The notes under the pieces are model-generated. The model saw nothing but the letters and a program-made list of their open reading frames with translations, had not been told where the DNA came from and did not search any database. A program made the position numbers and the translations under genes. From contig JAPDJY010000034.1 in assembly GCA_029258835.1 (NCBI GenBank), positions 1 to 64,000 of the forward strand: a stretch of DNA of 64,000 nucleotides, in the 5' to 3' direction. Origin of the DNA: Thermoproteota archaeon (lineage in GTDB: Archaea; Asgardarchaeota; Jordiarchaeia; Jordiarchaeales; Freyrarchaeaceae). Position 1 is the first letter of the stretch. Every line of letters starts with the position of its first letter. Below, in pieces: positions 1 to 64,000 of the stretch.

Positions 1-2
1 GG

Positions 3-335
3 GAAGACTTTAATGGAGTCTTCAAATACCTGTCGGAAGGTAAGATAGCTAAGGAAGCCATACCGCAGCTACTAGCTAAGCTGGCTGAGAAGCCTTCTAA
101 CTTGGATGATGCATTAAACGCGTTAGGCATAAAGCCTCTCTCCAAGGAGGAACTTGAAGAGATAATTAGCAAGGTTGTCGAAAGTAACATGAGTTTAATT
201 ATAAGTAAAGGTGAAAGAGCGTTCAGTCCTCTCATGGGCGCCATCATGAAGCAAGTTAGAGGGAAAATCGATGGTAAAACGGTCGCTGAGCTTTTAAAGG
301 CAAAAATCAGCGAGGTGATAAAGCATGGCTCCTAA
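3..335 (+). CDS. gatE: Glu-tRNA(Gln) amidotransferase subunit E, C-terminal part (5'-truncated by window)
   Basis: Frame open from base 3 (EDFNGVFKYLSEGKIAKEAI...AFSPLMGAIMKQVRGKIDGK), Yqey-like tail of GatE; overlaps gatD start. Confidence 0.9.
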   Translation, partial: EDFNGVFKYLSEGKIAKEAIPQLLAKLAEKPSNLDDALNALGIKPLSKEELEEIISKVVESNMSLIISKGERAFSPLMGAIMKQVRGKIDGKTVAELLKAKISEVIKHGS

Positions 336-1680
336 AGATAAGCTACCAGGATACCGCGGTTTTGCCAAGCGTAAACTTGAAGAGGCTAAAGTGAAGGTGT
401 GGAGTGTTGTTAGGGTAGTGAATCCTGACACCACATACGAGGGGATCCTTCTCCCAAGGAGCGAGCTAGGAGACGACCGGCACGTGGTCCTAAAGCTTAA
501 AACTGGCTATAACATTGGGGTGAGAATTTCAGAGGAAACAATCATAGAAGAGTTGGGTTATAGTCCAAGTCATTATGCCCTACCAGAAAGAGATGTTTCC
601 TTTGATCCAAAAAAGCCGACGGTTGCCTTAATTGGGACAGGAGGAACCGTGGCAAGTAGATTGGACTACCGAACCGGAGCCGTGATTCCCGCGTTCACCC
701 CCCAAGAGCTTTTCAGCGCCGTCCCAGAACTTGAAGACATATGCAATCTAAAAACCCTCTCTCTTCTCGAAATTTTTTCAGAAGACATGCAACCCGAATA
801 CTGGGTGAAAATAGCGGAAGCAGTCGCTAAAGAGATAAACGAAGGGGCTGACGGCATCATAGTGGCTCACGGAACCGATACCATGCACTTCACGTCAGCC
901 GCCCTCTCGTTCATGCTAAAAAACCTTTCAGTTCCAGTAGTACTGGTTGGAAGCCAAAGAAGCAGCGACAGGCCCTCAAGTGACGCGGCAATAAATTTAA
1001 TCTCTTCTGCCACGGTGGCGGCTAGAAGTGACATAGCCGAAGTCGTTGTTTGTATGCATGGAAGCAGCAGCGATGAGTACAATCTAATCCATAGAGGCAC
1101 TAGGGTCAGAAAAATGCACACGAGCAGGAGGGACACATTCAAAACGATAGGTGACATACCTTTAGGAATGGTTGCGGACGGTAAAATAAAGATGTTTAGA
1201 AACGATTACAGGCGCAGAAGCAACCAAAGGATTGTTACGGCGGACACGAAAATTGACCCGAAAGTTGTCTTACTCTACACATACCCTGGAATGCAAGCAG
1301 ACCTGATAGAGCACATAATCGACACGGGTTATCATGGAATAGTGCTTGCCGGAACAGGCCTTGGACACTGCCCTAAAACAATACTTCCATCCCTTGAAAG
1401 AGCTATAAAGGAAGGCATAGCAGTTGCAATGACCTCTCAATGTCTCTATGGCTTTGTAGGAATGAACGTATACGAAAGAGGACGTGACCTGTTGAAGATA
1501 GGAGTCATTCCCTGTGGAAATATGCTCCCAGAAGTAGCATATGTCAAACTAATTTACGTTCTAGGTCATACAAGAGATCACGAAGAAGTGAAAAAGCTGA
1601 TGACCCACAGCATATCCGGAGAAATAACAGATAGAGAACCATACAACGGATATTTAATCCTCCAAGGGGAACTAAACTAG
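325..1680 (+). CDS. gatD: Glu-tRNA(Gln) amidotransferase subunit D
   Basis: N-terminal YEGILLPR/KLKTGYNIG domain, asparaginase motifs TGGTVAS, HGTDTM, SQRSSDRPSSD. Confidence 0.97.
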   Translation: MAPKDKLPGYRGFAKRKLEEAKVKVWSVVRVVNPDTTYEGILLPRSELGDDRHVVLKLKTGYNIGVRISEETIIEELGYSPSHYALPERDVSFDPKKPTVALIGTGGTVASRLDYRTGAVIPAFTPQELFSAVPELEDICNLKTLSLLEIFSEDMQPEYWVKIAEAVAKEINEGADGIIVAHGTDTMHFTSAALSFMLKNLSVPVVLVGSQRSSDRPSSDAAINLISSATVAARSDIAEVVVCMHGSSSDEYNLIHRGTRVRKMHTSRRDTFKTIGDIPLGMVADGKIKMFRNDYRRRSNQRIVTADTKIDPKVVLLYTYPGMQADLIEHIIDTGYHGIVLAGTGLGHCPKTILPSLERAIKEGIAVAMTSQCLYGFVGMNVYERGRDLLKIGVIPCGNMLPEVAYVKLIYVLGHTRDHEEVKKLMTHSISGEITDREPYNGYLILQGELN

Positions 1681-1689
1681 TGAAAGCGT

Positions 1690-2646
1690 TTACTCTAAGA
1701 ATTCAACACTATCTACGACTCCATCCCCGTCTAAGTCGTATCCTGCTACTACTCTGGCAGATACCGAGGGGTTAAGTGCATTATTCTTAGTTAACTCATC
1801 TAGGTACCTTGTTACTGCAAGCACAGCAGCCTTAGTTCCCTGAAATCTTTTCCCGGCTAAAACGAGGATCTCTGCTTCAGGGTTAAATGGATTCGTTATC
1901 TTAGCTACTATCCCGCATTCATCCTCATAATAGAAGCGGCCAGTCACAGTAGAGAATATCCTATTTTGCTCGGCAACATCAAACTTTATGGGTAGCTTTT
2001 CGTTAAGCTTATTGGTGATCATGTTCGTTATCGGCCCCCCTACAACTATCATATTCCTCTTAAGGTCGTCTTCACGCACTTCAGTATCTAACTTCACATT
2101 ACTTCCTTCGATTCTATTGGAAATACATCCCAAAAACATAGCTAATTCTACTGCGTAGTGGTTGTCTCTAGCCTGCGCCCTGTATGGTCCATGGATGTCG
2201 GGGCTGCCAACCACTATTAACGCGCTAAGCTTTCCTCCCTCTATGAACGGGCTTAAAAAGCGTACCGCCTTCTCCGTTAAATTTAAAGTTTGGGGGGGTG
2301 TAACGTGTACTCCTTCCCCATTGAGAATGAAAGAAACCGCTTTAGCCTTAGTTGAGTAGTACTTTGCCGTGGCTCCCTTAACTTCTTTCCTCTTAGCTAC
2401 AAAAATAATACCTGCTTTCTTGAGCTCCCCTATGTGATAGTATACCTTCTGCTCGTTAACACGCAGCCTTCTTGCTAACTCTTTAGGATACATTGGCTTT
2501 TCAGCCAGAAGCCTGAGGATACGCAGTCTTTCCTCGCTAAAGACGATTCTTGCAGTACTATAATCTTCAATTATCTCCGTAGGTATGGCTACGTAACTTT
2601 CATCATCCTTCTTCAGCACGAAGCTCTCCACTATCAACCACCCCAA
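1690..2646 (-). CDS. ArsR-type winged-helix regulator with C-terminal S-layer-like alpha/beta domain
   Basis: RLRILRLLAEKPMYPKELARRL...VYYHIGELKKAG wHTH; VGGPITN and LAGKRFQGTKAA motifs; terminal DLDGDG putative Ca-binding loop. Confidence 0.7.
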   Translation of the reverse strand: MGWLIVESFVLKKDDESYVAIPTEIIEDYSTARIVFSEERLRILRLLAEKPMYPKELARRLRVNEQKVYYHIGELKKAGIIFVAKRKEVKGATAKYYSTKAKAVSFILNGEGVHVTPPQTLNLTEKAVRFLSPFIEGGKLSALIVVGSPDIHGPYRAQARDNHYAVELAMFLGCISNRIEGSNVKLDTEVREDDLKRNMIVVGGPITNMITNKLNEKLPIKFDVAEQNRIFSTVTGRFYYEDECGIVAKITNPFNPEAEILVLAGKRFQGTKAAVLAVTRYLDELTKNNALNPSVSARVVAGYDLDGDGVVDSVEFLE

Positions 2647-2984
2647 CAGAAACTATACCATTACAAATTAATTTATAATAATTTCGCATCAGAAATCTGT
2701 TAAATGCCTATTTTTCTCTCATTTCTACATTTTAAACCTCCCGAAATCGTAAAATTAAAGTTTAAATCACATTAAAACGACCATTAACCCTTTTTGCAAG
2801 GAAAACAAATTCCTCTCCATCATGACCGTTTCAATTTCCTTCTGAAAAATCCTTTTAAACATCATCTAATGGAAACCATTTAATCATTTAATCAATGATA
2901 GCCACAGGCTTTAGCTCCTCTAACTGAAGAGCTTCCACCGCTTCTAAGTTGAAGTATCTTCTAGTGCTTTTAGAGGTGAATACC

Positions 2985-4799
2985 TTGTGTGGGATTGTAG
3001 GCGTAGTTCACAGGAAAGTACACGTCGCACCGATAATTTTTGACGCGTTAAAAAGACTAGAATATAGAGGGTACGATTCAGTCGGTGTGGCGACAGTTCA
3101 TGATGGCTGTCTTTTCGTGAAAAAGGATAAAGGTCGGGTTGAAGAAGTTGATGCAAGATTAAACCTTAAATGTCTACCCGGATACGTTGGTGTGGGGCAC
3201 ACCAGGTGGGCGACTCATGGTCAGCCGTCGAAGGAAAACGCTCATCCACACTTAGACTGTGAAGGTGAAATAGCCGTTGTTCACAATGGAATAATAGAAA
3301 ACTTCTTAGATTTAAAGGATGAACTAGGGCGGAAGCATAAATTTACATCAGAAACCGATACAGAAGTGATCCCACACTTAATTGAAGAATTCATGAAGGA
3401 TGGATTGGATTTCCCTTACGCATTTAAGGAAGCTGTGAGGCGGCTGGAAGGAACCTATGCTATAGTTGTTGTTACCCCTTTCTTCAATGGTGTCCTCTGC
3501 GCTAGGAGCGGAAGTCCCCTCGTGATTGGCTTAGGAGCGGATGCAACCTACTGTGCATCCGACATACCAGCGTTCCTCCCTTACACTAGAAAAGTAGCGC
3601 TTTTAGACGATGGATGTGTGAGCATCGTGAATTATGAAGGAGTGATCATAGAAGACTTATCCAAAAGAAAGATGTTAAAACCTCGTATTGTGGAGGTGCC
3701 GTGGAGCATCGAAATGGCATGTAAGGGAGGATACCCCCACTTCATGTTGAAGGAAATTCACGAGCAACCCCGTGCTCTCAGGGAGACCTTAACCTTGAGC
3801 TGGCAAGAGCTGGATGAACCGGTAGAAATGGTTAATGCCGCATCCCACATTTACATTACAGGAGCTGGAACATCAAACCATGCAGGGGTAGCAGGGAAGT
3901 ACACGATGGCACGGCTTGCATCCATCCTAGCCCAGCCGGTCCTTGCCTCGGAGTTTCAGGAGGCAACTGCAGGGTTACTAGACAGTGACAGTTTAGTCAT
4001 AGCTATAAGCCAGTCCGGAGAGACGAGTGACACGATCGATGCGGTCAAATATGCTAAACACATGGGTGCAAAAGTTATCGCCGTTACAAACGTGGTGGGG
4101 AGTTCAATAACGAGAATCGCCGACTCTGTCATATATACTCGAGCTGGCCCTGAGATAGGCGTCGCCGCGACAAAGACGTTCCTAACACAGCTTGCAGTTC
4201 TAGCACTTCTCGCCATTAAGTTAGGCGAGGTAAGGGGGCTCTTGAACGGTAGAGAAGCAGAGTCGCTGAGGGAATCCCTCCACGCCACCCCCAAACGAGT
4301 CTCTGAAACCATAAAAAATACTGAAAGCGCTATTAAGGTTATGGCTAAGCAGCTTTCTCGCAAGGAAAGCTGCTTCTTTCTAGGTAGAGGAATAAGCACC
4401 GCAACAGCCATGGAAGGTGCCCTGAAGCTAAAGGAGATCTCTTACGTCCATGCTGAAGCCTACCCTGCCGGAGAATCTAAGCATGGCCCAATAGCTCTTG
4501 TGAGCGAAGGCTTCCCAGTAATTTTTATAGCCCCACCTGATGAAACGAAAGCTAAGATCATTGGAAACATAATGGAAATGAAAGCCAGAGGAGCAATGAT
4601 CATAAGTCTCACCCAGACTGGAGAGCTTGAGATAAAGTCTCTTTCAGATAAAACGCTGCTCTTACCGCCCTCTCCCCCTCCATTCACTCCCCTCACATAC
4701 ACCGTCCCCCTCCAACTATTTGCTTATTACATGGCTGTAGAGCGTGGAGCCAACCCGGACAAACCACGTAACCTCGCTAAAAGCGTCACGGTTCCCTAA
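2985..4799 (+). CDS. glmS: Glutamine--fructose-6-phosphate aminotransferase
   Basis: TTG start after GAGGTGA gives (M)CGIVG Ntn cysteine; LEYRGYDS, GHTRWATHG, SQSGET, PRNLAKSVT. Confidence 0.97.
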   Translation: MCGIVGVVHRKVHVAPIIFDALKRLEYRGYDSVGVATVHDGCLFVKKDKGRVEEVDARLNLKCLPGYVGVGHTRWATHGQPSKENAHPHLDCEGEIAVVHNGIIENFLDLKDELGRKHKFTSETDTEVIPHLIEEFMKDGLDFPYAFKEAVRRLEGTYAIVVVTPFFNGVLCARSGSPLVIGLGADATYCASDIPAFLPYTRKVALLDDGCVSIVNYEGVIIEDLSKRKMLKPRIVEVPWSIEMACKGGYPHFMLKEIHEQPRALRETLTLSWQELDEPVEMVNAASHIYITGAGTSNHAGVAGKYTMARLASILAQPVLASEFQEATAGLLDSDSLVIAISQSGETSDTIDAVKYAKHMGAKVIAVTNVVGSSITRIADSVIYTRAGPEIGVAATKTFLTQLAVLALLAIKLGEVRGLLNGREAESLRESLHATPKRVSETIKNTESAIKVMAKQLSRKESCFFLGRGISTATAMEGALKLKEISYVHAEAYPAGESKHGPIALVSEGFPVIFIAPPDETKAKIIGNIMEMKARGAMIISLTQTGELEIKSLSDKTLLLPPSPPPFTPLTYTVPLQLFAYYMAVERGANPDKPRNLAKSVTVP

Positions 4800-4973
4800 C
4801 CCGCTCTCGCAGCTTCCTCCCTTACTTTATGGGTCCTCCGCCAGCCGTCACCTGCCTTCACCGACGGAACTCCAAAATTGATAGTTGACATATTTTGAGG
4901 ATATCACCTCTATGATATTTCTTCTTAAATTAAGTGTTCACCTACTTTTCTCCGCCCTTTTCAGCGTGGGCGG

Positions 4974-7900
4974 GTGATTGCAACGGTTCACATCAAGAAA
5001 ATAGTTGTTAAGGGGTTCAAGTCCTTCGGCAACCGCAGGGTTTCAATCAATTTTTCAAGGGGATTCGTGGTAGTTGTTGGGCCTAATGGGTCCGGTAAAA
5101 GCAACCTTCTAGACGCTATCCGGTTTGGTATAGGAATGCTTAGTGCTAAATCTATGCGGGCAAGCACCTTCTCAGACTTAATATTTTACTCTAAGAGTAA
5201 AGGTGGACGCATGGCTAAATACGCTTCGGTCAGCCTTTACCTTGACAATACCGATAGGCGAATACCAGTAGACTCCGACACCGTTGTTATAACACGCCAA
5301 GTAGACTTAGATGGGAGAGGTACCTACAGGCTTAACGGACGGGCTGTTTCCCGAAGTCAGATAGTAGACCTCTTAGAAGCAGCTGGGATAAGCCCAGACG
5401 GCTACAACATGGTTCCTCAAGGAGAGATCTTAGAGGTAATACAGAAGGGACCCGTTGAAATAAGAAGGCTTTTCGAAGAGATCGCCGGCATCTCCTCTTT
5501 TGACGAGAAAAAAGAGAAAGCCCAGAAGGAACTCGAAATCGCAGAGCAGAACCTCAGAGAAAACCTCGCCCAAGTTAAGGAAGTACGTAACGTTGTTGAA
5601 AGGCTCGCTAGAGAGAGGGAGGCAGCCATAAAATATAAAAAATTAGAAGAAGAGATAAGGGAGGCCAAAGCAAAACTAGTTTTCTTCCAACTTAAAGAGA
5701 AAAAGGAACGTCTTGAAAGTATCTTAAGGGAGATAGAAGGCAAGAAAAAAGAAGTTGAAACTTCAAAGGAAAGGTTAAACTCAATCCGTGACACGCTGAG
5801 TTCACTTCAAGCTAAAGTTTCATCCCTGGACAAGGAAATTGCATCCTTAGAAGAGTCTAGGCGGTCCTTAACTTCGAAGCTAGATGAGAAGGGAAGACGT
5901 CTCTCAGAACAAAAGGTCATTGTAGACTTCAAGGAAAGAGATCTTCAAGGTAAAATAAGGCAAATTGAAACGTTGAAGAAAGAAGCTGAAGGAATTCAAC
6001 GGAGAATTAACGTGGAACGGGAGGAGCTTGCTAAACTGTTAAGTGATGAAAGCATAATCTCCAAGACTGCCTCTGAGAAGCAGAAGGTACTAGACGCCCT
6101 ATACGAGCAAGCAGCAGCCCTTGATTCTGAACACTCAAAGCTTAAGGGCGAGCTTCAGCAGCTTGAAGGTAAAGTAGAAGAGTTAAAGAGAAGAAAAGCT
6201 GAACTTGAAGCTGAAAGGAAAGTACTAGAGAACGAGTTGTCACATTACCAAGAATCCATTTCGGTAAAGTCTGAAAGATACGGGAAAATATGTAGAATGA
6301 TCGAAGCTATAAGAGGCGAAGTCAAGCTGTTAAGGGAGAAGGAACGTAAAAGCAGGGAGAAAAAAGATTATCTTTCCAAGTCCCTGAAGCAAGTTGAAGA
6401 GGAAATAGAGAAGGTTGAAGGAGAACTTAAAGAGACGGAGAATATCCTCCAAAGGCTTAAAGAAGAAATAATTAAAGTTAAGGCTATCAATGAGGAGAGA
6501 GAGCGAATACTTAGATCTCAATCCGCTGTCTACAAGATCTTAAAGCTAAGGGATGAAGGCATCATAACAGGCATTCATGGTACAATAGCTGAATTAGGGA
6601 GTGCCGAGGAAGAATATGCATTGGCACTGGAAGCTGCAGCCGGGCAACGTTTAAACTACGTTGTGGTCGAAAACGACGAGGTAGCAGTTAAGTGCATAGA
6701 ATTTCTCAAAGAGCATCGGCTGGGACGTGTAAGCTTCATCCCTCTAAACCTAATACGTCCTAGGAAGGCGGTGGATGTTAAAGGAAATGGAATAATAGGG
6801 TCAGCTGTAGACCTAATACGCTTCGACGAACGCTTCAGACCCGCATTTGAATACGTCTTCGGGAACACGGTAATTGTTAAAGACCTAAACGTGGCACGCA
6901 GCCTCCACGACCTTAAAGCTAGAAAAGTAACGTTGGATGGAGAAATACTCGAGACATCTGGCCTAATGGTGGGTGGCCACGTAAACAAAAGACACGTAGG
7001 CGTATTCCAGAAACTGGAAGATCATTCAAAACTTGAAAACGAACTCAGAGGTATAGGCGAAGTGAAGAAAACGCTTCTTTTAAAAGTAAGCCAGCTGGAA
7101 AGTCGGAGAAACGATATTCTCCGAAGCATCGAAGACGCAGACAGAGAAAACTACATCTGCAGAAACAGGCTTAACGACCTGACCTCCCGCCTTCAAAGTC
7201 TGGAATCCGAGGTAAAAGAGCTCGAGGAAGAGCTGGAAACATTGTCCAGTAAGCGCTCTGAAAAAGAGCACGTACTGAAAAGGGTGATTGAAGAAGCGTC
7301 GGAAATAAGCTTGCAAATAGATGTTTTGAAGAAAGAAAAGGTGCGTCTTGAAGAAGTAATATCAAATTCTGAGTCATTTATCCTTCAAACACAGATAAGA
7401 GAGCTGGAAAAAGAGCTACTTACACTTAAAGACAAACTTAACGGGATAAGGGTTAAGGTTGCTGAAAAACGAACATTGGTAGACGGACACCTTAAGAAGC
7501 TGCTTAACGAGAAATTAAGTGCAATTCCCCTTTTAGAGCGTGAAAGAGCGGAGCTAGAGGATGAAGTTAAACGTTTAGGGTTGGTGCTGGAGGCAATTGC
7601 AGACGAGGTAGCCCAGCTGGAGGGTATGGAGCGCGAGCTTAGAGACAAGATAACGCTGCTCAAAAAAGAGAAAGAGGAAACAGTAAAGAAATACTTCGCC
7701 TTGGCAAAAGAGATTGAAAGGTTAGAGAGCAAGATTAACGAGTTAGAGCTGGAGCTGAAAAGCGCAGAGGTCGAACGGTCCTTTGTGGAGGAAGCATTGA
7801 AGGAGCTTGAAAAACAGGCTGAGGAATACTGTTCATATTCGTTCAGCAACGTGGAATCCGTAAGCATCGAAGAAATCAGGGAAGTCATCAAGTCTAAGGA

Positions 7901-8555
7901 GAAAGAAAAGAAAAGGCTTGAGCCCGTAAACATGCTTGCAATAGAACTCTACGAGAAAGAAAGAAGAAGGTATGATGAGCTTATAGAGAAAAGGAATAAG
8001 CTCATCGAAGAGAGGGAGGGGATACTGAACTTCATACGGGAAATCGAGAAAGATAAAAGAAACACTTTTCTTTCAACGTTCTACGCCATAGAAAGGAATT
8101 TCAAGCGGATTTTCTCCTCTCTTTCCCCGGGTGGAAGCGCACGTTTCATTCTGGAAAATCCGGTAGACCCTTTCTCGGGAGGAGTGATCATCGAGGCGCG
8201 TCCAGCGGGGAAAGAGGTTAAAAGGTTGGAGCTAAAGTCAGGCGGCGAAAAGTCGATAACGTCCCTCGCATTAATATTTGCCATACAACAGCATCACCCT
8301 GCACCATTTTACATCATGGATGAAATAGACGCCTTCTTAGATGAGCAGAATGCCAGCCGCGTAGCGGACCTTATCAAGGAATTTTCAAAAACGTCACAGT
8401 TCATTGTTGTGTCCCTCAGGAAAGCCACCATGAAGAGGGCAGACCAGATAATTGGTGTAACCTACTTAGATGGCACATCACACATATTCTCCGTTGAGCC
8501 TGCCCAAATGGCGATGTACACTGAACAACAGGAGAGGAGGGGGGCTGTTGCGTAA
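4974..8555 (+). CDS. smc: Chromosome segregation protein SMC
   Basis: Walker A GPNGSGKSN, two coiled-coil arms, hinge (GRVSFIPL...VTLDGE..G.MVGG), SGGEKS signature, DEIDAFLD. Confidence 0.97.
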   Translation: MIATVHIKKIVVKGFKSFGNRRVSINFSRGFVVVVGPNGSGKSNLLDAIRFGIGMLSAKSMRASTFSDLIFYSKSKGGRMAKYASVSLYLDNTDRRIPVDSDTVVITRQVDLDGRGTYRLNGRAVSRSQIVDLLEAAGISPDGYNMVPQGEILEVIQKGPVEIRRLFEEIAGISSFDEKKEKAQKELEIAEQNLRENLAQVKEVRNVVERLAREREAAIKYKKLEEEIREAKAKLVFFQLKEKKERLESILREIEGKKKEVETSKERLNSIRDTLSSLQAKVSSLDKEIASLEESRRSLTSKLDEKGRRLSEQKVIVDFKERDLQGKIRQIETLKKEAEGIQRRINVEREELAKLLSDESIISKTASEKQKVLDALYEQAAALDSEHSKLKGELQQLEGKVEELKRRKAELEAERKVLENELSHYQESISVKSERYGKICRMIEAIRGEVKLLREKERKSREKKDYLSKSLKQVEEEIEKVEGELKETENILQRLKEEIIKVKAINEERERILRSQSAVYKILKLRDEGIITGIHGTIAELGSAEEEYALALEAAAGQRLNYVVVENDEVAVKCIEFLKEHRLGRVSFIPLNLIRPRKAVDVKGNGIIGSAVDLIRFDERFRPAFEYVFGNTVIVKDLNVARSLHDLKARKVTLDGEILETSGLMVGGHVNKRHVGVFQKLEDHSKLENELRGIGEVKKTLLLKVSQLESRRNDILRSIEDADRENYICRNRLNDLTSRLQSLESEVKELEEELETLSSKRSEKEHVLKRVIEEASEISLQIDVLKKEKVRLEEVISNSESFILQTQIRELEKELLTLKDKLNGIRVKVAEKRTLVDGHLKKLLNEKLSAIPLLERERAELEDEVKRLGLVLEAIADEVAQLEGMERELRDKITLLKKEKEETVKKYFALAKEIERLESKINELELELKSAEVERSFVEEALKELEKQAEEYCSYSFSNVESVSIEEIREVIKSKEKEKKRLEPVNMLAIELYEKERRRYDELIEKRNKLIEEREGILNFIREIEKDKRNTFLSTFYAIERNFKRIFSSLSPGGSARFILENPVDPFSGGVIIEARPAGKEVKRLELKSGGEKSITSLALIFAIQQHHPAPFYIMDEIDAFLDEQNASRVADLIKEFSKTSQFIVVSLRKATMKRADQIIGVTYLDGTSHIFSVEPAQMAMYTEQQERRGAVA

Positions 8556-9258
8556 GGACGCATGCTCATGTGGGAAACCGTTCTGGCTAGAACATCCTTG
8601 GAATCTCCTAATAGACCCTTCCAGAGTAGAAGAAGACCCTTGGAACGTTGACATAGCAGATCTCATCATGGGCTTTCTCGAGAAGATGAGGGAGCTCGAA
8701 TTGATAAATTACTGGATTTCAGGTAAAGCCCTCCTGTCAGCCTCCATAATTCACAGAATAAAATCCGAGCTCCTCCTCAAATTTTCATACGGCGAGGAGG
8801 AAAATAGTTGTGGAAGCGACGTCGTAAAGGTTGATATACCTCCAATACCTATGCCATTCAGAATCACCAGTCGAAAGGTAACCCTTTCAGAGCTTCTAGT
8901 CGCATTGCAACAGGCTCTCATTGCCGAAGCTAAACGGAGAACACAAGTTTCCATTAGGAAAGCACCCTCCGAAGACCAAGAAGACCACAACCCCGAAGAG
9001 ATAATTTTAGAATCACTACACGAGGAATATGATGTTGAATTAAAGTTAGAAAGCCTCTATCAGAGAATCGTTTCGTCCAGTAAAAACATAATAACTCTCT
9101 CTAGTTTAGCGAATGGGGATCCTGAAAGCGTCATCGACGTTTTTCTCGCTCTTCTCTACCTCTCCTTCCGAGGCTTAGTCTATATTTGGCAGGAGAAGCC
9201 AGGTGGTGAAATATATATTATGGAGGGGGAGAAATGGAGGAAAATGCTAAAGCTCTAG
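8548..9258 (+). CDS. scpA: Kleisin, segregation/condensation protein A
   Basis: DPWNVDIADL, SGKALLSASIIHRIKS, VTLSELLVAL, FLALLYL..G.V.IWQ; between smc and scpB; TTG start after GGAGG. Confidence 0.88.
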   Translation: MRKDACSCGKPFWLEHPWNLLIDPSRVEEDPWNVDIADLIMGFLEKMRELELINYWISGKALLSASIIHRIKSELLLKFSYGEEENSCGSDVVKVDIPPIPMPFRITSRKVTLSELLVALQQALIAEAKRRTQVSIRKAPSEDQEDHNPEEIILESLHEEYDVELKLESLYQRIVSSSKNIITLSSLANGDPESVIDVFLALLYLSFRGLVYIWQEKPGGEIYIMEGEKWRKMLKL

Positions 9259-9770
9259 TTGAGGCCGCACTTTACGCTGCGGGAAGGCCTCTATCGCTAG
9301 ATCAAATCGCCAAGATAGCCGGAGTAGAAGGAAGTAAAGCAAAGAAGGTGGTCTCCGAAATTATCGCTGACTATAAGGCGCGAAATGGTGCAATAGAGGT
9401 AGTTGAATTACCCGGTTCACGCTACGCCATGCAACTTAAGCCAACCTACTCGTCAGCTGTTAAGGACGTAGTTCCCGGAGGGCTGCTTTCACTCGGAGAA
9501 CTTAAAACTCTAGCCTACATCGCCTTAATGCAGCCTGTAAAGCAGTCGCAAGTTGTCAAAGCAAGAGGGTCGTCAGCTTACAGCCACATAAAGAGGCTTG
9601 AAAGCCTCGGCTTCCTGAGAAGTGAGGCTGAAAAAAGAACAAAGATTCTCTGCACAACGGAGCTATTCTCCGACTACTTTGGCCTGTCTCATGATGTTAA
9701 GAAAATGAAACTCCAACTAAGGTGGAGGATAAAAAGGGCAGAGCTTTCAGGTTCGACGCAGACAAATTAG
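9234..9770 (+). CDS. scpB: Segregation/condensation protein B
   Basis: VEAALYAAGRPLS, LKTLAYIA..QP, TTELFSDYFGL. Confidence 0.93.
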   Translation: MEENAKALVEAALYAAGRPLSLDQIAKIAGVEGSKAKKVVSEIIADYKARNGAIEVVELPGSRYAMQLKPTYSSAVKDVVPGGLLSLGELKTLAYIALMQPVKQSQVVKARGSSAYSHIKRLESLGFLRSEAEKRTKILCTTELFSDYFGLSHDVKKMKLQLRWRIKRAELSGSTQTN

Positions 9771-9773
9771 TGT

Positions 9774-10139
9774 TCACTTTATTTTCGAAAGTGCCAGCTT
9801 AAGGTTCCTCATTATAAGGCCCAGAGAGTTCGTAGCGTCTCTCCCCGTTATAGCTAAAAGTCCTTTCCCTCCTGCAAATGTGATGACGGTAAATCCATCA
9901 TCGCTTTCTACATAGGCAACGGCAGCATCACCCTTCTCAGCTGATTGGCTAAGCTTCTTGGCGGCGTCAACCATAGCCGCAGCGTGCTTAGCGATCTCAG
10001 CATGTTTCATTTGGGTCAACGATTGACTTATGATTGCCTTCCCATCAGAATCAAACAATATCACACCTTCAATTTCGGGTATTTGCTCCATGATTGAAGC
10101 AATAAGTTCTTCCGTTGCTTCACCCATAGAAATCACCAT
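9774..10139 (-). CDS. Roadblock/LC7 (MglB-like) domain protein
   Basis: About 120 aa; IPEIEGVILFDSDGKAI strand pair, central helix, three-strand sheet, NSLGLIMRNLK terminal helix. Confidence 0.75.
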   Translation of the reverse strand: MVISMGEATEELIASIMEQIPEIEGVILFDSDGKAIISQSLTQMKHAEIAKHAAAMVDAAKKLSQSAEKGDAAVAYVESDDGFTVITFAGGKGLLAITGRDATNSLGLIMRNLKLALSKIK

Positions 10140-10297
10140 TCCTTTTAAAGGTAAACAATTACATTAAACATCTTTCACGAATCCCGCATCATCACCAACC
10201 CTATTCTCATGTGAAAACTTAAAAATAAGCGTTTCCCAGCAAACCGGCGGCAATGACATGCTTTCCTTATAAAAAGGAAATTCACAAAACCAGAGGC

Positions 10298-11221
10298 TCA
10301 ATACTCTATGACGTACTTTCCCTCAACTTTTTTAAGAAGTCCCTGTGATACCAGTTCATCTAGCGTTTTCTGGACATCCCCAGTATACGCTGAGGAGACA
10401 TTGCCGTAAAGGTAGCCCACAATGTCGAAGAGAGAATAGCAAACCTGTGCTTTATCACATGCTATTTCAAGGAGTGATTCATAGAACTTCAATGACTGTT
10501 GGTCAACTAAAACCACGTTCAACGGGATCTCTCGTAAATAATCATATAAGCTCTTGTCTTTCAGGGGCAATAGGACACGGAACCCCATTCTCTTAGCCTC
10601 TCCTGTTATGTTTACCAGCTCCTTCAACCAGCTCAGTGGATACTCTGTCAACTTGCCATCTAAGTAATACTCCAGAAATAACAGATTCAAGTTATTCGAG
10701 AAAAGATCCATTAACATGTTGAATTTTTCCTTCCATGCTTTAACCAAGAGAGGAAACCTTCTTCCCGGCCTAATTTTAAGTAGATCCCTGCCAACAAGTT
10801 CGTTCAAAGTGTTAACGTTTAAATGTGGGCTTTGGTCAAAGTGAAGGTTTTCGCCTCCACATAGAAGCATGGCATATGCCAGCATTTTCATGTTACCTAG
10901 AAAATGGCGAAGACTGGTGTAACTACTAAGATGGCTAAACCTGCGGTCTCTGCTCTTCTGAGATAAATTGTTAATGAACGGCATCAACGACGCAAAAGCC
11001 TCAGTAAGTCCTAAGTAGAGGAATCGTATATCAGTTGCCCTGCTGAACGCGTCTATCTGAACCCTCATTTTACGTCCTGTTATACGTACATCCCACTGAA
11101 AGTTGCAATTCTCAAGGAAGCTGGTAGAATTCCACTTGACGTCGACGTTATCGTCGCAAACCATCACGGAACATTTGTTCTTCAAGTTTAGGAATGAACA
11201 TGGAAACGCTATGCATTCCAA
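10298..11221 (-). CDS. Hypothetical protein, possible C-terminal winged helix
   Basis: 307-aa ORF with GGAGG upstream; C-terminal DVQKTLDELVSQGLLKKVEGKYVI resembles wHTH recognition helix plus wing. Confidence 0.6.
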   Translation of the reverse strand: MECIAFPCSFLNLKNKCSVMVCDDNVDVKWNSTSFLENCNFQWDVRITGRKMRVQIDAFSRATDIRFLYLGLTEAFASLMPFINNLSQKSRDRRFSHLSSYTSLRHFLGNMKMLAYAMLLCGGENLHFDQSPHLNVNTLNELVGRDLLKIRPGRRFPLLVKAWKEKFNMLMDLFSNNLNLLFLEYYLDGKLTEYPLSWLKELVNITGEAKRMGFRVLLPLKDKSLYDYLREIPLNVVLVDQQSLKFYESLLEIACDKAQVCYSLFDIVGYLYGNVSSAYTGDVQKTLDELVSQGLLKKVEGKYVIEY

Positions 11222-11540
11222 TATTTTCCCTCCTACCTCCAGTTAAGGAGGCAATAAAACGTATGCTTTCGTTCTTAAATCCACCTTTAACGGAATGGTA
11301 CAAACCCGATATAATATTCTCTTTGCTGGAATATAAATGTAAAAGAAAAAATAGTATATAAAAATAACTTGCCCTTTTAAAAAATTTCCTTTTTTAAAAA
11401 AGGCACCGTTTCCCGCAAATTTTTAACATAAACATGCCAAATAGCGTCGGCGCCACGCTGGTTTAAGTTTCACGTTAAAAAATAAAAGTTAAAAGTTGCT
11501 TAACGTATGCTGACGTTAAACGCCATCCGGGGGAGATAAG

Positions 11541-12179
11541 GTGTCTCTTACCGAAGGTCAGAGGAAGGTTTTAGAGAACTTAGAACGTCAAGTCCAGGAG
11601 CTTTCAGAGACTTTAAAGAAAAAAGGCGAAGAAATTTACAAGAAAGACGAAGAAATAAAAGAACTAAGAAAACAACTTGAAGAAGAGCGTAAGGCGAAGG
11701 AAGAAGCCCTCAAAAGGGAAAGTGAGTTAATGAAGCAGCTTTCAGACAGACTTGGCGAAATAGAAGATAAAAACAAGAGGATTAACGAGCTTGAAGATAG
11801 AGTTAGAGCACTCGAGGAGAAAGTTAAAGAAATAAGCGAATGGGATGCTAAAAAGATAGAAGAGTTGCGTCTTAAGTCGGAAACTTTGAAAAGATTTGAG
11901 TCCATACTTGCAGAGAAGGATATGACAATAAAGTCGTTGGAAGCCGAGCTGGAGCAAGTGAAGAAAAGGGAAGAGAAGCTTAAGGAAATACTGGAAAAAG
12001 ATCCAAAGTACAGGCTCTTTCTGATCATACGTGACTCCGGTAGGCGTAACGTAAACGAGCTAAGTAAATCCCTCGGCTTAAGCATGGTTCAGCTAAAGAT
12101 GATGATATCTGAGCTAAAGGCAGCAGGCCTCATAGAGTTAGACGGTGAGGAGGTCTTTGCCACGGGAAAATACCTGTAA
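11541..12179 (+). CDS. Long coiled-coil protein with C-terminal winged-helix domain
   Basis: About 150 aa of E/K-rich heptads, then NVNELSKSLGLSMVQLKMMISELKAAGLIELDG. Confidence 0.75.
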   Translation: MSLTEGQRKVLENLERQVQELSETLKKKGEEIYKKDEEIKELRKQLEEERKAKEEALKRESELMKQLSDRLGEIEDKNKRINELEDRVRALEEKVKEISEWDAKKIEELRLKSETLKRFESILAEKDMTIKSLEAELEQVKKREEKLKEILEKDPKYRLFLIIRDSGRRNVNELSKSLGLSMVQLKMMISELKAAGLIELDGEEVFATGKYL

Positions 12180-12909
12180 AGTCGGTGCTAAAGGGCTTTC
12201 CTCCTTTGATCTTGTAACTCTTAAGGAGTTTAAAGGCGGCTTCGGATGGCATCAACGCATTAAACATGACCTCAAAGAACTCGCTTCCCTATTCCTCCTC
12301 AAGGGAATAACCAAAGTAGTAAGTGCTGCTGGAAAGCTAGGCCTTGAGGTGCTGAACTGGAGGCCGTACGAAAGCGCTAAACTAGCTATTAAGTTTAGTC
12401 CTCTTCCAAACGTGGTTCTCATCCTCCTTTTCACCTACAATGAAGAGTTCGGAGCCAACGCAAACATATTTCTCGAAAGGCGAATGCTTGGCTACATCCC
12501 AACAGAAGAAGCTGTGGGATTAGAGGAGGTTTTAATAGATGCTTTAAGCTTTCTCCTCACCCATGAGGAAGAGAGAAGCGCCGTTGAAACGCTACCTATT
12601 GAAGGTAAAAGAAGAGATATCCTCTTAATGTTGCCCGAGCAAATCCTAAAGGAATCCGTTATCCACCTTAAAGGCAGCATTTCACTATCATCTAGGGAGC
12701 GATGGGAAACCATTTTTCAGCCGTTTCCAATACTTCGAATGGTAATTAAACGTGATGGTAGTAGTGTAACGGTTACTTTTACATCACACACTCCCTTACC
12801 TGATACTCTCCTTCGCAACCTTGCATGGCTTTACTGTAATGCAATTTTAAGAGAAGCCAGAAGAATCGACAACACCATACCTCCAATCTCAAATAATCTG
12901 CTTCCCTAG
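12145..12909 (+). CDS. DUF3786-like protein (start uncertain)
   Basis: TLKEFKGG...FSPLPNV...EEFGANANIFLE...YIPTEE resembles the DUF3786 consensus as I recall it. Confidence 0.55.
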   Translation: MRRSLPRENTCKVGAKGLSSFDLVTLKEFKGGFGWHQRIKHDLKELASLFLLKGITKVVSAAGKLGLEVLNWRPYESAKLAIKFSPLPNVVLILLFTYNEEFGANANIFLERRMLGYIPTEEAVGLEEVLIDALSFLLTHEEERSAVETLPIEGKRRDILLMLPEQILKESVIHLKGSISLSSRERWETIFQPFPILRMVIKRDGSSVTVTFTSHTPLPDTLLRNLAWLYCNAILREARRIDNTIPPISNNLLP

Positions 12910-12962
12910 GGAATGCTCCTCTAAACGCTTCCAGGAAAATAAGGGTTTGAGTTGAGAAGTGA

Positions 12963-13814
12963 TTACGTGTAGTACGTCTCAGTTGGCTCTCTATCTTTTT
13001 CTTCCCTGAAGGATGACATAATTCTCCTCATCACTTCTGGTGGAACCGCCTCTTCTTTCTTTAATTCTTCCTCCATTCTTACAGCATGCTTTTCTAAGAA
13101 CGTCGTGTCAACGTTTAAATTGTACTTTAAGTTCAGTACGTCTATGAGCGCCTTGGACGATCGAGGATTAAAGTTTATCCCCGAGTGCCCCTCCGCTAAG
13201 AGTGAGACTCCTTCTATACCATACTGGGGCGCAAGGAGAGGTACTGTTCCGTTTAGCCCTGAAATTCTTCCTCCTCTAAGGGGGACAATGTTCTCTAAGG
13301 CCAGAAACTCTTCCAACATCCTTTTATTTGTAGCTGAAACATAAACTTTCGGATTTCTCACATAATGGGTTGCACCGAAACATCCGAGAGAAATTATCGT
13401 TTCAGCTGAAAGCCTTTTCATGATGTGAAGAAGCACGTGTGCTATAATGTTACTTCCTAAAGGCGTAAAGGGCTGACTGTAAGAAGATATAAACAAGTAA
13501 TCTCTTTCAGTGCCTCTTAGCATGTGTATAAATATCGAGAAAGAGTCAAACCAGTTCGAGAAGATTCCATCATCAACCAGCGCGATCGCGGGCACGTCTA
13601 AATTGGATATTTGAAGAATGGGCCGTGCCCCCATTTTAGTTGACATATAATCGACAGCGACAAGTCCTACATTACCTATCCCCGCAAACCCTTGGAAGAC
13701 CACTGGCCTCCTCAATTTTAACTCGTCAATGTCAAGTCCTTTCTTAAGAACTCTAACCCTCATTATGTCCCCAAGTTTCAGGTTCTCTAGATTCATTAAA
13801 TTGCCTCCAGACAC
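12963..13814 (-). CDS. PAC2-family proteasome assembly chaperone
   Basis: QGFAGIGNVGLVAVDYM, GRISGLNG, NPRSSKALIDVL, C-terminal YYT (HbYX-like). Confidence 0.85.
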   Translation of the reverse strand: MSGGNLMNLENLKLGDIMRVRVLKKGLDIDELKLRRPVVFQGFAGIGNVGLVAVDYMSTKMGARPILQISNLDVPAIALVDDGIFSNWFDSFSIFIHMLRGTERDYLFISSYSQPFTPLGSNIIAHVLLHIMKRLSAETIISLGCFGATHYVRNPKVYVSATNKRMLEEFLALENIVPLRGGRISGLNGTVPLLAPQYGIEGVSLLAEGHSGINFNPRSSKALIDVLNLKYNLNVDTTFLEKHAVRMEEELKKEEAVPPEVMRRIMSSFREEKDREPTETYYT

Positions 13815-14035
13815 CTTTTATCTAGGTAAGATTACCATTAAGCCAATTTCAACTTTTCTATTTTTATCCGCGCATATGGGTAGTCCTCTGCTGACTTCTT
13901 ACCTTTTAACGTCTGTTCCATTGAGAACGGCTGAAGGTTTTATGAGTTTCCCACGACACGATATCTTTTTAAAAAGAATTTTTAGCTGTTTTTTCACCTG
14001 ACTCTCTGAGCCGTGAAGCTGTGAGGTGCATTGGC

Positions 14036-14206
14036 TTGAAAGTGACGTGTCCTGAATGCTACTACGAATTCGAAGTTGACGACGATATCATAGTAGGGGA
14101 GATCGTTGAATGCCCTGACTGTGGCGCAGAATTGGAGGTTGTCAGTGTAAATGATGGAGAAGTTGTTCTTCAAGCAGTCAGCGTAGAGGAAGACTGGGGC
14201 GAATGA
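14036..14206 (+). CDS. lysW: Amino-group carrier protein LysW
   Basis: CPEC...CPDCG zinc ribbon, acidic, C-terminal EEDWGE; TTG start after GAGGTG. Confidence 0.96.
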   Translation: MKVTCPECYYEFEVDDDIIVGEIVECPDCGAELEVVSVNDGEVVLQAVSVEEDWGE

Positions 14207-14210
14207 GGAA

Positions 14211-15062
14211 ATGATCTTAGGGATAATACATAATAGGATAGGATGGGAGGAGAAGCAGTTAATAGAAGCTGCAAAAAAGAAGAAAGTAGATGTTTCACTC
14301 TTCGATAGCAGACGGATGAGCATAGATGTAACAGGAGATAAATCCCTGTATAACGTAGACCTTTTCCTCCAAAGATCGATTAGCTACACAAAAGGGCTAT
14401 ACTCAACGTTAGCGTTAGAAGCGATGGGATATCAAGTAGTTAATTCATCTAAGTGTCAGGAGGTTTGTGGTGACAAGCTGAAGACAACTATAGCATTAAA
14501 GCAGGCAGGACTCCCCGTACCTAAAACATACCTTGCCTTATCATATAATGCTGCTCTAGAAGCGCTAGAAGAACTAGGCTATCCTGCGATAACGAAGCCT
14601 TTAATGGGTAGCTGGGGGCGCTTGGTAGCCATCTTAAACGACCCTGCCTCAGCAAGGGCCATACTTGAAACGCGTGAAACGTTAGGCGACGTCCTCCATA
14701 AAATATATTATCTTCAAGAATACGTTAATCACAACTCAAGAGATGTAAGAGTGTTTATTGTAGGTGGCGAAGCCGTGGCGGCAATGTACAGGTACACCAT
14801 CCCCGGTGACTGGAGAAGCAATGCTACTATCGGAGGGAAAACGGAGGCTTGCAGGATAACAGGAGAGATAGAAGAAATGGCCTTGAAGGCGGCTGAAGCC
14901 ACTCACGGTGAGATCGTCGGCGTTGATCTCCTTGAAGGAGACGGTATCTTCTTGCTTAATGAGGTAAATCATAACCCGGGTTTCCAGCACATAGCCTCCG
15001 TAACAAAAGTCGACATAGCTGGAAAAATAATTGATTATTTAAAGCACAAGGCCTCTAAGTGA
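14211..15062 (+). CDS. lysX: LysX/ArgX ATP-grasp ligase (LysW--alpha-aminoadipate/glutamate ligase)
   Basis: WEEKQL, CGDKLKT, KPLMGSWGRLV, WRSNATIGG, NEVNHNPGF; follows lysW. Confidence 0.92.
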   Translation: MILGIIHNRIGWEEKQLIEAAKKKKVDVSLFDSRRMSIDVTGDKSLYNVDLFLQRSISYTKGLYSTLALEAMGYQVVNSSKCQEVCGDKLKTTIALKQAGLPVPKTYLALSYNAALEALEELGYPAITKPLMGSWGRLVAILNDPASARAILETRETLGDVLHKIYYLQEYVNHNSRDVRVFIVGGEAVAAMYRYTIPGDWRSNATIGGKTEACRITGEIEEMALKAAEATHGEIVGVDLLEGDGIFLLNEVNHNPGFQHIASVTKVDIAGKIIDYLKHKASK

Positions 15063-15133
15063 ATTCTTCATTGTTTACGTTATCATTCAAAGCACCTTTT
15101 CACAGTTTTCTCAATTTTACTTAAGGAGAGTGC

Positions 15134-16186
15134 TTGTCCTTGAATGTTGGAGTGGTGGGTGCATCGGGATACGCTGGTGGCGAGCTCGTTAGGCTCCTCT
15201 CCACTCATCCCAAGGTTTCGATAAGCATGGTAACTTCAAGGAGAAATGCTGGAAAACCCGTCAGCAATGAGATACCAATCCTAAAGGGAAGATTGAACAT
15301 AAAGTTTGAGGAGCCAGATCCCCCTAAGATAATTGAAAAATGCGACTTCGTATTCATGGCTACACCCCACGCGGTTTCCATGGAGTTAACGCCTCAAATT
15401 CTCGAGGTAGGAATAAAGGTAGTAGACTTAAGTGGTGATTTCAGGCTTAAAAACCCTGAAATCTTCAAGCGATACTATGGTGTGGATCACAAAGCCCCTG
15501 ACCTCCTAGACGAAGCCGTTTACGGCCTACCAGAAATAAACAGAGAAAAAATAAAGAATGCAAGGCTTGTAGCATGTCCAGGATGCTTCGCTACACCATC
15601 CATCATTGCTCTGTTTCCTCTTGTAAAAGAAAAGCTAATCAGGGAGCATGTTTTCATAGACGCTAAAACAGGTAGCTCAGGAGCTGGAAGGACGCCGTCA
15701 CCCGCTGACCACCATCCTGAAAGAACGAACATGGTTAGACCTTACAGCCCGGGAGAGCACCGTCACGTGCCAGAAATAGAGCAAGCATTAGCTCCACACG
15801 GGAAAGTGAAAGTGACCTTTGTCCCTCATGCGGTAGATATGGTTCGAGGAATCCTTTCCACTATTTACTCCATAACCATGGAAAACGTGGATGAACAGTC
15901 GGTCTGGAAGGCGTTTAGGTCATGCTACAGTGGAGAAAGGTTCATACGATTCATTCACTGGAAAAGTGGAGGATTGTATCGTTTTCCAAATCCAAAGATA
16001 ACGCTTGGAACCAATTACTGCGACTTAGGCTTTAAACTTTTAAAGGATCAAAAAACGCTCATCATATTCTCCTCCATAGACAACTTGATTAAGGGCGCCG
16101 CTGGGCAAGCAATTCAGAATATGAACATAATGCTCGGCTACGAAGAAGACGCAGGCCTCGACTTCCCCGGAATATACCCCGTCTAA
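15134..16186 (+). CDS. lysY: LysW-gamma-acyl-phosphate reductase (ArgC/LysY)
   Basis: GASGYAGGE, DLSGDFRL, YGLPE, PGCF, GSSGAG, HHPER, HRHVPEI, DNLIKGAAGQA. Confidence 0.92.
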   Translation: MSLNVGVVGASGYAGGELVRLLSTHPKVSISMVTSRRNAGKPVSNEIPILKGRLNIKFEEPDPPKIIEKCDFVFMATPHAVSMELTPQILEVGIKVVDLSGDFRLKNPEIFKRYYGVDHKAPDLLDEAVYGLPEINREKIKNARLVACPGCFATPSIIALFPLVKEKLIREHVFIDAKTGSSGAGRTPSPADHHPERTNMVRPYSPGEHRHVPEIEQALAPHGKVKVTFVPHAVDMVRGILSTIYSITMENVDEQSVWKAFRSCYSGERFIRFIHWKSGGLYRFPNPKITLGTNYCDLGFKLLKDQKTLIIFSSIDNLIKGAAGQAIQNMNIMLGYEEDAGLDFPGIYPV

Positions 16187-16233
16187 AGTGTTCCATGTTA
16201 ATTAGGTTAAATTGGAAGGAGATGGGCTCAAAA

Positions 16234-17037
16234 ATGGAGAAAGTAATCGTTAAAATAGGGGGAAGCATTGCCGGCGAAGGGTTAGAGAACGTCGTAAACG
16301 ACGTGGCAGCATGCGTTAAAGACAAAAAAATCGTTATAGTTCATGGAGGCGGACCTCAAATAGACTCTCTCTCAAAAAGGCTTGGAAAGGAACCCATATA
16401 CTTTACCTCTCCAAGCGGGTTCAAAAGCAGGTTTACCGATGAAGAAACAAGGGACATCGCCCTCCTAGCAATGGCAGGGTATGTGAATAAAAAAATAGTT
16501 TCACTGCTAGGGTTTCGAGGTGTTTCAGCGGTAGGAATATCAGGAGCTGACGGTCCAACGTTAATAGCTAGAAGGAAAGATAAGTTAATAGTTCAGGACG
16601 GCGGTAAGAAACGAGTCGTAAGAGGCGATTATAGTGGAATAGTTGAGGAGGTCGATGGAACGCTTGTTAATATCCTCCTTTCATCGGGTTTTACCCCTGT
16701 GATAGCGCCAATAGCGTTAAGCCATGAAGGGGAACTTGTCAACGTTGACGGTGACCGCGCCGCTGCCCAATTGGCTAAAGCGATAGGGGCAAATATGTTG
16801 ATATCGGTCACGGACGTCCCGGGGTTAATGTTAGACGAGCAACTAGTTAGGAAGCTCACAGCGAACGAAGCAAGGAGGCTGATTGAAGAAATAGGAGGAG
16901 GAATGAAAAAGAAGATCTTCGCCGCTTTAGAGGCGATCCGGATTGGGGTGCCGCTGGTTGTGGTGTGCAGTGGCTTAGAGGAAAACCCCATTACGCGCTC
17001 ACTTAAACTTGAATCTGGAACGGTGATCACCCAATGA
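16234..17037 (+). CDS. lysZ: LysW-gamma-amino-acid kinase (ArgB/LysZ)
   Basis: VKIGGS, VHGGG, TSPSGFKSRFTD, NVDGDRAAA, GGGMKKK. Confidence 0.92.
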   Translation: MEKVIVKIGGSIAGEGLENVVNDVAACVKDKKIVIVHGGGPQIDSLSKRLGKEPIYFTSPSGFKSRFTDEETRDIALLAMAGYVNKKIVSLLGFRGVSAVGISGADGPTLIARRKDKLIVQDGGKKRVVRGDYSGIVEEVDGTLVNILLSSGFTPVIAPIALSHEGELVNVDGDRAAAQLAKAIGANMLISVTDVPGLMLDEQLVRKLTANEARRLIEEIGGGMKKKIFAALEAIRIGVPLVVVCSGLEENPITRSLKLESGTVITQ

Positions 17038-18107
17038 TAGATCCTGTAGCCTTCCTCATAGAACTACTCGAGATTCCCAGCCCTTCAGGAGAGGAGAGGA
17101 AGCTGGCATTCTTCCTTAAAAAAACAATGGGAGATTGGGGGTACGACGTGGAAATAGACCCTGCTGGAAACGTTATAGGACGGCTTGGAGAAGGCAGCCC
17201 AACCTTACTGCTAGCATCCCACATAGACACGGTCCCCGGCTTCATTCCTGTAAGACACGATAACGATAGAATATTCGGTAGAGGTGCAGTTGACGCTAAG
17301 GGCTCCGTGGCTGCCATGGTGATTGCGGGAGCTGAAGCCTTCCGGAGAAACATGAAGGGATCCCTAATTTTTGCAGGAATAGTCGGTGAGGAAGCAAGCC
17401 TAGAGGGCATACAAACACTACTGGAGGAGCTGACCTCGGTTGACTACGCCATATTCGGGGAACCTACAGGGCTAAGTAGGATTTGTATAGCTTCAAAGGG
17501 GAGACTATTGCTAAAGATAAATGTCCATTCGTCTAGTGGACACGTTGCCTGCTCTTGGCTGCATGAAAACTCCATTGAAAAGGCGTTTGAACTCTGGCAG
17601 AAGCTGAAGGAGCGTATAAGGCTGGACGCTAAATCACGTTTTTCCTCGGTAATTCCCAATCTAACACTTCTTCAGGGAGGGAGCGCGCCGAATATTGTTC
17701 CAGGAAACTGTTCTCTTTACGTGGACGTAAGGTTTCCCCCAAGTGTCAGCTCAGCGAGCTTGCTGGGTGAAAGCCGCAAGGTTATAGAAAGCTTCGAGAA
17801 AGCAAGTGGAGTGAAGGTCTCATGGAGCGTTTTAAGCCAGATAGAAGGGTTCAGGGCAAACAGGCGTTCCAAGGTTGTTGAAGCCTTAGAAAGATCTATA
17901 AAGGAAATAGGAGGAAATGTAGGGTACATAAAGAAGACCGGGACATGCTTCATGAACCTCATAGGAAAATGGTTTAACATTCCTGTTGTCAGCTATGGTC
18001 CAGGTGACCCTTCCTTAGAACACACCGAAAACGAGAACATACTAGTAAGCGAGTATCTTGCAGCAATAAACATACTGACAAAAACCATACAGTATGTTTT
18101 ACGTTGA
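17034..18107 (+). CDS. lysK: LysW-lysine/ornithine hydrolase, M20 peptidase (ArgE/LysK)
   Basis: SPSGEE, SHIDTVPG, GRGAVDAKG, GEE, GEP, KTGT.FMN, YGPGD..LEHT..E. Confidence 0.9.
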   Translation: MIDPVAFLIELLEIPSPSGEERKLAFFLKKTMGDWGYDVEIDPAGNVIGRLGEGSPTLLLASHIDTVPGFIPVRHDNDRIFGRGAVDAKGSVAAMVIAGAEAFRRNMKGSLIFAGIVGEEASLEGIQTLLEELTSVDYAIFGEPTGLSRICIASKGRLLLKINVHSSSGHVACSWLHENSIEKAFELWQKLKERIRLDAKSRFSSVIPNLTLLQGGSAPNIVPGNCSLYVDVRFPPSVSSASLLGESRKVIESFEKASGVKVSWSVLSQIEGFRANRRSKVVEALERSIKEIGGNVGYIKKTGTCFMNLIGKWFNIPVVSYGPGDPSLEHTENENILVSEYLAAINILTKTIQYVLR

Positions 18108-19094
18108 AATAACCGACATTAGCACCGCTTTCTGGACATGCAGCCTGTTTTCTGCCTCGTCGTAGATCACCGAGTGAGTCCCGTCGATAACCCCGTCCGT
18201 GGCCTCCACGTTCCTTCTTATGGGTAGGCAGTGCATGAATATCGCGTCCTTCCTTGCCAATTCCATTAATTCTTCGTTGCAGGTCCAATCCCTAAACTTA
18301 ACCCTTAGCCTTTTTTCCTCTCGAGGGTTTCCGTAATACTTTAAGGAACCCCATGCTTTGACGTAAACGATGTCTGCTCCATCGTAAGCCTCCTCAAGGC
18401 TGTCAGTAACCTCGAGGCTTCCTCCTGACTCCTCAATGTTCCTCCGCGCCCACTCCATGATTTGCTCGTCTAGCTCAAACCCCTTGGGGTGAAGAAGCGT
18501 CACATCAAGCCCGAACCGTGTCGCTATTAAAAGCGCCGAGTTTGGAACGCTGCAGGGCAGAGGCTTGGGATGATAAACCCAGCTTAATAGAAACTTCCTT
18601 CCGTTTAACCTTCCCTTTTTCTCCTTGACGGTCATTATATCGGCTAAAGCTTGGCATGGATGGAACATGTCGCATTCCATGTTAATCACGGGCACGTCCG
18701 CCCACCGGGCAAACTCTCTGACCACCCTATTACTCTCACCGTAATTCCACCCTGTAACGTTTGGGAATATCCTTATCGATATTGCATCTCCGTAGCGTGC
18801 CATCACGGATGCCGTATCCTTAATTGACTCTGAACCCTTACCAATCCACCCTGAATCAGCAGGCATGTAGATTGCGTGTCCACCAAGCTGCGTCATTCCA
18901 ATCTCAAACGATAACCGCGTCCTGGTACTTGGGTTGAAGAAGAGCATGATCAAAGACTTACCACTTAAAACATCGGAATATTCTTCGGGATGCTTCTTAA
19001 CGTCCGCAGCAAGCTTTAAAACTTCCTCTATTTCTTCGACCCGCCATTCCTGAGTCGTTATAAGATCTTTTCCCTCCAAGCAACCAATCAACAT
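18099..19094 (-). CDS. N-acylornithine-type carbamoyltransferase (ArgF'/AOTCase-SOTCase family)
   Basis: FFNPSTRTR, HPCQ, SWVYHPKPLP, YVKAWGS, HCLPIRRN; lacks the DxxxSMG loop of canonical OTCase. Confidence 0.85.
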   Translation of the reverse strand: MLIGCLEGKDLITTQEWRVEEIEEVLKLAADVKKHPEEYSDVLSGKSLIMLFFNPSTRTRLSFEIGMTQLGGHAIYMPADSGWIGKGSESIKDTASVMARYGDAISIRIFPNVTGWNYGESNRVVREFARWADVPVINMECDMFHPCQALADIMTVKEKKGRLNGRKFLLSWVYHPKPLPCSVPNSALLIATRFGLDVTLLHPKGFELDEQIMEWARRNIEESGGSLEVTDSLEEAYDGADIVYVKAWGSLKYYGNPREEKRLRVKFRDWTCNEELMELARKDAIFMHCLPIRRNVEATDGVIDGTHSVIYDEAENRLHVQKAVLMSVIST

Positions 19095-19295
19095 TTCACC
19101 CTCCTCAAAAAACACCGGGTCTTACAAAGGACTCCTCAACGCTTTAAAGAGTTTACCTCACCCTTAAAAGCAGCCACTCCGTAAAACTTGATCCCTCCCC
19201 TACTCGAAATACGCTTTCAATGGGAGAAAACACAATCTTCCACTTAAGTAATAATAAAAAGTTATGTTGGCGCCTTTCCCTTTAAGCTGCCTGGT

Positions 19296-19664
19296 TTATC
19301 CAACGTAGCATCTTTCTAAGAGTCCGCTCTGCTCAAGCTGCTTAACGACTTGGTCATACCTGGCTTTGTCATTTAACATGTTATTTATAAGTTCCTCGTT
19401 AATGTGGCTTCCCGTACGAACTTTAACTTCAGCTCTAACCCCCAGCTTATCCTCCAAAACTTTCTTTATAATAACACCGATGATACTCCCCATGGGGCAT
19501 ACTGGCGATGTGGGAGTAAACGTTATAGTAACCTTATCTCCTTCGATCGAGACATCATCTTCCGTAACTATTCCCATGTCTACAATGGACATCGGGTATT
19601 CCGGGTCATTAAGCTTCTTCAAGATCCGCATAACCTCTTCTTTATCCACTTTCACCACTCTCAA
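19296..19664 (-). CDS. DUF59/SufT/MIP18-family Fe-S assembly protein
   Basis: DPEYPMSIVDMGIV, TPTSPVCPMG. Confidence 0.85.
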   Translation of the reverse strand: MRVVKVDKEEVMRILKKLNDPEYPMSIVDMGIVTEDDVSIEGDKVTITFTPTSPVCPMGSIIGVIIKKVLEDKLGVRAEVKVRTGSHINEELINNMLNDKARYDQVVKQLEQSGLLERCYVG

Positions 19665-19720
19665 GATTTGTCTTCAGAGAATGATCGAGAAGAACCTTTT
19701 AAACTTTATGACGACGATAC

Positions 19721-20959
19721 TTAACTGACCTCCTCTTTAAAACCAGTTTTCTTGTTAAACTCTTCAACAATCCATCTTAAAGCCTTACCTGTAGCCTCTG
19801 CGACTCTTTTCAAGTCCTCAAACTCGGGCTTAACCCTTATGATATTCCCCTTCTTGTCTCGTGCAACCTTAAGCCTGACAGGATAATTAACTCCTTCCAC
19901 CTCAAACTCAACCTTAACTGTTTCTCTGCTTAAGATAAGCCTCTTAGAGTGGTGTATTCGAACCCCCAGAGTTCCCGTCTCTCTAATTAATACCTTGGCT
20001 ATCTCGATGCACTTCTCAGGTGGGCTCAGAACTTGGATTATGCAGCCCGGCCTCCCCTTCTTAGCGATCACAGGAATAATTACAGCGTCCTTTGCTCCTG
20101 CCCTGAAGAGCGCATCCATAGCGTACGCGATAACCTCCCCTGGAACATCATCCAAGTTTGTCTCTATAATGTAAACGTCGTCTCCGTGGGTTTCCACCTC
20201 CTCACCGACGATCACCCTTAGAACGTTAGGAACCTCTACCAGTTCTCTTTCGCCTGCCCCATACCCCACCCTTAGAGGGGCAACCATGGGCATGTATGGT
20301 GAGGACTTAGCCTTTAAACCTGCCAATATAGCTACACCTGTCGGAGTCGCCAGCTCGTAAGGAGCAGGACCGCCAGCCATAATTAACTTGTTCTCTCTAA
20401 TTATCTCCACAACTGCTGGGGGAGGAGCTGGAAGGGAGCCGTGGGAAAACGACACTCGCCCCCCTCCCACGGCAACGGGGGTTGTAAACCAGTCTGCTTC
20501 CGTTAAGTGTAGTTCGTCACATAGGAGTGCGGCTCCCACCAAGTCAAAAACGGTATCTGCAGAACCTGCCTCGTGAAGGTGTACGTCCTCTACGCTTTCA
20601 CCATGAATCTTCGCTTCGCACCGGATGAGCGCCCTTGCAGAGTCCATAGCAATATCAGCTGCACGTTTCGATAACCCAAGTTCACCTACAGCCCTTTCCA
20701 CTATATCCATCAGCTCGCCACCCCGTATTCCCAGCTTTTCCTTTAACACCAACTCTACTTTGGTCGCCGCCACTCCTCCACGCTTAACCTTTTTAACACT
20801 CACCCTTACATCTTTACATTTCATTATCTTTGGAAGCATCCCTGCCAGGGTTTCAAGTTTCTCCCTGCTTCCTCCTAACTCGACCATTGCACCAAGAAAC
20901 ATGTCCCCTGATATCCCCGCAATAGAACAATCCACTATGACTTTAACGGTCTTCTGCAT
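19721..20959 (-). CDS. larC: Nickel pincer cofactor nickel-insertion protein
   Basis: GISGDMFLGA, HLHEAG..D, ELATPTG, ETNLDD, KKGRPG, ETGTLGVR, KPEFED. Confidence 0.95.
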   Translation of the reverse strand: MQKTVKVIVDCSIAGISGDMFLGAMVELGGSREKLETLAGMLPKIMKCKDVRVSVKKVKRGGVAATKVELVLKEKLGIRGGELMDIVERAVGELGLSKRAADIAMDSARALIRCEAKIHGESVEDVHLHEAGSADTVFDLVGAALLCDELHLTEADWFTTPVAVGGGRVSFSHGSLPAPPPAVVEIIRENKLIMAGGPAPYELATPTGVAILAGLKAKSSPYMPMVAPLRVGYGAGERELVEVPNVLRVIVGEEVETHGDDVYIIETNLDDVPGEVIAYAMDALFRAGAKDAVIIPVIAKKGRPGCIIQVLSPPEKCIEIAKVLIRETGTLGVRIHHSKRLILSRETVKVEFEVEGVNYPVRLKVARDKKGNIIRVKPEFEDLKRVAEATGKALRWIVEEFNKKTGFKEEVS

Positions 20960-21752
20960 GTCTCCTCCCTTCCCTAAACATAGCTATCCTATTAGCGATT
21001 ATAGCTGCCATCGCCCCGCCTCCAAGCCCATTATCTATGTTTACAACAGCAAGTCCAGGAGAACATGATTGAAGCATAGAGATCAGAGCCCCGATCCCTC
21101 CTCCTCCAAGCCCATAACCTGTACTTGTAGGGACCCCTATCACCGGTAAGTCAACTAAACCCGCCACCACGGATGGTAGAGCTCCCTCCATGCCTGCTAC
21201 GACGACTATAACGTCAACCCCAGACTTTACAAATTGCGCCAGCGGTTCGAATAGCCTATGAATCCCTGCCACACCCACATCGTACGCTGTGTAAACTTCA
21301 CATCCCATGCATTCAGCTACTAGCTTTGCTTCCTCTGCTACAGGTATGTCAGCCGTTCCAGCGGTTAGAACGCCAACCTTCCCGCCTGTTCTTGGAGGTT
21401 TGTAATCATCTCGCTGGACGTAGATGGTGCCTACCTCCTCTATAACTTTCCTCCGGTACTTTTCAGCTGAAAACTCTTTTATTAAAGCATCCAAGCTCTC
21501 CCTGTCACACCTCGTAACCACAACGTACCCTTTCTCCTCAACAACTTTTCTTGCTATTTCTAAAAGGTCCATTAAACGTTTACCTGTAGCGTAAACGATC
21601 TCTGGAACGCTTGAACGGTGTTCCCTCCCAACATCTATCTTAGCTATCTCCTTTAACTCCATGACCTGAAACGCTCGAACTATCCGTTCAGCCTCCTCTA
21701 ACCCTAACTCTCCCCTTGCGACCTTCTCGAGAACTTTCCTTAAGGGGTAAAT
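20943..21752 (-). CDS. larB: Nickel pincer cofactor biosynthesis carboxylase/hydrolase (PurE-like); probable ATT start at 21752
   Basis: TAGTADIPVAEEA, DVGVAGIHRL, AGMEGALPSVV, PTSTGYG, VVNIDNG; frame stays open 30 codons above the ATG at 21662 with a LarB-like N-terminus. Confidence 0.92.
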   Translation of the reverse strand: MYPLRKVLEKVARGELGLEEAERIVRAFQVMELKEIAKIDVGREHRSSVPEIVYATGKRLMDLLEIARKVVEEKGYVVVTRCDRESLDALIKEFSAEKYRRKVIEEVGTIYVQRDDYKPPRTGGKVGVLTAGTADIPVAEEAKLVAECMGCEVYTAYDVGVAGIHRLFEPLAQFVKSGVDVIVVVAGMEGALPSVVAGLVDLPVIGVPTSTGYGLGGGGIGALISMLQSCSPGLAVVNIDNGLGGGAMAAIIANRIAMFREGRRHAEDR

Positions 21753-21839
21753 GTTTCTCCCTCCTCATCGCCTCGTCAAAGCCATGTTTAAATTCACCTG
21801 AAAGAACTATTAATGTTGACTGTAGGGGGGACTCAAAAA

Positions 21840-22574
21840 ATGCTCGGTGTTATCTTACTAAGCGGCGGTTTAGACTCCTCGGTTGCCCTGTGGTGGGCTA
21901 AAAAAAGAGGAGGATACGATGAACTACACACATTAACCTTCCTCTACGGCTCAAGGGAAGAAAGGATCGTAAGACAGGTTTGTGAAAAGATTTCGTCCCT
22001 AGCCGGCGTTAAAAAAAACATATTTATTGATCTTCCATGGCTTCGAACATTCTCCCAGATGTCAGGGTCGGCTTTAATTGAGGGAAAAAGTGCTCTTCCA
22101 GAGCCGAAAATGTATGACCTGAAAAACGTTCGAAAACTAAGGGAGACCGCTAAGAGCGTCTGGATCCCCGCAAGGAACCTTTGCTTCATAGCGGTGGCTT
22201 CGGCGTACGCTGAAACACTCGGCGGGGAAGTAGACATAATTACAGGGTTTAACAGGGAGGAAGCGGAAACTTTTCCCGATAATTCTCTCGCTTTCGTTGA
22301 GAAAATGAATGCTGTGCTTGCTATGTCAACGCTTAAGGCGCGTGTGAACTTAAAGGCTCCCCTCATCTCCATGGGTAAAAAGGAAATTTGCTTGCTTGCC
22401 GGTGACCTCAACGTTCCAGTTGAGTTCTCAAACTCATGCTATAACCCCAAGGGGCTAACAGACGATGGAAAACCGGTACATTGTGGCACTTGTGAAAGCT
22501 GTGTGAGGCGGAAACGTGCTTTCCTGGAATCCATCGGCTCTGACCCAACGATTTACAGTTCCTCAACGGTTTAA
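21840..22574 (+). CDS. queC: 7-cyano-7-deazaguanine synthase
   Basis: LSGGLDS PP-loop, WIPARN, FPDNS, SCY...HCGTCESC.RR. Confidence 0.92.
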   Translation: MLGVILLSGGLDSSVALWWAKKRGGYDELHTLTFLYGSREERIVRQVCEKISSLAGVKKNIFIDLPWLRTFSQMSGSALIEGKSALPEPKMYDLKNVRKLRETAKSVWIPARNLCFIAVASAYAETLGGEVDIITGFNREEAETFPDNSLAFVEKMNAVLAMSTLKARVNLKAPLISMGKKEICLLAGDLNVPVEFSNSCYNPKGLTDDGKPVHCGTCESCVRRKRAFLESIGSDPTIYSSSTV

Positions 22575-23497
22575 CCTTCAGCATCCGTGACCGATGCTAG
22601 GTAAACAGCAACTCCAATTAAAACTCCACCAATTAACGTAGGCACCGTCATTTCTTCACCTAAAAACAGGACGGAGACTATGAATGCGAAGACTACCTCT
22701 AGAAGAAATATGACTGCGGCAGCAGATGCGGGGACGAACTCTATACCTCTGAAGTAGAGTATAAAAGCTATTATAGTGCAGAAAACCGCCATGAAAAACA
22801 CCACAACGATGACTGGAAGAGTTGCTATCAACACGGCGTTTCTCAAAGTTACAAGTTTGGGGATAGCAGCGGCTCCTAAGACGAGCGCCGTGTAAATTAT
22901 AACTGAAAACGTTAAGTCTAACTGTGAAAATCTCTCAGGGCTATTCATCGTCAAAACCTTCTTCGATAAAACTATGTAAAATGCCCAGATGACGCCTGCA
23001 GATAAAACTGCCAAGTTACCTAAAAGTTCACCGATCCAGAAAGGCTTACCAATGTGGGGTACAATTGTTAGCAATGCCACCCCGATAAGGCTTAACGCTA
23101 TGGCTACCCCCATTCTTTTTCCGATCTTCTCCCCAAGAAAGAAGAATGAAAGCACCGCCACAACTATAACGTTAACGTTAACAAGTAGTGAAGCTAACCC
23201 TGCAGCCGTATGTTCCATCCCTACAAATTGCATTAGAAACGCTGCGGCGTTTAGAGAGCCGAGGACTAAAACTTCACGTTTACGCATTGCAAGAGAAAAC
23301 CCTTCGGTTCCTCGAAATCTGACTACTGGAATTAGAAGTACTGCTGCAAGAAGGAACCTGAGAAAGACCAAGGTGTACGGGTCTAAGTATTCCAGTCCAA
23401 CCTTAACGGCTGGGAACGAAGCCCCCCATATCAGCGACGCCGCCATCAGCTCAAAGACCGCTATGGAGTACTTGTTCCTCACGCTCATTACCATCAC
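22571..23497 (-). CDS. EamA/DMT family transporter
   Basis: About 10 hydrophobic segments; IWGASF, FLRFLLA and twice FLGE repeat pattern. Confidence 0.9.
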   Translation of the reverse strand: MMVMSVRNKYSIAVFELMAASLIWGASFPAVKVGLEYLDPYTLVFLRFLLAAVLLIPVVRFRGTEGFSLAMRKREVLVLGSLNAAAFLMQFVGMEHTAAGLASLLVNVNVIVVAVLSFFFLGEKIGKRMGVAIALSLIGVALLTIVPHIGKPFWIGELLGNLAVLSAGVIWAFYIVLSKKVLTMNSPERFSQLDLTFSVIIYTALVLGAAAIPKLVTLRNAVLIATLPVIVVVFFMAVFCTIIAFILYFRGIEFVPASAAAVIFLLEVVFAFIVSVLFLGEEMTVPTLIGGVLIGVAVYLASVTDAEG

Positions 23498-23627
23498 TCG
23501 CTTAACCGCTTACTTAGGCTAGTCCTTGATGTCTAAAGACTCGAGAGACTCCTCTTAAAGCTTTGACAGAGGAAAAGAAAATGCCCCTCCTAAAAATACC
23601 TATATAGCCTTTCCGTCCACACAGTTT

Positions 23628-24994
23628 TCACGCCGTCCCTTCTCTCCAACCCTTCAGGTAAGCCACCTGTTCCTCCGTCAGTCTTTCAAGCTCTATACCA
23701 AGAGCCTTACACTTCAATTCTGCTACAGTCATATCTATTTCCTTAGGTATGTCTAGCACCACGTTTCCAGCCTTCCCAAGTTCTTCTCTATTTTTAACGA
23801 TCCATTCGACAGCCAGCGCCTGGTCGCTGAAGCTCATATCCATTACCGAGCTGGGATGCCCCTCAGCTGCGACAAGGTTTACTAGTCGTCCTTGGGCAAG
23901 TAAGTAAAGTCTTCTACCGTTTCTTAACGTGTACTCCTCGACGTTAGGACGTATCTCCTCCTTCTTAACGGAGAGCTCCTCCAAGTCCTTTACATTGATC
24001 TCCACATCAAAATGTCCTGCATTAGCTAAGATCGCCCCATCCTTCATTTTCTCCATGTGTTCCTTCCTTATCACATCCTTACATCCAGTCGCGGTGATGA
24101 ATATGTCGCCTATTTCAGCTGCCCTATGCATTGGCATTACATCTATTCCTTCAAGAGCTGCGGTGAGAGCCCTATGAGGATTTATTTCACTTACTATAAC
24201 CCTCCTAGCGCCGAGACCCTTAGCGCGGAGAGCTATTCCGCGTCCGCAATGGCCATACCCTGCCACCACGACAACCTTACCTGCTATTAGCTCCGACGTC
24301 GCCCTCATTATGCCATCAAGTGTGGACTGCCCGGTCCCCCATATATTATCGAATTTGGGCCCCTCTAAAGGGAGGTTTCCCATTTTGTGGGGGTGTCGTT
24401 CGTGGCAAGTATCGGGTAAGGAAGAGTGCCCTCCTCAGCCATGGCTCTAAGACGTATAACTCCAGTAGTCGTCTCCTCAGCTCCACCCCAAACACTACTC
24501 CACCAGTTCCCCTCTTCTCCAATAACTCCCTTAACTATCTCCACTTCCGCTCCGCTCTCTCCGTGTTTAAGCTTAGCTATCGTTGAAACAAGATCTGCTC
24601 CGTCATCTAACGTCACGTTAGGCTTAGCCTTGATCACGTTGCCTATCGCTCTATAGTACCCTTCAGTATCCATCCCATACCATGCAAAGGTGTGGATTCC
24701 ATCCTCAACCAGCGCAGCTGCGACATGGTCTTGCGTTGATAACGGGTTTGACGCGCACAAGTATACTTCGGCACCCCCAGCACGCAGCGTCCTAACTAGA
24801 ACGGCTGTCTCCTTCGTGACGTGCAAGCATGCCCCGACGACAACTCCTTCTAACGGCCTTTCTGAAGAAAACCTCTCTTTGATCATCCGCAGAACAGGCA
24901 TGTGGTTTTCAGCCCATCTAATAGCTTTCCTCCCTTCTGACGCTAAGCTTAGGTCTCGAATTTCATATTTTTCTCCTCTCTGAGTCTGAACCAA
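23628..24994 (-). CDS. ahcY: S-adenosylhomocysteine hydrolase; two exons (24994-24377, 24353-23628), 447 aa after splicing
   Basis: [27 protein letters not shown] in exon 1; [39 protein letters not shown] in exon 2; exons are 618 and 726 nt, both multiples of 3. Confidence 0.93.
24354..24376 (-). other. Putative 23-nt BHB-type (HBh') intron in ahcY mRNA
   Basis: UGGG-AA/A-CCUC-ccuuuaga-GGGG-CCCA-AA/U; cuts after the 2nd nt of each bulge join TGG GAA to TTC GAT AAT. Confidence 0.85.
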
Positions 24995-25236
24995 GATCCA
25001 CCATCTCCTATAATTTAATCTCTCTAACCCCTCAAATGAGACCCCTTTAAATTTTTCGTGTTTATTTAACCATTCTAATTTATTTCCTCCAAGTTTTTTC
25101 TTTAAGCACTCCCATCTTGTTCTGTACCGGAATGCGAGCTGTTCAGCAAATAACCTTCCACTTATTAGGAACCTCAGGTAGCGTATGGATCATGGCAGCT
25201 TTAAAGTCGTGTGAACCTCTGTTTTTAAGTGCTCCG

Positions 25237-26913
25237 CTACTCTATAGCGATCCTCCCTTCTTCCAACGCTTTTATTTCCTCTTCTACTTCTCTCTCCGTC
25301 ATCTTTCTAAAGAGTGGTTTCGGCTTGTTAATTTTGTGTCCTGCCTTCACGCTGAGCTCCTTGGCGGTATCCCAGTTTCCCGGCTTTACGTTCATCATCT
25401 CAAATATCTTCTCGGCTGATGCTGGTATAATAGGGTAAAGGCATATTGCAGCTGAGTAAAGGAAGTTTGCACAGATGTAGAGGGGGGTGGCTGCATCCCC
25501 TCCTTTCTTCACCGCTTCCCAAGGGGCTTTGACGGTGAAGTAGCTGTTTGCAGCTTTGAATGCTTCAAGAATACGCCTAATTACCTTTGAGAAGTCGCAT
25601 TTCTCGTACTCTGCCTCCACCTCCTCCACCATCCTCCTGACCTCAGACAAGAACTCTTTATCTCTCTCGTCTAGCTCTCTAGGCTTAGGGACTTCCCCCT
25701 CAAACCACCTTGAAATAAACGTTAAAACACGATGGACAAAGTTTCCCACGTTGTCCACGAGATCCCCGTTAATCTTGCCCATGAACTCCTTCCAGCTGAA
25801 GTCGTTATCACTTACACTATTAGACGCTTTAGAAGACAAGTAAAATCTAATGTAGTCCGCCGGGAACCTGTCGAGCACGTGCCTCAATGGAATAAGCCAT
25901 CTTCTACTTTTGCTCATTTTTCTCCCTTCAAGGGTTAGATACCCATTTACAACGTACTTTCCCGGAAGCGTGTAGTCGCCGACTCCCATCAGCATGGCAG
26001 GCCAGAAGAGGAGGTGATGATAAACGATATCTTTCCCTATGAAATGCACTATTAAGCAGTCTCCCATCCAGTAGTCCTTCCAGTTTCTCCCAGTTCTTTC
26101 ACTCCAATTTATGGTTGACGCAATATACCCCAAAGGAGCGTCAAACCAAACGTAAACATACTGGTTCTCCTTAGCGTCATCATATGGCAACCTGAAACCC
26201 CAGTAATCCTCCCTTGTTATATCCCAGTCCTGAAGTCCGTCTCTAATCCACTGTACAACGTAGTTGACGACGTCCCTTGGGAAGTCCTCTCGCCTCTTAG
26301 AGGTAAGCCAGCTCTGGAGCCTTTCAGAAAAAGCGCTTAGCTTAAAGATGAAGTGTTCCTCCTCCCTCTCCGATGGAGGACTACCACATAAAACACAGTA
26401 TGGTTCAAGGATCTTTCCCGGCTCAATAGTCCTTCCGCAAACCTCGCATGAGTCACTGTACTGTTCCCTTGCTCCACAATAAGGACAGCGACCCTTAATC
26501 ATCCTGTCGGGGAGGTACATTTTATCGGTTTCACAATAGAAAAGCTTAACTCTCTTCTTGTAAATATATCCGTTCTCCCTAAGTTTAATCAAGAATTCCT
26601 CGGTGAGCTTCCTATTTTCCTCACTATGCGTCCGATGGTAATTGTCAAAGGAGACCTCCAAGTCCTTTAAATCCCTGAGCTGCCTCTCCCTGAAGTAGTT
26701 AACGTGCTCTAGAGGAGTGCGTCCAGCATCCCTAGCGGCGACAGAGACAGGGGTTCCATGCTCGTCGCTGCCACAAACGAAAACTACATCTAAACCCTTT
26801 AACCTGCAAAAGCGGGAGTACACGTCGGCTGGAATGTAGGTGCTAAATGCATGGCCAAGGTGAAGATCCGAATTAGCGTAGGGCAAAGCAGCCGTGACCA
26901 GTACTCGTTGCAT
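25237..26913 (-). CDS. metG: Methionine--tRNA ligase (no C-terminal dimerisation domain)
   Basis: ALPYAN..HLGH, GSDEHGTP, zinc knuckles, YVWFDA, GKDIVYHH, KMSKS. Confidence 0.96.
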   Translation of the reverse strand: MQRVLVTAALPYANSDLHLGHAFSTYIPADVYSRFCRLKGLDVVFVCGSDEHGTPVSVAARDAGRTPLEHVNYFRERQLRDLKDLEVSFDNYHRTHSEENRKLTEEFLIKLRENGYIYKKRVKLFYCETDKMYLPDRMIKGRCPYCGAREQYSDSCEVCGRTIEPGKILEPYCVLCGSPPSEREEEHFIFKLSAFSERLQSWLTSKRREDFPRDVVNYVVQWIRDGLQDWDITREDYWGFRLPYDDAKENQYVYVWFDAPLGYIASTINWSERTGRNWKDYWMGDCLIVHFIGKDIVYHHLLFWPAMLMGVGDYTLPGKYVVNGYLTLEGRKMSKSRRWLIPLRHVLDRFPADYIRFYLSSKASNSVSDNDFSWKEFMGKINGDLVDNVGNFVHRVLTFISRWFEGEVPKPRELDERDKEFLSEVRRMVEEVEAEYEKCDFSKVIRRILEAFKAANSYFTVKAPWEAVKKGGDAATPLYICANFLYSAAICLYPIIPASAEKIFEMMNVKPGNWDTAKELSVKAGHKINKPKPLFRKMTEREVEEEIKALEEGRIAIE

Positions 26914-27119
26914 CTGAACCCCCCATCTCTTACGGACAGTCACCCAACACCACGCAGCATTTCCTTTTAAGCATTATCACGGATTTATGATGAAATAAAT
27001 TTCTTCCACCTTTAACCATTTATAAAACGAGACCTCTCAGCTTCACTCTCGGTAGTTAAACTTTTAAATCCCTTTAAAGTAACTGGAAATTAAGAGTACC
27101 GGGATTGGTGAAGGATAAA

Positions 27120-27524
27120 ATGCCAAGAGAATTCACTTACAAGGGTTATACACTTGAAGAGCTTCAAAGGATGCCTATGGATGAGTTCATAAACTTGCTT
27201 CCGGCAAGGCAGAGGAGAAGCCTAACCAGAGGGCTCCCGCCAAGACACAAGAAACTTTTAGAGAAGATTAGGAGAGCCAAAAGGGCGCTTAAAAAAGGGA
27301 AAAAGGTTGTTGTGAGGACGCACAACAGAGACATGATAATTCTACCGGAAATGGTGGGTCTAACGATCGCTGTTTACAATGGTAAGGAGTTCATACCCAT
27401 AGAGATCAGACCTGAAATGATAGGGCATTACCTAGGCGAATTCTCTATTACATGTAAACAAGTTAAACATGGAGCACCAGGGGTCGGGGCAACTCGGTCA
27501 TCAATGTATGTGCCGTTAAAGTAG
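27120..27524 (+). CDS. rps19p: 30S ribosomal protein uS19
   Basis: [54 protein letters not shown]. Confidence 0.98.
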
Positions 27525-27656
27525 TTTTCCACCCGATGGCTTCAAAACGACGTCTTCCTTCTCTTCAGATCCATCTAAAGTCTGCTTGAAAAAGGAGATA
27601 AGCAAGTACTTATTCTGAAATGGTTACGTCTTTTTTGCCTTCTATGCTTAAACTAT

Positions 27657-28817
27657 TCATACTTTTGAAAGTGCATCTGCACTTCTTACCTTCCCAACTA
27701 GCTTTGACACGCCTGGGTCTACTCCTCTTAGAAGTGCAAGGTAATACGCTTGCCACTCTAATGGTATCATGTATATTGAGGGTGTTAAGAGGTTGCCCAC
27801 GTTATCGGGAGGAAATCTAGCTCTTTCGTCTATTTGGCTTGGTGAGACTTCAAGCATTCTCTCGGCTCCCGCTTGCCGCGTCCACAGCTTCTTGACAAGC
27901 TGGAAGGCCTCCAAGGATTGCCTGCAGCCTTCTGGAGGCCTGAGTACTATGAGCGGCTTCTTCCTTCTATTCTCCTCTTCAAGCGTTTCTATGAGGGAAT
28001 GGACGAATTCCTCCATTCTGGCGTCGCAAGCGTCTGCTTTTACTCCCTCCATAAGCATGATGAGAGCATGCTTCCTAGCTATAGGATACCGTACACCGTC
28101 TCCCATTACATAGAACATTTCATCCACATACTTAACTCCCCATTCCGCCGCCGCCTTACCCCAGTCTATCATCCTGTTAGACCCGCTAAGCCGGTCTATT
28201 AGATCTGGCACGACGTTCTTTTGATATCTCAACGCGTCTTCCACCGAAGCATTCCCATCGCTTTCTCTTGCTATCAACTCTAAGGTTAAAATGTTTAAAA
28301 CCGCGAGTGTGGAGTGGAAGGTTCCGGTGGATGGTAAGGGCTTCTCTGGGTACGGCTTGGTTCTGGTGCGAATAACGTAGCCTCCCTCTTCCTCCAGATC
28401 TAAAAGAGACCTCTTCTCTGGTTTCTCCCATCTGTTCGTTATTGCTACGCATATAGCTCCTCTCGATAAGCAGACATCCATCGCGTCTAAGGTATCCTTC
28501 GTAGTTCCCGACTGAGAGAGTAATATCACTAGGGTTTCGCTGTCAACCCATCTCGGCGGGTTGTCAGCCAGCATTCTAGAGTGAACCGTTTTGGCGGGTA
28601 TCCCTGAGAATGCATCCCATAGGAATTCGGTAATCATAGGTATAAGGTACTTGTCTCCAGCCCCAGTCATAATAACTTTCTTAAAGGTGACGCCCTCGGC
28701 AACTTCGATAACTTTCTTATATGACTCCTTTATGGACTGTTTAACACTCTCCCCTTGTAGGAGGATGGCTTCCTTCATTCCTGTTGAATCTAACCTTTCA
28801 AGCTCCCTCCAGTCCAA
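27657..28817 (-). CDS. Double SIS-domain sugar-phosphate isomerase/deaminase-like protein
   Basis: TGAGD, LSQSGTTKDT, EEFVH, LALLRGVDP; GlmS-like isomerase part with no glutaminase domain. Confidence 0.75.
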   Translation of the reverse strand: MDWRELERLDSTGMKEAILLQGESVKQSIKESYKKVIEVAEGVTFKKVIMTGAGDKYLIPMITEFLWDAFSGIPAKTVHSRMLADNPPRWVDSETLVILLSQSGTTKDTLDAMDVCLSRGAICVAITNRWEKPEKRSLLDLEEEGGYVIRTRTKPYPEKPLPSTGTFHSTLAVLNILTLELIARESDGNASVEDALRYQKNVVPDLIDRLSGSNRMIDWGKAAAEWGVKYVDEMFYVMGDGVRYPIARKHALIMLMEGVKADACDARMEEFVHSLIETLEEENRRKKPLIVLRPPEGCRQSLEAFQLVKKLWTRQAGAERMLEVSPSQIDERARFPPDNVGNLLTPSIYMIPLEWQAYYLALLRGVDPGVSKLVGKVRSADALSKV

Positions 28818-28929
28818 TGCAACTCCTCCATCATAATTTCACTTCAAGCAAACACTATTAACTTTTTTATACCTGAAATCATTTTTGAATTAACTAACAC
28901 CTTCTATCAAGAAGGCTTGAGGGTTCGTC

Positions 28930-30102
28930 TTGAAAGCCGTAGTACTGGCTGCGGGTAAGGGTACTCGCATGCGCCCCCTCACCTTCACCCGTCCAAAACA
29001 CATGCTTCCCGTAGCCGGCAAGCCAATCTTAGAACACATAATAAACTTTCTAAGAGTTGGGAAAATAAAGGATATCGTGATAGTTGTTGGCTCTGAAAAC
29101 GAGTTCATAATGGATTACTTTGGAGATGGCTCCCGCTTTGACGTTAACATAGATTATGTTGAACAGCGAAAGCCCCTAGGACTGGCTCACGCCGTTTCAG
29201 CAGCCCAAGACCTCCTTAAAGGAGAGGAAAGATTTGTAACTGTTCTAGGTGACGTGCTACTCAAGCTAAATCTAAAGGATATGATCTCCTTCCACTTAAA
29301 AAAAGAAGCTAAGGCAACCATAGCAGTCTCGGAAGCAGTCGACCCTACTCCCTTCGGAGTAGTTAAAGTCGTGGATGGCTTCAGAGTTGAGAAACTAGTG
29401 GAAAAGCCGAAAGTCCCCCCGTCAAATCTTATAATTGCCGGATTATACATCTTTGAACATGAGCTATGGGAGTGCATAGACGACTTAAAGCCGTCTTGGA
29501 GGGGGGAGTACGAGCTAACTGATGCTATCCAGCTCATGGTGGAACGTGGCTACCCGGTTTACGGATACCTAACCAAGAAGTGGTGGAAGGATACTGGGAG
29601 GCCAACAGACCTTCTAGAAGCAAGCCAGAAGTTCCTCTCAGAACTCTCAGAATTCTACGTCTTAGGTGAAGTCCAGAAAAACGTGGAGATCCGTGGTCCG
29701 GTTCAGATAGGACGCGACAGCATAATATATGAGGGAGCTAGGATCTTCGGCCCTGTAGTCATAGGGGATAAATGTGAAATAGGGCCAGGTTGCATCATCG
29801 GTCCAAACGTGGACATTGGAGGAGACGTCCGCCTCATAGAAAACGTAACTCTAAAGAATGCGATAATAATGTCTCGCACATTCATATCGAACAATGCATT
29901 CATCACTGATAGTGTGATAGGAGAGGACTGCAAAATAGGGTCAGGGGTAAGGGCGGTAGGGGACGGGAAAACTTTCGGCGTCGTGATAGGGGACAACTCT
30001 GTTATAGGCCCAGGAATAGTTTTCTCTCCGGGTAGCATGCTTGGACCAAACTCGTCGGTGCGATTAAAGTGGCAGGTGAACGATGACGATGCTATCAGGT
30101 AA
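28930..30102 (+). CDS. Sugar-1-phosphate nucleotidylyltransferase (RmlA/GlmU-like with hexapeptide tail)
   Basis: LAAGKGTRMRPLT..PK, LGLAHAV, VEKP, RGEYELTDA, WKDTG, C-terminal left-handed beta-helix repeats. Confidence 0.9.
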   Translation: MKAVVLAAGKGTRMRPLTFTRPKHMLPVAGKPILEHIINFLRVGKIKDIVIVVGSENEFIMDYFGDGSRFDVNIDYVEQRKPLGLAHAVSAAQDLLKGEERFVTVLGDVLLKLNLKDMISFHLKKEAKATIAVSEAVDPTPFGVVKVVDGFRVEKLVEKPKVPPSNLIIAGLYIFEHELWECIDDLKPSWRGEYELTDAIQLMVERGYPVYGYLTKKWWKDTGRPTDLLEASQKFLSELSEFYVLGEVQKNVEIRGPVQIGRDSIIYEGARIFGPVVIGDKCEIGPGCIIGPNVDIGGDVRLIENVTLKNAIIMSRTFISNNAFITDSVIGEDCKIGSGVRAVGDGKTFGVVIGDNSVIGPGIVFSPGSMLGPNSSVRLKWQVNDDDAIR

Positions 30103-31084
30103 GCGTGTGCTCGTAACAGGGGGAGCCGGATTCATAGGATCACACCTTGTTGACCGGTTAATTGAAAGAAACGAAGTGGTTGTTCTTGACGACTTCTCCA
30201 GCGGCAGCATCGACAATATTAAACACAACATGAAACGCGACGGCTTCACTCTTATTAAAGGCGACATTCTCGATAAGTCCACTGTTAAGGAAGCAGTCAG
30301 AGACGTAGACGTAGTCTTTCACCAAGCCGCCGTGGTTGGCGTTAAGCATTACGTTGAAAACCCCCTAAGAGTGTTAACTACAAATGTTTTTGGCACCCAT
30401 AACCTCATAGATGCTTCCCTTGAAAATGGAGTGGAAAAGTTCGTTTTTGCGTCGACAAGCGAGATATACGGGAAAAACGATAATATTCCTTTAAGCGAGG
30501 AGGATAACCGCGTTTTAGGTCCAACAAACATAGCTAGATGGTGTTACTCCACCTCTAAAGCCATAGACGAACACTTCCTATTTGCTTACCGCGAGGAATA
30601 TGGGTTTCCAGTAGTCATCCTACGCTACTTCAACGTTTATGGACCTAGGCAGGGAACAAGCGACTACAGCGGAGTAATCCCGATCTTCATAAGAAGAGTG
30701 TTAAGAGGAGAGTCCCCCCTAATCCACGGTGATGGAAACCAGACAAGAGCCTTCATATACGTCTCAGACGCCGTCGAAGCAACACTACTCGCCGCCAGCA
30801 AAAGCGAAGCTGTGGGCACCGTCTTCAACGTGGGAAGCATGGAGGAGGTAACCATAAACCAGCTTGCTCGGCTAATCATCGAACTGGCAGGAGCCACCGA
30901 GGTTAAGCCGAGACACATACCTCACAATGAATTTTATGGTCCAAGTTATGAGGACATAAGAAGGCGTGTTCCAGATATAAGAAAAGCTGAAAGGATCTTG
31001 GGGTTTAAACCGAAAACATCTTTAAAGGATGGGTTAAAGAAGACGATAGAATGGTATAGAGCACGAATGAAAGCTAAACAGTAA
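30083..31084 (+). CDS. NAD-dependent nucleotide-sugar epimerase/dehydratase (UDP-glucuronate decarboxylase-like)
   Basis: TGGAGFIGSH, ASTSEIYG, RWCYSTSK (YxxxK), FNVYGPRQ, GDGNQTR. Confidence 0.9.
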   Translation: MTMLSGKRVLVTGGAGFIGSHLVDRLIERNEVVVLDDFSSGSIDNIKHNMKRDGFTLIKGDILDKSTVKEAVRDVDVVFHQAAVVGVKHYVENPLRVLTTNVFGTHNLIDASLENGVEKFVFASTSEIYGKNDNIPLSEEDNRVLGPTNIARWCYSTSKAIDEHFLFAYREEYGFPVVILRYFNVYGPRQGTSDYSGVIPIFIRRVLRGESPLIHGDGNQTRAFIYVSDAVEATLLAASKSEAVGTVFNVGSMEEVTINQLARLIIELAGATEVKPRHIPHNEFYGPSYEDIRRRVPDIRKAERILGFKPKTSLKDGLKKTIEWYRARMKAKQ

Positions 31085-31316
31085 TATTAGCCCCTTCTTT
31101 TCCAAGCTCCATTACTTCCCTCAGCAATTTAAGGGTCTCCTCAGCCTCCTCCGGCTTAAGCTTCTCTATGGCGTAACCAGTATGAATCATCACGTAATCT
31201 CCCACCCTAACATCGTCGAGTAAAGTAATAAATGCCTCCCTCACGACGCCTCCAAAGTCAACAATAGCCTTCTCACCGCGGACCTCTAAAACTTTAGCTG
31301 GAACCCCAAGACACAC
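31074..31316 (-). CDS. hypC: Hydrogenase maturation chaperone HypC
   Basis: GTG start gives MCLGVPAKV; VGDYVMIHTGYAI. Confidence 0.95.
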   Translation of the reverse strand: MCLGVPAKVLEVRGEKAIVDFGGVVREAFITLLDDVRVGDYVMIHTGYAIEKLKPEEAEETLKLLREVMELGKEGANITV

Positions 31317-31466
31317 GTCTACCAGCTCCCTTAACACACCCATCTTCAACTATATGCCGAAACAATTTTAAGTTTTCCTCAGAAGAGCCACCCTCATCTT
31401 TCCGTAATGAACCATCATGAGCCGAGAAAACGTGCTTACCCTGATTTTCCATCAATTCTCCGTTGC

Positions 31467-32012
31467 TCATATCCCTAGTATTATTTCTAGATATGACTTC
31501 AATTCGAAGCCTTCCGTCGGAATCCCCAGCTCCTTCGCCTTCATAATCAATTTTTCCCTTTTTCCCTCTATTTCCCCTTCATCTTCCACCGTCCCTTCAA
31601 TTTCGACGAAGAAACCGGCGTCCTCCACACAGTCTAAATGGAGCAACTCATCGTTAAACTTGTAAGTTTTCCTTTTCTTAACTACCTTCGCAACCCGTTT
31701 AAATCCGAGTTTCTCGAGAAGGGATACGAAGCTATTGAAATCCTCAACTTTAACTTGGATTTCCTCTCTAGTTTTCGATCTAGAATCTATCCTTGGCCCT
31801 TTATACGTAACCTCCACCCTACCCCTAGCACGCCTAACCCTTAACGCCTCGTCGCTTACCGCAAAGTTTCTTGAAGGATGCTGAAAGTAAACGTCCTCCT
31901 GCACTTCCTCACCTAGAAACTTTCCACCCAAAGTTAACACTTTAGACGCAATTTTTTCCATAAGTTCTCTTGGAACCCTATACTTAACTTCAACCTCTAT
32001 CATTAAACCCAC
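31467..32012 (-). CDS. cyaB: CYTH-family class IV adenylate cyclase/triphosphatase
   Basis: EVEVK, DVYF, ALRVR, TYKGP, KKR..Y, FVEIE, SYLE. Confidence 0.88.
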   Translation of the reverse strand: MGLMIEVEVKYRVPRELMEKIASKVLTLGGKFLGEEVQEDVYFQHPSRNFAVSDEALRVRRARGRVEVTYKGPRIDSRSKTREEIQVKVEDFNSFVSLLEKLGFKRVAKVVKKRKTYKFNDELLHLDCVEDAGFFVEIEGTVEDEGEIEGKREKLIMKAKELGIPTEGFELKSYLEIILGI

Positions 32013-33120
32013 CCTAATCTATATTTTCAAGTCATCATCAGTGCCGAAACCTAACACGGAAGGAAAAGTTATGTAACCGTTGCCAGCCAGTTTTCTTACA
32101 CCTCCACCTGATTTCATCATCAGCACGCCTCAACGCATTTGCGGACGCTGTCCATAATTTCTGAAAAAAGGAGCGATTAACGCAGTGCTCGTCTCCCTAT
32201 AAAATTTCCTATCTGTTGTATGTCCAACGAAAGCCATGCACGGACAGTCCTCCAAATGCCCTCCACAATCCTGCTGACTACCCCCGTCCTCGATCCATTT
32301 CATTGGAATCCTAACCGGCACCTACCATCCCCCTCAACGTAAGGATATGTCCTTCCCTTGAAACAAGGGTGATAGCATCCTCTGAACACGGCCCTGTAAA
32401 TTGCACCGGAAACCTCTCCCATCAGGTCTATGTATGCCCTGCCTAACGTGGGGCGGAGCATAGCGACGCAGAATTAGCAACCATGGTGAACCTTCCACAA
32501 CCCTATGTAATTTATCCAAGTTCAAGGCAGCTGCATAGTATCCTTTCAGGAAAGGTTGAACATTAAAGTTCATTTCCGGCCCTAAAGCTATGCATTTAGC
32601 GTGCTCACGGTTACAGGGTATGAAGGCCATTGGAAGAAAGGTTCCCGCAGTGGTATGCACCAATCTCCTCCCATCGAATTCATTCGGAAGGCTCCCTCCT
32701 CTCCGATGCTCATCATTCCAATGCTCAACGCCTCCGTTCCGTTGAGGGATGGTTGGAATGCCCTAGCAATCTCTCCATGCAGTCCTAGAGGCGTCAAGTG
32801 TAAAAACCTTTCACCTTGTTCATCCATCGGCAAAGATACACGACCCTGTAAACATCTCTCCGCAGTCTCAACGGTTTCCTCCATCTCTTCTACAGTAACT
32901 CTTCAAATAAAAAAGGTTACCTCTCCAGTTTCATCAAACGAATCGCCTAAGGATCGCCTAAAGGGAAAGTCGAATGGGCTTGATCGCGAATCTATAAAAA
33001 GAAGTTGAAATATGGTTTCCGAGAGAACACTTATATACTTCTGGAAGCGATTTAACTTCTGCCTTTCTTGTAAATTCTAGGAGGGACATAAAAATTTCAG
33101 GGAAAAACCATGGTGGAAAA

Positions 33121-33867
33121 GTGCTCCTTTTGGACCTAGACGGGACGCTCGGTTTTTCATTGATACCCGAAGAGGAAGCCATCTCTGAAACATTAGAGTT
33201 CATTTCTAGGAAATTAGCAAAGCGCTTCAACAGGGCAGTCAGCATAGAGGAATTGCACGCACTTTACAGGGAGACAAAGAGGGAACAGTACAGCATCTAC
33301 CATCTTAACCCGAAAAGGCATAATAAAGACTTAAGGTGGGAGATGCTTCTCAACAAGCTGGAAAGTAAAGTGGGTGTTAGGTTACCTGAAGACTTCCGCG
33401 ATGAGGTTAGGATGCGTTACTGGTCTTCTTTTGAAAGCAAGGCTAAGCCTTATCCTGATGCACAGGAAACCCTAGAAAAGTTGATGGGAGGCTTTGTAGT
33501 GGTGATCGTAACTAATAACGACCTTGCGGAAGCGCAGAGGAAACTAAGGATTTTCGGCTTAAAAGAGGGGAAGCACTATGATATCCTCATCACATCCGAA
33601 AACTTTAACGTCTGCAAGCCTTCACCAGATTTTCTCAAGAAACTTCTTCCCTTCCTCGAGCAAAAACTAAATTGCAAGGTAACCCTCGACAATGTGGTCA
33701 TAATAGGTGACGACCCTAAAAATGATATAGCGTGGGCCAGATCTGTTGGAGCCAAAGCTATAAGGATTAAGAGGGATCTTCTCGCTGACCTTGAACCAGG
33801 AAGCGAGGCAGAGAAGGCTGACCACGTAATCGAAAACCTATCAGACTTGCTCAACATACTCCGTTAA
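33121..33867 (+). CDS. HAD-superfamily hydrolase
   Basis: DLDGT, VTN, CKPSP, IGDDPKNDI. Confidence 0.9.
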   Translation: MLLLDLDGTLGFSLIPEEEAISETLEFISRKLAKRFNRAVSIEELHALYRETKREQYSIYHLNPKRHNKDLRWEMLLNKLESKVGVRLPEDFRDEVRMRYWSSFESKAKPYPDAQETLEKLMGGFVVVIVTNNDLAEAQRKLRIFGLKEGKHYDILITSENFNVCKPSPDFLKKLLPFLEQKLNCKVTLDNVVIIGDDPKNDIAWARSVGAKAIRIKRDLLADLEPGSEAEKADHVIENLSDLLNILR

Positions 33868-33916
33868 ATCCTCCGTTAAATCTTTTAATTATCCTCCTAC
33901 TTGGAGGTTTCCTTAA

Positions 33917-35206
33917 ATGGACGTTATCGAGAAGGTTTTCTCCAAGATCGGGTTAGAGTTTGACGCGGAGGTAGGAGCATACATCCATAAAAAGACCAAT
34001 ATTCCTTTAACAGTTCATTATGACCAAGAGAAAGAAGAGCTTGTTTTGCTGGATCAAACTAAGCTTCCCTTCGAGGTCGCTGTTTGGAGAACTAAAGACT
34101 GGAGGGAAGCAGGAGATCCTGGAATAAAGGGGATGATAGTTAGAGGGAGCCAAGCCATAGGGTGTGCCGCGGGCTACGCTATGTTGCTCGCAGCAAACAG
34201 TTTTAGAAACCTGAAAGAGAATCGTTTCACAGAGAAAATGGCTGAGGCAGCGTCCTTCTTAGACGCTACAAGGCCGACCGCGTCCCCCTTAAGGTGGGCT
34301 GTGGAGCTCTGCATGAAAGCTATGCGGAGCGCGCTCCGAGACGGAGGAGTTGAAGAGGCAATTGAAGCCATTAGGGAGACTGCAGACTACATACTCGCCT
34401 CTGATTTGGTCATGAACTGGTACCTGAGACAGGAAGGGAAGCCGCTAATAAGTGACGGCGACGTAATAATGACACACTGTAACGGGGGAAGCTTATCCTC
34501 AAGTTTCGGAGGGCATGCCCTAGGGATGATCGAAGAAGCTTACGCTGAAGGAAAGGACATTATGGTTATCTCTAAGGAGACCAGACCTAGAAGTCAAGGC
34601 TTCAAACTTACAACATGGGAGCTTAACCGGGCAGGTGTCCCAGTAGTTATCATAACGGATAACATGATTTCCTCCGCGATAGAACGGTTTAAGGTTTCAA
34701 AGGTGCTGCTTGGGGTCGACAGGGTTGCGAGGGACGGCTCGGTAGCCAATAAGATAGGCTCCGCCGACATAGCGCGCGTAGCAGCGCTCTACGGCAACAT
34801 AGACTTCTACTATGCTACATCATACAGCACCATAGATCTAGATACGGATCATGGTAGCAGCATTCCAATAGAGGAGAGAAGCATAGAAGAAGTTACATAC
34901 CCGTACAGGCTTGAAGCACAAGACAAACGGGTAAAAGGCATACTATCCGGGAAAAGCCTAGGTGAATGGCCTCCCAAGGAAGTTCTCGTTCATGGTAAAC
35001 CAGGGAAGGGTCAGATAGCAATTTATAACCCTGCTTTCGACGTAACTCCTCCAAAACTGATAGACTTGATTATAACTGACATAGGGGTTTTTGCCCCTCA
35101 ACAGATAAGAACGCTCACCGAGGAAAAAATAACCCAGATCGTAAGGGAGAGGCTGGAGAAGCAAGGAGTAACGGTGCCGAAGCATATAATCAGCTCGCGG
35201 GATTAA
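33917..35206 (+). CDS. mtnA: Methylthioribose-1-phosphate isomerase (eIF2B alpha-like family)
   Basis: LLDQTKLP, MIVRGSQAIG, TRPTA, MTHCN.G, ETRPRSQG.KLT.WEL, VANKIG, IPIEER, NPAFDVTP. Confidence 0.85.
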   Translation: MDVIEKVFSKIGLEFDAEVGAYIHKKTNIPLTVHYDQEKEELVLLDQTKLPFEVAVWRTKDWREAGDPGIKGMIVRGSQAIGCAAGYAMLLAANSFRNLKENRFTEKMAEAASFLDATRPTASPLRWAVELCMKAMRSALRDGGVEEAIEAIRETADYILASDLVMNWYLRQEGKPLISDGDVIMTHCNGGSLSSSFGGHALGMIEEAYAEGKDIMVISKETRPRSQGFKLTTWELNRAGVPVVIITDNMISSAIERFKVSKVLLGVDRVARDGSVANKIGSADIARVAALYGNIDFYYATSYSTIDLDTDHGSSIPIEERSIEEVTYPYRLEAQDKRVKGILSGKSLGEWPPKEVLVHGKPGKGQIAIYNPAFDVTPPKLIDLIITDIGVFAPQQIRTLTEEKITQIVRERLEKQGVTVPKHIISSRD

Positions 35207-35257
35207 TTCCAAAAACATTTTTATTTCTCCGTTAAAACTAAAGAACCTTGAAGGCCG

Positions 35258-35386
35258 GCGGGGGTTGCCTAGTGGCTAGCAGGGCAAGAAGCACGCCCAC
35301 AAAAGGCGCTGGCCTGGAGTTAGCTGCTACCTGAAAGCCAGTTCCCCGTTTGGGGAGCGTGGGTTCGAATCCCACCCCCCGCGCCA
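35258..35386 (+). tRNA. tRNA-Ser(GGA), two introns (D-loop 35278-35302; 37/38 35320-35335), CCA encoded
   Basis: Acceptor GCGGGGG/CCCCCGC, G73, long variable arm, T arm GTGGG-TTCGAAT-CCCAC; central helices GUGG/CCAC and CUGG/CCUG (one U.U mismatch). Confidence 0.88.
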
Positions 35387-35387
35387 C

Positions 35388-36718
35388 CTAATAACATCCC
35401 TCCTCAAGCTCCTTAAGCCAGCTGATTCTTTCCTTAACGGGTTCACCGAAGGGATTCTGGCGGGACTCCACGTATTCAGCTATCTTCAAGTGTGGGGGTG
35501 GAGCATAGCCCAGGCTTACTAGGCGCTGCCTGAGCTTCTCGATCATGGACGGTACATCTATTTCAAGGGGACACACCTTCACGCATGCGCCACATCCGGT
35601 ACAGCTAAAGGCTACGGGGGCCGCTTTCTCAACTCCATGGAAGAACGCTGTGAATATTGCTCCTATGCCGCCGACATACCGGTAGCCCATCACCTGCCCT
35701 CCAACCTTACCGTAAACGGGACAGACGTTTAGACACGCGCCACATCTAATACAATATGCCGCCTCTTTAAAGTTTGGGATCAAAGATCATACTACTTCTA
35801 CCATTATCCAGCAGAACTAGGTGGAGTTCTCTGGGGCCATGTGCTCCGATGGTTGTTGTTAGTTCTATGTCGGCTGTCCTGCTTGGGTCGGTTATAAGTG
35901 AAACGTAGCAAGCCATTAGCTGCCCGGTTGCGTTTGGAGGGAGAAGCTGAACTATCGCCATAGCGTCATCGATCGTTGGGACAACCTTCTCTATACCCGC
36001 TACGCAGACGTGTACTGGCGGCACGTTGGAGACGAAGCGGGCATTCCCCTCATTTTCAAGTATAATCAAGTATAACAATAGTTCCTGTCTCCGCTGCTAT
36101 TACGTTGGCACCGGTTATCCCGACGTCGGCGCTCATGAATTCTCTGCGGAGCAGCTGCCTCGCCGTTAGAGCGAGAGCTTCGACGTTAGGTGAAACCCTT
36201 CTACCAGTGGCTTTAGAGAAGAGGGCTGCAACCTCCTCCTTAGGAACATGGATGGCGGGAACCACCATGTGCGTCGCCCTCTCCCCCCTAAGTTGCACTA
36301 TGAATTCCCTAAGGTCTGTTTCAACGACCCTGAACCCCTCCCTCTCTAAGGCCTCGTTTAAGTCCACTTCCTCCGTAACCATAGATTTACTCTTGATAAT
36401 TAATTGAGCCTCGTGTTCAGAGCACACTTTAATAACGTACTTCCTGAGCTCCTCGGAATCCTCTGACAGGTGAAAGCTGCATCCTAACTCTTCCGCTCTC
36501 TCCTTCAGAATGGAAATTAACTGGGTTAAATTCTCTATCGACCACGCTTTCACCTCTCTCGCCCTCTTCCTTAACCATTGAATGTATGGTAGCGATGCAA
36601 CTGCTTCCTTTCTTGCCATTGAAAACCGTGCCGTGGCTCTTTCCAAAGCCAACTGTAGCCTTTCATCACGGATGGCACTGGAAACCTTTTCCTTATACTC
36701 TTCGTACCATTCACTCAT
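35388..36718 (-). pseudogene. lutB: LutB/LldF-like lactate-utilisation Fe-S protein with two frameshifts
   Basis: KSKSMVTEE, ETDLREF (G->R in motif), HMVVPAIH, GITGAN, ENEGNAR, GAHGP, CIRCGACLNVCP spread over three ORFs; 10-nt duplication at 36056-36075 and one extra base near 35773-35778. Confidence 0.85.
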
Positions 36719-37473
36719 GGTCCACTCGTCACCCCTCTTAACGCTTCCCAGACGAGTTCGGGTAGGTCGAGCACCCTTACATCTAACCCGTATCTATCCG
36801 CAGCGTCTCTAAGGTTCTTGACGCAGAAGGGACATGCTGTAACCAGTACGTCGACCCCCACTGAGATGGCCTGTTTAAGCCTTTCAGCAGCTATAGCTAG
36901 GCTGAGATCGGTGAGAGCAGACCTAACGCCTCCCCCTGCCCCGCAGCAGTATGCTTCATCACGGCTTTTAGCCATCTCCACCAATGTGACTCCCGGAATG
37001 GCCTTTATAACCCTTCTTGGAGCCTCATAAATGCCTAAGTGTCGTCCAAGGTGGCATGGGTCACAATACGTCACCTTTAACCGTACTTCACCACCAAGCT
37101 CTACTCCACATTCACTTAGCACGTCCTCTATGAGTTGGGAGATGTGAAGCGTCTCGAAGGGAATGTTGCCTATAATTTCAGGATACTCACGAAACGTTCT
37201 GAAGCAACCTGCACACGACGTTACAACTACCTCTACGTTCCTCCTCGAAATCCTTCTGACGTTTTCTCTAGCAATTTTCTTGGCAGCTTCTCTTTGACCC
37301 GTCCGAAGGAGAACCGAGCCGCAGCACCCTTCCTCCTCCCCAAGCATAGTGAACTCAACATCCAAAGACCTGAGAACCCTGACGGTTGCTTTCGCTCTCT
37401 CCTTTACACGGTATGAAGCCATGCATCCAGCCCAGTATAATATGTCTGCCCTTAACCAAAAGCATCCCTCCAA
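36715..37473 (-). CDS. CCG-domain Fe-S oxidoreductase subunit (LutA/GlpC/HdrD-like); start uncertain
   Basis: WAGC, EGCCG, TSCAGC, YCDPCHLGR, YCCGAGGG, TACPFC. Confidence 0.85.
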   Translation of the reverse strand: MEGCFWLRADILYWAGCMASYRVKERAKATVRVLRSLDVEFTMLGEEEGCCGSVLLRTGQREAAKKIARENVRRISRRNVEVVVTSCAGCFRTFREYPEIIGNIPFETLHISQLIEDVLSECGVELGGEVRLKVTYCDPCHLGRHLGIYEAPRRVIKAIPGVTLVEMAKSRDEAYCCGAGGGVRSALTDLSLAIAAERLKQAISVGVDVLVTACPFCVKNLRDAADRYGLDVRVLDLPELVWEALRGVTSGP

Positions 37474-37533
37474 ACATTAAAAGTGAATCTCCCACATTTA
37501 GCCATAGTTATCTTGGTGGCTTCGCGTCCCAGC

Positions 37534-39876
37534 TCAGCGTACAAGCTCTACCACGTGCTTCTTGCCATCATCCACTAGACTGACCGTGACCTCTCCCTTT
37601 CCGGCTAAGAACCCTCCCTCCCTCCCGTCCATGATCACTTCTTTAACGTCGTCAATGCATCTGAACATAACCTTGTAGCTTTCTCTTTCAGGATTATACT
37701 TTCCTTTCCTCTCGCCAATCTCCAACCTAACCCTGTCCCCAAAGACGCCACACGCCATCCTCGTTACCGCATATTCGGAATCCACGCTTTCCCCGTCATC
37801 CTCGTAAAGGTTAAACTCTCCATTTCCAGGGTAAACTTCTAAGGTTAACTCGTCAACTTTCTTCTCTCCAACGTAACTCATAGGAGGCCATTCAGGTATC
37901 ATCGCCCCTTCAGCGACAAAGAGCGGTATTCTTTCAAGGGGTGCTTCGACGTCCCCTTCCCAGGGGCCAATGTGCTTTTCCCCAGTCCAATAGTTGTACC
38001 ATACGCCCTTGGGGAGATATACCTTCCTCAACCGTGCTCCTTTAACGTAGACTGGAGCCACGAGGATGAACGGTCCAAAGAGGAACTCGTCGCCTCTATA
38101 GCATCTCTCATCGTTCGGGTAATGTAGGAAAAGAGGCCTCATGATGGGCATTCCAGTTTGCAAATGCTCCCAGAAAAGTGAGTAAATATATGGCAGAAGA
38201 GCATAGCGTAGCTTTATGTAGGTTCGCGCAATTTTTTCAACGTTTTCACCGAAAACCCATGGCTCTTGCTTCCACCCCTTAAAGGTGTGGCTTCTGCAGA
38301 GAGGATAAAATACTCCAAGCTGGATCCACCTAGCGTACATTTCAGGCGTACATCTTGCTATGAACGGTCTTTTAAACGCCAGCTTGCCAAAGCCTCCAAT
38401 ATCCGCTCCGGCGAAGGGTACACCGCTAACACTTAAGTTAAGTAGCATCTCGACGCTCAGCAGTATATGATCCCACGTGCTCATGTTATCCCCCGTCCAA
38501 GTGGCAGCGTACCTCTGAATGCCAGCGTACCCAGACCTCGTCAATATGAACGTCCTCTTATCGGGATGTACGGTGTTAAAGGCCTTAACAGTAGCGACGG
38601 CCTCTAAAAGTGCATAAACGTTTCGTACCTCTTCAAACGGTAGAAAGCGCTTTCCGTCATAGAAGACTACGTCGTCGATTTTAATGCGTGGTCGCCTCAC
38701 CATCACCAAGTTGTCATATACTGGCTCATTCATGTCATTCCAGATACCCGAGACCCCCTCACGCAGTAGTTTAATGTAGAGGCTGGCCCACCACTCTCGA
38801 ACTTCCTCTCTGGTTAGGTCCGGGAAAACCTCGCCGCCAGCCCAAACGACCCCTGTAAATAACTTCCCATTTCTCCTCCTCACGAAGTATCCTTTTTCGA
38901 CGCCTTCCCTGTAAACATCGTAGTTCCTGTCCCTTTTCACTCCCACCTCGGCTATGGCTACAACCTTAACACCTTTCTTCATGGCTTCCCTAGTAAACCC
39001 CTTAGGATCCGGAAATCTTTTAGGATGCCATGTGAAAGCCCTGTAACCATCCATGTAGTCTATGTCGAGGTAGACCACGTCGCACGGTATATCACGCCGT
39101 CTAAACTCGTCTATGATTCTTAACACTTGATCCGCGCTTTTGTAACCCCATCTTGACTGTTGATATCCAAGCGCCCACAGGGGAGGAAGCGGGGTACGCC
39201 CTGTTAGAAGCGTATATTTCTCTATGACCTCAGAAGGACTGGGTCCAGGAATAACGTAATATTTTGCTTCTCCTCCATTAGCTGTCACAGTGTAGACTGT
39301 GGGATCGCTGAAGCCCATATCAAAAACCGTTTCGTAAGTGTTATCTAGAAAGAAGCCGTAGGAAAACCCCTTTCTTAATGCTATGAAGAAAGGTATGGAC
39401 TTGTAAAGTGGATCTGTGTTGCGGTTGTAGCATTGAGGGTCGGTGTTCTTCATCACCAGGCGGCATCCCCTTTTATCAAACGTCTTAGCTTTCTCTCCGA
39501 ATCCAAAATAGTGCTCGCCATCAGCTATTTTCTTTCTAATAGTGAAGCCGCCGTCCCATAGCTCGATTGGTGAGGCGTCACAGCAAAACTCTGCATTGTT
39601 AAACGTGAACGAGAATGTGCAGCTCCTCTTATCAACGTAAACCACCACTTTTCCGTCCCCAGCTACTAGCCCATCTCCATCATCATTGACCGTGACTTTG
39701 ACTTCTCCAATATCTTCTCTGACAACCGCCCAAGACCCGTCTTCCTTAAGTGAGGTGGCTACCCTTAACTTGACACAGCCCCTACCGATGAAGGCAACTT
39801 CAGCCTCCCCATGCTCACATCTAAGAGTGAAATTCCTCTGGGAAGAATAGCTCTCCAAGACTCTCCCTATCTTCAA
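37534..39876 (-). CDS. Glycoside hydrolase family 31 alpha-glucosidase
   Basis: PLYKSIPF, LPPLWALGYQQSRW, LDIDYM, WNDMNEP nucleophile, WTGDN, GADIGGF. Confidence 0.95.
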   Translation of the reverse strand: MKIGRVLESYSSQRNFTLRCEHGEAEVAFIGRGCVKLRVATSLKEDGSWAVVREDIGEVKVTVNDDGDGLVAGDGKVVVYVDKRSCTFSFTFNNAEFCCDASPIELWDGGFTIRKKIADGEHYFGFGEKAKTFDKRGCRLVMKNTDPQCYNRNTDPLYKSIPFFIALRKGFSYGFFLDNTYETVFDMGFSDPTVYTVTANGGEAKYYVIPGPSPSEVIEKYTLLTGRTPLPPLWALGYQQSRWGYKSADQVLRIIDEFRRRDIPCDVVYLDIDYMDGYRAFTWHPKRFPDPKGFTREAMKKGVKVVAIAEVGVKRDRNYDVYREGVEKGYFVRRRNGKLFTGVVWAGGEVFPDLTREEVREWWASLYIKLLREGVSGIWNDMNEPVYDNLVMVRRPRIKIDDVVFYDGKRFLPFEEVRNVYALLEAVATVKAFNTVHPDKRTFILTRSGYAGIQRYAATWTGDNMSTWDHILLSVEMLLNLSVSGVPFAGADIGGFGKLAFKRPFIARCTPEMYARWIQLGVFYPLCRSHTFKGWKQEPWVFGENVEKIARTYIKLRYALLPYIYSLFWEHLQTGMPIMRPLFLHYPNDERCYRGDEFLFGPFILVAPVYVKGARLRKVYLPKGVWYNYWTGEKHIGPWEGDVEAPLERIPLFVAEGAMIPEWPPMSYVGEKKVDELTLEVYPGNGEFNLYEDDGESVDSEYAVTRMACGVFGDRVRLEIGERKGKYNPERESYKVMFRCIDDVKEVIMDGREGGFLAGKGEVTVSLVDDGKKHVVELVR

Positions 39877-39923
39877 GATATGCCCCCTCGCCTATGTTCT
39901 TCAACGCCTCTAAGCTCCCTTTC

Positions 39924-40373
39924 TCATATGTCGAGGACGAACACGAGGCGTGCTTCATCTTCCCCAACATTAATTTCCATTTCGTGATACGTTGCTGCTT
40001 TGACATCGGTCTTTGAGACGTGCTTTTCAGGGTTAAACCTTTCACCCCTCGCCGTTGCGGCCAGTCTGTACCGTCCATCCTCCCTTCTTATCTCTTCAAC
40101 GTTAACCACAGAGAAGATCAGCCCCTCGGAGTCGGTCAAATATATGAATTCTTCAAGCCAGTTGTAAAGTAAGCTCTCTAGGTCCTCCCCCTCCACCTCT
40201 ATTCTCCTTTCCACCTCAGGGTTAACCCTTGAGGTATCCGTCATTAACTCGTAGAGTGCCTTAGCAGCCTCCTCGAAAGCCTCCTCCAAGCTTCCCCCTT
40301 TGGCCTCTATTTTAGCGTCCGCCGTATGCTCAAGAAACCTAAAGCCACCCATCCATCTCATCCCCCTCTTCAT
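39924..40373 (-). CDS. Archease (RtcB RNA-ligase cofactor)
   Basis: FLEHTAD, LLYNWLEE, DVKAATYH, terminal VLDI. Confidence 0.95.
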   Translation of the reverse strand: MKRGMRWMGGFRFLEHTADAKIEAKGGSLEEAFEEAAKALYELMTDTSRVNPEVERRIEVEGEDLESLLYNWLEEFIYLTDSEGLIFSVVNVEEIRREDGRYRLAATARGERFNPEKHVSKTDVKAATYHEMEINVGEDEARLVFVLDI

Positions 40374-40544
40374 CCTCCCTTTATCACTTCAACTATGAAA
40401 AAGCTTTGCCTTCTCTCCAAGCACGCTAGCCATACCATGTAACGCCTTAACTTGATGCTAGAGCTCTCAGATGGTATCTGTATAATACCAAGCTTCAAAA
40501 CATTAACCCTCCTTGGTTTCAGGTAAAGGGCTGGAGGTTCTCGG

Positions 40545-41033
40545 TTGAAATACGTGAAAGTGGCCTTCTTAGGTATGCCCTCCGTTGGTAAAACAAGCAT
40601 TATAAGGCTTCTAAGCGACAATAAGGTAGTTAAAAGCTATGACCCAACTATAGGGGTAGACTTTGGCTCCTTATCTGTCGGTGAATGCGAGGTCTGCCTC
40701 TGGGACTTTGCGGGGCAGAAGAGGTTCCGTTTCCTCTGGGACGACTTTCTGAAAGGGGCAAAGGTGATCTTCGCCGTGACGGACTCAACTCCTAAGAACG
40801 TTTTAAACACTAGGGAAATAGTAAGCGAGGTGAAAGAGAAAACCGACGCGTTTCTCATCGGGATAGCCAACAAGCAAGACTTGCCAGGAGCCATGAAACC
40901 GAAGCAAGTAGAAAGCATACTTAGAATACCCACCTATGGGATGGTTGCCATAGACCCTAGGAAAAGAGTTAAAATGTACAGCATATTAAGGCAGGCACTA
41001 GAGCAGGCAGTGCTAGCTGTGGCGACAAACTAA
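40545..41033 (+). CDS. Small Ras-superfamily GTPase (Arf/Rab-like)
   Basis: G1 GMPSVGKTS, G2 YDPTIGVDF, G3 WDFAGQ, G4 ANKQD; 162 aa. Confidence 0.92.
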   Translation: MKYVKVAFLGMPSVGKTSIIRLLSDNKVVKSYDPTIGVDFGSLSVGECEVCLWDFAGQKRFRFLWDDFLKGAKVIFAVTDSTPKNVLNTREIVSEVKEKTDAFLIGIANKQDLPGAMKPKQVESILRIPTYGMVAIDPRKRVKMYSILRQALEQAVLAVATN

Positions 41034-41088
41034 AACCTTTTTTAAGCATTCTGATGGTGTTATCCCAGAACCCGGTGAAGTGTCTTGC

Positions 41089-41439
41089 ATGGCTGATTTC
41101 GGGCTTGGACGTCCAGAGAAACCTGTCAGAATACCGCCCGCAACCCCCAGAAAAATTAAGGACTTATCTCGGTCAGATGGTAGGGTGAGGATAATGGGCG
41201 TCGTGGTTGAATCATCATCTAACCACGTGGTAATTGACGATGGAACTGGTATGGTCATGATTAACTTGGCAAGTAGCACTCCGCCTCCCTCCACCGGGAA
41301 ATACGTCAGGGTTTTCGGGCTTGTGACATCTGACGAGAAAGGCGGCCTCTACGTGAACGCTGAGATCCTACAGGACATGAGCTCCCTAGACCTTGACCTT
41401 TACAAGCGCGTCCGGAAGGTGATCGAGTCGGAACGTTAA
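41089..41439 (+). CDS. Small single OB-fold protein (RPA14/RPA3-like)
   Basis: RVRIMGVV...VIDDGTG...GKYVRVFG...NAEILQDMSSLDLDLY plus terminal helix. Confidence 0.65.
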   Translation: MADFGLGRPEKPVRIPPATPRKIKDLSRSDGRVRIMGVVVESSSNHVVIDDGTGMVMINLASSTPPPSTGKYVRVFGLVTSDEKGGLYVNAEILQDMSSLDLDLYKRVRKVIESER

Positions 41440-41520
41440 AAAGCTATGCGCAAGCATTAAGATTAACTAGGAGGGAACACGTTTTTCTCTTCTAGACGAA
41501 TGGGATTGGAGGGGAAAGTT

Positions 41521-42276
41521 TTGGCTTTCAAGATTAAGTTTTCAGATGCCAAGTTGTGGAGGCGTATAGTTGAAGCTGTCAGCGTCCTCGTTGATGAAGC
41601 CGTCTTCAAGGCGGATAATTCATCTCTTAGAGCGAGGGCTATGGATCCAAGTCACGTAGCAATGGTTGACGTTTACTTGCCAGCCGGGATCTTTGACGAA
41701 TATGAGTGTAGCGGAGAAGCCGTTATGGGCGTCAGCTTGGATGAAATGTCTAAGATCGTGCGTAGGGCCGGTGGAGGCGACGAGCTTGAAATGGTGCTTG
41801 ATGAAGAAGCAAACAGTCTCCGTGTACGGCTTAAGGGGGCTGCAACTAGGACATTCAAGATCTCTCTCCTAGACCTAGGCGCCGAGGAGCCCCCAACTCC
41901 ATCGATCACTTTTAACACCGAGGTCAAGCTGATCACTAACTCCCTTGTTCAAGCGTTGAAGGACGCTGAACTTTTCAGTGACCATGTTGAGATTTCAGCC
42001 ACCCCTGAAGGAGTATTCATTGCGGCGTCAGGCGACACAAGCGGCGTCGAAGTGAAGATAGACCGGGGAAGCGAGGCCCTGCTGGAGTTAAACGTAACCG
42101 AGCCGTCAAGAGCCATCTATGCCCTAAGCTACCTTACCGATATGATTAAAGCCGCGGCGATAAGCGACACGGTAACCTTACAGTTTTCAACGAACATGCC
42201 TTTAAAACTTGAGTTCCGCGTTCTCGGCGAGGGTAAAGTAACATACTGGTTGGCTCCTCGAATCGAGGCAGAGTGA
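41521..42276 (+). CDS. pcn: DNA polymerase sliding clamp PCNA
   Basis: AMDPSHVAMV, YALSYL, MPLKLEF, YWLAPRIE; TTG start after GGAGG. Confidence 0.96.
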   Translation: MAFKIKFSDAKLWRRIVEAVSVLVDEAVFKADNSSLRARAMDPSHVAMVDVYLPAGIFDEYECSGEAVMGVSLDEMSKIVRRAGGGDELEMVLDEEANSLRVRLKGAATRTFKISLLDLGAEEPPTPSITFNTEVKLITNSLVQALKDAELFSDHVEISATPEGVFIAASGDTSGVEVKIDRGSEALLELNVTEPSRAIYALSYLTDMIKAAAISDTVTLQFSTNMPLKLEFRVLGEGKVTYWLAPRIEAE

Positions 42277-42329
42277 AACCGTAACATTAAATTTCTGCTA
42301 CTCATATTTTTATTTCAGAGTTCCTTCTA

Positions 42330-43427
42330 GTGCCACCTCCAAAGGAGGCTATAAAAATAATCTCCCGCCAGTTCCTCGCTAAGTACCCTTTCACTTCTGA
42401 GGCTCAGAAATGTCTTCAAGATTTAAATCTCCACTTAGAAGATCTGCTGGATCCATGCTACAGGCCAGTCTTAGAGAGGGGGAGGGAGCGGGTTTTAGAG
42501 GCACTCGACGAAGGCGTAGTTTCATGCAGGATGGAAAGACCGGATGTTGAATTCCTCTCCTTCCCGGTGGCAAGGCTAATAGTTGAAGCGGTAAGAGACA
42601 ACTTCCTCAAGCACAGGTTTGCAACTGCTGAATCTAAGAGAGCTCAGAAACTATTTGAGGAGGAGGGAGAGGAAACCCTTCTCGTCATAGCCCGGAAGAC
42701 CTTTAACGTTGACGTTGAATGGGTTAGAGAGGAAGTGGATGGTAGGGTATATCACTTTAAAGTGCACTTCTCAGACTACTTAAGGTACGCTTCAAGCTTC
42801 CACGATCCATACTGGAAGCTTGTTAACCGCCTTCTCTTAAAAGGTTACGTTTACCTTGTAAAGGACGACTTTGCCCGCCTCTTATCAGGAGCCGTCGAGA
42901 AAAAATTGTCGGAAAGCCGAGGAGCCCCCGCTAAGCTTCCACCAGAAATAAGAGTAATAGTTGATGAGGTCTCATTGAAGGCGGCTTCCAGACGTGGAAG
43001 GTACGCCTTTGAAGACGTTAAGGGCACGGTGGTTGAGGAGGCTTTCCCCCCGTGCATAGCATCGATCATTTCGGCGCTGCGAAGCAACAAACCATTATCT
43101 CACAGTGCCAGGTTCACCTTAACATCGTTCCTTCTCCACGTAGGCTACCCTGTCGATAAAATAGTGTCCCTTTTCAGCGGTGTTCCAGACTTCAGGGAGG
43201 ATTTAACTAGGTACCAAGTTGAGCATATAGCAGGTATGAAGAGTGGAACAAGGTATACTCCCCCCAAATGTGAAACCCTAAAAACTTACGGGTTATGCCC
43301 TCTCCCAGAAGGCTGCGGGAACGTTAGGCACCCCCTAGAATATTACAGACGCCACAGGCGAGAACGCTTAGCCAGTAGGGGGGTAGTAGAGAATGAGCGG
43401 AAAGGCGAAGACCGAGTTTTACCTTAA
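42330..43427 (+). CDS. priL: DNA primase large subunit
   Basis: AKYPF, WKLVNR, FPPCI, HSARF, TRYQVEHIAG, YTPPKC..L...GLC...C..HPL. Confidence 0.95.
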   Translation: MPPPKEAIKIISRQFLAKYPFTSEAQKCLQDLNLHLEDLLDPCYRPVLERGRERVLEALDEGVVSCRMERPDVEFLSFPVARLIVEAVRDNFLKHRFATAESKRAQKLFEEEGEETLLVIARKTFNVDVEWVREEVDGRVYHFKVHFSDYLRYASSFHDPYWKLVNRLLLKGYVYLVKDDFARLLSGAVEKKLSESRGAPAKLPPEIRVIVDEVSLKAASRRGRYAFEDVKGTVVEEAFPPCIASIISALRSNKPLSHSARFTLTSFLLHVGYPVDKIVSLFSGVPDFREDLTRYQVEHIAGMKSGTRYTPPKCETLKTYGLCPLPEGCGNVRHPLEYYRRHRRERLASRGVVENERKGEDRVLP

Positions 43428-44631
43428 ATCGCTCTTCAGAAGGTATTACCGTGAAAACCCTGTTACACCTCCTCCATCGATGGAAAAGCGTGAGTTTGGC
43501 TTCATGTTCTTCGGAACTAAGGCGATGGCGAGACACCTGTCTTTCTTAGCCGTTGAGGAGCTTCAAGGATTCCTGTCATCCGAGGCTCCGTCAGGAGCAT
43601 TCTACTCAGCGGCATACTATCTAGACCCCTCTGCTCCAAGGATGGACGAGAAAGGGTGGATAGGATGCGACTTAATCTTCGACATAGACGCCGACCATTT
43701 AGACCTTCCATGCAAGAACGTCCATGATAAGTGGGCTTGCAAGAGTTGCGGTGAAAGTGGCTTCGGCGTGAAGCCGGAGCGCTGCCCTAAGTGCGGGAGC
43801 CAGGATCTAAATGAGAAAGCATGGTTATGCGAGGGTTGCTTGGACGCTGCAAAAACGGAACTTGTCAACCTGATCGAGGAGTACCTCATACCAGATTTCG
43901 GAATCGGTGAGGGCGAGCTTAAACCGGTATTTTCAGGGCACAGAGGATACCATCTTCACGTTACGTCGAACGCGGTGCTGGACTTGGACCAAACTGCACG
44001 GCGTGAAATCATTGACTATATAAGGGGAACCGGGCTCCAACCACGCTATCACGGGCTCTCCGAGGTGAGGGAGGGCAGAAGTAGGATCATAAAAGGGCCA
44101 AGCGTCGAGGCTGGAGGGTGGAGGGGGAGGCTTGCCAGAGGAATAGCTGAAACGATCTTATTAATGGGCGAAGAGGACCTTCCAGAAAACCGGAAGTTGC
44201 GGTCGGGTTTAAAGAGCCTGCTAAGAAACAAAGGTAAAGTTACGGCGTCACTAAGAAAAGGATTCTGGGATCCAGTTAAAGGCGTCGACATAAGTACATG
44301 GGAGTATCTTGCCGAGCTTACGGTTAAAAGAGTAGGTGGTAAGATAGACGAGCCGGTCACAGCGGATGTTAGGCGCCTCATCAGGCTCCCCACATCCCTT
44401 CACGGAAAAACGGGATTTAGGGTTACCCCCCTGAAGGTTAAGGACCTAAACCGTTTTGACCCGTTTAAAGACGCATTGGTGTTTAAGGGGGAGATCAGAG
44501 TGCAGGTTGAGGATGCACCCCAGTTTAGAATAGGCGAAGAAACCTTCGGCCCATATAAGAATGAGGCTGTCGAGCTCCCCCTTTCCGCGGCGGTTTTTCT
44601 AATGTGTAAAGGTGCTGCTTACTTGAAGTAG
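43393..44631 (+). CDS. priS: DNA primase small (catalytic) subunit with zinc-ribbon insert
   Basis: REFGF, YSAAYY, LIFDIDAD, FSGHRGYH, IDEPVTADVRRLIRLPTSLHGKTG. Confidence 0.96.
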   Translation: MSGKAKTEFYLKSLFRRYYRENPVTPPPSMEKREFGFMFFGTKAMARHLSFLAVEELQGFLSSEAPSGAFYSAAYYLDPSAPRMDEKGWIGCDLIFDIDADHLDLPCKNVHDKWACKSCGESGFGVKPERCPKCGSQDLNEKAWLCEGCLDAAKTELVNLIEEYLIPDFGIGEGELKPVFSGHRGYHLHVTSNAVLDLDQTARREIIDYIRGTGLQPRYHGLSEVREGRSRIIKGPSVEAGGWRGRLARGIAETILLMGEEDLPENRKLRSGLKSLLRNKGKVTASLRKGFWDPVKGVDISTWEYLAELTVKRVGGKIDEPVTADVRRLIRLPTSLHGKTGFRVTPLKVKDLNRFDPFKDALVFKGEIRVQVEDAPQFRIGEETFGPYKNEAVELPLSAAVFLMCKGAAYLK

Positions 44632-44635
44632 GAGG

Positions 44636-45163
44636 ATGCCGATGTACGAGAAGATATTTGAGGCATGGGTTAAAGAGTATGAAAATGCATCTCTCCAACA
44701 ACTAGATGACGGCTTTTTCAGGAAGGCGAACGAATACCTTAAGTCTCTAAGTAAGCTGGGTGGCGAAGGACTTGCCGCTGAACTGGCCAGCATTAAGAGA
44801 AGACGGGTAGAGTACATGCTACTAGACTTGAAGAGGATGCGTCTGGAAAAGATTCTTTCATGCATCACCGAAGGGAAACCTGTCAATACGAATGCGCTAA
44901 CCGGCAATGAGCGTAAAGTATACGACGCCATACTGCGTACTTCAGAAATACGTTTCGAGGAGGAAGAACTGGAAGAATTGGAAAACTTGGACGAAAACGC
45001 CCTAGTAACGGTACGCATACTAGTCGACCTTCCCGAAATAGTTGGAGCAGACCTTAAGGTCTATGGCCCCTTCAAAGCGGAAGACGTCGCCTCTCTACCA
45101 AGAGACAATGCCATCGCCTTAATCAGGAAGGGAGCGGCAATGCCAATAATCCCGGAAAAATAA
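44636..45163 (+). CDS. GINS subunit Gins51/Gins15
   Basis: A-domain LKRMRLEKI; B-domain LPEIVGADLKVYGPFKAEDVASLP..NA..LI..G; follows priS. Confidence 0.88.
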   Translation: MPMYEKIFEAWVKEYENASLQQLDDGFFRKANEYLKSLSKLGGEGLAAELASIKRRRVEYMLLDLKRMRLEKILSCITEGKPVNTNALTGNERKVYDAILRTSEIRFEEEELEELENLDENALVTVRILVDLPEIVGADLKVYGPFKAEDVASLPRDNAIALIRKGAAMPIIPEK

Positions 45164-45510
45164 ACCTTTCTGGAAAAATTTTTCCCTTCTCCACTGCCAT
45201 CCGCATTAACGCTAAAATTTCCCTCCAAAGCTTACATGCTAAAGGAACTGCAAAGCCGTTTTCCGTTTATTCATCAACTTAGCCTACCGCTTCGTCACGT
45301 ATTTCTCCATCTTTAACGAGTTAACGAGGCCGAAACGATTGTTTTTACATAGTTAAAAGCATAAAAGGGGGGAACTGAAAGAGGGCAAAGCATTAGAACC
45401 GCGGTAGACAGCCATCGCAAAAAGTTTTTAAACGGCTAAATCCTTGTCCTTTCACAACATGGTGTTAAAGACATAATGTTCGCCGCCCCTCTAGGGTTCT
45501 AAATAAAAGG

Positions 45511-46005
45511 GTGAACAGGTTGGGAAAAGTTACTGTTGAAGCTCTCGTTGAAGGAGGTAAAGCAACGGCTGGACCACCGCTTGGCCCTGCACTTGGGCCA
45601 ACAGGTGTCAACCTTTACCAAGTGGTACAGAAAATCAACGAGCTCACGGAGAAGTTCAAGGGGCTTAAGGTTCCCGTTAAAGTAACAGTTGACACGGACG
45701 ACAAGTCCTTCGAAGTAGAGGTTGGCGTTCCACCCACATCCGCTTTGATCCTGAGCAAGCTTGGAAAGGAAAGAGCCACAGGGAATCCGGGAAGAGAGGT
45801 AACAGGCAACCTATCAATAAGCGACATAATAGAGATTGCTAAAATAAAGCGCAACCAGCTTTCAGCTAAAACATTAGCGGGCGCTGTAAGGACGGTGCTC
45901 GGAACCTGCGTTTCGATGGGTGTAACAGTTGAAGGGAAAGACCCAAGAGAAGTTCAGAGAGAAGTTCTTGAAGGCAAATACGATGATCTCCTCGCTGAAG
46001 AATGA
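45511..46005 (+). CDS. rpl11p: 50S ribosomal protein uL11
   Basis: GGKATAGPPLGPALGP, VPVKV, PPTSALI, GTCVSMGV.VEG. Confidence 0.97.
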   Translation: MNRLGKVTVEALVEGGKATAGPPLGPALGPTGVNLYQVVQKINELTEKFKGLKVPVKVTVDTDDKSFEVEVGVPPTSALILSKLGKERATGNPGREVTGNLSISDIIEIAKIKRNQLSAKTLAGAVRTVLGTCVSMGVTVEGKDPREVQREVLEGKYDDLLAEE

Positions 46006-46077
46006 AGAACTATTATGTTTCAACGTGAAGCCACCGACGTTTTAAGCCGGGAAAGTGTGGTTTGTGGAGGTCTCCTT

Positions 46078-46740
46078 ATGCCGGTCGACAAAAAGGCTGT
46101 GGTCGAGGCATTGGAGGAGGTGGAGGCTTCCTCCAAGAAAAGGAACTTTGTCGAGTCAATAGACCTAACAGTCAACCTTAAGGACCTCGACCTGAAACGC
46201 CCTGAAAACAGGATAAACGTGGAGTTAACGCTTCCCCACGAAGTAGGGAAGGAACCTAGGATTTGCGTGATAGCATCAGGAGAGCTAGCTGTGAAGGCTA
46301 AGGAGCTAGGCGTTGAGGTCTTAGATAAGGATGAACTCCAGAACCTGGCAGGTAACAGGAAAGCCGCTAGGAAGCTAGCTAAGTCCTTTGACTTCTTCGT
46401 GGCAAGCGCCGACCTTATGCCCCTCATAGGCCGCATCCTTGGCCCGGTTCTAGGTCCTAGAGGGAAAATGCCTAAACCTATCCCCCCGAACGCCGACTTA
46501 AAGCTCATCTTGGAAAACTATAAGAAAACTGTTCGGCTGAGGATGAGGGACAATCCTTCCCTTCATACTAAGGTCGGCAGCAGGGGGATGGACAAGGAGA
46601 AGGTCGCTGAAAACATCAGCGCCGTGGTCTCGTTCCTAGAAGAAAAGCTTGAGAAGGGCCCTCAAAACATCAAGTCCCTCTTCATCAAAACAACCATGGG
46701 TCCGCCAATAAAGCTCCCCTACGTGAGAAGTAGGAGGTGA
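46078..46740 (+). CDS. rpl1p: 50S ribosomal protein uL1
   Basis: KRNFVESIDL, LGPVLGPRGKMP, IKTTMGP; ATG after GGAGG. Confidence 0.97.
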   Translation: MPVDKKAVVEALEEVEASSKKRNFVESIDLTVNLKDLDLKRPENRINVELTLPHEVGKEPRICVIASGELAVKAKELGVEVLDKDELQNLAGNRKAARKLAKSFDFFVASADLMPLIGRILGPVLGPRGKMPKPIPPNADLKLILENYKKTVRLRMRDNPSLHTKVGSRGMDKEKVAENISAVVSFLEEKLEKGPQNIKSLFIKTTMGPPIKLPYVRSRR

Positions 46741-47765
46741 AAGCGTTGCAAGTAGAACTAACAGCTAGAGGCAGACCAGTACCAGAGTACAAACTGAAGA
46801 AAGTAGCCGAGCTCGTCCGGCTCATGGAGAAACACGATGTAATAGGAATAGCGGGGATAGAGGGGATAGGTGCAAAGCAGCTTCAGGAGTTAAGAAGCAA
46901 GCTTAGAGGTCAGGCCCTTATAAGAGTGGAGAAAAACACCCTTGTGAAGAAAGCGATAGGAAAGCTCGCCGGCAAGAAGAAGGGAATCGGAAAGCTTGAA
47001 GCATACATCAGGGGCCCAATCGCATTAATATTCACTAACATGAACCCTGTCAAGCTTAACATGTTCCTTGAGAAAAACAAAACTAGGGCTCCTGTAAAGC
47101 CTGAAACCATAACTCCCGTCGACATCGTTGTTCCAGCAGGTAATACCGGTCTACCTCCTGGACCAGTGATTAGTGAACTTGGGAATGTAGGGTTACCGAC
47201 AAGAGTCGAGTCTGGCACCATATGGATTACGAAGGACACCGTCGTAGCTAAGGCAGGGGATTTGGTTTCGAAGCCTTTAGCAGACGTCCTCAGGCGGCTT
47301 GGCATAGAACCCTTAGAAGTAGGATTAACGTTGAAGGCTGCCTACGATAGTGGTGTGGTTCTTTCAGAGGATGAATTGAAAGTGAATGTGGAGGAAGTGT
47401 TTGCCAGCCTGAAGGCGGCACACGTGGAAGCCTTCAACCTTGCCGTGAACGCTCAGATAATGACCCCTGAAACGGCAATGGTCATACTGCGGATCGCACA
47501 CGTGGAAGCCTTCAACCTTGCCGTGAATGCTGCCGTAGCGACTGCTGAAACACTGCCAGCAATCCTAAGGGTCGCCGAGGGAAAGGCGGTAAGCCTAGCT
47601 CTCCGCATAATGGAGAGGAAGCCTGAAGCAGCACCAGAGGAAGTCTTCGCTTTAACCAAGAGGGAAACACCTCCACCCTCAAAAGAGGAGAAACCCGAAA
47701 AGGAAAAGGAGGAAGAGGAGGAAGAAGAGGAAGAGGTAGGAGGCTTAGGAAGCCTCTTCGCATAG
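46737..47765 (+). CDS. rplP0: 50S ribosomal protein uL10 (P0)
   Basis: KNTL, GNTGLPPGP, LGIEP, three spine helices, acidic tail ending GLGSLFA. Confidence 0.96.
   Translation: MKALQVELTARGRPVPEYKLKKVAELVRLMEKHDVIGIAGIEGIGAKQLQELRSKLRGQALIRVEKNTLVKKAIGKLAGKKKGIGKLEAYIRGPIALIFTNMNPVKLNMFLEKNKTRAPVKPETITPVDIVVPAGNTGLPPGPVISELGNVGLPTRVESGTIWITKDTVVAKAGDLVSKPLADVLRRLGIEPLEVGLTLKAAYDSGVVLSEDELKVNVEEVFASLKAAHVEAFNLAVNAQIMTPETAMVILRIAHVEAFNLAVNAAVATAETLPAILRVAEGKAVSLALRIMERKPEAAPEEVFALTKRETPPPSKEEKPEKEKEEEEEEEEEVGGLGSLFA
47418..47527 (+). repeat. 32-nt exact direct repeat within P0 spine (47418-47449, 47496-47527)
   Basis: gcacacgtggaagccttcaaccttgccgtgaa twice, 78 nt apart. Confidence 0.95.
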
Positions 47766-47826
47766 CTTAATGAAACCTTTAAAAGCTTGATCGCAAATCT
47801 AAAAATCGTGGCGAGGTGAAAACGTC

Positions 47827-48138
47827 ATGGAATATGTATATGCTGCACTACTCCTCCACAAAGCCGGAAAACCCATAAATGAAGAAAGCATTAAGAAGGT
47901 TTTGTCCTCAGCAGGCATTTCACCGGATGAGGCAAGAGTTAAGGCTTTAGTAGCGGCTTTAGAGGAAGTTGACATAGAGGAAGCCATAAAAAGTGCTGCC
48001 CCGGTACCCGTAGCAGCCACGGCAGCCCCTGTCGAGGCAGCACCGGCTGAGGCGGAGAAAGCAGAGGAGAAAGGCGAAGAAGAGGAGAAAGAAGAGGAAG
48101 GAGAGGAACTGGAAGGTCTCGGCGCCCTCTTCGGCTAA
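47827..48138 (+). CDS. rpl12p: Ribosomal stalk protein P1 (L12p)
   Basis: [21 protein letters not shown]-rich hinge, GLGALFG. Confidence 0.98.
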
Positions 48139-48178
48139 GTCTCAGCTTTAAAAACTTAAACATCGGGAATCTTTCTTT

Positions 48179-50947
48179 TCAGTGCCTCCATCCTATTTTC
48201 TGCCCATGCTTACATATTTCATTTTTCAGAAGCCTGTAACCCTCCTTTACGGCCTCACCGACCTTATCTAAGCGTGTACCTCCTCCCATAGCCACTTTCC
48301 CCTTCCCACCGCCGGATCCTCCCACCACCTCTGCTACTTTCCTGACTACCATTGGCACATCCACATCAACAAGTTTCCCAGTCATTCCTACAACGCCGAC
48401 TCTCTCACCTCTTCCTAGAAGGAGAACAGCCGCTCTTTCCTCCATCTTAACCACCTCTTCCGCTATCTTCACAAGTAGTTCCGTGTCCCCTTCTGTTTCA
48501 CCAACAACTAACACATAACCGTTAACCCTTTCAGCCTCCCTTAAGAATCTCTCAGCCTCTCTTCTGGCCAGCACGTCTTTAAGCCTCTCTATCTCCTTCC
48601 CCCTCTTTTTCCATTCTTCAAAAAACTTTTTAGCAGCTTCACGTACCTGCTCCTTTGGGACACGGAATACCGCAGCCGAGTCCTCAACAAGCTTATCCAT
48701 CTCCTGTATGTAACGGACAGCCGCCTCCCCCGCTTTGAACTCGAGCCTGACGACTCCGTCTTGTATCCTTTCAACTCTAACTATTTTTATTAGTCCAACC
48801 TCCCCTGTCCAGTCGACGTGTACCCCTCCGCACGCCTCCACATCCCACCCGTCCACGTCCACTATTCTGAGTTCCCGTCCGGGAACCGCTCCCCCCTGGT
48901 AGATTGTAAATCCAAACATTGCTTCAGCCTCATCCCTAGGGATAACGTACTTTCGAACTCTCCTATTCTCCATCACGATCCTATTAGCTAAAGCCTCTAT
49001 TTCCTTAACCTCCTCCCGGCTTAACTGCTTATAATGGGTTATGTCGAGCCTTGCTTCGTCAGGCTTCTTCTCTGCCCCTGCTTGCCAAACATGCGGGCCG
49101 AGAACCCTCCTAGCTGCACCGTTCAAAATGTGCGTAGCTGTATGGTGCCTCATCAACGCGATCCTCCTCCCCCAGTCTATTTCTCCCTTAACCTTCGCTC
49201 CAACGCTAAACTTCGCCGGATCCTTAACTTGGTGGAGGATGGCGTTACCCACCTTCTCCACCCGAACCACCTCTTCACCGTTAAGCGTTCCAACATCGTG
49301 AAGCTGCCCACCGCCTGTAGGGTAGAAGAGGGTCTTATCCAAGACAACGTAGGGTCCAACTACAGCCGTGACCTTACTGGTAAACTCCGAATCGTAGGGC
49401 TTATCATAGTACAACGGGTAGGTTGAAGGCAGCTCCTCCTCGACTACGACCCTTTTAGCTTCAACCCTCGACTTTTCCTTCCTCTCCCCCAGCTCCAAGT
49501 AAAAACTGCTTGGAACTTCCACGTGGACCCCCATTTCCTCCCCTATTTCCTGAACCATTTCCGGTGGAATACCGTTCGACTCGTAAAGCTCAACTAAAAC
49601 CTTTAATCCCAGCTTCCTCCCGCTTCTTAACAGTCTTTCAACCTGCCTACGCCCCCTGTCGAGTGTCTGGAAGTACCTTTCCCTCTCAACCTTAAAGATG
49701 TCTTCGATTACCTCCCTTGCAACCTCCAAGTGAGGGTAGCTCTCCTTAAGGTAGTCGATGTGCCTATGGAACAGCTCTGCGAAGTCAAGCTCAAATCCGT
49801 ACAGCCTGTCTAGGCTTATCGCTCTCCTAAGTATCATGCGGAGGTTGTAGCCTCCTCCAACATTTGAAGGTATCCCACCGTCAGCGACGGCGAACACTAA
49901 CGTACGCGTATGATCCGCAATGGCGTATAGCGCCTCTAACGGGCCAAGCTGATGTCTTAGCTCGCCGTGGCCGACTCCGATCCTTGAAGCTATCTCCCTA
50001 GTCACCCTCTCAAAATCCTGCATTTCGTTCGCGTCAAAAAGACCTGAAAGGGCAGAGTACCTGAAAAGTAAGTCCTCACTAACGTCCACCCCCGTCTCCC
50101 TTTTGAGCCAGCTGAGCACTGGACCGAACGCCGCCTCGTAAATGGTAGGTGTCCCCTGGGTAAACCACGCCATCCTCTCCACCCCCCACCCTACGTCGAT
50201 AACCTTTATCTTAAGCTCCCTCCAGCTCCCATCAGGTCCCAGAGCATACTGCATGAAGACGTTGTTAACTATTTCAAGTCCCTTCCCAAACGCTTCGAGC
50301 GATGGGCCAAACGTTCCCCCTCCACTCCAGACGTCCTCTTTATAGGTAACTTCCTCCTTTCCAATTTTCAAATATTTTGTGAGAAACTCGAAGTTAAGGT
50401 CTATGCAAGTGTCCATCCAGTACCCTTCGCCGTCGTACTTGAAAGCGTGCTGCCCTCCCATAATGAAAAGAGATAGGTGCCTCCCCGTCCTTCCAACGTT
50501 ATCTACGTCACAGAATCCTTTTCCGCCGAACCTTATACATGGCTGGGGGACGACTAGCGGGTTTGCAGGGGGCTTAACGACTCCTTCCACCACGTAGGGC
50601 TGAAAGTCGGCTATCGAGGCTATGGTGAAGGCTAAGTCGTCCCTCCACCTCGCAACCACAGGGTACTCCCTTATCCTCGTATGTCCCCTCTCCTCGAAGA
50701 AACGACACCAGTTATCTATAGCCTCGTGGAAACTCCACCCTCCCCCCTTCCTACCTAGGAAAAGGTAGCCTCCCACACATTTCGTGTCGCCGCAGTTCCT
50801 CCTATCAGGGTTCAATGTCCAAAAGTAGTCTCCACATGCTTCACATCGTTTCCTAGTGAACCCTTCTCTTCTGAACAGTTCAACCTCGTAGTTTTCCCTT
50901 CCAAACTTTCCCTTCAAATCTTCCTTGGACACGTTCAAGGAGGCCAC
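48179..50947 (-). CDS. alaS: Alanine--tRNA ligase
   Basis: ARWRDD..FTIASI.DFQP, DVGWG.ER, ADHTR, HHTATH, YQGG, EACGG.H, GGSGGG. Confidence 0.97.
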   Translation of the reverse strand: MASLNVSKEDLKGKFGRENYEVELFRREGFTRKRCEACGDYFWTLNPDRRNCGDTKCVGGYLFLGRKGGGWSFHEAIDNWCRFFEERGHTRIREYPVVARWRDDLAFTIASIADFQPYVVEGVVKPPANPLVVPQPCIRFGGKGFCDVDNVGRTGRHLSLFIMGGQHAFKYDGEGYWMDTCIDLNFEFLTKYLKIGKEEVTYKEDVWSGGGTFGPSLEAFGKGLEIVNNVFMQYALGPDGSWRELKIKVIDVGWGVERMAWFTQGTPTIYEAAFGPVLSWLKRETGVDVSEDLLFRYSALSGLFDANEMQDFERVTREIASRIGVGHGELRHQLGPLEALYAIADHTRTLVFAVADGGIPSNVGGGYNLRMILRRAISLDRLYGFELDFAELFHRHIDYLKESYPHLEVAREVIEDIFKVERERYFQTLDRGRRQVERLLRSGRKLGLKVLVELYESNGIPPEMVQEIGEEMGVHVEVPSSFYLELGERKEKSRVEAKRVVVEEELPSTYPLYYDKPYDSEFTSKVTAVVGPYVVLDKTLFYPTGGGQLHDVGTLNGEEVVRVEKVGNAILHQVKDPAKFSVGAKVKGEIDWGRRIALMRHHTATHILNGAARRVLGPHVWQAGAEKKPDEARLDITHYKQLSREEVKEIEALANRIVMENRRVRKYVIPRDEAEAMFGFTIYQGGAVPGRELRIVDVDGWDVEACGGVHVDWTGEVGLIKIVRVERIQDGVVRLEFKAGEAAVRYIQEMDKLVEDSAAVFRVPKEQVREAAKKFFEEWKKRGKEIERLKDVLARREAERFLREAERVNGYVLVVGETEGDTELLVKIAEEVVKMEERAAVLLLGRGERVGVVGMTGKLVDVDVPMVVRKVAEVVGGSGGGKGKVAMGGGTRLDKVGEAVKEGYRLLKNEICKHGQKIGWRH

Positions 50948-51035
50948 CTTCCTGCCAGCTGCTGTAACCTCTTAAGCCACCGCAATCTAAAAACCTTCCT
51001 GTCAACATTAAGTAACGTGAAAATCGCATCCTTTC

Positions 51036-51725
51036 ATGGGGGTTAATAGATTAATGTACGAGTTAAACATTAAAAGGCTTCTTGCTGCAGCAGAGGAATT
51101 AAGGTACCTTCTCGATAGGGGATACCCCCGCGATGGAGCCTTAAACTTCGTCGCAAACCATCATAGACTAGACAAAAAACACAAAATCGTCCTTCTCCGT
51201 AGCGTCTACAGTAGCAAGGAGATCGAGGAGAGGAAAAGGAAGACAGTACCCTTCCAGAAGCTTAAAGGGAACGTGCTATCCGTAGACGGATACAACGTGT
51301 TGATAGTCCTTGAAACCATGCTTAGAAATCAGCCACTTCTCGAAGGGGACGACGGATACGTAAGGGATATCTCCGGGGTGCACGGAAAGCACAAACTATC
51401 AAACCACACGATTCAAGCCGTGAACATCCTCCTAGAAGAGCTTAAGAAAGCCCAGCCAAGGGAAGTACTCATATTCTTCGACAGCCCGGTAAGTAAGAGC
51501 GGAGAACTAGCTGGAACGGTCAGAAACCTCATGAAAACCCGCGGGGTGAAGGGTGATAGTGTAGCGGTAAGTCAAGCGGACAATGCAGTAATAAGGACAG
51601 GCGAGATAGCCCTTACAAGTGACAGCGTAATACTCCAGAAAGCACGAAAGTGCTTCGACATAGCAGGACACATAGCTAGAAAAAGAGGATACGCATGGAT
51701 CATATCTTTTAAGCATCCTCCTTAA
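51036..51725 (+). CDS. DUF434 / PIN-like domain protein
   Basis: LRYLLDRGY, VDGYNVLI, DDGYVRD, DSPVSKSGELA, TSDSVI. Confidence 0.8.
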   Translation: MGVNRLMYELNIKRLLAAAEELRYLLDRGYPRDGALNFVANHHRLDKKHKIVLLRSVYSSKEIEERKRKTVPFQKLKGNVLSVDGYNVLIVLETMLRNQPLLEGDDGYVRDISGVHGKHKLSNHTIQAVNILLEELKKAQPREVLIFFDSPVSKSGELAGTVRNLMKTRGVKGDSVAVSQADNAVIRTGEIALTSDSVILQKARKCFDIAGHIARKRGYAWIISFKHPP

Positions 51726-51921
51726 AAGGTGAAAAAGTGTAGCTTATCTTCAATTCATGCAATCCACATCAAGCTAGCAACCTTCTAAGCTGGAATATTC
51801 TTGTGGAAGCGCGGCAGTAAGTATAAACCCTCACCATTTCCAACTTCATGCAACCAATAGAATTGATAAAACATAACACATATAAAACGCTCTTGTGGAA
51901 TAAATTACCGAACAGAAGGGT

Positions 51922-52073
51922 GGTCCCGTCGCCTAGCCAGGAGCTGCAGACTGAAAGGGCGCCGACTTGCAAGAGCGTAAACGTAGGCGTAAGCCTTCTA
52001 AGCCGGAGTTCCCGGGTTCAAGAACCACCACTAAGCAACTTGGTGGTGGTTGAAAGTCCCGGCGGGACCACCA
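51922..52073 (+). tRNA. tRNA-Arg(UCU), three introns (D-loop about 51944-51955; 29/30 51965-51992; 59/60 52023-52056), CCA encoded
   Basis: GGTCCCG/CGGGACC acceptor; spliced arms CCGGC-CTTCTAA-GCCGG and CCGGG-TTCAAGT-CCCGG; clean BHB with long intron stem in the T loop. Confidence 0.9.
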
Positions 52074-52086
52074 CCTTTTCCCCGTT

Positions 52087-53070
52087 TCAACCCTTAAAGA
52101 AGTGTTCGTATCCTTTTTGAGGTATATTAACCCAGCCCTTTTCTGGATGCTTAAATATGACCTTCTTTTCTTCAATGACCCTCCCCATTTCGTAGAGGTT
52201 GCCTCCGACCTTCCTCACGGCGTCCACAGCCTTCACCCATTTATCGTTTGGTACCGTTACGACTAGCTCGTATTCTTCGCCGCCGTAGAATGCTAGCTCG
52301 TAAGGGTCTAACCGGTTTTCCTCCGCGAAGGACGAAACCTCAGGGTGTATTGGGACGTGTTCTATGGCGAACCCGACATTGCTTGCGTTGGAGAGCTCAT
52401 GGAGTGATGCAGCCAGCCCATCACTGCTATCTATGCTGGAGGACACATATCCCCCTTCCGCCAGCACAACTCCCTCATTAACCCTCGCCTTGGGATTGTA
52501 AACTGCCTCCACGCACTTTCTGACTCCATTCCTTCCTAACCCGCTTAAAAGAACCTTTAAACCTACCGCGGTCATGCCGAATAATCCGGTGGTAGCCACT
52601 ATATCGCCTAGTTTCGCTCCCTCTCTCGAAATAACTCTTCTAGCTAAGCCTATCACCGCCCCAGAGATAACCACCTCGTCCGCTTCGTTCACGTCTCCTC
52701 CAAGATAACATGCACCATAAGCCTTCGACGCCTCAACGATTCCTTCAACGACCTCTAAGACATCCCTAACCTTAAAGTTCCTTGGAAAGCCAAACGCGTA
52801 CATCCCCCCAATAGGCTTAGCCCCCTTAGCAGCCAAGTCGCTTACATTCATTACAACCGTTTTCCATCCCACCTGACGCCACGTCATTCCTGGAGGAACA
52901 TCCGTCCTTGCAACCAACATGTCACAGTTAAACACAAGTATCCCCTTTTCCAAGTGAACAGCCGCAGCATCGTCTCCAAACGGCAAAGCCACGCCTTCAC
53001 ACTCCGCTAGTATGCTCAAAATCCTCTTCACCAGCTCCTTCTCGCCTAAATCCCCAACCTTCACAAGCAA
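52087..53070 (-). CDS. thiL: Thiamine-monophosphate kinase
   Basis: GEKEL, GDDAA, NVSDLAAKGA.P, GGD, IDSSDGL, GGEEYEL, GYEHF. Confidence 0.95.
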   Translation of the reverse strand: MLVKVGDLGEKELVKRILSILAECEGVALPFGDDAAAVHLEKGILVFNCDMLVARTDVPPGMTWRQVGWKTVVMNVSDLAAKGAKPIGGMYAFGFPRNFKVRDVLEVVEGIVEASKAYGACYLGGDVNEADEVVISGAVIGLARRVISREGAKLGDIVATTGLFGMTAVGLKVLLSGLGRNGVRKCVEAVYNPKARVNEGVVLAEGGYVSSSIDSSDGLAASLHELSNASNVGFAIEHVPIHPEVSSFAEENRLDPYELAFYGGEEYELVVTVPNDKWVKAVDAVRKVGGNLYEMGRVIEEKKVIFKHPEKGWVNIPQKGYEHFFKG

Positions 53071-53348
53071 CCCCTCCGCTTAAAGGCTCAATCTAAAAAC
53101 AAACATGCACCATAACCATCTACAAAAGAGGAATGCTCAATAAATTAACTCAACTCCTCAACACCACCATCAGTCAACCAATAAGGGATTCCTACGAAAA
53201 GGAATTACGCCCACCATAAGTCCAATGAAGATCAATTCCCATCCAACTCAGGCAAACACAAGAAAACTCCATCTAACCACACGTCGCCAGATGCCTCCTA
53301 GATCCCCCTAAAGTTGCCACCCACCCCAACAGGAAAAGAACAGGTGGA

Positions 53349-53444
53349 AGCCCCGGGCGGGTATTCCGACTTGCTTCGAACCCGCGACCTGCGGCTCACC
53401 CGAACACTTACGAGGCCGCCGCTCTACCACTGAGCTACCGGGGC
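53349..53444 (-). tRNA. tRNA-Thr(CGU), two 12-nt introns (37/38 53397-53408; 59/60 53363-53374)
   Basis: GCCCCGG/CCGGGGC acceptor, U73; central helices CUCG/CGGG and UUCG/CGGA with 3-nt bulges. Confidence 0.9.
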
Positions 53445-53540
53445 TCCGCTCTCCCATATTAAAAGTTCAAAATATAAACCTTTTCTATCTGCCTTGCGAA
53501 GCAGTTAGGTATTTGGTGGTATTTGTGGGTGTTGGTGAGT

Positions 53541-53680
53541 GAACAGGTGGAGGCTGCCCCGGATGCTCAGCCGCCTAGCGGCCTAGAGGGCGGAACCCTC
53601 AGATGAGGAGCTCCTAGGCTCCCCCGATAGCCCACGAGACCACCCAGGCCGATGCGTGGAAAGGAGTAGACATCCACAAA
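53541..53680 (+). mobile_element. Possible non-autonomous IS200/IS605 remnant (tnpB 3' end / omega-RNA-like structured segment)
   Basis: GC-rich hairpins (gccgc-cta-gcggc; gaggg-cggaa-ccctc; ggagc-tcctag-gctcc); CAGATG.GGAGC..GCTCCCCCGATAGCCC..GCCGATGC..GGAAA resembles archaeal tnpB 3' ends from memory only. Confidence 0.35.
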
Positions 53681-54126
53681 AGCCCATCTACCCCAAAACC
53701 CGCTCCGTTACATAATGTTTTTCCTCTCTTCATTTACAGACTATGTTGTAAAATGAACTTCGTAAAATGAACTCTTCACGTGCCCCATTCTGCCTACAAC
53801 CCTCCGCTGCCACGTGGATAAAGGTAGCTTTTGAAAAAGAAGTCTGGCTGCATTAAACCACTTCTTATCCTGACCCTCATACACGAAAGATTTGCCTTCC
53901 CTCTTCTAAATCAGTTCATTATATTTCTAGGTTGCTAAAAGTTAATTGCCTCTAGCTTAAAGTTATTTACCGTCTATAAGTACCAGTAGAGTTTAAATTA
54001 ATTAAGGATCCCCTATGGAAGAAGGGGAAGGGAGCCTAAATACCTCAAATAATTGCTGATAACAACGAATATTTTTTCTAGAAAATTTATTTTCAATTCT
54101 TCTTAATATCTTTATCTTGAATTATT

Positions 54127-54169
54127 TTTTATTGAATATGGAATTTTTTATTGAATATTTTATTGAATA
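54127..54169. repeat. Three copies of TTTTATTGAATA in an AT-rich intergenic stretch
   Basis: Copies at 54127-54138, 54146-54157, 54158-54169. Confidence 0.85.
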
Positions 54170-54216
54170 CGGAAGCCGTCTTCGTTGGAGGTGTGTTGCA
54201 GAAGCTAGGAGGATGA

Positions 54217-54612
54217 GTGGGGAAGATGTGGAAGAAATGGTTTGTGAGAAAGCCGGCAGGAACGTCCTCTAACGTTTCTGACGAGGCAAAGGAGGTAGCG
54301 ATACGTCACTACGAGCTTCTACAGAAAGGAGATTATGAAGGGTGGGTTAGCACGTTATGCTTGTGGCTTCAGGAAGTAGCAGGCAGGTCGGGTAGCAGTC
54401 CGTATTTCTGGTGGAAGACTGGACGCCACTATGTTGAAGACTATGGTGTATACTACGAGTATTATAAGGAGGGTAAGTCGTCATTTCCTAATACTAGAAA
54501 ATTCTTTTTTAAGCGTAAGAACCCTGATGGAAGCGACAGAGGGATGCCTGTTCCCATAACAGTTAAACTGGATGAGGATGGAGTTTGGAGAGTAGATCAA
54601 GCCAGTTACTAA
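54217..54612 (+). CDS. Hypothetical protein (aromatic-rich, possibly NTF2-like fold)
   Basis: 131-aa ORF with GGAGG upstream; helix EAKEVAIRHYELLQKGDYEGWVSTL and terminal ITVKLDEDGVWRV strands. Confidence 0.7.
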   Translation: MGKMWKKWFVRKPAGTSSNVSDEAKEVAIRHYELLQKGDYEGWVSTLCLWLQEVAGRSGSSPYFWWKTGRHYVEDYGVYYEYYKEGKSSFPNTRKFFFKRKNPDGSDRGMPVPITVKLDEDGVWRVDQASY

Positions 54613-55199
54613 CCCAATTTTTTCCTTCTTCACTTTATCCAGTTGGAACGGAACCTTTCCCTTCTCTGGTCATTCTTCGGAGAAGTGGAATGATAGTGAA
54701 ATTACGCAACTTAACCGGCCTATCCGTAGCTCTAAGTGCTTAGGGGGCATTTATTGTAGTGTGGAGTCGGGTGGAAGAAGCTATGGGGCATGTGCCAGCA
54801 AGAGCAGGAATCAGATTCGATGTTAAATTTTTGAAGCTGCGTAAACATCTGTTCAGAGAAAGCGTTAATTTTAATGTTAACTGGCAAGTGTTAAATGCAA
54901 GGGTTAATGTGGTCCCTAATAGATTGCATGCGTAGCTATTAACAATGGATTAATAGTTTTAACTGGAAAAGGGGAAACGTGGTCGGATAGTTGGAGGGTT
55001 TACGTGTGGCTGCTCTAGGGTGCTCCATTTACATGGCGGTGGAGAGGGGCATGGAGGAAGAAGGACCACTATGTGACAAGGAGAACACAGGGAAATGAAG
55101 GACCTAAAAGGTAAATTTTGAAAGCAAAAGGTTAATAGGTTTCAATTTTCTCTCATTAAACGGTCACAGTCCTCTTCTAAGTTTTTAAGGTGTTCTGTA

Positions 55200-56561
55200 A
55201 TGGTTCTGGAAGCTCTTGGTGAAGGCTTAAGGAGCGCTATAAATAAGCTTCTCCGGTCAACGGTTGCTGACCGGGCGGCTGTAAAAGAGCTTGTAAAGGA
55301 GATACAGCGCGCCCTCCTTTCCTCCGACGTCAACGTTGAACTAGTCCTTAAATTGTCTGAGAGGATAGAGAAGAGAGCCCTCGAGGAGAAGCTCCCTCCA
55401 GGGGTAAGCAGGAGGGAGCACATAGTTAAGATCGTGTATGAGGAGCTTGCTAACATAATCGGCAGCAGGGCGCGTGGCTTGAAGATCAAGCCTAGCCAGC
55501 CGAACGTTATAATGCTCGTCGGGATTCAGGGTTCAGGTAAAACAACTACGGCGGCGAAGCTTGCAAGGTATCTGTTCAAGAGAGGGTTCAAAACCGCCCT
55601 TGTATGCGCCGACACGTTCCGGCTTGGAGCATACGAGCAGCTCAAGCAGCTGGCCGAGATGGCTGGCATACCATTCTACGGTGAGCTAGGCGCTAAGAAC
55701 AGCGTGGCAGTCGCTAAGAGGGGGATCAAGCACTTTCAGGAGAAGGGGTACGAGGTCATAATCGTTGACACAGCAGGCAGACACAAGGAGGAAAGTGAGC
55801 TAATGGCTGAAATGAAGGAGATAGCTAGGGCTATAAAGCCAACCGAGATAATGCTTGTCGTGGATGGGACATTAGGGCAGCAGGCGATGTCCCAGGCTAA
55901 AGCCTTCAAGGAAGCCACAGACATAGGATCCATAATTGTAACAAAGCTTGACGGCTCAGCTAGAGGTGGAGGCGCCCTTTCCGCGGTAGCCGCAACGGGA
56001 GCTCCGGTCAAGTTCATAGGCACAGGGGAGAAAATAGATGATATAGAGGCCTTCGATCCGGTCAGGTTTGTCAGCCGGCTCCTAGGGATGGGCGACCTTC
56101 AAGCCCTCCTCGAAAAGGTAAGGGAAGCGGAGATACGACCTGAAAAGGAGGATGCCGTCGTCCTCCTAACAGGCCGTTTTACATTAAAGGACTTCTATAA
56201 GTGGATGGAGCAAGCTAGGAAAATGGGTCCCATAGGGAAAATTTTCGAGCTCATGGGGATTTCCAGCATCCCCAAAGAGCTTAAGGATATGGCTGAGACT
56301 AAGCTGGACAGGTGGAAGGTCATAATGCAGTCCATGACGGAGGAGGAACTCGAAGACCCTAAGATCCTTAATAGGTCGAGAGTTAACAGGATCGCTAGGG
56401 GCTCTGGTACGACGCCTAGGGAGGTTAAGGAGCTCATAGACCAGTACTTTACGGCGAAGAAGATGGTGAAAGCCCTAGGGAAAAGAAGGCTGAGAGGGAA
56501 AGGCCTTCCCATACGGGGCATACCTCTTGAGCAGCTTGAAAAGCTTGTGGGCCGCCTATGA
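55200..56561 (+). CDS. srp54: Signal recognition particle protein SRP54
   Basis: GIQGSGKTT, DTFR.GA, DTAGRH, TKLDGSARGGGALS, GMGDL, IMQSMT..E, RIARGSG. Confidence 0.97.
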   Translation: MVLEALGEGLRSAINKLLRSTVADRAAVKELVKEIQRALLSSDVNVELVLKLSERIEKRALEEKLPPGVSRREHIVKIVYEELANIIGSRARGLKIKPSQPNVIMLVGIQGSGKTTTAAKLARYLFKRGFKTALVCADTFRLGAYEQLKQLAEMAGIPFYGELGAKNSVAVAKRGIKHFQEKGYEVIIVDTAGRHKEESELMAEMKEIARAIKPTEIMLVVDGTLGQQAMSQAKAFKEATDIGSIIVTKLDGSARGGGALSAVAATGAPVKFIGTGEKIDDIEAFDPVRFVSRLLGMGDLQALLEKVREAEIRPEKEDAVVLLTGRFTLKDFYKWMEQARKMGPIGKIFELMGISSIPKELKDMAETKLDRWKVIMQSMTEEELEDPKILNRSRVNRIARGSGTTPREVKELIDQYFTAKKMVKALGKRRLRGKGLPIRGIPLEQLEKLVGRL

Positions 56562-57127
56562 GGAGCTTCTACCTGCTATCTCACACTTTCCCGTCTCCGC
56601 TGAAGCCCCAAATAGATAGGGGCATTGTGGACGAGGAGACCGCAGAAATCTGTTCGTGTGTAAGAGCCGCCCTCTTCCTCTCCCACGACATAAGAAGAGA
56701 CGTTCAAGTACACCTAATAGCTTCAGATGAAAACAGGGAGATAGTGATTGACGGGAGCAAGGTCAGGTACCTCTCCCCTGACGAGCGTTCCATCTGCATG
56801 TTACTCATAAAAATGAATGAGAAGAAGAGCTCTAGAAGGCCGTGGCGGGGAGTAACAGCTAAACCGTTCACCTCCCTTCAGGACTCCATCCCTCCGGGAA
56901 CGGTGCTCGTCGCCCTTAGCGGCCATGGAAGAGACGTGCGGCAACTGAAAAGCTTAAAGGATGTAAGCGTAGTAGTTCCATTATACCCTCTTTCAAGGGA
57001 CGAGGAACAGTCATTGAAGCAGCTCAGAGCGATTCCCGTTAAACGGAGGAAAACCCTCCCAAGTCACTTCATAGTGCTTCTAAACAATTATTTAGACCTC
57101 TTGGAGGCTCAGCCATGTACCCCATAG
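56558..57127 (+). CDS. trmY: TrmY-like SPOUT protein (tRNA Psi54 N1-methyltransferase family), divergent C-terminus
   Basis: CVRAALFLSHDIRRDV, VRYLSPDERS, LLNNYLD; adjacent to pus10. Confidence 0.7.
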   Translation: MRSFYLLSHTFPSPLKPQIDRGIVDEETAEICSCVRAALFLSHDIRRDVQVHLIASDENREIVIDGSKVRYLSPDERSICMLLIKMNEKKSSRRPWRGVTAKPFTSLQDSIPPGTVLVALSGHGRDVRQLKSLKDVSVVVPLYPLSRDEEQSLKQLRAIPVKRRKTLPSHFIVLLNNYLDLLEAQPCTP

Positions 57128-58515
57128 TGAAAGCTCTTGAAATACTAAAGAAAATCCCCCTCTGCAATAGTTGCCTAGGTAGGCAGTTCGCCCTCCTAGG
57201 CATGGGATCAAATAACCCGAGCAGAGGGCATGCCTTAAAGCTAACCCTAACAATGACCGCACACTACATGCTCAGGGAAAATCCCGAGGAGGCCGTCAAG
57301 ATCCTCAAGGTTCTCGCCTCCAACGGAATGTTCCAGCCCGCGGTGGAAACCCTACAGAAGGAAGGAATTCCGATAGAGGTCAGCGAGAATAAATGCTACA
57401 TCTGCGGTGGATTAATGCTCAGAAAAAGGGAAATCGCCCAGAAGATAGCTTCCCTCCTAGAAAATTATGACTACAGAACACTTCTGATAGGATGTCACGT
57501 ACCAATAGACCTCACTGAGAGGGACGATGAAGTTAAAGCCGCACACCAAGTGGATACGGGAGAGTCGCTTAAGGCAGAGTTCAACAGGGAGGTTGGGAAA
57601 ATAGTCTCAGCTCTTACCGGTAAACCAGTAGACTTCAAAAACCCTGACATAGTAGCCGTCGTAAACCTTGAAAACCTAGAAGTAACGATCAACTCAAACC
57701 CGATTTACATTGGAGGACGCTACCTAAAATACGTAAGAGGAATTCCGCAAACCAAATGGCCATGTAAAGCATGCAAAGGGCAAGGATGTCCCCGATGTGG
57801 AGGAACAGGAAAGATGTACCCTGAATCCGTGGAAGAACTCGTAACAGCCCCAATCCTCGAGGAAACCGGAGGGGAAGAAGCAAAGTTCCACGGGGCAGGA
57901 AGAGAAGACATAGACGCGAGAATGCTCGGCACAGGCCGCCCCTTCATAGTAGAAGTGAAAAACCCAAAGAAACGCAACATAGACCTCCAAAAACTACAGG
58001 ACAAAATAAACCAGTACGCCCAGGGGAAAGTCGAAGTCCACTCCCTCCACTTCGCAGTAAAAGAACAGGTAAGACAGCTGAAAGCCCTATCCCAGTTCGC
58101 CCCTAAAACCTATAAAGCCATAGTTAAAGTCGACAGGGAGATAACCTCAGAAGAGCTTAAAGCACTTGAACAAAAACTCACAGGACAAACAGTAAGGCAG
58201 AAAACGCCAAGAAGGGTAGCCCACAGACGGGCCGTGAAAACAAGGCTCAAAAAGGTCTACGAGGCACACGTAAACCAAGTAGACCCTCACACCTTCGAGC
58301 TAATTGTAAAATGTCAAGGTGGACTTTACGTCAAAGAACTAGTAACAGGGGACAGGAGAAGAACACGGCCAAGTGTATCAGAAATACTAAATGCGAAAGC
58401 AGAGTGCACCCAACTAGACGTAATAGACGTAGGAGCAACAATACCCCCACAGGAAGAACAAAACCAAAAAGTTTATTTATCACCCACCTACTCACTCGAT
58501 CACGAGGGCCCGTAG
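57115..58515 (+). CDS. pus10: tRNA pseudouridine(54/55) synthase Pus10
   Basis: LCNSCLGRQFA, GRYLK..RGIPQTKW, FHGAGREDIDARMLGTGRPF, QKTP.RV.HRR, GGLYVKEL. Confidence 0.96.
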   Translation: MYPIVKALEILKKIPLCNSCLGRQFALLGMGSNNPSRGHALKLTLTMTAHYMLRENPEEAVKILKVLASNGMFQPAVETLQKEGIPIEVSENKCYICGGLMLRKREIAQKIASLLENYDYRTLLIGCHVPIDLTERDDEVKAAHQVDTGESLKAEFNREVGKIVSALTGKPVDFKNPDIVAVVNLENLEVTINSNPIYIGGRYLKYVRGIPQTKWPCKACKGQGCPRCGGTGKMYPESVEELVTAPILEETGGEEAKFHGAGREDIDARMLGTGRPFIVEVKNPKKRNIDLQKLQDKINQYAQGKVEVHSLHFAVKEQVRQLKALSQFAPKTYKAIVKVDREITSEELKALEQKLTGQTVRQKTPRRVAHRRAVKTRLKKVYEAHVNQVDPHTFELIVKCQGGLYVKELVTGDRRRTRPSVSEILNAKAECTQLDVIDVGATIPPQEEQNQKVYLSPTYSLDHEGP

Positions 58516-58625
58516 CTCAGCCAGGTAGAGCGACAGGCTCATATCAGCCTACAACTGTTGAGAAACCTGTTGGTCCAGGGTTCGAAAGCATGGAGCTCCT
58601 CCAGCCGGAAATCCCTGCGGGCCCA
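58506..58625 (+). tRNA. tRNA with CAU anticodon, most likely tRNA-Ile2; two introns (37/38 58544-58564; 59/60 58587-58611)
   Basis: GGGCCCG/CGGGCCC-A acceptor typical of archaeal Ile; central helices CUCA/UGAG and UUCG/CGGA. Confidence 0.88.
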
Positions 58626-58887
58626 TCAACCCTCAACATACAAAGAACTTATAATTCCTCTTTTTCATTTTCCTTGACAACCCTCACTGGGAAGCCGCTG
58701 AAGGTTAAGGGTTTCTAGGTAAAGGCATTTTTCGGGTATGTCAGGATGTAAAAAGGCAGTCAGCCAGAAACCCCAAGCAATACCTATAAGCTTCAAGCTT
58801 GATCTGTTACGTTTCCTCTCAGCAATATGGAAAAAGCGCTTAAAACCGTCGTGAAAACGTTCCTCAGCTATAGGTCTGAATAAACGC

Positions 58888-58902
58888 ATAAAGTTTTTAA
58901 AA
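58888..58902 (+). promoter_or_regulatory. BRE/TATA-like promoter of tRNA-Glu
   Basis: ATAAAG-TTTTTAAAA ending 27 nt upstream of tRNA base 1. Confidence 0.55.
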
Positions 58903-58928
58903 TGCTTGACTTCTATTCTACTCTGAGT

Positions 58929-59057
58929 GCCTCGGTGGTGTAGCCCGGCCAAGGTTACGCTGATAGCATAAGGGGCTTAGAGGCTACGTCCTCGCCCAAT
59001 CGACCCCTTGACCCGGGAACCACATGTTCGGGACTTCAAATCCCGGCCGAGGCACCA
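58929..59057 (+). tRNA. tRNA-Glu(UUC), three introns (D-loop 58952-58964; 34/35 58979-58999; 53/54 59018-59034), CCA encoded
   Basis: GCCTCGG/CCGAGGC-A acceptor, GGTGTAG D stem and 4-nt variable loop of Glu; spliced arm AGGGG-CTTTCGA-CCCCT. Confidence 0.9.
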
Positions 59058-59163
59058 CACCACATCCTCCACCCTGAGTAAAAACGAAAAACCTCGGTTA
59101 CCAACAAGAAGCCGGTTAAGACTTTTAGGTTTTAATGGTGGTGCTGGCTTAGAAGGAGTTTTG

Positions 59164-59341
59164 TGGCGCCGGGGGCAGGATTTCCGTTTGCATCTCGAAC
59201 TTTCGCTCCCTTGGCTGCTGTTTCTAGCCCAGGGATCTGCGACCACCAGGTCGCTGCGTACATGTACATAACAGCCTGGCGCTGACGGCCCGGCGCGCAC
59301 GTGGCGCCTTACACCGTCTACCTGAACTGAGCTACCCCGGC
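59164..59341 (-). tRNA. tRNA-Asn(GUU), four introns (D arm about 59284-59317; 37/38 59252-59268; 52/53 59201-59236; 59/60 59181-59193), CCA encoded
   Basis: GCCGGGG/CCCCGGC-G-CCA; 178 nt minus 34+17+36+13 gives a 78-nt cloverleaf. Confidence 0.88.
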
Positions 59342-59588
59342 ACCTAGTGAATGAGTAGGTTAGTCTTTCTTCTTAAATTTTTCGTGTGTTTACGTGAGAG
59401 CTAGTTGTTGGGATGGTGCAAGCCGGCTGTAAAGCTTAGAGGCTGCTAGAGAGGGTTTAAGATTGCTAGGGTGCTAATGGGCTCATTGGCTGGATGTGTC
59501 ATGTTGCGTGGCTTTATTGGTTTTTCAGCATGTTTATAAGGGAATGTTCTACTATTGTTCATTTGAGTTGTTGCATGGAGGGTTTGGT

Positions 59589-59819
59589 GTGGCTAAGAAG
59601 AGGCGTCGAAGTGAGGAGGCTCCTTTACCTGCGACTAGTGCGGGTCTTATAAGGTTCTTTGAGGATGAGAGTGTCGGGGTTAAGGTGAGCCCCTTCTTGG
59701 TGGTTGCTGTAGCTGCCTCGATCATTGCAGCTGTCATGTTGGCTCTCTACCTAAGCAGTAGTGGTAGCTGGCTTACTCAGTTTGCCGGCCAGTCTCCCTA
59801 TGCTGGTTTATCCTTCTAG
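59589..59819 (+). CDS. secG: Preprotein translocase subunit Sec61beta
   Basis: GTG start MAKKRRR; SAGLIRFFEDE..GVKVSP plus one TM helix. Confidence 0.9.
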   Translation: MAKKRRRSEEAPLPATSAGLIRFFEDESVGVKVSPFLVVAVAASIIAAVMLALYLSSSGSWLTQFAGQSPYAGLSF

Positions 59820-59827
59820 CTTTCTCT

Positions 59828-60442
59828 TTATTCTTCATCAGGCTCGATGCTTCTTGCTTCAAGTATCATGTATGGCCCGGTCTTCAGTTCTTTGACTTCT
59901 TCTTTTGTGAGTTCCTCTACTTTTACTCTTTTCTGGTCTCTTAGCAGTATCATACCGTTCCCTAGGGGGTCTTCGAGTATTATCGTGAATTTTAGCTGTC
60001 CACTTATCGCCTTATTTATGGCGTTGATCGCTTGTTCGCATCTTTGCGTCTCCTGTGGAGTGGTGGACCAGTTCTTGAGTGTTTGGGCTATGTCCAGAAA
60101 GCGATGTAGCACCCCCTCCACGTTTGTTATGAATGGCTGGGCTGCCGGCCCAGGTTCCATGGATGCCCCAAGCTCGGGGATTCTTATAGTGCTCGTCGAT
60201 GACCTAACAACTTTAGCGTTAAGGTCTTCTAAGCTCTGAACGTGAAATGTGCACCTTATTGGTCTGCCAAACCTCATATTCATCACGTCACTTACCTTTA
60301 AACCGCATTTTTCACATTTAACCGTTATTAAGAAGAGGTCATGGAAGAAGGGGACGTTCACCTGTGTCTGAATAACCGTCGCTTTGCTTCCACATGAGGG
60401 ACAGATGGCTTCGTCGATCTCCATTGTTCCCCCCTCTTTCAT
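59828..60442 (-). CDS. ZPR1-like zinc finger protein
   Basis: CPSCG, VPFF, CEKCG, VVRS....IRIPELG..MEPGP, ITNVEG, EDPLGN. Confidence 0.93.
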   Translation of the reverse strand: MKEGGTMEIDEAICPSCGSKATVIQTQVNVPFFHDLFLITVKCEKCGLKVSDVMNMRFGRPIRCTFHVQSLEDLNAKVVRSSTSTIRIPELGASMEPGPAAQPFITNVEGVLHRFLDIAQTLKNWSTTPQETQRCEQAINAINKAISGQLKFTIILEDPLGNGMILLRDQKRVKVEELTKEEVKELKTGPYMILEARSIEPDEE

Positions 60443-62160
60443 GCTTGCTTCTTCATGGCCTCCAGCTGTGACAGGAGGTGTTCCGCCTCCTCCTTAGGAT
60501 CCGCTTCCCTGAAGGAGATAACCTTCAGCCTCCTCCTTCCAGTTACAGGGTTTACCGCATGCTTAACGGCGAGAACGACCTCTTTCCCTTCTACTTCCCT
60601 TGCTTTATCCCTTATGGGTGCGTCGACGCTTCCCGTTTTCTCTACAGTCATGTATGCTTCTCTAGGCGTCACTTTTAAGAGCTTCTCCGCCTGCATCCCT
60701 GTGAAGACTGCCTCCGCTGTGTCTGTTCCATCGTCAACTACGGCGTTAACTAAAAGTTTTAGTGTCGGCTCGATTCTTCCGCAACCTGGGCAAACCCACC
60801 TCTCATCTCTAACTGCAACCTTACCGCAGAACGGGCATACCTCGTAGACCGTCTTTTTGCGCAGGAGCCGTCGAATGGTTACTCTTACCTCCGCCTCCTC
60901 CCCGTCCTCCAGCTGGAAGAGGAATTTACGCGTCAGCCCCCCTTTCACTTCCTCCTCGCTGAAATCTTCTGTTGACGCGACCTCTACGTTCGAGAAGCGT
61001 CCCACATGAACTTCCACGTCACCACTCAACCCTATCCTCGTGTATCCCCTCCTAACCTTTAAGGTGTCCCCTACCTCGGCGTCGGCCACCATGTCTGCCT
61101 GCTCCCCCCAAGCGACAACTCGAACAGTCCCGGTCTCGTCTTTGATCACCAAAGAAGCCATATTCCCCGTTGTACCGTCACTTCTCGTAAACTCCTTGAC
61201 GGACGCGTCTTCTACGACTTCCCCCTCCACGTCCACAGCAGCCATATCCGGCTCCAAAACGGCTATGTTCACCTTCCTCCCCACGGTTGCCGCCGTGTGC
61301 TCCACCGTTACCTGAGCTAGCTTACCTACGTGTAGCTCCACGTCCCCCTGAAGACCAATCTTGGTATATGCGTTTTCTATCTTCAACCTATCTCCCTCCT
61401 TGACGTCTTCGACTAGGAGGGCGTTTTCATCCCAGAAGACCGCTCTAACACTCCCTGTGTCATCAGCTATTATCATTGCTTTTCTCCGTCCCTCGCCTCC
61501 TCCCTCTCTAGCGAAAACAGTCGCCGGGTAGACTCTCTGAACTACCACCTCCACGTCCACGTCCCGCATTTCAGGAGTCAGCTCGCTTAACTTAACCGTT
61601 CTACGTTCAACAATGGGGTATTCTTCCTCATCCACGCCTTCGGGTCTCAGCTCCACGCCGCCTCCCCTTCCAACATGCACCTCGACCTCCCCTTTCAACC
61701 CCTCTCTGATATAACCCCTAACTACTCTAATTATGTCTCCCTCTCCGATAGAGCCGTTCTCCACCAGTTCAGCGTGTTCCCCCCACAGGACAACCCTAAC
61801 GCTTCCAGTAGCATCGTTCAAGAGTATGCTGGCGATTTTTCCTCGAACACCCCTCCTCTCAAACTCTCTCACAGGGTACACCCTGCTAACCCTGCCAGTA
61901 ATAGTCACGCTCCGCATGTCCATTTTCAAGTCTTTTATACGCAGTTTAACGGGCTTATACTCGTCGACCTCTGAAAGGTCTACTCCAAGGTCCTTAGCTA
62001 CGAGGTGGGCTGCTCCCTCGTCGCTTATCAGCCCATCCATCTCCCTCTTCTTGTCCTCTATAAGGTGTTGGATGTCGCTTCTGGTCAGCCCAGACCTTTC
62101 AGCTATAAAGCTTATCTTCTCCTCCAAACTCAACCAGCTCACCTGTCCATGGAATCCCAC
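60439..62160 (-). CDS. rpa: Replication protein A large subunit (N-terminal helical domain, three OB folds, zinc-finger OB fold)
   Basis: GLISDEGAAHLVA..LGV; three DxTGxVRxVxW repeats; CPFCGK...CPGCG...VDDGT. Confidence 0.9.
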   Translation of the reverse strand: MGFHGQVSWLSLEEKISFIAERSGLTRSDIQHLIEDKKREMDGLISDEGAAHLVAKDLGVDLSEVDEYKPVKLRIKDLKMDMRSVTITGRVSRVYPVREFERRGVRGKIASILLNDATGSVRVVLWGEHAELVENGSIGEGDIIRVVRGYIREGLKGEVEVHVGRGGGVELRPEGVDEEEYPIVERRTVKLSELTPEMRDVDVEVVVQRVYPATVFAREGGGEGRRKAMIIADDTGSVRAVFWDENALLVEDVKEGDRLKIENAYTKIGLQGDVELHVGKLAQVTVEHTAATVGRKVNIAVLEPDMAAVDVEGEVVEDASVKEFTRSDGTTGNMASLVIKDETGTVRVVAWGEQADMVADAEVGDTLKVRRGYTRIGLSGDVEVHVGRFSNVEVASTEDFSEEEVKGGLTRKFLFQLEDGEEAEVRVTIRRLLRKKTVYEVCPFCGKVAVRDERWVCPGCGRIEPTLKLLVNAVVDDGTDTAEAVFTGMQAEKLLKVTPREAYMTVEKTGSVDAPIRDKAREVEGKEVVLAVKHAVNPVTGRRRLKVISFREADPKEEAEHLLSQLEAMKKQA

Positions 62161-62269
62161 TATAACATGTTTCGGAGAAGCTTTTAAGGTTCACCACCCA
62201 CATCTAGTCCGATCATGTAGGGAAACGCCTTCGTTCCCTCCTCTAAGCTACTGTTTCGAGGTGTCCGCC

Positions 62270-63133
62270 TTGCGGTGGGCTGAAAATTTTGAAGAGGCGG
62301 TCGTCGAGCTTCTGAGACGCTCCGTCTCAACCCTTCCACCAGACGTTAAAAGCGCTCTCGAAGCAGCGTTGAAAAGGGAGTCTGAGGAGATCGCCAGAAT
62401 CCAGCTGGAGGCCATGCTGGAAAACATAAGAATGGCCGAGGAGAAGCGCTTACCCATCTGCCAAGATACGGGTATCCTCCACTTCCGCGTTCGACTCGGC
62501 TCCTCCGCGAACGCGAGAACTGTTAGGGACGTGATCCTCAAAGCTACGGCTAAGGCAACCCGTGAGATACCCTTAAGGCCGAATGCCGTCGACCCCGTGA
62601 CAGGGATAAACTCCGGCGATAATACGGGCTTACATGTGCCATGGATCGACTTTGAACACTCCGAAGACGACTGGATCGAAGTAACAGTTCTCCCCAAGGG
62701 GGGTGGGAGCGACAACGTGAGCACGATAAGGTTTGTTCCTCCCAGTGAGGGGTTGCACGGCGTCAAGGAGGCAGTCGTGGACGCTGTCTTAAGGGCTGGA
62801 GGCGCACCGTGTCCCCCCGTCGTATTGGGGGTAGGAGTTGGGGGAGGGGCTTCGGTCGTCATGCAACTCGCAAAAAAAGCCCTTATGCGTCCGATCTCCG
62901 AGAGAAACCCCAACAGGGAGATAGCCAAGCTAGAGCTCGAAATACTCGAAGCCGTCAATGGAACGGGCGTGGGGCCCATGGGTCTCGGGGGTAAAACAAC
63001 AGCTATAGGTGTAAACGTTGAGGTGGCTCATAGGCACCCTGCCTCGTACCCCGTCGCCATACTCTTTAACTGCTACGTTGCGAGGAGAGCTAAAATTAGG
63101 ATGTACCCTAATGGTGAATGGCTCTTTTGCTAG
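62270..63133 (+). CDS. Class I fumarate hydratase/tartrate dehydratase alpha subunit
   Basis: PICQDTG, PLRPNAV, NSGDNTG, KGGGS, GAPCPP, GVGPMGLGG, HPAS; TTG start after GAGGTG. Confidence 0.92.
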   Translation: MRWAENFEEAVVELLRRSVSTLPPDVKSALEAALKRESEEIARIQLEAMLENIRMAEEKRLPICQDTGILHFRVRLGSSANARTVRDVILKATAKATREIPLRPNAVDPVTGINSGDNTGLHVPWIDFEHSEDDWIEVTVLPKGGGSDNVSTIRFVPPSEGLHGVKEAVVDAVLRAGGAPCPPVVLGVGVGGGASVVMQLAKKALMRPISERNPNREIAKLELEILEAVNGTGVGPMGLGGKTTAIGVNVEVAHRHPASYPVAILFNCYVARRAKIRMYPNGEWLFC

Positions 63134-63152
63134 TTTGTGGAGGAGGATGTCA

Positions 63153-63695
63153 ATGAATGTTAAACTAGCTACTCCCTTATCTGAAAGCGACGTGAGGTCT
63201 CTACACGTAGGAGACATAGTGTTTCTCTCGGGCACGATTGTGACGGCTAGGGATGCAGCCCATAAGAGAATGATTGAAAGCATTCGGAGTTCCCGCCCCT
63301 TACCCATCAACTTGAAGGGAGGAGTAATCTATCACTGCGGACCCATAGTGAAGAGGGAGAGGGACCGCTTAACCATCGTCTCGGCTGGGCCAACGACGAG
63401 CATGAGAATGGAGCCCTTCGAACCATTCATTATAGAACGTCTCGGTGTGAGGATGGTGATCGGCAAGGGGGGGATGGGCAAGGAGACCATTAAAGCCATG
63501 AAGCGTCACGGTGCTGTTTACGCAGCGTTCCCGGGTGGGGCGGGCGTCTTGGCTGCGTCGAAGGTTAGTTGCGTCCTACGGGTTGAATGGGAGGACTTGG
63601 GAATGCCTGAAGCCTTATGGGTCTTAAAGGTGGAATCGTTCGGCCCCTTAGTGATCGCCATAGATTCCCATGGGGAGACCTTGTACCGGGGTTAA
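63153..63695 (+). CDS. Class I fumarate hydratase/tartrate dehydratase beta subunit
   Basis: TARDAAH, YHCGP, GPTTSMRM, IGKGGM, LGMPEA.W, IDSHG. Confidence 0.92.
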   Translation: MNVKLATPLSESDVRSLHVGDIVFLSGTIVTARDAAHKRMIESIRSSRPLPINLKGGVIYHCGPIVKRERDRLTIVSAGPTTSMRMEPFEPFIIERLGVRMVIGKGGMGKETIKAMKRHGAVYAAFPGGAGVLAASKVSCVLRVEWEDLGMPEALWVLKVESFGPLVIAIDSHGETLYRG

Positions 63696-64000
63696 AAATA
63701 CTCTGTGAGCCTTCTTGAAGCAGGCTCTCTAAGCATCTCAGCACACTTTTGAGGGGTCAATTGCTTAAACTCGAGTCCATGCTTCTCTAAAACTAAGAGT
63801 GCTTTCTTGGATGCTGAAGGGGCTGCTAGGATCCCCCTCACACCACGCCCCCCACTTCTCCTCTTAACATCCTCAACATACCTAACTAGTTGCACGGCGT
63901 CCTCCCCCGTCGCGCTCCTCCTTTTAAGCTCTATAACCACGATGTTCCCTGCACGGTCAATGGCGTAAACATCTATGAATCCTGGCTCAACGCTCTTCTC
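63692..64000 (-). CDS. nucS: Endonuclease NucS/EndoMS, C-terminal part (5'-truncated by window)
   Basis: EKSVEPGFIDVYAIDRAGNIVVIELKRR...AVQLVRY...VRGILAAPS. Confidence 0.92.
   Translation of the reverse strand, partial: EKSVEPGFIDVYAIDRAGNIVVIELKRRSATGEDAVQLVRYVEDVKRRSGGRGVRGILAAPSASKKALLVLEKHGLEFKQLTPQKCAEMLREPASRRLTEYF

Follow-up and report, generated by a model that had tools for sequence, protein, structure and literature searches.

A bulge-helix-bulge insert in the ahcY gene of a Jordarchaeia archaeon, very probably an intron removed from the mRNA by the tRNA-splicing enzymes

The window analyzed here (the whole stretch of 64,000 nucleotides) belongs to a MAG (G000) of 2.72 Mb in 91 contigs, with 94.7% completeness and 6% contamination. 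The closest public ahcY loci are found in MAGs of "Candidatus Jordarchaeum", Jordarchaeia, and Freyarchaeota, all of them Asgard archaea. The adenosylhomocysteinase gene, ahcY, is located on the minus strand (24994-23628), where it is divided between two ORFs that do not share a frame. ORF1 (24994-24365) is closed by a TAG within a 23-nt insert, ACCTCCCTTTAGAGGGGCCCAAA, at 24376-24354 of the same strand, while ORF2 goes on in another frame. On either side the insert is bordered by a whole codon, GAA (Glu) before it and TTC (Phe) after it, in the minus-strand context ACA AAA TGG GAA [ACCTCCCTTTAGAGGGGCCCAAA] TTC GAT AAT. This break falls inside the conserved TK..FDN segment of AhcY, near what we take from its structure to be the boundary between the substrate-binding and the NAD-binding domains. 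Excision of the insert gives a computed AhcY of 447 aa (206 + 241), with a junction (TKWE/FDNIWG) identical to that of the uninterrupted orthologues in the sister genus. The resulting product is a member of the family (PF05221/PF00670), full length and collinear through the TK..FDN segment, with 446 common alignment columns, and the RNA junction predicted after splicing would be AAATGGGAA/TTCGATAAT. The features of the locus, in window coordinates, are the following:

24377..24994, minus strand: ahcY exon 1, 206 codons with a TTG start, ending in NDTPTKWE; PF05221 positions 1-216, collinear with orthologues
24388..24393, minus strand: CCCCCA of exon 1, one strand of a possible distal outer helix, predicted when G000 is folded under constraint or at 55 C and, for relatives, in their minimum-energy folds
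24379..24382, minus strand: UGGG of exon 1, 5' strand of the central bulge-helix-bulge (BHB) helix; invariant and 100% paired in 7 sequences
24376..24378, minus strand: 5' bulge, AAA; predicted cut at 24377/24376
24354..24376, minus strand: putative BHB-type intron of 23 nt, A CCUC ccuuuaga GGGG CCCA AA
24360..24375, minus strand: intron hairpin, with CCUC (24375-24372), loop and GGGG (24363-24360); one G-U pair, alternative pairing CCUC/GAGG
24367-24365, minus strand: UAG in the frame of exon 1, within the intron
24356..24359, minus strand: CCCA of the intron, 3' strand of the central helix and perfect partner of UGGG
24353..24355, minus strand: 3' bulge, AAU; predicted cut at 24354/24353
24336..24341, minus strand: UGGGGG of exon 2, partner in the distal helix, fixed by Trp-Gly codons
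23628..24353, minus strand: ahcY exon 2, with 241 codons and the stop

The UGGG/CCCA helix lies between two bulges of 3 nt, one per strand, so that the 4-bp central helix typical of archaeal BHB introns is present, and in the same orientation as in pre-tRNAs. The proximal outer exon helix consists of one A-U pair in G000 and of two A-U pairs in most relatives. The insert has thus only the relaxed form of the motif and not the strict hBHBh' form (which takes 2 bp or more in each flanking helix), because this outer helix measures a single base pair and the 6-bp helix lies further out. The cbf5 introns are cut between the second and third residues of each bulge (PMC2738675), and the same rule applied to the ahcY insert takes out exactly 23 nt and leaves a collinear product. 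For a random 23-mer with the composition of the window, the probability of carrying such a motif is 7e-5 (Watson-Crick 4-bp UGGG partner in register, with an adjoining stem of at least 4 bp), 2e-4 if a 3-bp stem is accepted, and 4e-3 when G-U pairs are allowed in the helix. The sequence features of the insert had been described in the original prediction, drawn from the letters of the window, and all that it said at this level proved correct. Its coordinates for the insert, its view of ahcY as two frameshifted ORFs and its position for the in-frame UAG turned out to be exact. The helix, the two bulges and the CCUC/GGGG stem were found as described, and cuts placed behind base 2 of either bulge do remove 23 nt at a codon boundary, yielding 447 aa with the junction of the intron-less orthologues. 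The short outer helix (about 1 bp) that it described is the single A-U pair, and a tRNA-Glu intron in the window is alike in this respect.

We compared ahcY in 60 related genomes and 80 further loci. In the sister family (the other family of the order, from which one genus and six species were sampled), 6/6 species have an insert at the identical nucleotide, with lengths of 27, 29, 29, 30, 30, and 30 nt. One of them (G006, insert of 29 nt) is a closed genome of 3.6 Mb. An environmental contig (run X1) carries a 28-nt version at the same ahcY site. No insert was present in the four species of the sister genus, which belongs to the same family as G000, nor at the ahcY site in 76 other archaeal loci (Heimdall-, Borr-, Odin-, Hel-, Bathyarchaeia, Archaeoglobi, and others). 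All versions share a core, TGGG-AAA on the 5' side and CCCA-AAT on the 3' side, and the same cut rule works in every relative. Each insert contains a stop in the frame of exon 1, TAG in G000 and TAA in the relatives. Their lengths cover all three frame classes across species, and therefore no protein-level reading fits all of them. A tree of ahcY places G000 together with the genus that has no intron (support 100/100), and apart from the clade made up by the intron-bearing genus (99/97). This distribution requires either that an intron was present in the ancestor of the order and was lost once, precisely, in one genus, or that there were two gains at the same nucleotide. Both gain and loss have been proposed for the cbf5 intron (PMC2738675).

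The recurrence of the insert also bears on whether it could be an artefact of assembly or sequencing, or a recent strain-specific mutation devoid of biological meaning. The fragmentation of the source MAG (91 contigs) and its contamination invite this suspicion. However, two DNA runs, belonging to separate studies of 2017 and 2023, both have contigs that span the insert ungapped with an unchanged sequence, and six other assemblies, one of them closed, have an insert at the same site. We consider an artefact practically negligible as an explanation.

The inner stem differs in length between the groups, 4 bp in G000 and 8-9 bp at the same place in the relatives, and the CCUC/GGGG of G000 bears no sequence relation to the CAUAAACAC/GUGUUUAAG of the sister family. 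Within the sister family, the loops of the insert vary in length and sequence, and so do some of the pairs: pair 2 appears as A.A, A-U, or G-C, pair 3 as U-A or U-G, and pair 8 as A-U or G-U. In the alignment of seven sequences, 94% of the cells pair, a share that drops to 19-50% once the partners are displaced by 1-3 columns. The structure is thus kept while length and sequence change, but the formal shuffle test is weak, as shuffling attains the observed values in 100 of 500 trials and one pair has changed on both sides. Moreover, four of the six sister-family species are nearly identical, which leaves about four effective independent lineages. With a weak control and so few lineages, the case rests on geometry, position, and stems that are unrelated but equivalent, rather than on a covariation statistic. 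Three relatives have the BHB itself as their minimum-energy fold (z of -2.5, -2.8, and -1.5). For G000 alone at 37 C, this fold is a competing structure (z 0.14), whereas at 55 C the central helix with its bulge becomes the minimum-energy fold, with CCUC/GAGG as the inner stem. The probability of the central helix in G000 goes from ca. 0.1 at 37 C to ca. 0.4 at 55 C, and folding energy was not counted as support for its insert.

The ahcY gene of G006 is split into four pieces, one of them of only ca. 29 aa. It has two extra inserts, one of 56 nt (CCGG-AAU-[long stem]-CCGG-AAU) and one of 191 nt (CCAG-UGA-[stem CCACAUG/CAUGUGG]-CUGG-UAA), and both adopt a canonical BHB in their minimum-energy folds. 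A search of the G006 ahcY introns against Rfam gave no match. The cut rule that applies to the same-site insert applies equally to these two, and when all three are removed a protein of 446 aa is obtained, with 83% identity, 0 gaps, and full-length coverage against a relative. Any account based on a split gene or on recoding must therefore work in three different ways within one gene.

As for the gene itself, the G000 genome has no PF05221 locus other than ahcY, and relative to the sister genus no other stop or frameshift was detected in the gene. The pN values against four sister-genus species are 0.07-0.15, equal in both exons, with saturated synonymous sites (0.74-0.95). To judge from these sequence comparisons, the gene does not look like a decaying pseudogene. 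Besides, the codons preceding the intron (Thr-Pro-Thr-Lys-[Trp]-Glu, ACC CCC ACA AAA TGG GAA) include five degenerate ones that are nearly identical between G000 and the sister family. Across the gene, codon identity at conserved residues averages 0.36, and the window of codons adjoining the intron ranks second among those scored (naive p of ca. 0.006). The intron-less genus varies freely at these exon-1 codons, i.e., the synonymous conservation is found in intron-bearers only. This pattern fits a constraint acting on the RNA, namely, on UGGG, the AA of the bulge, and the distal CCCCCA/UGGGGG helix.

These data are relevant to the reading of ahcY as a split or broken gene, in which an insertion causing a frameshift has become fixed and the gene yields two assembling polypeptides (an N-terminal one of 209 aa and the C-terminal part) or is a pseudogene. 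The C-terminal part would start at the ATG contained in AAATGGG or at a GTG in the insert. There is indeed an ATG at 24383 in frame with exon 2 in G000, the relatives likewise offer a start codon (ATG or GTG) for the exon-2 frame, inside the insert or shortly ahead of it, and the break lies close to the presumed domain boundary. In addition, the RNA contigs, whose coverage is restricted to 24593-24994, show no spliced junction. On the other hand, a split gene leaves unexplained a conserved RNA motif with drifting length, frame, and sequence, and also why synonymous sites of exon 1 are constrained. It is the conserved TK..FDN segment itself that the break interrupts, and G006 would need four pieces, including that of ca. 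29 aa. The pseudogene version is contradicted by the purifying selection in both exons, the single copy, and the retention of the gene in seven species. Overall, a split or broken gene appears unlikely.

Another rival reading is translational recoding, by which ribosomes would bypass or frameshift over the insert, in the manner of the hop in T4 gene 60, with the hairpin as signal. In its favour, a stop codon follows soon past the break, and the gap contains a hairpin. Still, bypassing of the gene 60 type involves matched codons and a fixed gap, and here the take-off and landing codons do not match (GAA ahead of the gap, versus AAA or CCC-AAA ahead of the landing site) and the gap ranges over 23-30 nt. 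With gaps of 23, 27, 28, 29, and 30 nt, every species would need an event of its own, the 191-nt insert of G006 far exceeds known hops, and the EndA rule fits the motif to the nucleotide in every case. We regard recoding as very improbable. Stop-codon recoding with Pyl or Sec, reported for the class Jordarchaeia in PMC9723677, was considered separately and rejected, since an insert of 23 nt changes the frame and the stop in the relatives is TAA.

The original prediction had itself proposed several ways of checking the insert. Concerning a possible assembly error, the two DNA runs carry it; concerning a second intact copy, there is only one ahcY, constrained in both exons; and concerning presence or absence in relatives, seven species from two families have an insert of 23-30 nt at the identical site. 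As to helix covariation, the core is invariant and the inner stem pairs through changes, although the formal shuffle is weak (100/500). The comparison with relatives thus favours a genuine BHB intron.

The enzymes that splicing would require are encoded in the same genome. G000 has two PF01974 paralogues of EndA, one alpha-like (with His) and one beta-like (without His), and the alpha-like ORF has Tyr, His, and Lys at the positions that we read as the catalytic triad. The two EndA genes lie in the regions C1:12233-12481 and C6:39796-40056. RtcB is encoded as well (607 bits). The Asgard EndA is an (alpha-beta)2 enzyme with an L1 loop, to which it owes a broad specificity for relaxed BHB motifs (Hirata et al., PMC5829648), and in Freyarchaeia 92-95% of the tRNA genes contain introns, often at non-canonical positions (PMC11291895). 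One example is found in the window, the intron of a tRNA-Glu at 58979-58999 (GGGC-UUA-GAGG...CCUC-GCCC-AAU). Its outer helix measures only ca. 1 bp, and its excision gives the loop CUUUCGA with the anticodon UUC. ARAGORN and Rfam gave no matches in the window. A further candidate in a protein gene is hypD (contig C36), in which the first 28 profile positions are missing from the main frame. The sequence, TGC GGG AC[A GCT TCCC AGC CCCG AA]G CAT GAG CAT, contains a strict BHB insert of 17 nt (CGGG/CCCG, bulges ACA and AAG, 3-bp stem), and its removal restores CGTHEH. A genome-wide census of BHB motifs fusing two open frames gave 8387 real versus 9140 decoy cases, and 739 versus 866 under stricter rules. 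As the real counts do not exceed the decoys, the screen does not discriminate and gives no usable count of mRNA introns for G000. DNA pattern scans of genome contigs (with a loose pattern) and of metagenome contigs (with the core pattern) yielded chance matches and no new ahcY introns among the matches listed.

Two metatranscriptome runs match exon 1 at 100% identity. Their contigs cover 24593-24828 and 24910-24994 only, at a depth of 2-3.5, which is compatible with DNA carry-over. A spliced or intron-less AhcY of the G000 type was not found among 5.8 billion proteins, the best full-length match being 88% (sister genus), and the best junction-spanning fragments of 66-210 aa in that collection reach at most 72% identity. 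This outcome speaks neither for nor against splicing.

Altogether, the 23 nt are with high probability an archaeal BHB intron that interrupts the coding sequence of the genome's one ahcY gene, and the ahcY mRNA is very probably cut and rejoined by the tRNA-splicing enzymes before the enzyme is made. Cleavage and ligation are what we infer from the observed motif, its frame-restoring geometry, its conservation and structural variation in relatives, the presence of genes for the enzymes, and the selective constraint that ahcY shows. In the transcript, UGGG of exon 1 would pair with CCCA of the intron, presenting the bulges AAA and AAU. The first bulge would be closed by the intron hairpin and the second, weakly, by one A-U pair and the distal CCCCCA/UGGGGG helix. 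A heteromeric EndA (alpha + beta) would then cut each bulge between the second and third bases, and RtcB would ligate the exons to give UGG GAA/UUC GAU, with the 23-mer probably circularized. Only the spliced mRNA would be translated into the 447-aa enzyme with an intact TK..FDN active-site segment, as translation of the unspliced form would stop at the UAG after 209 codons.

The nearest known case is the intron of cbf5 in Crenarchaeota (Watanabe 2002; Yokobori 2009, PMC2738675), which is also short, BHB-like, and located in coding sequence within a catalytic motif. The cbf5 introns too have mostly an unconventional (relaxed) BHB and a patchy distribution derived from gain and loss, and they are cut by a hetero-oligomeric EndA between the second and third bulge residues (PMC2738675), as we propose for ahcY. 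What differs is the host gene (ahcY, of the methyl cycle), the phylum (Asgard), and the presence of up to three introns per gene, as in the relative. Furthermore, splicing of cbf5 was proven by cDNA and in-vitro cleavage, whereas that of ahcY we infer. The cbf5 family proper is defined by the catalytic Asp codon of cbf5 in Desulfurococcales/Sulfolobales, and an insert in ahcY (PF05221) of Jordarchaeia falls outside it. Compared with cbf5, the novelty lies in the host gene, in the phylum, and in there being several introns per gene; the mechanism as proposed is that of the cbf5 intron.

The tRNA introns of Freyarchaeia and Atabeyarchaeia (Valentin-Alvarado 2024, PMC11291895) share with the ahcY insert the lineage, the presumed enzymes, and the style of the motif. 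The tRNA-Glu intron of the window resembles it in the 4-bp GC-rich helix, the A/U bulges, the 4-bp stem, and the GCCCAA/U end. Unlike the Asgard tRNA introns, the one in ahcY has a coding mRNA as host, and its splicing sets the reading frame. A search through the texts of PMC11291895 and of bioRxiv 10.64898/2026.10.13.758758, both on Asgard tRNA introns, gave no introns in protein genes or mRNA. Another mRNA with a BHB processed by EndA is HVO_1309 of Haloferax volcanii (Schwarz 2020, PMC7714728), where the intron is in the 5' UTR. Once excised, it was seen as a circular RNA; it is located in the untranslated leader (46 nt), leaving the coding sequence uninterrupted (PMC7714728). According to the same authors, no archaeal mRNA besides this one and that of cbf5 has been reported to have a BHB intron (PMC7714728). 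When we searched full texts for introns of the BHB type or in mRNA from Asgard archaea, including Jordarchaeia and Freyarchaeia, only tRNA and rRNA studies came up, among them the 2026 preprint on Asgard tRNA introns. A parallel exists in eukaryotes with HAC1/XBP1, in which a short segment of the mRNA is excised without the spliceosome and the ends are joined by a tRNA ligase (RtcB in metazoans), with a change of frame. That system, however, uses Ire1, a different RNA motif, and regulation by stress, and no sign of regulated splicing was found for the ahcY insert; an analogy extended to regulation would be speculative.

The gene affected is the sole SAH hydrolase, the enzyme that clears the by-product of SAM-dependent methylation, and it is interrupted in seven Asgard species. 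If the insert is indeed spliced, gene callers would systematically annotate genes of this kind as frameshifted or truncated, distorting the metabolic reconstructions of Asgard MAGs, and the finding would bear on the gain and loss of introns in the protein genes of close archaeal relatives of eukaryotes. It seems rather likely, at a more general level, that Jordarchaeia, and possibly a wider range of Asgard archaea, have genome-wide micro-introns spliced by EndA and RtcB in ordinary protein genes. There may be several per gene, gained and precisely lost between genera and placed preferentially in highly conserved motifs, so that the expression of core metabolism would depend on the tRNA-splicing machinery. 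Such a population of micro-introns, if real, would amount to an intron-exon organization without a spliceosome in the close archaeal relatives of eukaryotes.

The ahcY gene of the closed 3.6-Mb genome of the sister family (G006) has an intron at the site shared with the 23-nt insert in the window and carries two extra introns with canonical bulge-helix-bulge (BHB) motifs, listed here by their position in the stretch L231 (add 1875399 for the coordinate on G006 contig C1):

L231 1667..1612, minus strand: extra intron, canonical BHB, 56 nt
L231 1528..1500, minus strand: intron at the shared site, 29 nt
L231 994..804, minus strand: extra intron, canonical BHB, 191 nt

Removal of all three yields an AhcY of 446 aa with no gaps, and an Rfam search of the 191-nt intron gave no matches. 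A version of the ahcY intron with a length of 28 nt (ACATAAACACCCAGTGTTTGTGCCCAAA) was found in sequencing run X1 (contig record 3, matched to window 24375..24406), and the stem positions that differ between the relatives are A-U and U-G in it; its carrier is a second Jordarchaeia-like organism from the same sample. Separately, in one RNA-library contig of run X24, window position 24994 is linked to 24910 through an additional 18 letters, which may be an assembly artefact or may be related to the 5' end of the ahcY transcript.

Similar introns are found in other genes of the source genome (G000); listed with them is a beta-like paralogue of the tRNA splicing endonuclease EndA:

window 58929..59057, plus strand: tRNA-Glu(UUC) gene, about 129 nt
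window 58979..58999, plus strand: its 21-nt intron, splitting anticodon positions 34/35
L355 2478..2462 (G000 contig C36, 2555..2539), minus strand: hypD intron, strict BHB, 17 nt
L353 862..1788 (G000 contig C6, 39796-40056): beta-like EndA paralogue, occupying the last part of an open frame of 308 codons

The tRNA intron (GGGC UUA GAGG..CCUC GCCC AAU) has nearly the layout of the ahcY insert and, given its length, the gene probably contains further introns; ARAGORN called no tRNA genes over the entire window. In hypD, the intron (CGGG ACA GCU-UCCC-AGC CCCG AAG) lies within the CGTHEH motif, and the unspliced frame loses 28 N-terminal profile positions. The N-terminal ~130 residues of the EndA frame are of low complexity and rich in Ser/Thr/Pro, and the true start may be farther downstream.

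Directly 5' of the ahcY intron lies a short run of exon-1 codons:

window 24378..24393, minus strand: ACC CCC ACA AAA (TGG) GAA

Their synonymous sites are kept between G000 and the intron-bearing family, while the same codons are variable in the sister genus without the intron. This comparison of sequences suggests an RNA constraint on the exon side, as a distal helix CCCCCA/UGGGGG.

Follow-up and report, generated by a model that had tools for sequence, protein, structure and literature searches.

A four-intron tRNA-Asn(GUU) gene in an Asgard archaeon related to Candidatus Jordarchaeum

Introduction

Can a tRNA gene that is more than half intron, with inserts in all three of its arms, still encode a functional tRNA, and how far does such a gene depart from what has been described for archaea? 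This question is raised by a locus within a 64,000-nt stretch of DNA (the window; positions 1 to 64,000 of contig JAPDJY010000034.1, assembly GCA_029258835.1), whose source organism belongs to the same family as Candidatus Jordarchaeum and to the same order as Freyarchaeia. A preliminary description made from the sequence had read the locus as a tRNA-Asn(GUU) gene with four introns, in the D arm and at positions 37/38, 52/53 and 59/60, and had regarded three introns as the archaeal maximum. The four-intron reading holds in the analysis reported here, but its premise of novelty does not. Three introns was indeed the stated archaeal maximum in 2014, from Thermoproteales (PMC4033280); four-intron archaeal tRNAs have since been published (PMC11291895), which is the very circumstance under which the description had conceded that its novelty would fall away.

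Results

Structure of the gene and its spliced product

The tRNA-Asn(GUU) gene occupies 178 nt of the minus strand, running from 59341 down to 59164 of the window. Removal of four inserts of 34, 17, 36 and 13 nt, which together make up 100 nt or 56% of the gene and so bear out the earlier statement that more than half of it is intron, leaves five exons that join into a product of 78 nt. ARAGORN calls this spliced sequence tRNA-Asn(gtt), and a strict cloverleaf search described below arrives at the same product, in agreement with the cloverleaf proposed originally. All pairs of the acceptor, D, anticodon and T stems are formed, the anticodon loop reads CUGUUAA and the T loop UUCGAGU, the discriminator base is G, and the CCA end is encoded. 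Introns are present in all three arms.

All exons and introns are given here in the order of transcription on the minus strand. Exon 1 (24 nt, 59318..59341) carries the 5' strand of the acceptor stem, U8-A9, the 5' strand of the D stem, the D loop and G22, and is near-identical in four Candidatus Jordarchaeum orthologues. Intron 1 (34 nt, 59284..59317) interrupts the D stem at 22/23 and is followed by exon 2 (15 nt, 59269..59283), which comprises A23-C25, G26, the 5' strand of the anticodon stem (CCAGG) and the segment CUGUUA with the anticodon GUU. Intron 2 (17 nt, 59252..59268) lies at the canonical position 37/38. Exon 3 (15 nt, 59237..59251) supplies A38, the 3' strand of the anticodon stem (CCUGG), the variable loop UGGUC and G49-G52 of the T stem, which is then divided at 52/53 by intron 3 (36 nt, 59201..59236). 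Introns 3 and 4 enclose exon 4 (59194..59200), the 7-nt micro-exon GUUCGAG that had already been pointed out; it consists of G53 and T-loop positions 54-59 and recurs as such in all four Jordarchaeum orthologues. Intron 4 (13 nt, 59181..59193) lies in the T loop at 59/60, and exon 5 (17 nt, 59164..59180) completes the molecule with U60, the 3' strand of the T stem (CCUGC), the 3' strand of the acceptor stem, the discriminator G73 and the CCA (59166-59164). An A/T-rich box on the same strand, AAAAATTTAA (59373..59382), lies 32-41 nt upstream of the mature 5' end and is a possible candidate for an archaeal TATA element.

Neither ARAGORN nor Rfam (at the gathering score and at E up to 10) reports a tRNA in the unspliced window sequence, which we read as a limit of these detectors and not as an argument against the gene. 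The locus was parsed exhaustively with our own solver, which combines class I cloverleaves (7-bp acceptor, 4-bp D, 5-bp anticodon and 5-bp T stems) with introns that each form at least three of four central-helix pairs in the register of the BHB rule, and which reports the smallest number of inserts that yields a perfect cloverleaf. The BHB motif is defined here as a 4-bp central helix (H) with 3-nt bulges on opposite strands, each cut after its second base. In the strict search no stem mismatch was allowed and no departure at eleven conserved bases, which include U8, A14, U33, G53, the T-loop UUCRA and C61; the spliced tRNA-Asn shows none of either. With three or fewer inserts, the exhaustive strict search of the locus gave no perfect cloverleaf, and with four it returned the proposed parse together with a single T-loop register variant that has a poorer helix. 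When the interior of the gene was shuffled 32 times with the acceptor kept, none of the searches (0/32, at 25 s per search) produced a perfect or near-perfect parse. Tolerant settings (two mismatches and two non-consensus bases) yield hundreds of spurious four-intron parses, and for this reason only perfect parses are used. A scan of metagenomes with exon 1 recovered one JGI contig, which is identical to the window, gives no measure of sequence variation for that reason, and possibly stems from the same sample as the assembly.

Orthologues in the Jordarchaeum family and across Asgard archaea

Orthologues of the tRNA-Asn gene were found in four species of Candidatus Jordarchaeum, the sister genus within the same family. 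Each of the four is interrupted at 22/23, 52/53 and 59/60; its anticodon loop is continuous. The 37/38 intron is missing from every one of them and is hence the extra intron of the window gene. Among the five family genes the exons are 94-99% identical, the introns 24-88%, and the BHB geometry is kept despite this intron divergence: each of the 12 orthologue introns has a fully paired H helix (4/4) and 3-nt bulges. In the anticodon stem, the window gene has the pair A29-U41 where the sister genus has G-C; both sides of the pair have changed, with the 17-nt intron lying between them.

At a greater distance, an intronless tRNA-Asn in an Asgard genome of another family, which scores 74 bits against RF00005, is colinear with the spliced product of the window gene and 85% identical to it, and our tRNA-Asn search also matched coordinates annotated as Asn GTT by Valentin-Alvarado et al. 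2024. Such coincident hits lie in three genomes (G006, G021 and G031), which are thereby identified; G006 agrees with the Freyarchaeia coordinates, and this assigns the window organism to the order of Freyarchaeia. Across 20 Asgard genomes in which tRNA-Asn could be parsed, the gene contains from zero to four introns, four being found in the window only. In this set the 59/60 intron is common to the Jordarchaeum family, Freyarchaeia, Atabeyarchaeia and one further family, a second T-arm intron occurs at a site that varies by family (52/53, 48/49, 50/51 or 46/47), and the 22/23 intron occurs in the Jordarchaeum family only. The 37/38 intron is found in several distant Asgard families but not in the closest relatives of the window organism; within the order, among the members examined, it belongs to the window lineage alone.

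BHB motifs of introns 2, 3 and 4 and the order of splicing

The helices quoted in the preliminary description are all present in the sequence. In introns 2, 3 and 4 the H helix is fully paired (4/4), and the 3-nt bulges stand where the cut rule demands them. Intron 2 represents a textbook motif of the hBHBh' type (H CUGU/GCAG; bulges UA↓U and CG↓A, where the arrow marks the predicted cut), in which the anticodon stem serves as the outer helix and a small hairpin as the inner one, so that both flanking helices are available. The nearest-neighbour folding model nevertheless favours a shifted register for this motif, which indicates that thermodynamic folding predicts BHB motifs weakly. Intron 3, of the HBh' type (H UCGC/GCGA; bulges AG↓A and AA↓G), has the inner flanking helix h', a long stem with a count of five contiguous pairs, which by inspection continues beyond a G.A mismatch with further pairs. 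One strand of its H helix occupies G49 and C50 and thereby excludes the T stem. Intron 4 (H UUCG/CGGA; bulges AG↓A and AA↓U) has no inner stem, its inner part being a bare 6-nt loop where the sister genus has 3-5 bp. Its outer helix h is the T stem, which amounts to 1 bp in the precursor and to 5 bp once intron 3 has been removed.

Because the 59/60 motif relies on a T stem that is itself interrupted by the 52/53 intron, the ordered splicing suggested in the preliminary description is a reasonable inference. In the full precursor, the H helix of intron 3 has a pair probability of 0.6-0.8, while for the H helix of intron 4 the value is about 0.1, increasing to about 0.5 in a precursor that has lost intron 3; these values come from a folding model and serve as a guide, no proof. 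The 52/53 intron is most likely removed before the 59/60 intron.

Splicing enzymes and the search for a second tRNA-Asn gene

The genome encodes two EndA paralogues at L021:1210-1779 and L022:862-1785 (PF02778 and PF01974, the N-terminal and catalytic domains; 190 aa and 308 aa), for both of which the closest solved relatives in the PDB are archaeal EndA, and one RtcB ligase (607 bits). The two EndA paralogues would fit a two-subunit enzyme of broad specificity. EndA of the two-subunit type cuts relaxed motifs (PMC4033280), and a bioRxiv preprint of October 2026 (10.64898/2026.10.13.758758) gives two EndA paralogues for 44/60 Asgard genomes.

The assembly to which the window belongs (as contig C4) comprises 2.72 Mb in 91 contigs and is 94.7% complete and 6% contaminated. 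A check for further tRNA-Asn genes had been recommended at the outset. Exon-seed BLAST with four tRNA-Asn sequences found no second tRNA-Asn gene in this 94.7% complete assembly, the best other cluster being a tRNA-Lys(UUU), and the gene in the window is thus apparently the only tRNA-Asn gene of the organism. An anticodon-arm scan for a second gene gave 729 candidates and was dropped as too unspecific. A BLAST search of the rest of the genome found no homologues of the four introns; three short matches were set aside as chance hits, as they sit in unrelated and apparently coding sequence.

The D-arm intron and alternative readings of the locus

Intron 1 has the least regular motif of the four, as had been observed from the start. 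Its H helix, AGGU/GCCG, forms three of four pairs with an A.G mismatch beside the 3' bulge (bulges AG↓A and UC↓A), and its flanking helices, outer and inner, consist of 1 bp each. A competing hairpin, GACGGU/GCCGUC, pairs the two ends of the intron with each other, and as a result the pair probability of the H helix is close to zero. The size of 34 nt and the spliced product are those of the preliminary description, but the register given there was one base off: the BHB cut rule sets the intron at 22/23, window 59317-59284, and the product is unchanged since an A stands at both junctions. A cut after A23 was ruled out, as it leaves one of four H pairs. In the orthologues the 22/23 intron is single, 13-22 nt long, and fully paired in H (4/4), as AGGU/ACCU or AGGU/GCCU. 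Intron 1 has the sole mismatched H helix among the 16 introns of the five family members. Given an H helix of near-zero probability and a competing hairpin, removal of the D-arm intron would need refolding or the help of protein.

Two further features of intron 1 were seen by inspection. Within the intron, the hexamer GCGCCA repeats exactly the bases with which exon 2 continues behind A23. At its 5' end the intron reads CGGU, which resembles the exon strand AGGU and is a better pairing partner than the exon for the 3' H strand GCCG. Either the copy or the resemblance could be a trace of an ancestral 13-nt intron growing to 34 nt.

The D-arm insert might also be read as two inserts or as a nested one, which would mean five splicing events and an unchanged mature tRNA. 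A search with five introns does find a perfect cloverleaf, in which a 9-nt piece is accompanied by an intron of 25 nt that is cut at 29/30 (GCGC-CA↓C ... GCGC-CA↓G). This 25-nt piece, which uses the internal GCGCCA copy, has a fully paired H helix (4/4), whereas the single 34-nt intron offers only three of four pairs and a competing hairpin. Yet an intron of 9 nt has no room for a 4-nt H strand together with a loop and a bulge, the H helix of this piece is again paired at three of four positions, and the entire two-insert parse hangs on a 6-nt repeat that may be due to chance. The orthologues, all four of which have one 13-22 nt intron at 22/23 with a complete helix, also speak for a single insert. 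On inspection of the sequence, no inner piece of the D-arm insert was seen whose excision would bring the outer helix back to 4/4. We consider a two-part or nested insert improbable.

The same mismatch might be taken as a sign that the gene is decaying, in which case the D-arm motif would have degenerated, the insert would be poorly removed, the product would be non-functional or marginal, and Asn codons would be read by a further tRNA-Asn gene that the assembly does not include. That the only mismatched H helix of 16 family introns should be found in the D-arm intron, and that the assembly is 94.7% complete and distributed over 91 contigs, would agree with this idea. Against it, no exon is damaged, all stem pairs and conserved bases being in place, and the compensatory change of the 29-41 pair points to continued selection. 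Furthermore, no second tRNA-Asn is present in the assembly, a single orthologous locus was found in each of the relatives searched, and cleavage of relaxed motifs is known from archaea whose EndA has two subunits (PMC4033280), so that decay of the gene seems very improbable to us. Finally, a chance look-alike or an assembly artefact, for which one could cite the blank results of ARAGORN and Rfam on the unspliced sequence and the many spurious parses of a mismatch-tolerant search, has a negligible probability: chance is excluded by the unique strict parse, the negative shuffles and the same exon structure in four other species, orthologues by which the look-alike reading appears effectively refuted, and an artefact is opposed by the identical sequence on a separate metagenome contig, possibly from the same sample though that is.

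With high confidence, we favour the reading that the locus is a functional, and apparently the only, tRNA-Asn(GUU) gene of this Asgard archaeon, from whose transcript EndA would remove four introns and RtcB would join the exons.

Other interrupted tRNA genes of the genome

Rfam reports 19 tRNA matches in the genome at E up to 1, of which 12 lie above the family cut-off. We surveyed class I genes with the solver, taking as candidates those that have a strong acceptor stem and, in addition, either an encoded CCA or a seed match to compact Asgard tRNAs; this census is partial and approximate, since 95/205 and 75/148 of its searches ended at the time limit. It yielded 26 perfect parses, with one insert in 6 genes, two in 8, three in 8 and four in 4, and the mean among these perfect parses of a partial, class I census is about 2.4 inserts. 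By these parses, most tRNA genes of the genome appear to be interrupted, and many of the inserts appear to be non-canonical.

Besides tRNA-Asn, two or three genes of the partial census have four inserts. An Arg(GCG) gene (L103:26-173; G000:C30:24825-24972) has fully paired H helices (4/4) in all four and is colinear with a compact Asgard reference, as is a candidate Phe(GAA) gene (L104:28-171; G000:C42:19037-19180). A Pro(GGG) gene on the minus strand (L105:28-210; G000:C8:46477-46659) is less certain, having 68% identity to its reference and an alternative parse with two inserts. The tRNA-Lys(UUU) gene (L106; G000:C28:4493-4615, minus strand) contains a 22/23 intron (AGGU-AG↓A ... GCCU-AA↓A) and one or two additional inserts. 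The D-arm introns of tRNA-Lys(UUU) and tRNA-Asn share an identical site at 22/23 and an identical exon strand, and a D-arm sequence common to the two tRNAs may explain the presence of an intron in both.

The window itself holds at least five interrupted tRNA genes in addition to tRNA-Asn. One of these, for tRNA-Glu(UUC), has three inserts within about 129 nt (58929-59057, plus strand; boundaries approximate, and with a parsed D loop that seems too short when compared with a compact Glu reference). It converges on tRNA-Asn, a distance of 106 nt separating it from the 3' end of that gene. The pair Asn(GTT) and Glu(TTC) adjoins in Atabeyarchaeia-1 and -2 as well (PMC11291895, Supplementary Data 4). 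Perfect spliced cloverleaves were obtained for an Arg(UCU) gene with three inserts (51922-52070, plus strand), a Thr(CGU) gene with two 12-nt inserts (53349-53444, minus strand) and a tRNA with a CAU anticodon and two inserts (58506-58625, plus strand), all three of which are missed by ARAGORN run without intron search and by Rfam at the gathering threshold. For an interrupted tRNA-like gene at 35258-35383 (plus strand), the ARAGORN intron search gives Gly(CCC), while the solver gives the anticodon UGA with three inserts or GGA with two inserts and one mismatch; the class I Ser parse of the solver is doubtful here and looks wrong.

Among the Rfam tRNA matches of the genome, the best is a Val(GAC) gene (G000:C62:9823-9895, minus strand) that, unlike nearly all of the other tRNA genes, has neither an intron nor an encoded CCA. 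A second Val(GAC) gene, at C1:69546-69632, is interrupted. The intronless Val(GAC) may come from the roughly 6% contamination of the assembly.

Discussion

Multiply interrupted tRNA genes have been described in Asgard archaea since 2024. In three complete genomes of Atabeyarchaeia and Freyarchaeia, introns occur in 92-95% of the tRNA genes (PMC11291895), and Supplementary Data 4 of that study, Valentin-Alvarado et al. 2024, contains columns for a fourth intron. Four introns are given there for Arg(TCT), Ile2(CAT) and Leu(GAG) of Freyarchaeia and for Trp(CCA) of Atabeyarchaeia-2 (PMC11291895). The 2026 preprint, a motif-free census of Asgard tRNA inserts, goes further: in a set of families to which Jordiarchaeaceae belongs it reports as many as five inserts in a gene, with 2.2 inserts per gene in its focal families, and it states that D-arm inserts are missed by tRNAscan-SE (10.64898/2026.10.13.758758). 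The maximum of three adopted in the preliminary description has hence been surpassed by both sources. The four-intron tRNA-Asn is a further case of the kind described for Asgard archaea since 2024; it sets no record and reveals no new mechanism.

The tRNA genes of Freyarchaeia and Atabeyarchaeia offer a close comparison, since these organisms belong to the same phylum (Freyarchaeia even to the same GTDB order) and likewise have most of their tRNA genes interrupted, many at non-canonical positions. Their tRNA-Asn shares the 59/60 intron with the window gene. It differs in having two introns, both in the T arm, the first of which lies at 48/49 or 50/51 and not at 52/53, and in having neither a D-arm nor a 37/38 intron; the window organism belongs to another family. 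The preprint covers Jordiarchaeaceae and arrives at about two inserts per gene, with which the mean of about 2.4 in our partial census agrees. Its main text has no occurrence of 'Asn', and no discussion of splicing order was noted in the text available. Thermoproteales (Sugahara et al. 2007, 2008; PMC4033280) represent another phylum with a stated maximum of three introns, and related intron sequences recur there between genes, whereas the introns of the window gene have no homologues elsewhere in the genome. A eukaryotic nuclear tRNA gene provides a more remote parallel in that all three of its arms are interrupted, which raises the same question of the order in which introns are removed; it has three introns, however, and is processed by a different endonuclease complex.

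The structure and conservation of the gene, as observed, together with its motifs and the enzymes encoded by the genome, would be accommodated by the following course of events. Transcription would yield a precursor of about 178 nt, from which EndA would cut the inserts at 22/23, 37/38, 52/53 and 59/60 at their BHB motifs, and RtcB would join the five exons, including the one of 7 nt. The 52/53 intron would leave before the 59/60 intron, as the latter is without an inner stem and has its outer helix disrupted by the 52/53 motif. The D-arm intron, whose motif is degenerate, would probably refold away from the competing hairpin. A stricter version of this scheme, in which the path is obligatory, such that the 52/53 intron must be excised and its exons ligated before the 59/60 motif can form, and in which the D-arm insert is removed after refolding or by a nested or non-standard cut, strikes us as conceivable but doubtful. 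If it is true, the tRNA-Asn precursor would be a natural substrate with which to define the lower limit of recognition by Asgard EndA.

Given that ARAGORN and Rfam both miss the gene, automatic annotation would score this genome as one without tRNA-Asn. With 56% of its length in introns, a 7-nt exon and introns in three arms, the gene is a well-supported example of the fragmentation of tRNA genes in Asgard archaea. Within its family, the window gene would stand one step beyond the sister genus, and the series of orthologues across related genomes, which leads from no intron through one or two and then three to four, documents stepwise gain at a single locus. In practical terms, the gene offers a test substrate for the order of splicing and for the departure from the BHB motif that is tolerated by Asgard EndA.
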